A stretch of DNA of 63,862 nt, counting the filler, from Vannella sp. (lineage: Eukaryota), in the NCBI GenBank assembly GCA_023345925.1. It is 7 parts of 7 records of this genome, joined end to end, with 100 filler letters (N's around TTAATTAATTAA, not from the genome) between each part and the next. Parts side by side here need not be neighbours in the genome. Positions count along the whole stretch, not along the records: positions 23,274 to 30,949 come from JAJQQN010000114.1; 6 more parts are not named here. One strand, given 5' to 3'. The notes under the pieces are model-generated. The model was not told where the DNA came from and did no database searches. It saw only the letters and a list, made by a program, of their open reading frames with translations. The position numbers and the translations under genes were made by a program. This document shows positions 1 through 63,862 of this stretch, piece after piece. Numbering within the stretch: the first letter of the stretch is position 1; the number at the start of each line of letters is the position of its first letter.

Positions 1-399
1 CTCAGTATTTACGCTGATTACGCTCGTATTAACTGAAATCTAAGTGGATAATAGAATTCACTAAAATGACGAATTTGGAGCGGTTGGGGCTCCGACCGAG
101 CGCATCTCCCTGGGGACCGTTCCGTTCTCGATAGAACTCCCACCAAATTGGGAAGGGAAAAGTGAAGGATAACTTATGCTCGGATATGGCGAACTCAAAC
201 TTGCGACTCCGAGAAAATCCATGAGCGAAGAGAGTTCACGAGCCACTTTTCAACGGAGGCCAGCGGACGTGGTTGAGTGGAGCCGTGAACTCTCGGAACC
301 AACCGGAAAGCAGCGAATAGAATCTACGTCACCTCTACGAATTGTTAGTGGCTTTTGGCCAATCAGGTGAAAGCTTGGTTCACTTTTCATTTGCCCAGG

Positions 400-1315
400 A
401 TGGTTGGTGTCGCCTCTCTCTGCTGGTTGAGTCTCTAACAGCTTGAAGAACCCTTCTGGTGTGTTTGAGAAGCTTGCTCTGAATGATGCTGGTGTTACTC
501 GAGTGGACCTTGCCTCCAACTCGCTGTTCCGTAGCAGTCCCGATGAGAACGCGGCTTCTCTATGCAACGCGCTTCAAAACAACACCGTTTGCACAGAGAT
601 TGACCTCTCTGGATGTGGTATTGCCAATGCAGGAGCTGAGGCTATCGCCAACTTGCTCTCCACCAACGGAGTCATCAAAAAGCTGGATCTCTCGAACAAC
701 AAGGTACGGCCCTGCGAGTTTGAGCCTGTCCAGTCCCACCTTACACCTTAGTAGATCGATAGTGCTGGCCAGGAGAAGATCTTCATTGCCCTGAAGACGA
801 ACGGAACTCTCGAGGAGCTCAAACTGCTTGGCAACCACGTCCCCGGTGAGGGCTGCCTGAGCACGCTGGTGGACACTTTCGAGTACAACACCGCGATTTT
901 GAACATCGTTTGGCGCTTGGAGTCTCGCCAGAGCTTCAAGATCACCAAGCAAATCACCCGCAACAAGGAGATCCAACGCCGTTTGAAGGCGGGACTCAGT
1001 GTGGACGACGTCGACCCCAACATCCGACGTGAGACGGAGAAGCGCATTCTGGAAGAGAGAGCCTCTGGACTTCCTCAGTTTGTACCTCCTCCAAGGGAGG
1101 AAGAGCCCACTGAGGCTCCCCCAGCTACTGGAGGACCGTACTCTCCCCAGGTTCTCCGTGCTAAGCTGTTGCCAGCTGATGTTGACTCTGACCGCAAAGA
1201 GGACTACCTCTCTGACGATGACTTTAAGTCAGTTCTCAAGACCGACCGCGAGGAGTTCAAGAACTCTCCCACTTGGAAGCGCAAGCAGCTCAAGAAGGAT
1301 GCTGGCCTCTTCTAA
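400..1315 (+). CDS. Tropomodulin-like LRR protein with C-terminal villin headpiece (spliced)
   Basis: RNI-like LRRs (EIDLSGCGIANAGAEAIANLL), Tmod-like end (ITRNKEIQRR), headpiece motif KEDYLSDDDF...PTWKRKQLKKDAGLF; introns about 403-448 and 704-754. Confidence 0.8.
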
Positions 1316-1369
1316 GCGGCCTCCCACACTTGCACACTAAACTAAGTTCATTCGCATCTCATGGAGTGC

Positions 1370-4300
1370 TCATTTACAGCTTCTGGAGCGCATCCGCTTG
1401 TGTTTGGAGGAAACTCCCTTCTTTGAGGGCTTGTCTCCCTCCAGCTCGGCAGGGGATGGTTCAGAGTCCGAGTCAGACAGAGCGTCAGATATGCGGCCTT
1501 CTCCCCAAACACACAAAACACCGCGACGGTCGGCACTCCAAATCACTCCAAAACCAGCTTCGAGAAGGCAAGTGATTGTGTCTTCGTGGTCCCCTTTCAG
1601 CTCTTGAAGGCAGCGTAAGTTCTCTGGCTTCCATAGGAGAATAGTTGTGTCAAAAGAGGCAGACCAAATGCGCTTTCCCGCCTCAATAATGCAAACCACT
1701 TTGCTCGTATGTCCTTCAAGCTCCCGCTCTAATCGTAGGGTCTATGGCTGATTAGTAGGGCGGGGGAGAATGTTGATACGTACATTACAGTCCCAGATGC
1801 GTATCTTGTCATTGCAAGCCACCCACATCTTGCCAAGAGACGGAGCCATGTCAAAGGCAATATTCACATCAAACCTTCGGACTTGCGCATTGGTTTGGCA
1901 GTCAAAAAGGCAAATAGAGCGGTAAAGACCTAACCACACATATTTGCCAAAGTGGGAAATGCACGTGATTGGTTCCTCCATTCTGATTTGGTGCGTTAAG
2001 CGCGACGTCTAGGTTCCAGTCTCATTAGCGTTGTGATGAATGGTCAGGAGGCCTACATTAATGTTCCAGATGCATGCTAATCCATCAACATCGCCAGACC
2101 AAACGTAGGAATCATCGGGGCTGACAGATACCCACTGGAGATTTCGGATTAGACTCTGGTGAGGGTCTCGAAGTGTGCACAAATTGTCGTAGTTCTTGGA
2201 GTCCCACACTTTGATATTCGACCCTGAGCTCCATACAGAGCCTTCCACTAGAGCCATAGCCTGGACTCGGTCCTCATGAGCAGGAAATTTGTGTACTACC
2301 GTTCTTGTCTGCGTTTAGAGTTAATCTCTCTACTCATCAATGAAAAGGATGTTAAGTTACCATTACATCCCAGATGATGATGAATCCATCAGAGAGCCCT
2401 GTCCAGATTTTGGAGCCGACTAGAATCATTGAATAGATTCCTGCGGACTGTCCTTTCGGCAAACGGATTGTTTCCAAACACTGAACGCGAAGCATCGATT
2501 CCCAGCTTCGTTCAAGCTTGTCGGTCGCGATATTGAGAGGATGTTGCGAAGACAGTTGCATTGGCAAGTTCCGGATGTTGTGTCCACTGGACCCAGGTGC
2601 CGAAACCTCCACTCCCGAGGAGCGGTCGCTGGGGAACATCTTTCGCATCAACCTAGACAGAATTTGGACTGACTCTTCAAAGGATGGACGTTCTTTGGGG
2701 TTAGTTTTCCAACAATTCTTGATGAGTTGTGCTAACTCCTCCGGGCAATCTCCAGGAACGGTTGGTCGGAGATTCTCGTGAATAATTTGGTGTTTGATTT
2801 GCATTTCTCGAATGGTTTCTTCGTACTCGAAGAAGGGAGCGTCGCGTGTGACTACTTCCCACATAACTATAGCAAAGGAGTAGATATCAGCTGTTTGGTC
2901 GTAATATACATTGGATACATCAATAACTTCGGGTGCTAACCACCGCCATGTTGGAAGAAAGCCACCTACTCGGTGTTCCACTCTCATAGATAATCCAAAG
3001 TCCGCTACTTTTGCTACAACAAACGAGGAAGGGTTCTGGCTCATCATAAAGATATTTGGAGAGCGAAGATCTCTGTGAATAATCGGTGGGGTGACGCTTT
3101 GTAAGTAGCGCATTCCTTTGGCGATGTCTAAGATAATGCGGATACGCAATTTCCAGTCGATAACTGCATCCGAAAGGAGGAAATGAAACAAATCACTTTC
3201 AGGGCACCATTCCATCACCATTCGAAGATGGGGTTTGATGGTAATGCCATACAATCGAACGAGATTGGTATGATTCAATCCGCTCATAATCCCCACCTCT
3301 CGTTGGAACTCCTTGAATCGGTCCATTGCCGTCTCCGCGTCTTCACCAGGATCTGCCTTGAGTTCTTTGATAGCAACTTGGACGTTACTACCAAAAATGC
3401 CTCGGAAAACCAAGCCAAAAGCCCCTGAACCAACCTGTTCCTCGACTTGCAGATCCTCTTCGCTGATTATCGCAAAGTCTTTGAAAGCCATATCAGGGGC
3501 AAGATAGCAGATGTTAACTGGGCGAGTTGGTACGCCACGACAATAGACAAATGATTTACCATTTGTGATGGCGGTCACGCACTCCTCGTAGGTAAAATGG
3601 TAAGGACCAAGGAGGATATCTCCTAATTCAACACAATGACAGCAGGGCACCAAACGGGAGACCGCATCCTGGTTCCCAGGGTAGAAAGAGTCGAGAATGG
3701 ACTCGACCATTTCGACAAGAAGGCGAAGGAACACGAGCTCCCTATCTGCATAGGAGCTGCGTGATGCGCGTACTTGAATTGTTAGTCGGCACGCTTTAGG
3801 CTTCCATTCAATATTGGCTATCTCTTGGATCTCTGATGAGGACTCCTCGCCCTCATTGCTCCTGGCACGCGCTTGAAGATACATTCCGTTCTTCCAGTAT
3901 TGTAGAACAGTGATATGGCGGAGAGCAAAGATCCGTGCGATCAATTTACTGAAGTCGAACTCAAAGTTGAAGCGATAGACTCTTCCAAACTGATATTCAT
4001 CCTCATTTGGAAGAGATTTCCACTCGAGCTGGTCTTTTAAGCTGGCGGGAGCCTCTTCTGGGAGTAGTGTAGGAATCACGTAGAACGCGGAGTCGCCTGA
4101 TCCCAACTTCACAGCAACTTCAAAGCGAGTCAGCAGACCAAGTAATGATTCATGGGACTCTAATGGAAATTGCTTCCATACTTGGGGAAGGATATCCAAA
4201 GTAAGGATGCCTGCTTTCACCCACTGGTGTTTGAAACTCACTAAACTGGCCATCACGTCTGCCAGCCATTGAGGATCAAGAATTACGTATTGGTCGAGTC

Positions 4301-6520
4301 CAGATTCCTTGCAATTGTAGTGCATAAGAGTGCCCACATCATGAAGAAAGTTGGTAACAACAGTCGTTTTCTCTGCAGGAATGCTGCATTCCCTAGCAAA
4401 GGTGCAATATTCATCCCATGATATGACTTGACGTGCGTTCTTCTCTTCTGTAAGAAGGCGGTCCAGCATGATGAAGGTTTCAGGCACTTTTTGTGTGATA
4501 GTTGCGTGAGAACTGGCAGTGTTCTTGAGCTCCTTCCAAAGCGTGCGGACTCCCTTATCGGTTCGCGCAGAGACAAAGAAAGTACCAACAATATTCCAGA
4601 CCTTTGAGGGGAAGCACGCACCCAGTGTCTCTGCAACTGTGTTTTGAAACGAAGAGGTGCATCGTTCCTCATCCAAATGTGTGCCAATCAGGAAGACTGG
4701 TGGCCTATCAGAGGATGTGGCACGAATTTGACGGAGCCAATAGCGTATGCGGGTTTCGTCAATGTTCACCATGTTGAAAATAACAAGGTAAATACTTCTG
4801 CTGGTTAGGAAGAATTGGTGCGTTTGGTAGAAAACCTAACCCAGGTTCAGAACGGCAAGGATTTTGTGAATTCGTCTACTCACTTGTTGCCCTGCAAAGT
4901 CCCAAGCAGAGAACTGCAAGTTTTCGCTCATGGAGAGCTCAGACACGTCTACTCCATCCGTTGAGACCGTATCAGGATCAGAACGAGGAGCAGATTTTGA
5001 TTTGCGAGAGCTCCCCTTCTTTGCGTGCCTCATACTCTTCAATGAACGTAAAAGAGCTTGTTTGGGTTAGTGCCTTGCTACCAAACTGAATAAGAGGAAC
5101 TCACTAGTCTTTCCAACACATTCTTCTCCCACCAGCATGAGTTTCATCTTCCGCCAGTCCGCAGAGTAACCGCTAATCTGGCGAAGATATTCTAACAAGC
5201 GCGACGTCCCTCTGGCAACAACCTCTTTGGGAATACTATGAAGAGAGTTTCCATCAAGGAATAGCTTCCGTAGTCGTAGGAGATGACCAAGCTCCTGAGG
5301 CAGAGCTGCCAACAAGTTATGAGACAAATCCAAGCGTTCTAACTGCACAAGAGCTGCCACTTCGCTCGGAATCTCGCGAATTCTATTTCCTGCCAGGACC
5401 AGTCGATTAAGGCCTTTGATGTTACAAAGCCCTTTGGGGAATTCAGTGAGCTCTGTGTTGGTCAAGTCCAAGTCACGGAGGCTCGCTAAAGCACTAATTT
5501 CGAAGGGGATAGTGCGAAGAGTATTGCAGCTGATATCCAGCCGTGTGAGACACCGCATCTGCGCGAGACCCATCGGAAACTCTTCAAGGTTGACTTGAGT
5601 AAGCTTGAGCTTAGTCAGAGTGAGGAAGCGCTCAGGCTTGATGCTCTTAAACCGGAGAAGATCTCCCAAAAGCAGGCGATCATTGGACTCAATGGCGATG
5701 TCCAGAGGTGTAACTGACTTCTCATCACTACCAAAGCGATAGATGCCGACAGGTGAGGGATCTGCACCGCTTTCTATCAGAAGGCGAGCAACATGCGTAT
5801 GCCCATGCTCCACAGCAAAGTGGAGTGCCGTCCAGGTGTCACAGGTCACTTCAGTGGCAGCTCTGTGAGTCAAAAGAAGCTTGCTCATCTCCACATCTCC
5901 TCGGATAGCGGCCATTTGCAAAGGAGTCTGCCCCCGGTCTGCTGTCGGACAGTTAGCGTCCGCGTGGTTCTCCAATAGCACAGCAGCCACATCCCTATGC
6001 CCTCTCTGTATAGCTATATGCAAAGGGAGATAGGATCCCTGGTGCCACCCTCCATTAGCAAGCTCCTCAAAGAGGAGTAAAACCAAACCCACCTGCAGCT
6101 GGTTCACCAGCTTGCCTAACTGAGAGAGGATGGTGACTTGCTCAACAAAGCCATTGGCTGCAGCTGAGTGGATGTCAATCGAGCTCTTGTTGGAGAAGTG
6201 GAGGGCGCTGAAGGTTTCCATTGCCATCCGGAGGGTCCACGCCTGGCTTGCCACTACTTGCCCATCACTCACCCGGATGGCACATCGTAGAAGACCTTCC
6301 TCCTCACGACCTAGTACCTCCTGGATCAAGGCCTCTGTGGTAGAGCGCCACAGTTGGTAGCACTCTGCCAAAAGTCAGTCATCCACTCTTCCCCCTCGCC
6401 CTGCTCACCATCGGTCCTCCCCTCATTGTAAAGTGGTGTTCCCGCTCTAATTGCATCAACTATGAGCTTCTTGCAGGCCTTCCCCACGTCTGGTTCCAGT
6501 GGAGGGACGATGGGGCTCAT
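1370..6520 (-). CDS. Roco (LRRK-like) kinase: ANK-LRR-Roc-COR-TKL kinase-WD40, multi-exon
   Basis: Ankyrin repeats (TPLQMAAIRGD), LRRs, Roc P-loop MKLMLVGEECVGKTT, WDFAGQ, COR (ILDPQWLADVM), kinase HRDLRSPN/DFG, C-terminal WD40s; short GT-AG introns join the listed ORFs. Confidence 0.92.
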
Positions 6521-7042
6521 TCGCCCTAATAATAATGATCCCCCGATGATTGATCAGTCCTTGACAAAGAAATAGGAATTTCAGCTCCTTTGCGAGTTTG
6601 CATCACAAAGCGAGTCCCGACATAATGTGACCAATCAGCGTCTGGCTTGGGAGAGGCGCGATCGCCTTGTTTGTGGGTTCGATACAAAGCAAGGAGGAAG
6701 TGGGTTTGTAGCATGTGCTTGAAAAGGGGTCCGCAAATGGGCCTTCTCCGTTCCTAGTGAATGGACAAAGTAGCCGGATGGGCCTCAATGCATCCACTCA
6801 CATCAGGTCCAGAAAACGGAAACTCCAAGTCTTCTGCTTCACACAAAAAGTAAAAAATCCCGCAATGCCCATAATGATCTGGGCGAAAGTGCTGAATGTG
6901 GTGCCGAAGGGCAGACTGTCAGGGTTGCGTGCTGATTAAACCTCCTAAGCCGTTCTTTAACATTCGCAGTATTTGTCCGATGAATCCTGACGATAACTCC
7001 TTAGAAGTCTGAACGCCTTTCTTTCCTCCTCTTTCTCCCTCG

Positions 7043-7870
7043 ATGATGAAGCATCGAGTGGCCTGCAGGTTCGCGCACGTGTGGACAGCGCATCGGCCCT
7101 TTCCTCCTGCTACGCGGGAGAGCGAGTACACCTCTTTCAAGGGAGTGAAGCATCACGATGAAGAGTATCAGAATGTGCAGCGCTTGCCTGATAGATTCCC
7201 GGTGGCCGTGTGGCCTAACTTCATCACTGAAGAAGAGGAGAGGGAGATGGTGGGAGCAGTGGAGCCAAGACTACACCGCAAGCCTTACGCCAAGTCACAC
7301 TTTGATAGTGTGATATGCAACTACCGAGAGCTCCTTCTTGATCGGCACGCCCTCCCTTCAGACTCCTTGCGCGCTCTTTATGCTCGCGTGCAGGACCATC
7401 TTTGCGCTCCTGGAACAGCTTTGGCGGATGTTCACGTGCTAGACATCGCTGAGAATGGCTTTATCGCGCCCCATGTTGACACAGAGTTCACAGGGGGAAT
7501 GGTCGCGGGGGTCTCCCTCCTCTCCGACGCCGTGATCACCTTCCAACCACACGTTCCTGCTCTTCAAGAGCGCCTGTTGGAAGAGAAACCAAACAAGCAA
7601 GGGGGAACTCGGCTGCAAGGGAACGATTCCATCTGCTTCCCGCAACTCCCTTCGATAGAGCTACTCGTCCCTGCGCGCAGCCTTTACGTGCTGGTGCAAG
7701 AGGCACGGTACTCTTGGACTCATGCTATTGAGGTATCCAACTGCCACTCCTTCCGCGGCCAAATCGTCCCCCGAACGAGGAGAATCTCTCTCATGTTCCG
7801 CGATGAGCTTCCAGCAACCCGAGAGCCAGAGACTTCCTCACGGTCAGGTTCTCTGGGAGGCTTCTTATAA
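7043..7870 (+). CDS. ALKBH7: AlkB-family 2OG-Fe(II) dioxygenase, ALKBH7-like
   Basis: HFDSVICNYRE, HVLDIAENGFIAPHVD, RSLYVL...ARYSWTHAI, RRISLMFR. Confidence 0.8.
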   Translation: MMKHRVACRFAHVWTAHRPFPPATRESEYTSFKGVKHHDEEYQNVQRLPDRFPVAVWPNFITEEEEREMVGAVEPRLHRKPYAKSHFDSVICNYRELLLDRHALPSDSLRALYARVQDHLCAPGTALADVHVLDIAENGFIAPHVDTEFTGGMVAGVSLLSDAVITFQPHVPALQERLLEEKPNKQGGTRLQGNDSICFPQLPSIELLVPARSLYVLVQEARYSWTHAIEVSNCHSFRGQIVPRTRRISLMFRDELPATREPETSSRSGSLGGFL

Positions 7871-7995
7871 TACAACTAAAGCTCTCATCCAGACGCCATG
7901 CTACCATCAAAAGAGTGTATTGAGCGGATCGAAAGGTGACTTGGGCGGACACAAGAACGCCTCTTCGCCATGGTTGGGAAGGCGGACTGGAATGT

Positions 7996-10900
7996 CTATC
8001 TCCAGAGAGAGTGAGTAATGCCTGGTCGAGTGGCAAGTGGCTGAGCACATCTGCGATCGATTTCTCCACGATTGAGTCCTGGGATGAGCGGAGGCAGGCT
8101 CTTAATGGCACTTTGCAATGGAAGGAGCTTCTGGCGCTTCTCTTTCTTACCTTTGGTCAGTAAAGAAGGGCTCAGGTCGCTGTTCAGTCTGCAGAGAAGG
8201 ATAAGAAACTCCTTTGCAATCTCAGAATGAGAAATTGGGGACTCTGGCGACCCCAAGCGCTCAATGGCGTGAGTCAGAGTCCATTTGATTGTTGTGATAT
8301 TGAAGTGCTGAATCTCTTTGTAAAGGCGAGCGTAAACCATGAACGACAGCCACTGCACCGGGCGGGGAAAGAAAGGCAAAAGGCTGTGGTGAGACTCAGG
8401 ATGGAGATAAGAAAGCTGCGCTTCAAGTGGGAGAGATTCTAATACGGCAGAAATGAGTTGGGTGTGGCTGTGTGCTGTTGCCAGAGATAAGGTGCGTGCC
8501 TGGCAAAGCCTATTGATGGCTAAGGTGCGCATTTGGGCAGTACCATAGCTCCAGAGTTTGTAAACAAGACTCATTCCCTTCTTAATGAAAGTGGGCTGGT
8601 ATTTTTCTACATGAACACGGCATACCGCCTCTGGGCAGGTGGTTTTGAGCTCCTTTTCAAGCTCCTGGCACTTCTTTTTCATGTGATCCTCTGAAACTCG
8701 AGACACAGAATACCAATCTGCAAACTTCTCTTCCTCCAGTGCATTGGCATGATACAAGCGTGGATCAGCGAAAAGATGGTTCACAAGAGTTTTGGGATTG
8801 TCACCATACAAGAAGAGGAGTGAGGAATGGCAAGGCCGTTGGTCCACTCCGTAGAAGTGATTGTACAATACAAGTTGGTCCAGAGAGGATAAGGCAGCCT
8901 CGTCGTTAGCGATGATGACTATCAGTTTGCCTTGATACTGTCCCACCCAGGGTGCTGGTTCACCATTGCCGAAAGTACAGAGACTTTTGTACAGCTCCCC
9001 GTCCCAAACTCGATAGTCGAGGCGCAAGGCAGTCATCACTGCTTGCATGGCATCGAAGAACTGCTTGCTAATGGGAGAAGCAACCAAAACCAGCATTTCG
9101 CTTCTTGGGTTCTCGAAATTGAAGGTCGGCAGGCACTTGGCAATGGCTCTCCCACTTTGAATGGTTTGCTCTCGGAGAATGAGTGAGACAGAGTATGGTA
9201 ACTCCGAATAGTAAGGAACATTCGGCACAATCTCAACAGTGATCTCGACAGCCACGGCTTGGCGAGGAAGAATTTCTGTTACTTCAGGTGTATACTGAAT
9301 TATTCTCAGCCCTGGCTCTGCTTCAACTAAGATCTGGACACTACCATGAGGAGAAGATGTTCCATAGGTGAAGTTAGAACGATTCTCGATCTCTAGTAGG
9401 AGCACTAGGGGCCCAACAGATCCTGTCAGCTGTGGAAGAGGTCGGAAAAAGACTGGTTGTTGGACAAGACCAAGAGAGTACACTTTGGGGCCTGGGAAAT
9501 CTCGATCAAGAAGGCTCACACAAAGCTGGAAGGAGGATTCAGCGAGAGATGGGCCCACCATTCCAACCAAGAAGATGGGAATGAGTACTTCCTGGTCTCG
9601 ATCGATGTTTTCGGTGAGGAAATGTATGCTGGGCTCGTTATCAAGAGTCCGAAAGTTCTGTAGAGCCCTGATGGAGATACTGGTACCTGCTGGAAGCACT
9701 AATCCACCCATATTGCGGACACGAATGTGAGAAACTCTGATGCGCTCGCCTGGCTCTGTAACGCCGTCATCGATTTCTGGCCTGACAATGAAATCTTGGA
9801 TTTGGGGGTTGAAAAGACTTGAAGAGCGCTGAATGATCTGCCCGGTGTGAGGATCGAAAAGGACAAAGGTAACGGTGCCTGAGCGGCCAGCCATCCCATC
9901 CTTCCCATTGCGACCGCTTTTCCCCGAACGGCCAGAAGAGCCTGAACGACCACTTGAACCAGAAGGCGGACGGTTAAGAGAGTGAGGTTGCTCGTGGGGA
10001 TACTCGCCACCGGACCCTCCCGCTCCACCCGCACCCCCGAGACCTCCAGCTCCCTTGGCTCCGGCTCTACCGCCACTCCCGACTTTTCCCTGGGATAGTG
10101 TGAGAATCCAGATCTAAAGCTTCTGAAGATGGCTCCTCACGCTTGCGAAGCGAGTTTCAACGAGCCAGAAAAGTTTGGGATCTGCAGAATAGAGAGTAAT
10201 GTTTCCTCCATCTCCAGCATTTCCTCCTTCTCTTTGGTCAATAAGAGGATGAAATAGAATCAAACTCACCGTCACCTCCGTCTGCACCGTCTCCTCCGTC
10301 TCCTCCATCCGCTCCGTCACCGCCGTCGCCACCTTTCCCAGGAGAGGTTCGGCTGGCATCTGCTCCGCGAGCCCCTGAGCCACCTCCGCCCCTACTAAAT
10401 AAGAAAGAGATTTGAATATGAAGTAGGTACTAACCCGGCACCGCCGTCTCCTCCAGCTCCACCATTTCCGCCATTTCCCCCATTTCCTCCTGAAGCGTCA
10501 ATGCAGAACCGTTGGTTGCTAGAAAGAGACACACAAAGCGAGGAGCTGTTATAGAGTACAACTAAGTTTCTCTCTGATCCTTCCAAGAGCACAGAAATGT
10601 GTTGAGCATTCTCTCCACTTTTTCCATCTCTCCCAGAAACACCGTGTGTTCCACTTGCTCCTGGTCCACCACAGGAGCCATTCAAGCTGTGATTGGAATT
10701 GAAGTTGGCAGCGCTGGGTACTCCATTCGCTCCAAAAGTGCCTTTCTTTCCTCCCAGACCTCGATTTCCGTCCTGTCCATTAAGTCCAGTACTACCTGAG
10801 GTGGAAATCTCTTGTGACATAGTGAGTGGCGGGTACTAGAGATCAAAAGGAGGTCCCACACCTGTCTGGGCGACGAAACGGATCGGATTAACAACTCTCT

Positions 10901-11330
10901 GCTGCCATTCTGAAGGTGTAGCTTGGGGCCTTCCACTTGATTGCACACCGGATGATAGAGAGGGGAAAGGTACACTGCTAAGGGCGGAGGGGGGCATCGA
11001 CTTTACGAGATTAATGGGAGAAGCGTACGAAGGTGCTTCATAGGGTATGGGAGCAGCCTCCGCCGCCTGGCTTTGCTTCATAGCCTCCATCCTCTCAATA
11101 AGATTGATCAAATGAAAGTTCGAGGGCAGCGTATCAACGTCACCACCCGCAGGAATGCCCGACGGCTTCCGGCAAGTTGGACAAGCCAACGCCACAGACC
11201 CCTCAAAGCCCGCAATCTCCACCAAACAGTCACGACAGAAAGAGTGTAAGCACGGAAGTGTCTTTGGTTGCGCCAAAGTCTCAAAGCAGACCGCACAACT
11301 CAGCTCCTCCTCGAGGTCTTCGAGTCCCAT
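7996..11330 (-). CDS. RING-finger protein with glycine-rich repeats and a large C-terminal region (multi-exon)
   Basis: N-terminal C3HC4 RING (CAVC...LPCLHSFC...CPTCR); GGNGGNGG/GxxG repeats about 9900-10800; 632-aa terminal ORF. Confidence 0.7.
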
Positions 11331-11499
11331 GAGCGGAGGGGAAATGTCCCCTTTTTCGTCCCTGGGAGAGCCACCATGTTGATGAATTGGTTCATTTGTT
11401 GGAATGTTCGGTTTACAGGAGGATGGCGAGGACGTACAGCCAAAGTAGGGGGAAGGAGAGGAGAAGCGGGTGTTTAACAGGCGTAGGAAGCAGGGAAAG

Positions 11500-13441
11500 A
11501 TGCTGATTGAGAGGATACCTGCGTGGGCATTGTATGTGGTGTACGTGAGCTTCGTTGTCCTCCTCGTTGCGGCTATGGTCGTTGGGAGGTCGGCTCCGTC
11601 AGTGTGGACAAGCCTTTCTGTGTCGTCCTGGGCATGCCAAGAGCCCTCTACTCAGTTCGAAGCTTCTACTTGTTTCGGATCAGACTTTGCTCGAGGTTTG
11701 GGCTCGCCTCCTCGCCATTTGAGCGCCCAATTGATGGTTCGTGACCAGGACAGTCTTGGGTGGGAAGCATTAGCGACTTGAACGAGCTCAACCAAGAGTT
11801 CCTTTTAGTTGCTCAGTTTACCAATCAGTTAGCACCTCCCATTGGTCCGTTAGGCAGAGAAAGCGTGAGAACGAGGGCGTGACTAAATGAAACTGTCCAG
11901 GAACCACTCTGCAGCTCGATTTTAAGATCTCTATGGAAGGGAGAGTTGCTGGAAATATTCATTACCAACTCCTTGTCGACGCTGAGACTCACTCCCGAAC
12001 TGTGGAATGCATTATGGTGAGAATCCATGTCAATCAATTGAAGTGACTCTTTCGGACTTAACATGGCCAGGGATCCTCTTCATGCAATGACGTGACTCTG
12101 ATTTATCAGCCTTTTTTGTCATACAATGACTACCGGCTTAATGTCACCCTCTTGAACCCAGTCAGTTCTGACTTTCTGGGAGATACAATCTTCGAGGTGG
12201 GTACAGACTCATGACGGAGACATCTTTCATTGATTTTTTGAAAAGTTCCGATTTGTGAATGACTCGTACACTGTATTCGAGTTGTGGGTCCGCCTGATCT
12301 TCTTATTTGTTGCATTTCTTTCTTTAATGCTTCTCACCATCTTTCTCCGCCACTTTAAATGGATTCATTGGACTATTGAACAAAAGTACAACTGCATTGG
12401 TATATCTATGGAGCTAATGCTGACCCATGAATAGGTGGACAGCTATTTTACTGTTTGGGGTGATGTGCTATGACAGTGAGTCATTCTCATTCTCCTCCTC
12501 AAACATTTTCTCTAACCCTAAAAAGATCCGCTCTTCGCTATGGAGATCCTCCTGCGGGGGTGGTTCTTCCCTTTGTTGGACCAGATTCTCACTGTCTCTT
12601 TTATCTGCCTGTTGCTCTTCTTCTTTATTGTGATGTTAGATTCGATTCGACTTCATGTGAGACCTCCTCTCTACCAACGAATCCGTAGTAATTCTAATTC
12701 TTGCAGGCGGAGGGAGTGGTAGAAGGGATTAACAAGTATCACATCTCCAAAGCCATATTAATTGCTCTTCTATGGATCTCTTGCATAGCCACGTGGTTCT
12801 ACATCCAGTAAGGGACCTCAAGTGTATCATCTTCTCTGATAGGAGCGTTCTTTCCAGACTGATGGACATTCACGACCCCGAATACAGCACAGGGATGGAT
12901 GTACCTTACTTCTCGGTAAGTTCCCAAATTCCGCCTTATCGGAATCTGATTGTGGCACAAAAAGTATCTGTCACTATTCTTGGTAGGACTTGCAGCTATC
13001 TATCTGCTGTACCTTTCCTACATAGCCATCCGATGTATGGTGGCCATGTACTCTGGAAGTCCCATGCGGCGCCGGGTTCAATTTTTCTTCCTTATCACCC
13101 TCATTATCATCCTACTTGCTATTGGTGGCGTTATTACCGACTTGTATTCACCCACGCAACATCATGATATCCTCCTCATCCCTCTTCCTCCCTTTCTCTC
13201 CTTTGCGTTTTTCTTGACTCTTCCTCACCCTCGATCTTCCTAGTTTATCTTGTAATGTTCAACGTGTACACTTCTATTCTAGCAATCTTCTACATCCCTG
13301 TTGGCGAAGCCCCTCACGAGTAAGATGAGACTCAGAGTCTTCTTGTCCCAGTCTCTCACCCTCTCACCCTCTCACAGGCTACTGAGCGAAGAAATGGACA
13401 CGGAAATGGATGTTTTAGACGATCTTGGGGAATCACTCTGA
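11500..13441 (+). CDS. TMEM181: TMEM181 / Wntless-like membrane protein (many introns, one U12-type)
   Basis: Spliced translation gives FELWVRLIF...WTIEQKWTAILLFGVMCYD and IFLVYLVMFNVYTSILAIFYIP, resembling TMEM181 motifs. Confidence 0.75.
13167..13228 (+). other. U12-type (minor spliceosome) AT-AC intron
   Basis: 5' ATATCCTCC, branch TTCTTGAC 10 nt before terminal AC; removal restores the frame (QHHASIFLVYL). Confidence 0.8.
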
Positions 13442-13475
13442 AAGTAAACCTCCATTTTGTGCAAAGCGAGGGGGA

Positions 13476-13878
13476 ATGGGGGACTTGGTCACCCACCGAG
13501 GGGGTTGTCACTGCGGGAAGGTCCGCATCCAAGTGAGAGCCCCTGCCATACTGGAAACAGTGGAGTGCAACTGTAGCATGTGTGAGAAGAAGGGGTTCCT
13601 GCATCTCCACGTTACTCGCAGTCAGATTGTTATTGAGGGAGAAGAACACTTAACCAGCTACTCCTTTGGCACTCACACGGCCAAGCATCTATTCTGTTCG
13701 TTCTGTGGTATCTGCAGCTTCTACATTCCCCGCTCGTTTCCAGAGGGATACTCCGTAAACGTCAAATGCCTCGATCGAAGCACCATTGAGGACATCAAAG
13801 TGGCCCCCTTCGACGGGCTGAGCTCGTACGAGTCTTCTTTAGATGCCCTTCAGAAGGGTCTTTTACAAAAGACACTCC
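13476..13878 (+). CDS. GFA / CENP-V family protein (3' end at contig break)
   Basis: HRGGCHCGKVR...CNCSMC...HLFCSFCGI...PRSFPEGYSVNVKCLD. Confidence 0.9.
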
Positions 13879-13978
13879 NNNNNNNNNNNNNNNNNNNNNN
13901 NNNNNNNNNNNNNNNNNNNNNNTTAATTAATTAANNNNNNNNNNNNNNNNNNNNNNNNNNNNNNNNNNNNNNNNNNNN
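13879..13978. other. Artificial contig linker (N-TTAATTAATTAA-N)
   Basis: Identical 100-nt linker with all-frame stops occurs six times in the window. Confidence 0.98.
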
Positions 13979-14287
13979 TCCCGCTATGACATTCTTGGCA
14001 GATGACAAAGAACGCTCACGATTCTCGCCTCGATTGCCCGTCGACCAGGGCTGGGCCGACGATCCCCCTAATTTTAAAGGCTAACCGTGCCCTTAGTTTT
14101 TAAACCAATAAAAAAAAAAAAAAAAAAAAGGGAAACTCCGAGACTATCAAGATTTCGAGTCTCAATATCAAACAATGACGTTAATCAGTTTTGTGTTAGC
14201 TGACTGATTTTCGTGGAGGAGGGAGATTTGTGCGCTTCTTTCAGATGTTTGTTCTTCTGGCCACTTCATTTCGTGGATCAATCTTGC

Positions 14288-15508
14288 ATGGAGCGTGTTT
14301 CATCTGTTCTTGGTCACATCCAACCCTCTTGTTGTGCTGCGGTTGTAAAGGTCGTTCGTTGTTCTTTGATGCAGCTCCCACTGACTTATGGTTCGTAGAA
14401 GCCCGTTCGAGTGTGCATTACTGGTGCTGCTGGGCAGATTGCGTACTCTTTGGTGGTCCAGATTGCCTCTGGAAGGATGCTGGGATCAGATCAACCCCTA
14501 ATCTTGCATCTCCTTGAAGTTCCTCAGGCTGAAGGAGCGCTGCATGGTGTCGTGATGGAGTTGGAGGACTGCGCTCTGCCTTTGGTTGAGAAGATCGTTG
14601 CCACAGTGAACCCTGAGCAAGCCTTTGACCAAGTAGATGTTGCTATCTTCGTTGGCGCCTTCCCTAGAAAGGAGGGAATGGAGCGTAAGGACCTTCTTGA
14701 GAAGAATGCAGCTATCTTCCACTCGCAGGGCGCGTTGCTCGCCAAGTATGCCTCTCCGAATGTCAAAGTCGTTGTTGTTGGTAATCCTGCCAACACCAAC
14801 TGCCTTTTGCTCATGAGAGCGGCTGGAGGCTCCATCCCTGCTGAGAACTTCACCTGCCTCACTCGCCTGGACCACAACAGGGGCAAAGCGCAAGTGGCAG
14901 AGAAGCTTCAAGTCCCTGTTAGCTCTGTCAGCAACGTGGTCATCTGGGGGAACCACAGCGCCACGCAATATCCGTACTTGGGCTGCGCCACGGTTAAGGA
15001 CTACCCACAAGCTGGTATCTCCCTCAATGCTGCCATCGCCATTGGAGACGACAAGTGGACTCGGGAGTACTTCATTCCAACGGTACAGAAGCGCGGAGCA
15101 GCGGTGATCCAAGGTAGGTTCCAGAGAATGTCGCCTCTTTGTTCTTCTCTGACGGGTGACTCGAAGCTCGCAAGCTCTCATCAGCTGCATCTGCTGCAAA
15201 TGCTATCGTTGAACACGTCCGTGACTGGGTGCTGGGAACTGCTCCGGTGTGTAGAACCAAGATGTGGCATCGGCACTTCTAACTTGAAGGAACAGGGCGA
15301 GATCGTGTCCATGGGAGTGCCAACGGATGGTTCTTATGGAGTTCCTATGAACTTAGTCTTCTCTTTCCCTGTGACATGCGCTGGAGGCAAGTATGAGATC
15401 GTCCAAGGTCTTCCTCTCGACGAGTTCTCCCACCAGAAGATCCAAGAGACCACAAAGGAGCTCGTTGAAGAACGAGACACTGCTATTGCCTTCGTGGAGC
15501 GCAAGTGA
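14288..15508 (+). CDS. MDH: Malate dehydrogenase (MDH1/cytosolic type) with N-terminal PTS2
   Basis: [52 protein letters not shown] after splicing; exon 1 [11 protein letters not shown]. Confidence 0.92.
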
Positions 15509-15587
15509 ATGTCCCCAAGTGGCCAAAGGAGGTCACTTCCAAGCTCATGAGTCCGCTTTATACCTCATTAAAGCTCGTTCTTCCTGC

Positions 15588-15851
15588 TTACTGGACTTTC
15601 TTCGACTGGACCTCTTCCTTTGTGTCAAGGTCCTCCATCTTCTGAATCTTCTGCTTCTCTTCGTCCAGCCACTTCTCCATGGCACTTGCGCGCCGCTTTT
15701 GCCTCAAAATGCTCGCTTGCCGGTCCTCCCGTCGGATCTCTTCATAGCGCTCTGGTGTAACCAAAGGGAGAACCCTCATAACCCATAGTGCAGCCGAGCA
15801 GAAGACGATAATCAACGCCAACGACCCAAAAATGGCCGCCATCGGCGGCAT
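15588..15851 (-). CDS. Small single-pass membrane protein, hypothetical
   Basis: Hydrophobic N-terminus followed by a charged coiled-coil-like tail. Confidence 0.45.
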   Translation of the reverse strand: MPPMAAIFGSLALIIVFCSAALWVMRVLPLVTPERYEEIRREDRQASILRQKRRASAMEKWLDEEKQKIQKMEDLDTKEEVQSKKVQ

Positions 15852-15930
15852 CGGAGAGGAAAATGAACTTTTACTCGTCTTTGCCTCGTCCAAATGGACC
15901 CTTTGCTGACCAAGAAGGTAGGTCGGGTAG

Positions 15931-17784
15931 TTATACACTCTGTGAGTTGAATTGAACCCGTTTCCAGAGGATCACCGTCCCGGTAGCGTCGCAACTGCCC
16001 ATCAGCGACTCCTCGTGATTCCAACAGACATCCAAGACGGGTCCAGAGTGGCCCATCAGCTCATTAACGCAAGGTTTCTCCAACCTGAGTACGTCAAAGA
16101 TACGAATCGTCATATCTTCGCCCCCTGTGACAACGCAAGCTCCATCTCGAAGTGATATAAGAGGACAAAAACAGCTCCTAACGCGGTAGGATGCGTTAGG
16201 AACATTCCGAAACTCTTTCTTGAAGGTTATAGATTGATTAGATGCCACTCTGTAACACGATTAGGGTCAGTTGTCCGTATTTAAGGTACTAACGTGAATA
16301 GCTTCAACGTGTTGTCTTGGCAACTGACAAGTAGCTCAGGTCGGTGTTGGGGGCTATTCGACCAAGCTTTGTAACGGAGAGAGACAATTGGTCTCGCCCG
16401 AGCAAAACGGCTGAGGGCAGATACCCTCAGAGTCCTCCCAATTCGGCCAGTAGAATGGTCATATTGGAAGACACTTAGATACCCTTTGGCGTCCCCAGCG
16501 AAGAGGAGGTCACCTTGGGGGTCCCATGTGAGCGCGTTGACGGAGGCAGAGAGATCGTGTTGTTCACTAATCTGGCCTGTACTCAGATTATACACTACCA
16601 AGTGGCCTCGTATCGTTCCTGCCTTCAGTACTTGTCAGATTGGAGTGGGGTGAGAGAGGTACGGCCTACAAACAGGAGGTTGTTGTTGAATGGGTGGAAA
16701 ACGCAGCAAACAAACTCATCCGGCCCGGTTATCTTCCTCAGGCATTTGCCATCAGACACTTGCCACACCCTCAAAGTATGGTCCACTGAAGAAGACAACA
16801 ATCTCTCATTATCAGAAGAGAAGCAGAGATCTGAAGGAAGCTTTGAATGAGTCTCCATCCAGTCCAATCCAGTTGAATCACAATAAGTGACTTACCAGTG
16901 ACACATTGCGTATGTCCTTGGATACGGAGGTGGACTCGTGGCTCTGGCAAAGCATAGCAAACATGGATATCCCCATCAAAGGATGCAAAGGCCAGCAAAC
17001 TGTCCTCAAAGTTGGCAAACAGGATTCGAGTGACTGCCTTTTGGTCAGTCTTTCCTCCCATCCCGCGGATATAGCAGTGAACATACCAGCTTCTGCATGT
17101 TCATCCCATATGTGATGCATTCCAGTGAAGGCATAGGCATCAGACACTCTCCCGCCCCCTGGAAGTTGTTCGGTATGTTCGGCGCGCTGTTTGCGCTTCT
17201 CCTTCAGCGCTTGGACCTTTTCTTTCCGTTTAGCCGCTACAATGGATTGTGCGGATCGTGTTCGTCTCTTTGTAGCTCCTGGAGGCTTCTCTGGCGAACG
17301 TTTTGGCGCTTGGGAGGCTTCCAGGTCTCCCCCTTCTGTTGTTCCTGACTCCCCACTCCATTCTTCCTCCTCCTCTTCATCTCCAGAGCCACAAGAAGTA
17401 CGAGGGGATCTCTGTGGGGTGGCAGGTGGCGTATCAGCAAAGTCCAGAGCGCAGTCCGCTAACCGAGGTAAGTTATGGCGCTTTCTCTGTGCTTCCAGCA
17501 GGTGTGAGCGTTTCCCCTCTCGACTAGACTCTCCATTAGACCACCCCCACCTTCTAGCCCCCCTTTACCTACCGAGCGACGCCAGGTTGGACCGATAGAA
17601 GCTGAGAACGCCATTCTGAGTAGTCTCGTCGCCTGTCCGCTCCCTCCTGAAGCTCTCCTCCCAGCTTCTTCAGCAGCAAGAGTGTACGCCATTGCGAATA
17701 CAAGACTCCCCCTCGTCGCTTGAACAGCCGATCCACCGAAACAACATCGGCAGTCACTGCAGAAGCGGACTCTTGTCCCGGCAT
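15931..17784 (-). CDS. WDR13: WDR13-like WD40 protein (multi-exon)
   Basis: AYAFTGMHHIWDEH, VRSCFCPLISLRDGACVVTGGED, VNELMGHSGPVLDVCWNHEESL. Confidence 0.8.
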
Positions 17785-18218
17785 TCGAGCAAATGATCCC
17801 TTTTCACCGCTCTTGGCTTGCCAATGCATTGTTGGAGAGTTGGGATGGCACTTCCAACCCAACTCCCCGTTTCCCAGATAGCTGGTCAAGAGGACCCCTT
17901 CTCGGTGTATTCGAGTGAAGGCTTCGTCGGAACTAACTCGATTCGTACCTGTGAAGATCAGGTCCGCAACCAAAAGCCGAAAAGGCACGTTGACACCTTC
18001 ATTATCAAGCAGATCTCGGAAAAATGGGGTTTGCGTCTTGTTCAGGCTGTATGATAATGCACTTCCCTACAGAGCAGTTTCTCAAATGTTGTAAATGCCC
18101 CTATCCATGATCCGGCAGCCAACTGGTGTGAGTACAATGTGAGCTCACGTTCAACGCCGATTCAAGGAAGAGGAAATTCCTCGACCAAAAGCAAAGCCAT
18201 TTTCTGGTAATGATCCTG

Positions 18219-18288
18219 ATGAGGAACATTCCTGACGCTGGAGTGGAGGGAACATGAGGAACATTCCTGACGCTGGAGTGGAGGGAAC
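18219..18288. repeat. Perfect 2 x 35-bp tandem repeat
   Basis: atgaggaacattcctgacgctggagtggagggaac twice. Confidence 0.9.
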
Positions 18289-18403
18289 ATCCGGGAGTAG
18301 ATCTAAAGCGGAGGCGGAGTTTCTTCGGAGTTCTTCGGGGTTTGCTTCTTGATGGGCGTACCCGGCGTCTTGTCTTCGAGAGCTCCAGCTTTCATTATTA
18401 TCA

Positions 18404-18715
18404 ATGTCTGTGCCCACACCCACGCAAAGGTCTCAAGAAAAGTACAACCAGTCCCGGAGATTTGCGGTGGCCTTCGATCAGCAACTTGATGTTGTAGAGG
18501 GATCCGAAGAGCACTCTGAGCTCCTCTCAAGTGGTCGCACAACCCACCCCTGCTGTATCATCCAATCCTGGGATAGCATGAGTAACAGCTCCTCCAGCAA
18601 CTCTGCAACGCCTCCTCCAAACATCCTCACAAAAGAGGCTTCCGGACCCCTTTATGAGGCGCGGAATGTCTCAAAACATCCATTCCTGGTCCTACTGGCA
18701 GCTCTGATAAAGTAA
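18404..18715 (+). CDS. Orphan small protein, paralog A
   Basis: Closely similar to 22091-22363(-), with many synonymous differences. Confidence 0.65.
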   Translation: MSVPTPTQRSQEKYNQSRRFAVAFDQQLDVVEGSEEHSELLSSGRTTHPCCIIQSWDSMSNSSSSNSATPPPNILTKEASGPLYEARNVSKHPFLVLLAALIK

Positions 18716-18944
18716 AAGTCCCCCTCATTCTGAGCCAGTTCCCCAAAGGATTAGTGAGAGAGGAAGCGACATTCATCTGGTGACCCTGAGAAAGTGCAAT
18801 CTTGAGAGAAGCGGTATTCCTTTCCTCTCCTTGGTTTCTGCCGAAGGCGAGATCGAATGGGCCAGCGTGAATGAGTTGATACCTGAGCGAGTTTGCTCGC
18901 GTGAATATGCGCGGAACTCATTGAAAGAAGAAATTCATCTATTG

Positions 18945-20192
18945 TCATTCCTCGCTTCCTGTGACGCCCTCTTTGCTGTACATTCGGGCACAGTTACGGG
19001 TTGGATCTGTGTCAAATGACTCGTAGCGCTCTCTGAGACAATGGGCCATATAGGAGAATCCGCTATTTGCCACAACTAAACCATCAACACGCCGGAGAAT
19101 CTCCCATTCAACGTGCATTCGCCACGCGAACTGGTCAAACGGGCCTGTGTGGAAGGTGACGTGTTCAATGGTTCCCAGAGCTTCTCCAGTAATAAATTCG
19201 ACTTTCCTGGTTCCAAAATAGTCCTCTGACTTGACCAGAAGGAATGGAATAATGTTTTCGTTGTCCACCGCGAGGAATGTTGGAACTTCCGCTTTTTCTG
19301 GCAGGGCGCTCAAAGATTCGTTCAGACAATGGAGGACATTCTCTATGTGCTGATCCTTTTCTGCTGGGAACCGCGGCCCATTCTCGGAAGAAATGACGCC
19401 GGTTCGGATGTGGACAGCGCGGGAAGGACCACTCTTTGGTAGATAGTGTGACAGAGATTCTGTTAGCTTGAGAGTAGGTGGAAGGAACTTCTTGAAGAGT
19501 ATGCTACGCCAGAAGCGCGTTCCGTCGATTCCAAGACGCTCACGTTCGGAGGCTAAGTCAGGGTGGGAAGCAAAGTGGTCCCAACACCATCCATTGGTGT
19601 TCACGACGATGCCTTTCTCTTCACGAAGAGCGCTTATGATCCCGTTATCCTGCAAACACGCACAAGGGTTGCTGGCGTGCAAGCAATCCATCTGGATCAT
19701 TCCTCCCTCATCGACGTTCCGGTTCCAGTCAATTGGATCAGCCTGATAGATGTCTGTGAGCGGCATATCTTTGCCATCCATAGAGAAAAGTACAGTGCGG
19801 TTCGTCAATACGCCTAGCGTCATCACAGTCAACATCCCTCTCACTCTGTCCCCCCAGCCAGGACAGTAGCCTCTGCAAACCCATATCAAGTAGCGGGGTT
19901 GGACCACTCCACGAAGGGAGTCAGCATGCATTTGAATGTAACGTTCCATCGCCTCCTCAAAGCCAGTCTTCCCAAACGCCAGTGCCGAGGGAGAAGGCGA
20001 CGAACTCTCTGGCATCAGCGGGGGATCATCAGATGGCGACGGGAGCAGCGCTGGTGGGGCTCTCTTCAACTCTCTTTCCTCCGTGATCTCTTCTCTCGCC
20101 TTGCCAAGCTCCGACAACGACACCACGTCAAACAGAAGGACCAAAACCACCAGAGCCGCCACGAGGACGCCCAGCACCACAACAACCCGCAT
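18945..20192 (-). CDS. Type II membrane glycosyltransferase (fucosyltransferase-like)
   Basis: N-terminal TM segment, GWGDRVRG, AVHIRTG, FLAVDN, SGFS motifs. Confidence 0.65.
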   Translation of the reverse strand: MRVVVVLGVLVAALVVLVLLFDVVSLSELGKAREEITEERELKRAPPALLPSPSDDPPLMPESSSPSPSALAFGKTGFEEAMERYIQMHADSLRGVVQPRYLIWVCRGYCPGWGDRVRGMLTVMTLGVLTNRTVLFSMDGKDMPLTDIYQADPIDWNRNVDEGGMIQMDCLHASNPCACLQDNGIISALREEKGIVVNTNGWCWDHFASHPDLASERERLGIDGTRFWRSILFKKFLPPTLKLTESLSHYLPKSGPSRAVHIRTGVISSENGPRFPAEKDQHIENVLHCLNESLSALPEKAEVPTFLAVDNENIIPFLLVKSEDYFGTRKVEFITGEALGTIEHVTFHTGPFDQFAWRMHVEWEILRRVDGLVVANSGFSYMAHCLRERYESFDTDPTRNCARMYSKEGVTGSEE

Positions 20193-20272
20193 TAAATAAT
20201 AAATTCAATATATTAAAATCAGGTCCAGGCGATGACGATTGGCATTGTTTATTGGCTGTTGGAGGAGAGAGG

Positions 20273-21736
20273 ATGATCCCTCCCAATCGCTTTACCTTGC
20301 CGTTATGGCGGAAGATACTGTTTGGCTTAGGTGGCTTTGGTGTGGGAATCGTTCGGTCCGTGCTGGGACTGTTCCAGCTGGCTTTCCTCCTCGAAGTAGT
20401 CCAAATGCCTCCTCTTTGGGCAGGATTGGTCCTCTTTATCGAGCAGCTCGTCGATTCCATTGTTGATGGAGCTATTGGTCTTCTCAGCGACAATGTGCCA
20501 ACTCGCTACGGCCGTAGGAAGCCTTGGATATACGTCATGTGCTTACCCGCCTTGATCTTTTGGGTCCTTTCGTGGGTAGCACCAGGTACGCTTCTGAAAA
20601 CACCTGTAGCAGAGTTTGCATACTACTTGTGCATCTACTGTATCTTCTCTGTGTGCATTGGCTGCGTCCAGGTACCTTATCAAGCCATTATCCCCGACAT
20701 CGCCCCTACCTCTCTCGAACGCAGCCTTATCGTGGTGATCTGGCAGTTCTTCCTTGTCATAGGAGCTCTCTGTGCCTCCTTTGTATGGTCTTCCTCCATC
20801 CTCTGGTTCCCTGTCGAGGAGGACCAGCCAACGACCATTGGGATGCCCGAGAACTACCGCAAAGGTTATGCAGTAGCCAGTGTTATCACCGGAGTACCAT
20901 TCCTAGTCACAACCTTGATAGGAATCTCCAGTGTGATGGAGCGAAAAGAGGCTTTCCCCTTCGTATCGATGAGGTTGATCTTCCGGAACACACGCCAGGC
21001 TATCCTCTTCCGTCCCTTCGTCATTCTATGCATCATACGATGTGCTTCTGTCATGTCTATTGCCATGTTCGTCTCTAACGTGTACTTGTACATCAAGTAC
21101 GTCCTTAAAGAGGAAGATCATGTCAACTTCATCCTCCTGGCACTCCAGTGCACCGTGGCAGTCACTCTATTCGTTTGGTTACTTCTTTCTCTACGCGTGA
21201 GCAAGAGTCTGCTGTTCAATATCGGCTCTCTGATGACGTGCATCGCTCTTTTGCTGTTCTTCTTTGCACAACCGTCTTGGATGCCCTTCCTTTACATCCT
21301 GTTTGTGTTTCGGGGTGCCACATCGAGTGCAGCGTACTTGTTCCCTCAAAGCATGCTGCCTGATGTGATAGAATACTATTATCTGGAGTATTTGGACCGG
21401 CGGGAAGGCACCTTCTATAGTGTTATTAATGCCTTGGAGAAGTTTGCGATTGGAATCTGCTACGTGATTGTTTGTGTTGCTCTCCACTTTGCTGGATATC
21501 TCAATCCCTCTCAAATTGTAGAAGCTGACTATTTGCAGCCAGAGTCTACATTGATGACTTTGAGGTTTTTAGTTTCTGTGGTTCCCATGTTCTTTGCAGG
21601 AATATCTATTATGGCTGGATTATGGTTCTACTTACGTGTGCAACGGAGTGAGCGCTACAACAAAGGGAGCGATTATCTCTTTTCAGACTTTTCTGATATG
21701 TCCGATGTGGACAGCAGTGACACGTCCTCGCACTAA
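20273..21736 (+). CDS. MFS/GPH (MelB/MFSD2-like) transporter
   Basis: IGLLSDNVPTRYGRRKPW, SMLPDVIE, RREGTFYS; about 12 TM segments. Confidence 0.88.
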   Translation: MIPPNRFTLPLWRKILFGLGGFGVGIVRSVLGLFQLAFLLEVVQMPPLWAGLVLFIEQLVDSIVDGAIGLLSDNVPTRYGRRKPWIYVMCLPALIFWVLSWVAPGTLLKTPVAEFAYYLCIYCIFSVCIGCVQVPYQAIIPDIAPTSLERSLIVVIWQFFLVIGALCASFVWSSSILWFPVEEDQPTTIGMPENYRKGYAVASVITGVPFLVTTLIGISSVMERKEAFPFVSMRLIFRNTRQAILFRPFVILCIIRCASVMSIAMFVSNVYLYIKYVLKEEDHVNFILLALQCTVAVTLFVWLLLSLRVSKSLLFNIGSLMTCIALLLFFFAQPSWMPFLYILFVFRGATSSAAYLFPQSMLPDVIEYYYLEYLDRREGTFYSVINALEKFAIGICYVIVCVALHFAGYLNPSQIVEADYLQPESTLMTLRFLVSVVPMFFAGISIMAGLWFYLRVQRSERYNKGSDYLFSDFSDMSDVDSSDTSSH

Positions 21737-22090
21737 CAGAACCTCATCAAAGCCTATCTAATGTAATTTACCTTTTGGCCTGAGGCCAACTGGCTCAAAC
21801 CAAAGAGTCTTTCTCTTTTTATCTAGTGCCCCCACTCTATCCAATTCTGCAGGAAGAACATCATTTCCAGAACAGGTCTTTGAATCGAATGAGGCTCCCA
21901 GATGAGAGCCTGATGGAGTTTGTTGTGAGGACCAACACAAGAGCACCAAACTCTGAGTCCAAAAAGAGAAAAACACTCAAAAGCCATCACACTGGCTTCG
22001 GTTGACTGGTTCTTTAGTAGACTTGCTCAAAATAAGGGAGAGTTTATATATTCAGTGTTGTTTGCTGCACAAGTGGATGATTTGGACATC

Positions 22091-22363
22091 TTAGGACCTG
22101 AACGCCTCATACAAAAGGGGTCCGGAAGCCTCTTTTGTGAGGATGCTCGGAGGAGGCATTGCGGAGTTGCTGGAAGAGCTGTTGTCCATGTTATCGCAGG
22201 ATTGGACAATACAGCAGGGGTGGGCGGTGCGACCACTCGAGAGGAGCTCAGCGTGCTCTTCGGAGCCCTCCACAACATCAAGTTGTTGATCAAAGGCCAC
22301 CGCAAATCTTCGGGACTGGTTGTACTTTCGTTGGGACCGGAGCATGGGTGTCAAGACAGACAT
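22091..22363 (-). CDS. Orphan small protein, paralog B
   Basis: KYNQSRRFAVAFDQQLDVVEGSEEH shared with 18404-18715. Confidence 0.65.
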   Translation of the reverse strand: MSVLTPMLRSQRKYNQSRRFAVAFDQQLDVVEGSEEHAELLSSGRTAHPCCIVQSCDNMDNSSSSNSAMPPPSILTKEASGPLLYEAFRS

Positions 22364-22438
22364 GGTAATTAATGACAGCTTCCACCAACTGCAGAGAGCG
22401 AAGCCCACAGTGTCCAGGAGGCTATTGCTTCATTGAAC

Positions 22439-22530
22439 GGACGTTTCCACGTCTTCTAGAAGGGCGTTTCCACGTCCTCTGGACGGACGTTTACACGTCT
22501 TCTGGACGGTCGCTTGCACGTCTTCTAGAA
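22439..22530. repeat. 4 x 23-bp degenerate tandem repeat
   Basis: Unit ggacgtttccacgtcttctagaa and three variants. Confidence 0.85.
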
Positions 22531-22703
22531 GCTGAATCGGCCGTAGTGGATCTGAATCGGCCTTAATGATCCCCATTTGGCAAAAATCTCCGATTTTCGG
22601 AGCTTCCAGTTTCCATGGGCCGGAGAGCCTTACGTTTGACCCCATTCCAGTATGACCCCTGAGTTCGCCGCAGCACTCCGAGTTTACGAGTCCCACATCG
22701 ACT

Positions 22704-23173
22704 ATGCTCCTGGAGTGGCTCAACTGCCTTTGCCCTTTCGAAGGAGACTTCGTTCCCCTCACGCTATTCATTGCCACCAAGAGCTTTCCCTGCGATCCGA
22801 GATGGAGATGGAGCCAATCGAAGTGCCGAGAAGAAGTCTTCCTCCCTGCTCGCCAAGTGACGCTCCGCATTCGCAAACTCATCCTTCGCCCCCACAAAGG
22901 CTTCTCCAACCCGCCCTCCGCCAAGGTCTGGATGTTTGAAGCCTTTCCTAACAACGGAGGCTCATCAAGGATACCTGTTGCTCTGTGGTACCACAAACTC
23001 CCGCTTTCCCAACCACGAACCAACTTCCATGAGTGTTACCCTCAGCCCACCTCGTCATTCCCTGCCTGGGAGCTTCTCCCAAACTCGCCCTCAGTTGCAT
23101 TCGTCCCTCTACCACCTCCTGAACCCAACATTGAGGACTACAAGTTCCTGGCGGTGTGGATGAGCAAACAAGT
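22704..23173 (+). CDS. Hypothetical protein, truncated by contig end
   Basis: Open frame of more than 150 codons with globular-looking composition (DPRWRWSQS, KVWMFE). Confidence 0.45.
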
Positions 23174-23273
23174 NNNNNNNNNNNNNNNNNNNNNNNNNNN
23201 NNNNNNNNNNNNNNNNNTTAATTAATTAANNNNNNNNNNNNNNNNNNNNNNNNNNNNNNNNNNNNNNNNNNNN
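23174..23273. other. Artificial contig linker
   Basis: N-TTAATTAATTAA-N. Confidence 0.98.
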
Positions 23274-24083
23274 GTCCTAAGGCGGTATGCTACAAGTAGA
23301 TGAACCGTTGAAAGATTCGAGAGGGCATAGAATAGCTGGGGACTGGGAAGGCAGAATCTAAAGAAGTCCGCTCGCAAGGCAGTTGCAAGGATGAGACTCA
23401 TCCATCGCCAAACAGGGACTTGGACCTCCCACTTCATCCTCTCTAACTCACTGATGATATCCACTCGGACACCGAGACTCGAATGAAGTTGTGGCGGGAC
23501 ACCCGAGGGAATAGAGAACACTTGTTGCCTTGGCGAGCGGATGCTGCGCCTTCATTAGCTGACAGCAAGCCACTGAACCGGAGGGTACTTCAGCGATTAT
23601 TGGGTACTTGAATGGGCGTAGAACCGCGCAAAGGCCTCGTCGATCCTCATGCTCAAGTTGAGGCGCAGGCTGTTGTGCACCTGAGTGGGGGCAGAGAGAG
23701 AGAAGAAGAAGAGAGAGAATGTTAGGACTTATCACAACACAGGAAGCCGTTGTTTCTCTGTTTGGAGGCCCGCGTATCCATCTCTATTTTATCCGAGGAT
23801 GGATGCTCGCGCCACCTGCTCTCCGTACCTTCAACTGCTTAAGAGGACTGCAATAATACATATTGTATCAACACGATCCTCTAGCATGCCTCCACAACCT
23901 CACAAGGGAGAGAGACGAAGAACTTGTGCTTGCAATGACCGTGGAACAAAGGAGAGAGACCAGGAACTTGTTCTCGCTTCTGGCTTGCTCAAGAGAGGCT
24001 TCATGCTCATCTAAGTGAACAAAAAGGTAATTCCGAGCGTTAGTCCCTGATTAAGAGCCTCTCCGGTCTACTTTTTCTTGTCC

Positions 24084-27000
24084 ATGCGTCCTCAGCCACT
24101 TTTCTTCCTCGTCTGGCTCTTGGGCGTTGTTTGCCTTCTGCCTCAGCAAAAGGACTCCCTCCTTGCCCTTTACAATGCTACTGGCGGCCCTTACTGGACA
24201 CCAACCTGGAATACCCTAACGGACCCTTGCACTCCTCCGACAGCTTGGCTTGGTGTCAGCTGTGACCTTGCTAAAGCGAACGTCATTGGGCTTGATCTGA
24301 CTTGGAGAAACTTGACTGGCTCGCTCCCCGATCTGCAACTTCCGGCTCTCAACAGTTTGTTAGTCCGCTTCCTCTCGCCTGACACTTCGACCTCACTCAC
24401 TGATGGCTTACAGGGACTTGAAGTTTAACCAGATTAGCGGAACTCTTCCAGAATGGTCCAATCTGACGAGCCTGGTGAACATGTGAGTGCTTTCAGTCCC
24501 CTTCCACTCGAATGGAAGGAGATCACTTCATGGCACTAGCCTGATCAACAGCTCGCAGGGTCTTGCAAGTGAACCAGATCAGCGGAACTCTTCCAGTGTG
24601 GTCCAATCTGACAAGCCTGGTGAACATGTGAGTGCTTTCAGTCCTCTTCCACTCGGGTGGAAGAAGGAGACCACTTCATGGCACTCCCCTGATCAACGGC
24701 TTGCAGGAACTTGAACTCAAACCAGATCAGCGGAACTCTTCAAGAATGGCCCAATCTGACGAGGCTGAAGTTCATGTGAGTGCTTCCAGTCCTCTTCCAC
24801 TCAAAAGTGGGAAGGTGATCATTCCATCTTGTGGATATGAGCCACAAGTATGATCTTGACTCATCAATACCTTGCAGGAGATTGTCGTTGAACCAGATCA
24901 GCGGAACTCTTCCAGTATGGTCCAATCTGACGAGCCTGGTGACTATGTGAGTGCTTTCAGTCCCCTTCCACTCGAACAGGGGAAGGACGATTATCATAAC
25001 CGCATGAGATCTCACGCATCAATGGCTTGCAGGGACTTGTACAACAACCGAATCAGAGGAGCACTCAAAGAATGGCCCAATCTGGCGAATCTAAAGAAAA
25101 TGTGAGTGCTTCAGGTCTCTTCCACTCGAAAGAGGGAAGGAGATCGCTTCATTGCGTGGAAATGAGCGTCACAATCATGAAATCTCACTCATCGATACCT
25201 TGCAGAGACGTGGGAAACTGCACGATCAATGGAACACTTCCTGAATGGTCCAATCTGACGAACCTGACTGAAATGTGAGTAGTTTCAGTCCTCTTCTGCT
25301 CAAATGGAAAAAGACTATCACTTCATCACGTGGACATGAGCGCCACAGGCATGGGTTTACTCATCATACCTTGTAGAACCCTAGACGACAACCAAATCAG
25401 CGGGTCTCTTCCTGAATGGTCCTATCTGACGAACCTGCAAACAATGTGAGTAGTTTCAGTCCTTTTCTGCTCAAATGGGACAAGACTTTCACTTTATCAC
25501 GCGGACATGACGCCACAGGCATGAGTTTACTCATCGATACCTTGTAGATTCTTGGACATCAACCAGATCAGCGGGTCTCTTCCTGGATGGTCCAATCTGA
25601 CAGGATTGAGGGCTATGTGAGTAGTTTCAGTCCTCTTCTTCTCAAATAGGAAAAGACTGTCACTTCATCACGCGGACATGACGCCACATGCATGAGTTTA
25701 CTCACCGATACCTTGCAGAAACATAGAGGAAAACAAGATCAGCGGGTCTCTTCCTGAATGGTCCAATCTGACGAGTCTGACTGAAATGTGAGTGGTTTCG
25801 GTCCTCTTTTAAAATAGGATAGAAGAGGATCGCTTCCTTCATCTTGGGGACTTGAATGCCACATGCATGGCACTTAAGATGAGTTGACTCATCGATTCCT
25901 TGTAGATACTTGGCCGACAACCAGATCAGTGGGTCTCTTCCATTCTGGAGTGGATTGGGAAACCTCTCCAAAGTCTTTCTGGGAGGAACCAACCGTCTTT
26001 GTGGGAATCTGCCTCCCCGCTCGTACATTATCCCCTCCTTCAGTCTCTCTATTCAGCTTTTTAACTGCTCTTCTCTTCCTTATGGATACAGTTCAAGTGG
26101 AGCAACTTGCGATCCAATCACCGGACTGTGCCCTTCTTTAACAAGTTCAGCCACCCTCACAAGCTCTCCGTCGGCTTCATCCAGTGAGAGCCCCACTACT
26201 TCCACAACGCCCTCTTCGAGTGGTAGTGAACGTATGTCGACCTCTCCGTCTCTAAGCACCACTCCTTCCGTCTCCGAAACACCTACTTCAAGTGGGAGTG
26301 CGAGCTTGTCGAGTTCTCCTTCTCTTAGTGAAAGTCCCACAACTTCGATTACTCCCTCTTCGAGTGAGAGTGCAACTATGTCGAACTCTCCTTCTCTCAG
26401 TGCCAGTCCTTCTGTCTCCCAAACACCCTCTTCAAGCGGTAGTGCAAGTGCGTCAGGCTCTTCTTCTCTTAGTGAAAGTCCCACTGTTTCAAGGACGACC
26501 TCTGCGAGTGGAAGCGCAAGTGTGTCGGACTCACCTTCTCTCAGCACCAGTCCTTCTGTCTCCGAAACGCCCTCTTTGAGTGGTAGCACAAGTGCATCAG
26601 GCTCTCTTTCTTTAAGTGAAAGTCCCACTGCTTCGGAGACGACCTCATCGAGTTGTAGTGCAAGTGTATCTGGCTCTCCTTCCGAAACGCCCTCTTTGAG
26701 TCAAAGTGCAAGTGCGTCAGGCTCTCCTTTTTCAAGTGAAAGTCCCACTACTTCGGAGACGACCTCTCCGAGTGGAAGTGAAAGTGTGTCGAGCTCTCGT
26801 TCTCTCAGCGCCAGTCCTTCTGAAACACCCTCTTCGAGTGATAGCGCAAGTGTATCAAGCTCTCCTTCACTTAGTGAGAGTTCTACTACTTTGGGGACAA
26901 CCTCTTCGAGTGGTGGTGCAAGTGTGTCAGGATCTCCTTCTCTCAGCACCAGTCCTTCTGTCTCCGAAACGCCCTCTTCGAGTGGTAGCAAAAGTGCATC

Positions 27001-28399
27001 AGGCTCTCCTTCTTCAAGTGAAAGCCTCACTGCTTCGGAGACGACCTCTTCGAGTTGTAGTGCTAGTGTGTCGAGCTCTCCTTCTCTCAGCACCAGTCCT
27101 TCCGAAACGCCCTCTTCAAGTGGTAGCACAAGTGCATCAGGCTCTCCTTCTCTTAGCGAAAGTCCCACCAGTTCAGAGACGCCCTCTTCGAGTGAAAGTG
27201 CAAGTGTATCAAACTCTTTCTCCTTCAGTGCTAGTCCTTCTGTCTCCGAAACTCCCTCTTCGACTGGTAGCGGGAGCCTGTCAGGCTCTCCTTCCTTTAG
27301 TGGAAGTTCCACCAGTATGGAAATAGTCTCCTTGAGCCGTATTGCTTCAGCAACGCCATCTTTGAGTGGTAGTGGGAGTTTGTCAAGCTCTGCTTCTCTC
27401 AACGAGAGCCCTTCTGTTACTTATTCAGCAACATCCTCTTCCAGCGATAGTGCATATCCTTCTGCAACTTTGATTGATAGTGAAAGCTCATCAAGCTCTC
27501 CCTCTTTGATTATCAGCCTCACTAGTTCGAGCGAGGCTTCTGTTCCCATCCCTCTCAATGAGACAGAGACTTCTACAACAAGTCCCTCTTTGAGCCTCAG
27601 AGACAGCGCACCTTCTCTTTTAATCAGTAGCGCAACCACCATTCCGAGGAGCCCTTTAACATCTGCCAGCGAATCTCTCCTTCCAAGTGAGAGCAGCTTG
27701 CCATCGAGAAGTCCATCTGCTATTGTTTCTCCTCCAAGTACTCCCTCATTAATTGTCAACATTATCATTCCCACCAACTCCAAATCCAACGAGTTGGTGG
27801 GGCTCTCCGGCTTGCCTGGAGAAGGCGCAGTGGGAGCCCTTTTTATCCCTCCCAACTTGAGCAACCAAGCCAACACCACTTTAATCACTTCCTACATAGG
27901 CGGTGGAGTTGGTGACTCGTCCAACGGGCAAGTTCTGGCGAGCAGTGTCCTGAATATCACCCTTTTGGACGGACAAGGCAACTCCATCACACAATTGGAA
28001 TCGCCGCTTACCATCTGTTTGGCCCTCCCCAACAACACCAAGAAAGGAGAGAGGGTGTGTTTGAGCTACTTTGACGAGGAGAAAAAGAAATGGAGATGCG
28101 AAGACGAGTGTCTCACCAGTACTGCAAAAAGCAACGTTGCAAATGCTGGAAGCAGTGCCAAGGAGAAGGGCAACTTTCTGTGCGGCCAAACGGGCCATCT
28201 CACTAACTTTGCCCTTTTGTTGGCAGGAAATGGAAATGGGGAGGATCCTTGCCAGTCTGGTAACACAGACAGAACCCTTGCATGGGTGTCACTGGGAATG
28301 GTGGCAGGGGCCATCCTTGTGGTTGCTCTTTGTGGATTGGTGGTCGAAGTGCGCATTCGAAGGAGAACGTGGCTTTTAGCTGCTTTATTGAGTAAGTGA
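24084..28399 (+). CDS. Cell-surface LRR receptor-like protein: signal peptide, LRRNT, about 10 LRRs, Ser/Thr stalk, GPS-like motif, single TM
   Basis: LLALYNATGGPYW...DPC...WLGVSC cap; nine 69-nt phase-2 exons (24414-24482, 24559-24627, 24707-24775, 24878-24946, 25033-25101, 25206-25274, 25377-25445, 25548-25616, 25719-25787); terminal exon 25906-28399 with CGQTGHLTNFALLL and a TM segment. Confidence 0.9.
24359..25905 (+). repeat. Tandem exon+intron units (about 145-190 bp) of the LRR gene
   Basis: Paralogous introns begin gtgagt(gc/ag)tttcagtcc and mostly end ...ccttg(c/t)ag. Confidence 0.9.
26140..27420 (+). repeat. Ser/Thr-rich coding repeats (SPSLSESPT / SPSVSETPSSSGS)
   Basis: Degenerate repeats within the mucin-like stalk. 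Confidence 0.85.
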
Positions 28400-28976
28400 C
28401 CCTTCACAGGTCCCTTTCCAGGCCACTCACTTGAATGGGTGAAACAGAACAGATCGAATCGATGAATACGCCCATCCAGCCCGCCCTTTGAACCTCAAAG
28501 AAGAGTAAAACTAACCTTCTCAAAGATATGAATCAGAAGTGGCTCGGGCTTGAACTCGAATCATAGAGAGGTTGACAGAGAGACTGCACTCGATGGAGAT
28601 GTTGATAGGAAGACCACACCGTGGCGAGATCTGGCCATGAATAGCTCTTTGATGAAGAGAAGCTCGGAAAGGTATTTGACAAGGGACTGGTTACGCCCAT
28701 CATAGAGACGGTACCCATGGGACATGGCTTACTTGCAATATATTCACTGATTGAGTGTAACCTATTTGACACTTCAAAGAACCCGAAAGAGGGATCTCTT
28801 TTTTCGCTGGCTATGCCTCTGATGTTGGGAGGTGCTGCATTGGAAGGGATTCTCGCTGCTCGTGACTTTTCTCTTTCATCTTTATTGGGATGAAATCGTC
28901 GACGCCACCTTGTTCAGTATTTTGGAAAAAGATCCATTCTATTCATCAACTCCTTCTTGAGACCTTTTCAACAAGA

Positions 28977-30619
28977 ATGCTGATTATTAGTCCATTCCTT
29001 TCATTTTTGGGTGGCAAGGAGGGATGAGCGACTGGCAGAGGAGGGTTTCTGTCGCTCTTTCTAGGGGATCTGGGACGGATTAAAGCGTACTTTAAGGAAC
29101 ACCCCGAAAGGATCAACACCTTTGTTTGTCTCTCTTGTTCGCTGATCCGGCTGTGGGATCTGAGAAGAGGGCAACAGTTTGTGGGTTTAGATTTCGTGAC
29201 AAAGGCAGCTACTTTCTGACCTGCGTTTGTGTAGGAAGTAAGTGTCACAAAGGCCCCACTTTTGGTTGGGCTTTGCAGCAGCTAACGATGCGAAGGAGGT
29301 ACGAAGTCAAAAAGAAACATCACAAAGTCACCAACGCATCCTCGATAGCCTGTAAGGAATCAAACCGGCTTCTACAGCAGGGATAGGTCCACAGTCAAAG
29401 CCTTACCAGACACACTTAGGGAGTGAGAGCAAAGAGGAGTCATTATTTGGTGAACTGACTTTTAGGCGGTACCCTACCACCTTTTGGCTCGTTAATGCAG
29501 ATCCTGAATGGAGGGATTGGTTAGGGGGTACGCACTCCCCCTCCAAATGATACGTATTGACCAGAATAATGAAAAGGGGGTAAGCTTCAACATAGAGTTA
29601 TCCTTCAAGAGTGTGTCCCCAGAATTGTAATGCAGTCATTCATGCGTGTAGTTGGTAAGAGTCTCCCAGGAAGGTTGACTTGATCCTCAAATACTAATCC
29701 GGAAGTCTTAAATAGTTGGTAAGACATTTACTTGACTGGATCTTTTGAAGTGGAAGACTCTGAAAGATCGTTTAGTGTGTAAGTCTATCTCTTTTCTGTG
29801 GCGAAAACCAACGTTTCTAGACCATGCTTGGATTCGCCACATTTTCAGGATGGACTCAAATAGTCCAGTTTCTGCTTACCATCAGGGGAATCGACGCTCA
29901 ACTGGGAGTAAGTTCCCCTCCTTACCTTGTGTGATATTCAGGGAGCAAGCTTAGGAAGTGCGTGTCATCCAATTGATGAAATCAAGATCATTGACCTTTA
30001 GGGATCATTAGAAGGTACAATTCTCCTCAAGAGGTAAATTCTAAGCACGTTTTAGCACGTAAGTGATTCCCTACAGAACGGGTATCCCTAAACAGGTGCT
30101 TCAAAGAGGGTACTTGCCCACGGTTCTCACCAGAATGAATCTCTGACTTTCATAGATTGTAAGCGACCCTTCATCGAAGGACTTCTTTTTGACGCTTTCC
30201 AGTGGAAGAATGTGAGTACAGCTTCATCGAGCTTCACTTTCAAGATCTGAATGCCGCAATCCCTTTAGATTGTAAGTAGAATGACCTACCATTGCATCGC
30301 CAACAATCCCTTTCTTCAGTTGGTAAGGTCTTCTGGCTGTTGAGAGATGAATGAATGAATGGAATGAATCAGAGCCCACTGGACTCAGCCCTCAAAAACC
30401 GAAATTCTGAGCTTGCTAGGATCCTTTGGGAGGCGAACGGTAGATGTGTACAAGTGCGTTACTTTTGAGAGATAACAAATCTGACTTACGATCAGGAGCA
30501 ACAGCAGTTGAACCACTATCTTTCTCACTCCTGGGTGGAGAAAGAAGACAATCAAGATTGGTGCAATGGTGAGAAACTGCTGGTTATTTCAAACTTGTCT
30601 AACAAATATAGTGGTTTGA
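28977..30619 (+). CDS. Ankyrin-repeat protein with CaaX end, built with 19 single-codon microexons (5' end uncertain)
   Basis: Spliced product ...GDLGRIKAYFKEHPERINTF[FEEPGAGGLLC]TMLGFATFSGWTQIVQFLLTIRGIDAQLG[EKHRINIL]SPLDSALKNRNSELARILWEANGRCVQEQQQLNHYLSHSWVEKEDNQDWCNVV*; larger exons at about 29065-29123, 29821-29907, 30373-30453, 30496-30568 and 30612-30619. Confidence 0.85.
29178..29778 (+). other. Microexon array 1: eleven 3-nt exons
   Basis: AG|NNN|GT at 29178 TTT, 29235 GAA, 29296 GAG, 29349 CCT, 29420 GGA, 29466 GCG, 29525 GGG, 29577 GGG, 29652 TTG, 29716 TTG, 29776 TGT; introns 42-72 nt. Confidence 0.85.
29955..30322 (+). other. Microexon array 2: eight 3-nt exons
   Basis: AG|NNN|GT at 29955 GAA, 30012 AAG, 30056 CAC, 30107 AGG, 30156 ATT, 30209 AAT, 30269 ATT, 30320 TTG; introns 41-57 nt. 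Confidence 0.85.
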
Positions 30620-30883
30620 TAATCTCTATCAGCCAGCAAAGGTCTCCTTATGAACCTCATAAACTTGATGTCAGCAACGTGATTCCTGAATCGGGAAAAC
30701 TTGTCCCAAACAACAGTTCGGTGCCTTCTTCCATTTCAATTCTTCTTATCAACACGATCTGAACGATTATCTTTCTGTTTGAACACCATTTTTCAAAGGG
30801 GCTCCACTTTGGACTCGTTTCTGGTTCGCCAATCACGAATCACTTCCCCCTCGCATCACTTCCCTGCTGGGACGATTTTAGAA

Positions 30884-30949
30884 GCCCGTCTAGCTCAGTT
30901 GGTAGAGCGTACGGCTTTTAACCGTATGGTCGAGGGTTCGAGCCCCTCG
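30884..30949 (+). tRNA. tRNA-Lys(UUU), 3' end cut by contig break
   Basis: GCCCGTCTAGCTCAGTTGGTAGAGC, anticodon stem TACGG-CTTTTAA-CCGTA, T-arm GAGGGTTCGAGCCCCTC. Confidence 0.95.
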
Positions 30950-31049
30950 NNNNNNNNNNNNNNNNNNNNNNNNNNNNNNNNNNNNNNNNNNNNTTAATTA
31001 ATTAANNNNNNNNNNNNNNNNNNNNNNNNNNNNNNNNNNNNNNNNNNNN
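30950..31049. other. Artificial contig linker
   Basis: N-TTAATTAATTAA-N. Confidence 0.98.
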
Positions 31050-31418
31050 GGAAGACTAATGCATCATTCTCTCACACATGTCTCGCACACGCCTTACCAG
31101 ACCTTCACCTTCTCGCACTATCTCTAAGGCAACTAAGCGCACGAGCTCCAACACTCTGCTGGTACCTGTTTCCATCTCAAGTCCTTGGGCGAAAGCTTCT
31201 GCGGCCCTCCTTCCTCCAGTCCTCCCTTCCCCCATAACAGTACAAGATGACTCTGACATCCTTCTCCGACACCTTGCCCACATCAAACTCAAAGAACGAA
31301 GGAAAATCACATCCGCACCTCAGTTTATTGTGACCTTCACACTGTAAAACGGGTCCAAAACATGTAAATACAAGTAATTATCGTCCTTCCAACTCTTCCA
31401 GTTCCTCCTGTCTCGGTC

Positions 31419-33614
31419 ATGTTGGCGCGATCTGCTGGTCGATCGCTTGTTTGTGGGAGGATTGCTCGCGGATTCATTTCAAAGGCTCCTCAAAGGGAAG
31501 CGCTAGACTTGTACCGCTCTGCTTCGGTTCTTTCTGGGGTTCCAGTGACGAGGGAGCCTTTGTGGAATAGTTCGCGGGCGGGGTTCACCACCTCTGCCTC
31601 CTCCGTGAAGCCTCGCGATACCAAGGCTGCTTTTCAGCAAGGAAACGGTAAGTCACGTCTGATTACTCTCAAAGTGGAAGCTTACAGTGGCGCAGTACGG
31701 GAAACGATCGCCCGGTGGGAGCGCGAAGCCCAAGTCTCAGACTTGAACCTGATCACCGAGAAGCTCGGTCTTGACCGCAAGAAGTACAAAGACATCTCTG
31801 TGCAGATGAACGATATCATTACCCTTCGCACCAAACTGATGGGGAACGAACATCCAGAGACTGTCTACTCCAACGCCATTTTGGCGGCCATTTACCGTGT
31901 CGTAGGCAAGTGCAAGTCGGCTGCAAACATCATCCAGCAGTGTGTGTCTATCAGCGAAACGATGGTGCTGAACTATCAGCCAAACGAGGAGTACAGCAAG
32001 CGTAGCCTTGTTCAGCTGTACGCTTCCTGTGTCGAGGAGTACGCCCGTACCTCCTTGCAACAAAAAGAGGCTACCACAGCCCTTTCTGCTGTGCGCCAAG
32101 CCATTGGCGTGGTCGAGGCTCAGATCGGGGACAACGAAAGCGCCCACGAATTCGCTGTTCATCTGGCTCTCCTTCAGCGACTAGCAGCTGATTGCCATGT
32201 TGAACTCAATGCATACACTCAGGCAAAGGAAGCTCTTGCCAATGGAGCGGCAGTGAGAGCGCGCATCCCTGATGGAGCTCATTTGAGGTATTTCCTTCTC
32301 AATCACTGGATCAGTGAGAGCCACTCTGCTTTCGAAGACCACGTTCTCTCTGCTCGCATCCACGCTCGCCTCTCGGAGTGGAAAGAAGCCGAGGAGCAAC
32401 TGCAGAGTGCTTGGAAGGTAGCTGTAGACAACAAGGGGCAGAGATCTGTCGAGTGCTGTAATGCCTTCCTGGAGCTGCTCGACTTCTACTCGGAGTTGAT
32501 CCCCTCCCGGATTCAGGTCTCCGACTACGAGCGCCTTCTGACTCGTGCCTTGTTTGCAGGGCGCTCCACAGACAGCCTTCTCCGCAAGACGCACGGATTG
32601 GACAAGCGCATTGTATTCCCGTACCTCCCCATGATTCAGCGGGGACTGCGAGCACTACTATCCGCCGAGGACCAACGGCCTTTGTGTATTACACTGCTCT
32701 TTGAGCAACTCCGCGTCCAAGAGAAGTACCCAGCCATCTACCCGTCTTCTGATGAAGACGTTTTCACTACAGTTATGTCGTTGGTACAGCTCCTGCGAGA
32801 GGAGAACCAGTACCAAGAGGCTCTCGATCTCATCACAAAGTTCAAGGACCAGTTCATGTCTCTGAAAGAGAAGAACCCTGCCTATGTCATCCCCCTGATG
32901 GAGGTACAAGCTCAGTTGATCATAAGCACGTGCTTTGGGTCTTCCCCGTCAGCTTCAGGACGAGTGCCGTTGGGAGAGCAGATGAAGATCACAACGCAGA
33001 CGCGCGAGGCTGTGGAGGGGCTGGAGTACGTCACTAACTTCTACATCAAGAAGAACAACACTCAAGGTGCTGTACGCTCTCTCCACACCTTGGCAGTGGT
33101 CCAGACACTCCAAGAGGAGTACAGTTATGCTGATCGGGACTGCTTCCGTTGTATCAAGATGATCGACCCCTCTTTCACCGAGTACGCTACTCGCATTGAG
33201 ATAGCCACGGCCAAACTACCTTTATCACACGTCGGGCGCCTCTCTGACCTTCTGATCCTTCGCGGATCACTGTTGCGCGTGATGCACGAGCCTGACCGAG
33301 CCATCCAGTACTACAAGTCTGCCTTGCAGCTACTCTCTATCTCCCGTGAGAGCCTATCGGACAACACAACCGTTCGCATCAAAGATGACATCTCTCGCGC
33401 CTCGGACATGCTGCGCTGCCTTGAGTGCATGATGGACATCACCGAGTCCACTATCAGCGAGTTCGAGGCCTCCAACCAGAAGGAACAGGCCCAAGAGGCC
33501 GCCAAGTTCCTGAAAGCTTGTAAGGAAAGCCACGGCTCCGCCCTTGCCGAGGTGAACCGACTCCACGTCCGGCTTGAGAAGACCGATGCGAAGAAAGCCG
33601 CTGCTCAAGCTTAA
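31419..33614 (+). CDS. TPR-like helical protein, probably mitochondrial
   Basis: 731-aa ORF, Arg/Ser-rich presequence, kinesin-light-chain-like LMGNEHPETV motif. Confidence 0.7.
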   Translation: MLARSAGRSLVCGRIARGFISKAPQREALDLYRSASVLSGVPVTREPLWNSSRAGFTTSASSVKPRDTKAAFQQGNGKSRLITLKVEAYSGAVRETIARWEREAQVSDLNLITEKLGLDRKKYKDISVQMNDIITLRTKLMGNEHPETVYSNAILAAIYRVVGKCKSAANIIQQCVSISETMVLNYQPNEEYSKRSLVQLYASCVEEYARTSLQQKEATTALSAVRQAIGVVEAQIGDNESAHEFAVHLALLQRLAADCHVELNAYTQAKEALANGAAVRARIPDGAHLRYFLLNHWISESHSAFEDHVLSARIHARLSEWKEAEEQLQSAWKVAVDNKGQRSVECCNAFLELLDFYSELIPSRIQVSDYERLLTRALFAGRSTDSLLRKTHGLDKRIVFPYLPMIQRGLRALLSAEDQRPLCITLLFEQLRVQEKYPAIYPSSDEDVFTTVMSLVQLLREENQYQEALDLITKFKDQFMSLKEKNPAYVIPLMEVQAQLIISTCFGSSPSASGRVPLGEQMKITTQTREAVEGLEYVTNFYIKKNNTQGAVRSLHTLAVVQTLQEEYSYADRDCFRCIKMIDPSFTEYATRIEIATAKLPLSHVGRLSDLLILRGSLLRVMHEPDRAIQYYKSALQLLSISRESLSDNTTVRIKDDISRASDMLRCLECMMDITESTISEFEASNQKEQAQEAAKFLKACKESHGSALAEVNRLHVRLEKTDAKKAAAQA

Positions 33615-46674: not shown

Positions 46675-47869
46675 ATGAGCGTCGATGTCCGCATGCACCT
46701 GACCCTTTTGTCTCCTCGGCTTAATATTGCCACGATTCCACGCTCTCGGGTGCCACTGATGACTCATCCCTTACTATCACAGTTCCTCTTCGCATCCAGG
46801 TAGGGGAACTTGGTTCTCCTTGAGCATTTGGGCTCATGTCTATGGATCCAGGGAGGAGAGCGTGTTTGGGATGACTAAAACCGAACATGAACTCTCCCTT
46901 GTGATGGAGAAGGACCAAATTGGTGTTCTACGCAGCTTTGCGGCGGAGAACGGCATTGAAGGCATCGAGGTTTGGCCTCAGGACTGGATAGCCCTACGAA
47001 CCGATCTGGGATCTTCCAGTGCAGATTCAAATGAGACAGTTGTTAACTCACTGGCTCAACCACTCGCCCGTGCAAAGATATCCATCTTTTACATGAGTAC
47101 ATACTCCTCCGATTACTGTCTGGTTGGTCATTTTGCTTCATCAAGACATCGAACCAACACCATTTAGGTAGAAGAAGAGAACGTAGCTCAAGCCTTAGCC
47201 GTCCTTCGTAGCGAGTTCACCCTAATCGTTGAAGGCGAAGAGGCACTCCGCTCCATGTTACCAGAGCGTACAGAGGCAGCAGCCGTGAGCACACCCAGAG
47301 AGAGTGTTGCAAATGGTCCCAACAGCCCCCGTCGCAAGCTCTTCCTTCACGATAACGACATCGACCTGATCCACATCACGACAGAGAAGCTCCCCATTCT
47401 GACCCGCTTCCTCATAAGCTGTCTCTTCTACTCAGAGTAAGAGAGCGCGCTGTGTTCGCCACCAAGCTCACCAAAAGTACTCAAGAGAGGAGGACGAGGA
47501 CAGGATTGTCTCTTATGTGGAGACGGAGGGCGAAGTCTCCCTCCTTATAGACCGAAAGCTCCTCCAGCATCTACCAGAGGAGACACTCTCGTCTTTAAGT
47601 GTCTACTCAGATCACTGGAAGGCCTTCTCTGTGGGTGATCAGCCGCTTGGCTACACAGAAAGTGGTATTGTCGCCTCCATCTCAGCGCCCCTCTCCCAAT
47701 GCGAAGCCAATGTACTCTATATGAGTACCTTTCGTACAGACTACTGCTTGGTAGGTGCTACCCCCCATCCTCGCCCGTTCTCCTTCTAAACCCATCAAAG
47801 GTGGCTTCCAGCGATGTCGAGTTTGCGGTACACCATCTGAAAGGTCCTTTTTGTGTGGAAAATAAATGA
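46675..47869 (+). CDS. CASTOR/GATS-like tandem ACT-domain protein (spliced)
   Basis: MTKTEHELSLVM, PLARAKISIFYMSTYSSDYCLV, ESGIVASISAPL...VLYMSTFRTDYCLV. Confidence 0.8.
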
Positions 47870-47908
47870 TTTGGAGGAGCCAGTGTCAGCGGGCCGGGTT
47901 CTATTGCC

Positions 47909-48832
47909 ATGCTCCGCGCCCTGCGCCCTTCCCTCTCTTCCCAAGCTTCCGTTTTCGTTGCTGCTTTGCGGAGTAACGCGCAAGTGTATGAGCCTTATGC
48001 TGGGATGCAACTCCAATCGACTTTCTCTCCTCCTTCGTTGGGGGAGCTTCCAGTGGATATCGATGAGGGTAGCGCGCCTTCCGGCTTCTCCTTCATCAAC
48101 TTCAAAGTAGGTAGAGCTCTCTGTTCAAGACTAAGCTCTCTTTTAAGAGCTAAGATGCAATGAACGGCTGAGGGACTAACAGAGGGGCGATAGGACATGG
48201 GCATGGGCTCCGTTGTCTGCGCTCCAAACCATTGGCATCTGTCAGAAGCGAGAGACCCTCTACCGGATCACATGTACCATAGTGATGTAGCTCTGCGCTT
48301 TGCCTTGTCGAAAGAGGACGTTCTCGCTGGCGAGGACGTGCAAACCGGGGTTGTCGTCCGCAGTTTTAAGCACATCATAGGCGCTCCTCACGGACTGATT
48401 GAGAGCTTGGAGGAAAGCATGTTCGGCAAGGCTCGTTGGCACTTTACCCACTGCGCGAAGAAGGGCATCCCTTTGGACAAGGAACTGCTCCGGGACGGCT
48501 ATGGCATCGGTCACCTCTTTACTGGCGCTATGGACTTGGGTAATCGCTACCGTAGTGTCAGTGAATTGATCTTGTACCAACGTGCGCCTGATCAAGATGA
48601 CCTGTCCACCCCTCTTCGCGACTATTACACATACACGGACATCTTCTACTGGAAGAAGGAGCGCTGGGTCATGGTATTAACCTACCAGTGTCCTCTGGAG
48701 GAGATGGAACAGACAAAGCCAGTACTGGAGACTATCCGCAACCATTCTGTTCTTAACTTTTCCTCGCCTTTGTACCGCGTGTCGTACCCGAAGCTCTTTA
48801 CTGTAGAGCCTTATCCCTCTGCCCAACACTAG
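47909..48832 (+). CDS. Hypothetical protein, possibly mitochondrial
   Basis: MLRALRPSLSS presequence-like exon plus a 211-aa ORF. Confidence 0.55.
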
Positions 48833-48977
48833 ACTCATTTCAAGCTTCCTCTCTTTCCTTCCAACCGCAGGTGGTTCCTTGCCACACAAAGAATGAACGT
48901 TATCCTTCCTCAAAGGCTGTGGGTGTGGCTGTGGAGGTGGTTTATGGGCTACGATACGTGTGGTATGGTAATAAGGC

Positions 48978-49475
48978 TTAGTGTTGGATCAACACGGCCT
49001 TCTTCCGCTCCTTCTCTTCCGTCTCTAGCTCTGTCTTGACAACCAGCACCGCACAAGGAGCGTGCTCCACAACATACGTGCTGTTAGAGCCTGAAAGAGA
49101 ACGCTTGATACCTGAGAGTTGGCGACGGCCCAGCACAATGAGGTCCACTTCATGGAAGGTCGCCTCCTCCACAATGGCTTCCCGAACAGTGCCTTTGCCC
49201 AACAGGCAAGAGTGGCGGCATCCACTCATAGCAAGCTTCTGTGAGTAGCCCCTCAAAAGCTCCTTCAATTGGGCCTCAACCTCCTGCTTGAGCTTATCAA
49301 TCGCGCTCGAGTCAATGAAGCTGATAGCCTTGAAGGACGACACGCTACGAGCGATAGTGAGGAGCAGTACTTCATCCTCTGGCTTAATCCAATCAAGAAG
49401 ATACTCAAAAGCCTTCAAAGCAGCAGGAGAGTCATCCACAGCCAACAAAACCTTCTTTCCTGTTCTCGCCGTCAT
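48978..49475 (-). CDS. Universal stress protein (UspA domain)
   Basis: VLLAVDDSPAA, DLIVLGRR...GSNSTYVVEHAPCAVLVVK; start uncertain. Confidence 0.88.
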   Translation of the reverse strand: MTARTGKKVLLAVDDSPAALKAFEYLLDWIKPEDEVLLLTIARSVSSFKAISFIDSSAIDKLKQEVEAQLKELLRGYSQKLAMSGCRHSCLLGKGTVREAIVEEATFHEVDLIVLGRRQLSGIKRSLSGSNSTYVVEHAPCAVLVVKTELETEEKERKKAVLIQH

Positions 49476-49718
49476 CAGCGCACGTTGGCTCAATAATGGC
49501 CTGGAAATGACTTTTAAGTTGACCTTCCGGTTGGGGCTATTGTTTGGTAGCCCCGAGCGAAGCCCAGCGGCTGCTGCGACCATCTTTGATGGAATCGCAG
49601 GACGCTGAGCGCTTCTGGGCGCTTGTTGGTCGTATGCAATATGTAGGTGGTGGTGGTGGGAGGGTGTATTGGTGGAGGGCGTGAGTGCGGCTGCTGATGG
49701 ATGGAGGGGCACTTCTAG

Positions 49719-52700
49719 ATCTCCTTGGGCTTTGGTGGAGAGTATGGCTTGGTGAAGGTGGAGAGAGACTACCTTGTAGCTGGATACTCTTATAAGGGAA
49801 CGTATCAGAGCGGTGTTGACGGCCAAGCGGAGGTTCTACGAGTGGACTTCCAAAGCCCGCCATCGGACTTGGCTGCTTCTCAGCGTCACGCGCAGGTCGT
49901 GACCTTTCGTAGTAGCGATGGGAGATATTTGAACATTCAAGGATCGCACGTAGGGCTCTCACCAGCAGGGCAGCATGCCCCAACACGCGAGAACCTCTTC
50001 CTTCTTCACCTTCACTACTTGTCAGACGGCTCTGTACGGATCTCAAACATCTCTGCAAGTGCCTTTGTATCCGTGGGACGTGATCAGATCCTTATAACTG
50101 CTCCTTCTGCTACACCAACCAGCACGTTCCACTTCTTCTTCAAGGTGGGTCGTATTCCCGCCAGTACGATGGTCAGGAGTGTACTAAAGGGTGTCAGTGT
50201 TCTATCAAAAACTCCACACGATCTCTCTACATTGGTGCTGAAGCTAACAGTGACTTTGTTGTCGCACAGTCTGCTGAACAACGTTCGCCCTTCCAAGTGC
50301 TTCTCCTCCACCTGGCGGACTCGTGTGAGGTCATCTCCCCTATCAAAGACAGGTAAGAGGATACTCAGTGCTCTCTGGAAGCTGACGGAGTGTTTGAAGG
50401 CCGTGGACTCTGCAAGACAATGGAAGAGTCCTTCTCTCCACCTCGAAGAGCGAGTCGCTGCGCCTCCAAGTCAAGACAGCGACGACAGGAGAGTACTACC
50501 TTTGCTGTTCTGATGGGAGGATGCTTGGCATAGTAGAAGACGGGTGCCTTTATGCGCAGCAGCAAAGCCAACCCACGCCCCTCCACTTGTTTGAGATCGC
50601 CCCCCACCAAGCCCCGCGCCCGGCAGCCCTGCCGGTTTCATTGATGGACATACCTCTCGATCATATGGACACCATCCATTCCACTGCTTTCCTGCCCAGT
50701 GGTGGGCACGCGCCATTCCCTCCCTCCCACCACACCCCAGGAGCCGATTTACTCTATATGGGAACGCCCCCTAGATCCCAGGCTCTCCCTGTTAAGAGAC
50801 AAGCTTCTCTGACACCCATTACACCGGTTCAGCTGTCTATCCGGATCTGTCCGGTCCAAGAGAAACTCGGATGCATTCTTGAGCTCTCAAGGGAGCTTAG
50901 TTCACAGCACAATCAAACCCTCGTGCTCTGTGCGGACTCCTTCTTCAGTAGAAAGGTTAATCATTGCCTTTGTGAGAGCGGATGCTTCTCTTTCTGGGTG
51001 GCAGCCCATTCTCCTTCTGAGATAATCGAAAGGGCGTGTCGCTCCATCAAGAATGGGGAATCGCGCTATCTCATTGCCTCTTTTGACATCGAAATAGGCC
51101 TTTTGGTGCGCTATCTTGGCACTCTCACCCTCTTTAGCAATGTTGTCTTCTTTGATGCACCAGAAAATGAGTCTTTTTACTCTGAAATTGGAAGCGCGGT
51201 GCAGCCTGAGAAGATCTTCTCGATCCTGTCAAATGACGGCAACTCTAACCACCAAGCTCTTCTTCGCTTTATCAGCAGTTCAAAGTCAATTATGTGTGGC
51301 TCTCACGACTTTGAACAACTGCGCGCCATGGCCCCTGGAAGGCGGCAGCCAGTCTTCTCCACTCCTTTGGACAAGACTATTCTGTCTAACTTTGTGTATC
51401 CGTGGATCACCTACTTGAACATGTGGATCAAGCAGTTTGAGCTGCACAAAACGGTCCTTTCTGATTCTGACCGAGAGTCTTTGAGGATTCGGATTGAATG
51501 TTTGGAACCGCTCCACTTGGATCAGCACGGGCGAGACTTTTCTGCTCTTTTAGATATCTTTGTGATGTTCTTGGAAAGTGTTCCTTCGGGGGTATTGACA
51601 GCTTCATGCTGTGCCAATCTCTTGAAGATAATTAACAACTCTCATCCTGATTTGACAATCAACCCGTATTATGCTATTCAGCAAGAGTTGAAGCAGATAG
51701 CTCCGGAGAATGACCTTTTAGTTGTGAATGTTCTCAAATGGCTGTTTAATGTGACTTTGCTTTCCCTTGCACCACTTGATAAGCTTGCAGAGCGCTTTGC
51801 ACCGATTATTGCCAGCTCTTCCTCACTTTCTGGGGCAACCAGGGTTCTCTCTATTCTCATTAGAGACATCAATTTAATCCAAAACGCTTCGCCTTATGGG
51901 GCCTCTGGTCAAACCATTCTGAGACTGTCAGGCGATCTCACACCACCCATGTCCAGACCCTCGCCGCTACCATACAGTGCCTCGGGTCAAACTAACCTCC
52001 GGCGTTCTGGTGATGCCTCTGGAGCAATCTGTGCTGCCTTTGTGGCTAGAAATAGCGCTTCTCCACCTTACCTATTACAAGACACTCAGGGACAGCGTCC
52101 TTCAGACCCCAATTTCAGTCCACGAGGCTATCAAGCCAAGCCAATGCAGACTCCTGGATACTTGCTTCAGCAGCACTCACAACAGCCACTTGTTTCCCAA
52201 TATCCATTGCCATTCAATGGTGGAGCTGGCCTGCCTTCCTCGCAGCCTGCTTGGACGCAGCTGCCCTCTGCTCCTATTCACCCTTTGTATTCCAACACTC
52301 CGCCCACATCAGGGCATTATGCTGCACCTGTTGAATATCGCCCACAAGTAGCGCAAATTGTCACTCCTTCCCCAATTCAACAGGCGCAGCATTACCCCGC
52401 TTCCTATGCACCTGGAGCACTCTTACAGGGACAAGACACTCCTCACAACATGTCTTCCTACCACCCAGCTCCCGTCAGCACTCCCCGAAAGCGAGAGGAC
52501 TGGGAGCTGGACTTGTCAGAAATCGTTTGCCAAACCAAAATCGGTGTTGGGTCCTTTGGCGAAGTGTGGCGAGGAGAATGGGCGGGAATATCCGTCGCTG
52601 TGAAGAAAGTCATCATCGCCAAAATAGGTCCAAAAGAGATTGCAGCCTTCCGCGAAGAGATCAACATAATGGCGTAGGTTTTACTCACTCACATGAGCTC

Positions 52701-53389
52701 ACACTAACTGGCAACGCAGGAAACTGAGACACCCAAACATTTTACAGTTTCTAGGGGCGTGTCTTGAACCAGAGCTCCTTCTGGTAACGGAGTTTGCCGA
52801 ACGCTCAAGTCTATTTCATGTGGTCCAAGATCGCTCTTGGTCTTGGGACCGAGCCAAAAAGATTATAGCTGATGTGGCTCGGGGGATTCTTTACCTGCAC
52901 ACTCGTACTCCTCCTATTGTTCACCGGGACATCAAGAGTTTGAATATTCTTGTGACTGCCGAGTGGAAGGGGATTGTGGCAGACTTTGGCTTGACCACCA
53001 TCAAGGCACAACAATTCCTCAAGACCTACTGCGGTTCACCGGCTTGGACAGCTCCTGAAGTGCTACGTGGGCTTCAATATGACGAATCAGCTGATGTATT
53101 CAGCTTTGGGATTGTCCTTTGGGAGATTCTCTCTCGCAAGCCGCCTTACGAAGGCATGAGTCCCAACGTCATCATTGGAAAGGGTAAGCAGCTTTCACTG
53201 GATACAATCAACCGATTCTCTAACCATCTACTTCTCTCAGTAATCCCTGAAAATGGAATGCGCCCTTCCATTCCCGAAGGTTCGGACCCAGCTTACGTCC
53301 GATTAATGACGCAATGCTGGGACGACGTCCCATCCCGCCGCCCTTCTTTCCACCAAATCATAGAAACACTCAAGGTCGTCCTCCAATGA
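49719..53389 (+). CDS. Multidomain TKL kinase (fascin-like N-terminus, helicase-C-like, RhoGAP-like, kinase); 5' end uncertain
   Basis: FRSSDGRYL beta-trefoil-like motifs; IGVGSFGEVWRG, HRDIKSLN, DFG, CGSPAWTAPE. Confidence 0.75.
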
Positions 53390-53577
53390 AGACCTCCCTC
53401 CTGTTCCTCGTCCGCCCTCTGAGATAGAGTCCTCATCCTCACCAACCCCGAACCGACACCGATCCCATCCCCCTTGAAAAGTGCGTCTAAATTCGACTGT
53501 GATCCATCGGAAGCAAATAATTATAACAAGGGCATTATATCATCAAGGGAGGGAGGGTCAAAGGAGTCATTTTTTCG

Positions 53578-55101
53578 ATGCGGCTTGCGCTTGGCGTGCT
53601 TTGCCTTGTGGTTGGCGTGGTTCTCTCCCAGAGTGATCCGTGGCAGGGTGTCGATGAGATTCTGCAGGAAGGGATTGAAGCGAAGGCTTTCCCTGGTGTG
53701 GTATCGATGGTGGCGGACGAGAAAGGCCTTCTTTACTTCAAGGCCTTTGGCAGCTTTACTTACGGGAAAGGTCTTTCTCTCAATGGATACACCAATCCGT
53801 TCATGCACCTTGATGTAAGCACTTTCCTCAACCTCCTATATATCTCTCATCCTCTTCTAGACCATCTTTGACATTGCTAGCTGCACGAAAGTGACCGGCG
53901 CGACCTCTGCTGCGGCCCAGTTCTATCAGCGCGGCGAGCTTGACCTGAGTAAGACTCTTTACACCCTCATTTCTTTGAAGTAACCTCTCGTACCGCAAGA
54001 CAAACCTATTTGGGAGTTCCTTGGCGAAGATTTCAAGCAAAACGGTAAGGAGGACATCACTGCCCTCAACTGCTTGCTTCACAACGCTGGATACCCACCA
54101 GACCCATCTCCAAACTACTGTAAGCTTCCTCTTCTTGGTAGAGAGAGTCTCAAAGGGAGGAATCAACAGGGGATCCCGCCTTTGGTTGCCCCCAGACCTC
54201 CCAGGAGTACCCAGAGGAGGACTTCAGCTGCCAGAGCCAGATCTTCGCTAGCCTCTTGGCTCAAACACTGGAGAACCCCGTGGGAGAAGTCTACGTCTAC
54301 TCTGACTTGAGCTTTATCACGTTGCAGTACGTTATCGGCAACTTGGCGCGTACTTTGGGCTACGTCCAAGAGAGTGACCTTGTTTCTGGGTGCTATCAAG
54401 GCACTGCAGCCTCTGACATGTGTTACTTTGAGGCTTACTTGCGCATTCATGTGTTTGCCCCTTTGAAGATGAGCCGTACCAGCTTCCTTCCTCCTCTGAA
54501 TCAGTGGCGCCAGTGCGCACCAGCAGAGAACGACACCCTGACCCACGAGTACCAGAACATCCTCCTCCAGGGGCAAGTTTCTGATGGCAATGCCTACGCT
54601 TTGGGGGGCATCGCTGGGCATGCTGGGATCTTCAGCACTGCAGCGGACCTCACTGCACTGGCCCATCGTGTGATGTTCGCCAGGGACTATGATGGGAGTG
54701 ATGGGTTCATCAATGCCACGACCGCCACCTACTTTACTACAGAGTACAACAATACTCAGAGCTGCCGCGCTCTTGGTTGGAGCACGAATGACCCGACTAC
54801 AGTGGACGAAGGTTGGGGTTTGTCTTGTGGTAACCTCAGTGCCAAGACGTGGACCCACATCGGGTACACGGGAACCCAGATTTGTGGAGACCCAGAGAAC
54901 CAGATTGTCACTGTGATGCTCACAAACCGCGTCTATCCAGTGGCTTCTAACAACCAGATGTTAAAGTATCGCCAAGGATTCAACAATGCTGTATTGGCTG
55001 CTCTGGGAGCTCCCTCTCGCCAACATCTTCGACAGAAAGGAACGGAGCACATCCCTGCCCACCTGCACTGGAAGCCACCAACAAGCTATCGGGCTGATTA
55101 A
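53578..55101 (+). CDS. Secreted beta-lactamase-family serine hydrolase (spliced)
   Basis: Signal peptide, AFPG, FDIASCTK (SxxK), YSD, GGIAGHAGIFSTAADL, HIGYTGT, LTNRVYP. Confidence 0.88.
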
Positions 55102-55740
55102 GAGCTAAATAACCCTGGGGAAATTCTATGCTCAAGTCAACTGATAAAGTCGCCTCCCTGACAGCAATCAGCTAACATTGAGGCGCAATCGGAATGCCAT
55201 TGGCATCTCTCCAGGAAGGAAAGGGAATATTACTAATCAACGAGGACACTGGTGAGGGACTGGCACTGGCTTTCTCTCTTCTATCGGTTCCAATCCAAAA
55301 GCTTATCCTGAAGAGATGGAGGTCATCAGGGCAAGCTACGCAAATACGAGTTCGGCCCCCTCTTCCCTGTTCCCCTTCACTCATGTGGAGAATCAGCTTT
55401 TGGGTTTAGCTCTTGTTACTCGTCAATGGATATGACATCAAATTTCCAGGCCCAACAGGATAGCCAGGCGGGAATCGAGGGTTGGTCAGTTGCCTGGAAC
55501 AGGAATAGGAAGGAAAAATGCCCTCGCCACTCGTGACTTGTCTCTGTTTCTGAGGGTAATTCCTTCTATCAAGCGGTTCGCTGTGTCACTTTCTCTCAAG
55601 AATGGGAGAAGACACTGATTTAATCAGCCCCTTCATGTACCAGTTCGAAGGGTTTAGGGTTTAGGGTTCCCTCAGATGTGCAATGTCCCCTAGAATATGA
55701 TCAATCATATCCCATTTCATTTCTATTGTCATTTATTGGG

Positions 55741-56790
55741 ATGCCCTTTGGCCATCACACGCTCCTTCTCTCCCTCGAAGGGGGCCTTTTCGCTTTTGGG
55801 CGGAACGACAAGGGCCAACTCGGTCTCGGTCACAAGGAAGATCAATGTCATCCTGTGGAGGTTCCCTGGAATGGCCCGCAGCCGGTTCAGGTGGACTGGG
55901 GAGATAGACACTCCCTTGTGCTTGATGCGGAGGGCGGTGTGTGGGAGGCTGGTCACTCCCGGTTCTCCTCTGTCCCTTCAACGACCTTTAATCGAGTGCT
56001 TGAAGTACCTTGCGTCACTTTGGTGGCTGCTGGGGAGTCCCACAGCGCTGTCATTGACACTGAAGGCAGCCTTTGGGTGTGGACGAGAAAGAAGTGCTAC
56101 ATGTGGGCGTGTTCTGTTCCCCAACGAGTGGAGGGCCTTCCTCCCCTCATCAGGGTGGCTTGTGGCCGTCAGTTTCTTGTAGCAGAGGCCGAAGAAGGCC
56201 TCTGGGTGTTGAACTCCAAAGGCCGACTCTTCCGCGATAGCAATCTCCAACCAGCTCTTTTCCAAGTGATAGAACGTTCCGAAGGACCTCTTCGATGCCT
56301 GACTGCCCTCGAAAGAGGAGTGATTCTCATTGACTCGCAAGGAAGCGTCTTCTCCGCTGGAGACAACTCACATGGCCAACTAGGACGCTCTTCTGAGGGT
56401 GAATCAGAGACCTTTAAGAGAATCGTGAACATCCCTCCCATGGTTGCGGCCTCCTGCGGATTGTGGCACACTCTCTCTCTTGATGAGAACGGCGGTGTCT
56501 GGACCTGGGGATACGGTGAAGGTGGGCAATTGGGGACGGGTAACACTTTCGATCAGGCCCAACCCACTTTGATCCCTTCGCTGAAAGGAATCAGCGCCCT
56601 GGTGGCGGGAAAGGTCCATTCTTTGGCGTTCCCACAGGAAGGCGGCCTGCTGGTCTTCGGGCACAACATCGTTGGACAACTCGGGCTCAACCACACGGAC
56701 GACCAGCTCACTCCCACGCTTTCTCCCATCCTGCCCGCTCTCCCTTATTCATTCACCCGAAGCACAAAGAAGAGCGCCCGCTTCCTTTGA
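55741..56790 (+). CDS. RCC1-repeat protein
   Basis: FGRNDKGQLGLG, WTWGYGEGGQLGTG repeats. Confidence 0.88.
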   Translation: MPFGHHTLLLSLEGGLFAFGRNDKGQLGLGHKEDQCHPVEVPWNGPQPVQVDWGDRHSLVLDAEGGVWEAGHSRFSSVPSTTFNRVLEVPCVTLVAAGESHSAVIDTEGSLWVWTRKKCYMWACSVPQRVEGLPPLIRVACGRQFLVAEAEEGLWVLNSKGRLFRDSNLQPALFQVIERSEGPLRCLTALERGVILIDSQGSVFSAGDNSHGQLGRSSEGESETFKRIVNIPPMVAASCGLWHTLSLDENGGVWTWGYGEGGQLGTGNTFDQAQPTLIPSLKGISALVAGKVHSLAFPQEGGLLVFGHNIVGQLGLNHTDDQLTPTLSPILPALPYSFTRSTKKSARFL

Positions 56791-57554
56791 ATGGCCTTCC
56801 TTCCACTCACTAACGCATTTCCACATCTTCAGCGCTTGCCAGGACCCCCAAAGGCAATAATGCTCCCATAAAGGGATAAAGGCATTATTTCGAAGTGCAC
56901 TCAAGTGTGGTGCTCGCACTAAGGACAGTAAAGTGGAAACCCTCATGGATGAGTGGTAGATACAAACTGGTGTTCTCAAAATGGTCAAATTCGAGAGAAT
57001 CCGAGAGGAAGAGCATTCTGATTTAGGCTGACAAGTTCTGCCTGCTTCCAACAAGACTCTCTTTTCTTCCATAATGACGACTATCTTAGTTAAGAAGAGG
57101 CTTTTCGTAGATTCAGCTTTTCAGAACTTCAGACTGGCCCAATCTCTCCTTGGATAGTGTCACGTATCATTTTAAAAGTGTTCTTTAGGGGGGCTCTTGT
57201 AGCAACCTAGCAAAGCGCTTAGACCTTGTCGGGACTGAATCGAACATAGAGGGTTGGTACTTTCAACTGGAGCCAGGGACGTGGTTTTGTGGGCGATGAA
57301 CTCTCTCCCAGCTGGTCTTAGGTCACAACGGCGGTTGACCGCTCGGACTCAACCAAACGACCGATCTTCCCACTCCCACGCTTTATCCTGTCCACCCGCT
57401 CTCTCTCTTTCATTCACACGCGTTGTTGGCGTCCTGGCTGTGTTCAACACGAGGATGACTCCACTTTCTTGCTTGTTGTCTCTGTCCATCCAAGTCTTGA
57501 TGCCTGTTCTTGTGAAGAAGACTTGAGTGAGACCGTAATACGATGAAATGAGTA

Positions 57555-57654
57555 NNNNNNNNNNNNNNNNNNNNNNNNNNNNNNNNNNNNNNNNNNNNTT
57601 AATTAATTAANNNNNNNNNNNNNNNNNNNNNNNNNNNNNNNNNNNNNNNNNNNN
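57555..57654. other. Artificial contig linker
   Basis: N-TTAATTAATTAA-N. Confidence 0.98.
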
Positions 57655-57752
57655 AGTTTGACCGGCTCGAAAGAGAGAAGCTCGAAGGAGTGAGCCGATG
57701 GCAATAGCAACTACTTCATAGGCATGAGGACGAGAACTTACAGTAAAGGGGT

Positions 57753-58217
57753 TTATAACGTTAGATGAGAGGTAACGCGTTGGTGTCGGCCAAAGGGCCT
57801 TCGAAGAGAGAGGAACGTCGAGACTTTCCCTTTCTGGGGCTTGAGAAGAGCGAGAAGAGTGAAGAGATGTGTTTGGTTCTCTTCCACAGCCCAATCTTTG
57901 GGGGATTTGTCCTCCGAGTCCAAAGAGTCAACATTGGCGCCGTTGGCGATCAGAAGGGCAACGCTCTCCTTGTGCCCTTGCTTCACAGCCCAATGAAGAG
58001 GCGTCTCCTCAAAGTCATTTGTTGTGTTGATACCGACGCCTTTCCGTAGCAGGTATTGGACGAAGCGGATATCCTTCCTCAGAGCAGCGAAGTGGAGAGG
58101 TGTGCTTCCGTACTCCGTTGGGGAGTGGATATAAGACGCGTTGCTGTTCAAATCTAACTCGCTGTACGACGCCTTGACAATGATGTGGATCAGGGGGTTC
58201 CAGGTGGACATGGACAT
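57753..58217 (-). CDS. Small intronless ankyrin-repeat protein
   Basis: GSTPLHFAA, EETPLHWAV...GANVD. Confidence 0.85.
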   Translation of the reverse strand: MSMSTWNPLIHIIVKASYSELDLNSNASYIHSPTEYGSTPLHFAALRKDIRFVQYLLRKGVGINTTNDFEETPLHWAVKQGHKESVALLIANGANVDSLDSEDKSPKDWAVEENQTHLFTLLALLKPQKGKVSTFLSLRRPFGRHQRVTSHLTL

Positions 58218-58475
58218 GTTGGAGGGGTGGCAAAAAAGTAAACGGCAGTTGCAAACTTCTGGAAGTGGACTGCCGCAGATCATTCTCCGAAAAAGAGTAC
58301 AGATCGGGAGTGTATTCTTATAAATCTAAAAGGACGCCGATTAATTCGGTTGGTTATGTGAATTGCTGATTCTTCAGGAACCACTTCGACGAAGCTTCTT
58401 ACTGTGGACTTTCGGATGTTCGGATGGGGCAGCTCGAAACGTGTAGAAGTCAAACCCAACGGTTTGGCAGGCAAA

Positions 58476-59545
58476 TCAACGATCGGGAGTAAGTACTTCA
58501 AGCGAGACCTCATCCCCAGAGGAGAGAACTCCTCTTGTGGTCAAGAGTTGGAGCTTTTGAGTGGTGTCCAAGTTGAGTTTCGGCTCAAGCTTCACTAGGC
58601 AGAGCCGCTACCATCCTCCTTTGAGTCCAGACTGCCAGTTAGAAGGAAGGCGCACTCACTTTGGCTCCGAGTTCGTGGTTGCGGTTGCTTATCTTCCCTT
58701 CTTTCGCTATCATGTCCAAAACCTTTCCAACGGTCCATTGGCGATCAAAGAACATGTTTCTTTGAGCCAGAGCACACCCAGGAGGGAAGAACACACTCAA
58801 GTAGAAGCGATCTGAGCGTGGTATGGTACTGGAGCCCTAATCAAAGGTGAATCCAAGCTCTTGTTCCTATCTTAAGCGACAAACCACGGCAGATCGCTCG
58901 ATGGCGACCAAAGGAGCTGTCCTTTTCATGTTTGGCCGAGTTGCTTCTTTGGATCTCCGCTCTGCTGCAGCGGCTGCCTTTTGCATACGAACCTGAGCCA
59001 AAGCTTCTTCCTTTAGGGAGAGCTTTGTCGATGTTGGTGAAGGGCTCTTGACCAAGCACCTGTGCGACTCTGGGTGGCGATGGCTGCTTCTTTGTCAGAT
59101 TCCGATGAGTTGAGGGGAGTTTGAGTACTCAGAGCATGTAACCAGATGACATCCTTTACATATAAAAGGAACAACGTCCAGCAGCTGCCCGCACGGCCCA
59201 TTATCGATGAACTGGCAACTACGATCTCCCCTCAGGGTCACGGAGCAGTGTGCTGGTTCACTGGATTGTGGTTGTAGGGGCATTGAGGTAACATCTGAGA
59301 GAGCTGAAGAGTCCCTGTCGTCTCCTTCTTCATCTCCTTGCTTGGAAAGATGTTGCAACGAGCAGTTGTGCTCCGCAGGGAGTCTGTGAGGTGAGCAAAG
59401 TAACTTCTTACAATCTTTACACTGAAAGGGAAGAAAGTCTACCTCCCTCGCCTTCAGTACCTCGCTCACCGTCCTTCACCCCTCCGTTCTTACCAAACGC
59501 CCCACAAACAGCACAGAAGGCGCCCTTGTGATCCAACTCGGTCAT
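58476..59545 (-). CDS. AN1-type zinc finger protein, ZFAND1-like (spliced)
   Basis: DFLPFQCKDCKK.C..HR...HNC, a second AN1-like unit, ubiquitin-like tail (LSSGDEVSLE). Confidence 0.7.
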
Positions 59546-59585
59546 GGCAAAGTATGGAACATGCTTTGGAGCGATCTGAGTCACT

Positions 59586-60356
59586 TTAATGAGTCTTGGA
59601 ACGCTCCTTGTGGGGAGCAACATTGAACTTGCACAAGAACCATCCGTCCTCGGGGGTGTGGAGTAGTTCTATGAAGGAAGCATTGGCTTGTTCCAGCTTC
59701 CACGTCATTGCAGGGTCGAAGCAGAGGACATTGCGGAGGAAACTCGAGTTTGCCACGCAGTGCCCGAAGATGCCGACTCTTATCTCGCCCTGGCCTTGAC
59801 AGCTCTGTAGAGCCTCCACATCAGGGAACAGAGTATTGATTACGAAGGCTTTCATCCTGTCTGGAGGCATCCAGCTTGAGAACAGACGCTCTCTTTCCCT
59901 TCAGGAGTACTTACCTTCCAGTTCTCGCTGGGATTCACCGTTTGGGGGCTTGAACTCCCATGCCATACTTTCAATATGTGCTTTCATCTCCTTTGTGTAC
60001 ACCTCTGAAGCGACACGACCAACCCAGTCCCCCATTTCGATCTCCAGAAGCTCATCCGAGGCTCGTAACTGCTCCTCTTGGTACCAAGAGGCCCTCTCTA
60101 ACGCGTACTGTGCAGTCTGTCTGGCACGGATAGCTGTAGAGGCGTACACGAGGTCCATAGTGATGCTCTTCTCGAGAAAGTACTCGCCCAACGCCTTCGC
60201 CTGCTCAATCCCCAAAGGCGTCAACGGCACCTCCGCCTGGCGCCCTGAGATGAGATCATGTCGCAAGTTCGCTTCACTCTGGCCATGACGAATGAGAAAC
60301 ACTCGCAAAGGCACCGAAAGGGGAGCGACCAGTCGACTAGCGTGCCAACTCGCCAT
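59586..60356 (-). CDS. Histidine phosphatase (phosphoglycerate mutase family)
   Basis: LIRHGQSEAN, RARQTA, EIEMGDWVG, PPNGES, IFGH. Confidence 0.88.
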
Positions 60357-60440
60357 CACCAAAATGGTCCATTCTGAGGAGAGTTCCTTCACCAGAACAG
60401 ATGCAGGGTGCTTCTCATCTATTCGTTCATTGGTAACGCA

Positions 60441-61967
60441 CTATCCGAAAGGCGGTGCGTCCGTTGGGTACGGAGAATCTGTGAACCCGGTGTACTTGAC
60501 AGTGGGCAGTTGGAATGCCTCTTCGTCAATGAGCTTGGAGATGGGAGCGTTGTAGAGAGACAAAAGCTCCTCTGAGATGGGCATGTCTTGCTCGAACATG
60601 TACTGAAGGAACTGGCCGATAGCCTCAGTCTCTTCCGTCTCACCAGCGCGATGAATGAGTGAATGCATTGTCTCCTCTTCCAGAGGGACCTCCAACACCA
60701 CAGCACGGTTCCAGCACTCCACAACCAACTCAAAGCGACGGATGTTCCTATCCGCACACAAAGCTTGCAGCAGCTTGTCATACAAACTCTCCTCCGGCGC
60801 AATGATCAGCTCATCCATCAAGGTGATGAGGTTCAGCGCCTTGAAAGGCTGTGTATGGATAGCAACATCTAACAGTGCATTGTAGGACTGCACCAGACGC
60901 TCCCGTGAGATCTTCTCTTGGATCTCTTGAATGAAACTGTACATCCCCACAAAGTCCTGCTCTAAGAGGTAGCCTTGGAGGATGGCCCAGTAGAGCTCAT
61001 CACTGACATGTCCCTCGGCTTCACATAGTGTGAGGTACTGCCGAGCCTTCTCGGGGGAGATGATCATGCCGTAGTAGAGTCCGACAGCATTGTACCAAGC
61101 CTGGGTCATGGGAAGGCCATAGCGGTTGATGATGCCCATGAGACGCTCGAGTAGACGTTTGTTGGAGTAGTTGGGGATGAGGGTGATGCTGGTGAGGAAC
61201 TCAGCGAGGAAGTCCTCAGTGGGGATCACCTCGTCGATCTCCATCTCATCCAACAGACGTTCTAGCTCTCGTGGCTTCTCCTCTGCGTCAAACGTGTGAA
61301 GGAGATGCCAGTAGGTCTTGAGATCAGGCTTGATCCTCTCTCGCCTCATCTTCTTTAGGAGCCGGGAAGCGGCAGGACCATCTGCAGAGCCGATCAGGGC
61401 ATTGTAGGCTCTTACATCAGGGGATTGGAGTAGCTCGAAGATGGAGAGCGCCTTTCCGTACTCTTTGCAGTTGGAAAAGGCCTGAATGACGTGGATGAAG
61501 GTGGTGGGGGTGAAGGAAGGTGACCCTGCCCACTCCATCATGAGATCCATGTCATCTACAAGGAGCTCCTCGTCATTGTAGCGTTGATGAATGATAAAGA
61601 GGAGGTCTACCATGCGTGTGGAAGGAGGACGGATCCCTACCTCCCACCATTCGTGCCAAAGTTCGTGGGCGATGTCGGGGTGGTTCATAGAGAGGGCAGT
61701 CTTGATCCATCTCTGGTAGTTCTCTTCGCTGGCAAAGCCTATGGAGGGCAAACCTGCACATGCTTTGAGATCTGTGGGCACACGGTAGGGGCTCTTCTTC
61801 ACATTGAAGAGGAGAAACTCCTTCACAGTGGGAGAGCGAAGGAGCACTCGCACGTTCGTAACAGGAGAACTTTGACGAAGAACCTCCATCTGAGGAGCAG
61901 TGGCGTAGCAACGTGGACCCACGCTTGTGCGAGCGAGCCGCATCACCCCAGGTGCCAAGCGGAGCAT
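60441..61967 (-). CDS. Pentatricopeptide-repeat protein, probably mitochondrial
   Basis: PDVRAYNALI, KPDLKTY, YNALL motifs; presequence-like N-terminus. Confidence 0.75.
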   Translation of the reverse strand: MLRLAPGVMRLARTSVGPRCYATAPQMEVLRQSSPVTNVRVLLRSPTVKEFLLFNVKKSPYRVPTDLKACAGLPSIGFASEENYQRWIKTALSMNHPDIAHELWHEWWEVGIRPPSTRMVDLLFIIHQRYNDEELLVDDMDLMMEWAGSPSFTPTTFIHVIQAFSNCKEYGKALSIFELLQSPDVRAYNALIGSADGPAASRLLKKMRRERIKPDLKTYWHLLHTFDAEEKPRELERLLDEMEIDEVIPTEDFLAEFLTSITLIPNYSNKRLLERLMGIINRYGLPMTQAWYNAVGLYYGMIISPEKARQYLTLCEAEGHVSDELYWAILQGYLLEQDFVGMYSFIQEIQEKISRERLVQSYNALLDVAIHTQPFKALNLITLMDELIIAPEESLYDKLLQALCADRNIRRFELVVECWNRAVVLEVPLEEETMHSLIHRAGETEETEAIGQFLQYMFEQDMPISEELLSLYNAPISKLIDEEAFQLPTVKYTGFTDSPYPTDAPPFG

Positions 61968-62068
61968 AGAGGGAAGAGTAAATGAACGATTAAAAGCTTT
62001 TGTTACACAAAAACGATGCGAGGCGAAGGCGGGTTGGGTCCTCCGCAGCACATTTCCGAAGGAGAGGC

Positions 62069-63302
62069 TTAAAGGAAGTCCACCACGTTGGCGGGCATCT
62101 CTGGCACCTGCGTGTGGTAGAACTCCTCAAGTTCACGAAGAGTCTTGGTGTCCTCAGTGGTGACGAAGTTGATGGCGACACCCTTGCGACCGAAACGACC
62201 AGAGCGACCGATGCGGTGAATGTAGTTCTCCAAGTTGCGGGGGAGATCGTAGTTGATAACCAGAGACACCTGTTGGACATCGATACCGCGAGCCAACAGA
62301 TCGGTGGTGATGAGGACACGGCTGGAGCCAGTTCGGAACTCGTTGAGGACGATATCACGGTCCGCTTGGGAGATGTCTCCGTGTGTGGATGACACCACGA
62401 AGTCCTTTTGGCCCATTTTGTCTGTCAACCACTCAACCTTGCGGCGGGTGTTGCAGAAGATAACGGCTTGGGAAATGTTCAGAGTATCGTACAGGTCGCA
62501 GAGAGTGTCCAACTTCCAGTCCTCCCGTTCGACGGCAATGTGGAATTGTTGGATACCCTCAAGGGTGAGCTCGTCACGTTTGACGAGGATTCGGATGGGA
62601 TCGTTCATGAACTTTCCAGTCATCTCGAGGGCCTCCGCGGGCATGGTGGCAGAGAAGAGACATACTTGGATGGTCTTGGGGAGTGTGATGAAGATGTCGT
62701 AGATCTGGTCCTTGAAGCCCATGGAGAGCATCTCGTCAGCCTCGTCGAGGATGAAGTTCTTGATGGATTCAGTTCGGAGGTAGCCGCGCTCTAAGAGGTC
62801 GAAAACCCGACCAGGAGTGCCAACGACGACGTGAACGCCCTTGCGGAGGATATCAGCGTCATCAGCGACGCGAGTTCCACCGACAGCGGCGTGGCATTTG
62901 ATGCCTAGGTAGTCGCCTAAGTTGGTAACGACCTTGTGAATCTGTTTGGCAAGCTCGCGAGTGGGAGCGAGGATGAGGGTTTGGACATCAGTCAGCTTCT
63001 CGTCGATCCTCTGGAGAGCACCGATGGTGAAGGTAGCAGTCTTGCCGGTACCAGATTGGGCCTGAGCGATCAGATCCCGTCCGGAGGCAAGAGGAAGAAT
63101 AGCGCGTTGCTGGATAGCAGAGGGTTTCTCGAAACCGTAAGCATAGATGCCACGGAGGAGGTTCTCCTTCAGGTTCATGGCGTCGAATTCAACGACGACC
63201 TCGTCCCAGTTGGTCTCCAAATCCCCAGCTTGTACATCTTGAAGGTTACTGCAAGATCAATCAGAATCACATCTAAAGATCTCTCGCCTTAACTTACGCC
63301 AT
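62069..63302 (-). CDS. eIF4A: Translation initiation factor eIF4A (5-nt first coding exon ATGGC)
   Basis: [44 protein letters not shown]. Confidence 0.97.
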
Positions 63303-63862
63303 GTTGAGCAGTGTTGAGTAGTTCTATTTGATCGAAGAGGAAAGAAGGTAATCAGCATGGCGTCAAGAGAGGATCACGGCATGCGCACCTTGTGTTCTTG
63401 TTAAAAAAACAAGGAACTTTGGCTGACTGGTTCTTTTATGCTCTCGTCTTCGAGACATCCGATTGGCCAGAACATGCGCAATGTATTCGATGGTTCCCTG
63501 AATTCTCATTCTTTAGGAAGCTACGAAAAAGCAAGGAATAATGGACATAACATTAATGGGATGCAAGGGGAAGTGAGAACGGTTCATTTCTTGGACCTTT
63601 TGGATTTGTTGCTTGTTTGGAGGAGGGAACGGGATTGGTTCTCTGGGGAGATCTTGAGGAAGGAGCAATGGAGGGAGGAATCGGAGCAACTGAGGATGAG
63701 GGGAGGTCCTGATGGGGTCGCACTTCTGAGGGCTTCGCAGAAACTCGAGAAACTGAAGGAATCGGACGAGAGACAGCGGAGAATGTAGTCTGCTTCCCCT
63801 GGATCACGTTTGGAGAAGGTTTTCCGAGGTTTGTAGACACTATAACTTGATTGGGTACTATC

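What the first reader, a model, noticed from the sequence alone, without database searches (positions are those of the whole stretch)
29124..30372. Microexon arrays could generate combinatorial loop diversity (antibody/DARPin-like repertoire by splicing)
Seen: any subset of the phase-0 codon exons keeps the frame and adds no stop. This gives up to 2^11 x 2^8 = 2^19 splice patterns, with fewer distinct peptides because E, G, L and I recur. Established: the ankyrin consensus has about 7 residues between the N of GADVN and the T of TPLH. Full inclusion gives 13 in loop 1, and loop 2 is about 3 residues over-long, so each array holds more codons than a canonical loop needs (about 5). An in-frame alternative acceptor at 30202 would turn AAT into TGG-AAG-AAT. 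Inference: exon skipping yields a hypervariable recognition surface, loosely analogous to Dscam or schistosome micro-exon genes but at single-residue resolution.
Basis: inference. Interest (0 to 1): 0.88.

Follow-up and report, generated by a model that had tools for sequence, protein, structure and literature searches.

The report
Single-codon exon arrays in amoeba ankyrin
A small ankyrin-repeat gene, likely from a Vannella-like amoeba, spells the two loops between its repeats with 19 separate one-codon exons, and skipping some of them would likely let one gene make many loop variants, a trick reported before from truffle immune-receptor genes.

Summary
The arrays are real: 11 and 8 three-base, phase-0 exons between 41-72 nt GT-AG introns, placed in the two loops between ankyrin repeats (22 AG-NNN-GTR sites against 2.8 expected, maximum 10 in 2000 shuffles). 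The host is likely a vannellid amoeba (eIF4A tree; contig composition).

Skipping is inferred, not observed. For: full inclusion gives loops of 13 and 10 residues, whereas 418 of 617 related loops have 7; the order of array 1 fits the canonical loop. Against: array 2 lacks glycine and no subset rebuilds a canonical turn; Drosophila sowah 3-nt exons are constitutive; the best-fitting start codon is out of frame, so this copy may be broken. The ceiling is 161,280 peptides (7,293 at canonical length), not 2^19.

The mechanism is not new. New here are the amoebozoan host and a stand-alone ankyrin without NACHT; my searches found no report in Amoebozoa. 'Antibody-like' recognition has no direct support. 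Verdict: new variant of a known kind.

The parts
29024..29064 (+). Ambiguous 5' end. An ATG at 29024 opens a frame that fits an ankyrin N-cap helix but is out of frame with the next exon at the G4 run 29064-29067; alternatively an ATG at 28977 with a 54-nt intron 29011-29064 (weak donor)
   Evidence: first-helix score -6.4 for the out-of-frame reading (above the 95th percentile, -7.2, of 759 null segments) versus -22.2 for the intron model (null mean -20.1)
29065..29123 (+). Exon for the second helix of the capping repeat and the start of loop 1
   Evidence: no Pfam match on its own; ankyrin likeness read by eye and from register
29178..29778 (+). Array 1: eleven 3-nt phase-0 exons starting at 29178 (Phe), 29235 (Glu), 29296 (Glu), 29349 (Pro), 29420 (Gly), 29466 (Ala), 29525 (Gly), 29577 (Gly), 29652 (Leu), 29716 (Leu), 29776 (Cys); flanking introns 42-72 nt
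29565..29579 (+). Possible 15-nt form of the 29577 exon from an upstream in-frame CAG acceptor (adds four codons)
   Evidence: inferred only
29821..29907 (+). 87-nt phase-0 exon: one ankyrin helix-turn-helix and the start of loop 2
   Evidence: Pfam Ank_3 E 0.068, below cut-off; 17 weak PDB matches, mostly DARPins and other ankyrin-type proteins; 133 matches at E<=0.001, mostly long multi-repeat proteins; Atlas ankyrin clusters at 0.92-0.93 with low recognition; core score 32 bits
29955..30322 (+). Array 2: eight 3-nt phase-0 exons starting at 29955 (Glu), 30012 (Lys), 30056 (His), 30107 (Arg), 30156 (Ile), 30209 (Asn), 30269 (Ile), 30320 (Leu); flanking introns 41-57 nt
30203..30211 (+). 9-nt form of the 30209 exon (Trp-Lys-Asn) from the CAG acceptor ending at 30202; it is the first AG after a branch-point-like site, so it may be the preferred form
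   Evidence: preference inferred from the first-AG rule (established knowledge)
30373..30453 (+). Exon for the last ankyrin repeat; donor uncertain (30440, 30448 or 30454)
   Evidence: core score 8.5 bits; no Pfam match
30496..30762 (+). Likely last exon(s): an 88-codon open frame of unknown nature; exact splicing unresolved
   Evidence: no match in Pfam

Best explanation
This is a small stand-alone ankyrin-repeat gene, likely of a vannellid amoeba, whose two inter-repeat hairpin loops are encoded by arrays of 11 and 8 one-codon exons that are likely included in varying subsets, so that one gene would yield many proteins with the same helices and different loops. Shown: the exon-intron layout, phase 0 throughout, intact splice signals, position in the loops, over-long loops at full inclusion. 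Inferred: a 3-nt exon is too short for both flanking spliceosomes to sit at once, so introns are removed one after another, and a donor sometimes pairs with the next-but-one acceptor across a 92-136 nt composite intron; skipping keeps the frame, whereas retention of 19 of the 21 introns destroys it, so viable mRNAs differ only in which codons they keep. Inferred: the arrays grew by tandem duplication of exon-plus-intron units. Inferred, weakest: the loops form a variable binding surface inside the cell, for example against ingested bacteria or viruses, as proposed for the truffle genes.
For: Loop surplus: among 617 loops from 133 related ankyrin proteins, 418 have 7 residues between the Asn and the next repeat, 30 have 10 or more, 19 have 13 or more; full inclusion gives 13 and 10. 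Repeat period at full inclusion is 37, against 33-34 in 871 of 1331 periods. Array 1 order gives better canonical-loop scores than shuffled orders (p = 0.009, 2000 permutations); its best 5-codon subsets put Gly at the position where 261 of 383 natural loops have it, while full inclusion puts Leu there. Retention breaks the frame in 19 of 21 introns. Introns of 102-104 nt are predicted in the neighbouring LRR gene, the size of a single skip. Adjacent introns are slightly more alike than distant ones (p = 0.044). One-codon exon chains occur nowhere else in the window outside a coding tandem repeat. [quoted passage not shown] Host: window eIF4A falls in a 100/100 clade of 14 rows with Vannella robusta; the array contig matches the other contigs in tetranucleotide use (r 0.83-0.88 versus at most 0.44 for 21 outside loci).
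Against: Skipping is not observed in any data seen here. Array 2 has no Gly, only 1.8% of its 5-codon subsets reach the 10th percentile of natural loops, and its order is no better than shuffled (p = 0.44); for array 1 the best subset is no better than under shuffling (p = 0.55). Long loops do occur naturally (30 of 617), and the comparison set is biased to long multi-repeat proteins. Two 3-nt exons of Drosophila sowah are listed as constitutive. A canonical loop 1 needs 6 of 11 exons skipped, which means many separate skips or composite introns longer than any measured next door. The N-cap reading is out of frame. No paralogue or orthologue turned up: 0 of 65 metagenome loci, and the best identity among 133 protein hits is 54%, so no family expansion is shown. 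One member of the eIF4A clade is labelled Chloropicon, so the host rests on one named amoeba and one gene on another contig.
Confidence: 0.55

Rival explanations
1. Constitutive splicing: all 19 codons are always included and build two long but fixed loops, as for the tiny exons of Drosophila sowah; the introns are tolerated or serve timing or regulation.
For: Strong donors on nearly all exons; sowah 3-nt exons ME2 and ME3 are on the constitutive sheet; 30 of 617 natural loops are 10 residues or longer; array 2 subsets do not rebuild a canonical loop; short-intron genomes usually skip exons rarely (established knowledge).
Against: Both loops are over-long at once (about 5% and 3% of natural loops); full inclusion misplaces the Gly of loop 1; it leaves unexplained why every loop codon, and no helix codon, has its own exon.
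Confidence: 0.25
2. Decayed or null copy: the arrays once worked by either mechanism, but this copy carries a frameshift near the start and makes no protein.
For: The ATG at 29024 fits an ankyrin N-cap better than 95% of null segments yet is out of frame; the in-frame alternative has a weak donor and scores like noise. The 3' end is also unresolved.
Against: All 21 introns keep GT-AG and strong donors although their interiors share little sequence, which argues against long decay; the modelled exons have no stop; an assembly slip in a G run or a real upstream intron would remove the problem.
Confidence: 0.1
3. DNA-level diversification: transcripts are uniform, but the introns let single codons be gained, lost or exchanged between alleles and paralogues by unequal crossing-over, so that the loop varies across the population rather than within a cell.
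For: Phase-0 symmetry permits it; weak likeness of adjacent introns; the neighbouring LRR gene has one repeat per 69-nt exon with similar introns.
Against: Introns in the arrays are too diverged for frequent unequal crossing-over: no tandem repeat is detected there and the best intron pair reaches only z 4.6 among 210 pairs; no paralogue was found.
Confidence: 0.08
4. Chance pattern in non-coding DNA, or a contig from another organism such as a fungus.
For: None of the exons passes a Pfam cut-off on its own.
Against: Shuffle and consensus statistics; ankyrin exons in one frame on both sides of the arrays; composition matches the other contigs.
Confidence: 0.02

Closest known systems
Tuber melanosporum nank (NACHT-ankyrin) NLR genes, Iotti et al. 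2012 (paper not held; known here only from passages of PMC4986451, PMC10197012, PMC13449251, PMC3689799, PMC9815663)
   Same: Ankyrin-containing gene with tens of 3-bp codon-sized mini-exons; alternative splicing is reported there to diversify the C-terminal recognition domain.
   Different: Here the host is likely an amoeba, the gene is short and has no room for a NACHT domain, no expanded family is shown, and splicing is untested. Whether the truffle exons sit in the same hairpin loops could not be read.
Drosophila sowah microexons (PMC8042270 Tables S4 and S5)
   Different: Two 3-nt exons plus 6- and 12-nt ones, all four listed as constitutive; here 19 consecutive codon exons exceed the canonical loop length. 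Orthology not tested.
Schistosoma mansoni micro-exon genes (MEGs) (abstract start of bioRxiv 10.1101/2023.06.21.545858)
   Same: Runs of short symmetric exons that can be skipped in frame.
   Different: MEGs are secreted proteins with exons of 3-81 bp and introns up to 5 kb; here the exons are single codons confined to two loops of a folded repeat domain, with introns of about 50 nt.
Dscam1 exon clusters (recalled) and Ectocarpus repeat-exon shuffling (citing passages)
   Same: Combinatorial variation of a recognition surface built from duplicated exon cassettes.
   Different: Those swap whole half-domains or repeats, mutually exclusively or at DNA level; here the unit is one residue and the loop length would vary too.

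Membership tests
Ankyrin-repeat proteins | 33-34 residue helix-turn-helix repeat with the TPLH-type start and conserved Gly | tested here: met
   Middle exon: Ank_3 E 0.068, below cut-off; 133 matches at E<=0.001; core score 32 bits; Atlas ankyrin clusters. The flanking repeats are weaker (8.5 bits; cap by register only).
Tuber nank (NACHT-ANK) genes | Tens of 3-bp mini-exons | tested here: met
   19 exons of 3 nt
Tuber nank (NACHT-ANK) genes | NACHT domain upstream of the ankyrin repeats | tested here: not met
   The gene lies between an ORF ending at 28399 and a tRNA at 30884; about 600 nt precede it, and the longest frame there and the 3' frame give no Pfam match
Tuber nank (NACHT-ANK) genes | Demonstrated alternative splicing of the mini-exons | not testable with these tools
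   No transcript of this gene could be examined
Tuber nank (NACHT-ANK) genes | Expanded paralogous family | tested here: inconclusive
   No genome held; 0 of 65 metagenome loci are relatives, with a pattern of low sensitivity that did not return the window's own contig
Schistosome micro-exon genes | Secreted protein coded mostly by symmetric exons of 3-81 bp separated by long introns | tested here: not met
   Introns 41-72 nt; microexons give only 19 codons of the protein; secretion not tested, start codon uncertain
Dscam-type mutually exclusive clusters | One exon chosen per cluster through docking-selector pairing | not tested
   Choosing one exon would give loops of 3 residues, rare in nature (4 of 617); no pairing elements were sought
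Sowah family | Orthology to sowah and constitutive loop microexons | not tested
   Only the constitutive status in Drosophila was checked; no sowah sequence was compared

The most novel reading that the evidence does not exclude
An amoeba has independently evolved a splicing-based loop library: a free ankyrin scaffold whose two binding hairpins are assembled residue by residue from 19 optional one-codon exons, giving thousands of variants within one cell for recognising prey, symbionts or viruses, convergent with truffle NLRs but without an NLR.
Probability: 0.33. Interest if true: 0.85.

Novelty: new variant of a known kind. Interest (0 to 1): 0.62.

Why it matters
If skipping is confirmed, single-residue diversification by splicing, so far reported from one truffle gene family, arose in a second eukaryotic supergroup and again on ankyrin repeats, here on a compact 1.7-kb gene that can be tested with one amplicon. 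That makes an open question directly testable: whether single-celled eukaryotes generate variable receptors somatically. Even if splicing is constitutive, the gene is an extreme test of how a spliceosome handles consecutive 3-nt exons, and it shows a gene class that standard annotation misses entirely.

Tried and rejected
Whole genome: none held. Sequencing runs: no RNA holder was listed for 28900-30900; this is no evidence either way, and it left nothing to lay reads from. Searches with single exons were limited by their length, and the spliced protein could not be used as a query, so close relatives may have been missed. The 30-residue search returned only generic multi-repeat ankyrins, best identity 54%. 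The 3' open frame found nothing: Pfam, Atlas no usable hit, 134 candidates and none at E<=10 among proteins of 155-2000 residues; an SH3- or TIR-like look by eye was therefore dropped. Metagenome scan: 0 of 65 loci have an ankyrin exon after a codon array. The long AG-NNN-GT chains at about 26200-27200 lie in the Ser-rich coding tandem repeat and are not exons. Recent tandem duplication of the arrays was rejected. A candidate Gly exon with a GC donor in intron 13 was set aside: it would leave a 34-nt upstream intron, shorter than any of the 21. No structure was predicted, because isolated exons are too short to fold meaningfully. Literature: no report of such arrays in Amoebozoa in searches (open-access library only; Iotti 2012 and its supplements unseen, and they could show that loop placement is already described).

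Full report
Setting. The window is seven contigs joined by N-linkers. The finding lies on the contig 23274-30949, between an LRR / Ser-rich / membrane-anchored gene ending at 28399 and a tRNA cut by the contig end at 30884-30949. The eIF4A of another contig is 86% identical to Vannella robusta and groups with it in a 100/100 clade of 14 rows, in a tree of 30 chosen from the 120 listed hits; one row of that clade is labelled Chloropicon, which I read as an amoebal contaminant (inference). The array contig agrees with the rest of the window in tetranucleotide use (r 0.83 with repeats removed, 0.88 whole; at most 0.44 for 21 outside loci of similar GC). The host is thus likely a vannellid amoeba, on one gene and on composition.

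Observation. On the + strand, 11 and 8 AG-NNN-GT units follow each other at regular spacing. All 21 introns are GT-AG and 41-72 nt long. The region holds 22 AG-NNN-GTR sites against 2.8 expected (maximum 10 in 2000 shuffles), only length 3 is enriched among lengths 0-9, and a chain of 11 was never reached. GTRAG is the donor of 12 of the 19 exons and occurs at 0 of the 60 GT sites outside the model. Joined in a script, the exons give an open frame reading cap helix, loop 1, repeat, loop 2, repeat. The middle exon is an ankyrin repeat by four weak but agreeing tests. The weakest elements are intron 1 and the 29178 exon. The in-frame acceptor at 30202 exists and may be the preferred one; a second in-frame alternative precedes the 29577 exon. 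The repertoire ceiling is 161,280 peptides, 7,293 at canonical length.

Is inclusion variable? No transcript could be examined, so the case is indirect. From the 133 proteins I measured 1331 repeat periods and 617 loops with a recognisable Asn. Seven residues is the mode (418 of 617); 10 or more occurs in 30, 13 or more in 19. Full inclusion gives 13 and 10, so both arrays hold surplus codons. In array 1 the order of codons (acidic, then Gly-rich, then hydrophobic) fits the canonical loop better than shuffled orders (p = 0.009), and 20% of 5-codon subsets reach the 10th percentile of natural loops. Array 2 does not behave this way: no Gly, p = 0.44, 1.8% of subsets. The comparison set leans to long regular repeat proteins, and a long fixed loop could show the same order. 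Retaining an intron breaks the frame in 19 of 21 cases, while a single skip needs a 92-136 nt intron, like the 102-104 nt introns predicted next door. Adjacent introns are weakly more alike than distant ones (p = 0.044), which fits old tandem duplication. I put variable inclusion at 0.55, constitutive inclusion at 0.25, a null copy at 0.10, DNA-level shuffling at 0.08 and chance at 0.02.

The start is ambiguous. An ATG at 29024 gives a helix that fits the ankyrin cap better than 95% of 759 null segments but is out of frame with the next exon at a run of four G; the in-frame alternative needs a weak donor and scores like noise. This copy may be a null allele, or the assembly may have slipped. 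Intact splice sites amid diverged intron interiors argue against long decay.

Relatives. None was found. An ankyrin-anchored pattern that matches the window in its stricter form gave 65 metagenome loci, none with an ankyrin exon after a codon array; the pattern is insensitive by my estimate and did not return the window's own contig. Two of the 65 hold non-repetitive codon-exon arrays without ankyrin in fungal-looking contigs (L189, L211), so the architecture is more widespread than print suggests.

Comparison with what is known. [quoted passage not shown] 2012 (PMC4986451; PMC10197012; PMC13449251; PMC3689799; PMC9815663). The original is not held. This gene likely works like those but is not a member: it has no NACHT domain and a different host. 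Isolated exons of 3 nt or less are common enough in a mushroom (89 gene models; passage of PMC12230235), but not as arrays in that passage. Schistosome MEGs were seen as a search listing and abstract start; Dscam is recalled. Searches found no report of such arrays in Amoebozoa. Earlier notes of this scan record codon-exon arrays in two fungi and a flagellate; they are unchecked leads, not support.

Verdict. Real feature; new variant of a known kind. Interest 0.62; 0.85 if skipping is shown.

Noticed in passing
window 24084-28399 (+): Neighbouring gene: LRR N-terminal cap, then nine 69-nt exons each coding one leucine-rich repeat with variation concentrated in the first residues, similar introns, a long Ser-rich stalk and a membrane anchor. 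A one-repeat-per-exon cassette beside the microexon gene; its C-terminal part has three unnamed relatives at 47-61%. The first LRR exon boundary and frame were not resolved.
   Followed up: partly
L189 11-2309 (+): Fungal-looking contig with at least 29 one-codon exons (chains of 8 and 21; about 35 if non-canonical donors are admitted), acidic codons first, then Lys/Leu/Phe; no ankyrin; a copia-type gag lies downstream.
   Followed up: partly
L211 4060-5470 (+): Fungal-looking contig with a chain of about 22 one-codon exons between clearly homologous introns, starting right after a two-codon first exon; two decayed units appear near 6520-6710.
   Followed up: partly
window 30884-30949 (+): tRNA cut at its 3' end by the contig end (missed by ARAGORN); the anticodon reads as Lys by eye.
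   Followed up: yes
window 29065-29130 (+): The frame shifted by one base over the first exon also contains an ankyrin-like Gly-x-Thr-Pro-Leu stretch; probably chance, since it leads to a stop.
   Followed up: no
window 2352-6374 (-): Ankyrin / LRR / Roco-like kinase gene typical of amoebae, read from the ORF list only.
   Followed up: no
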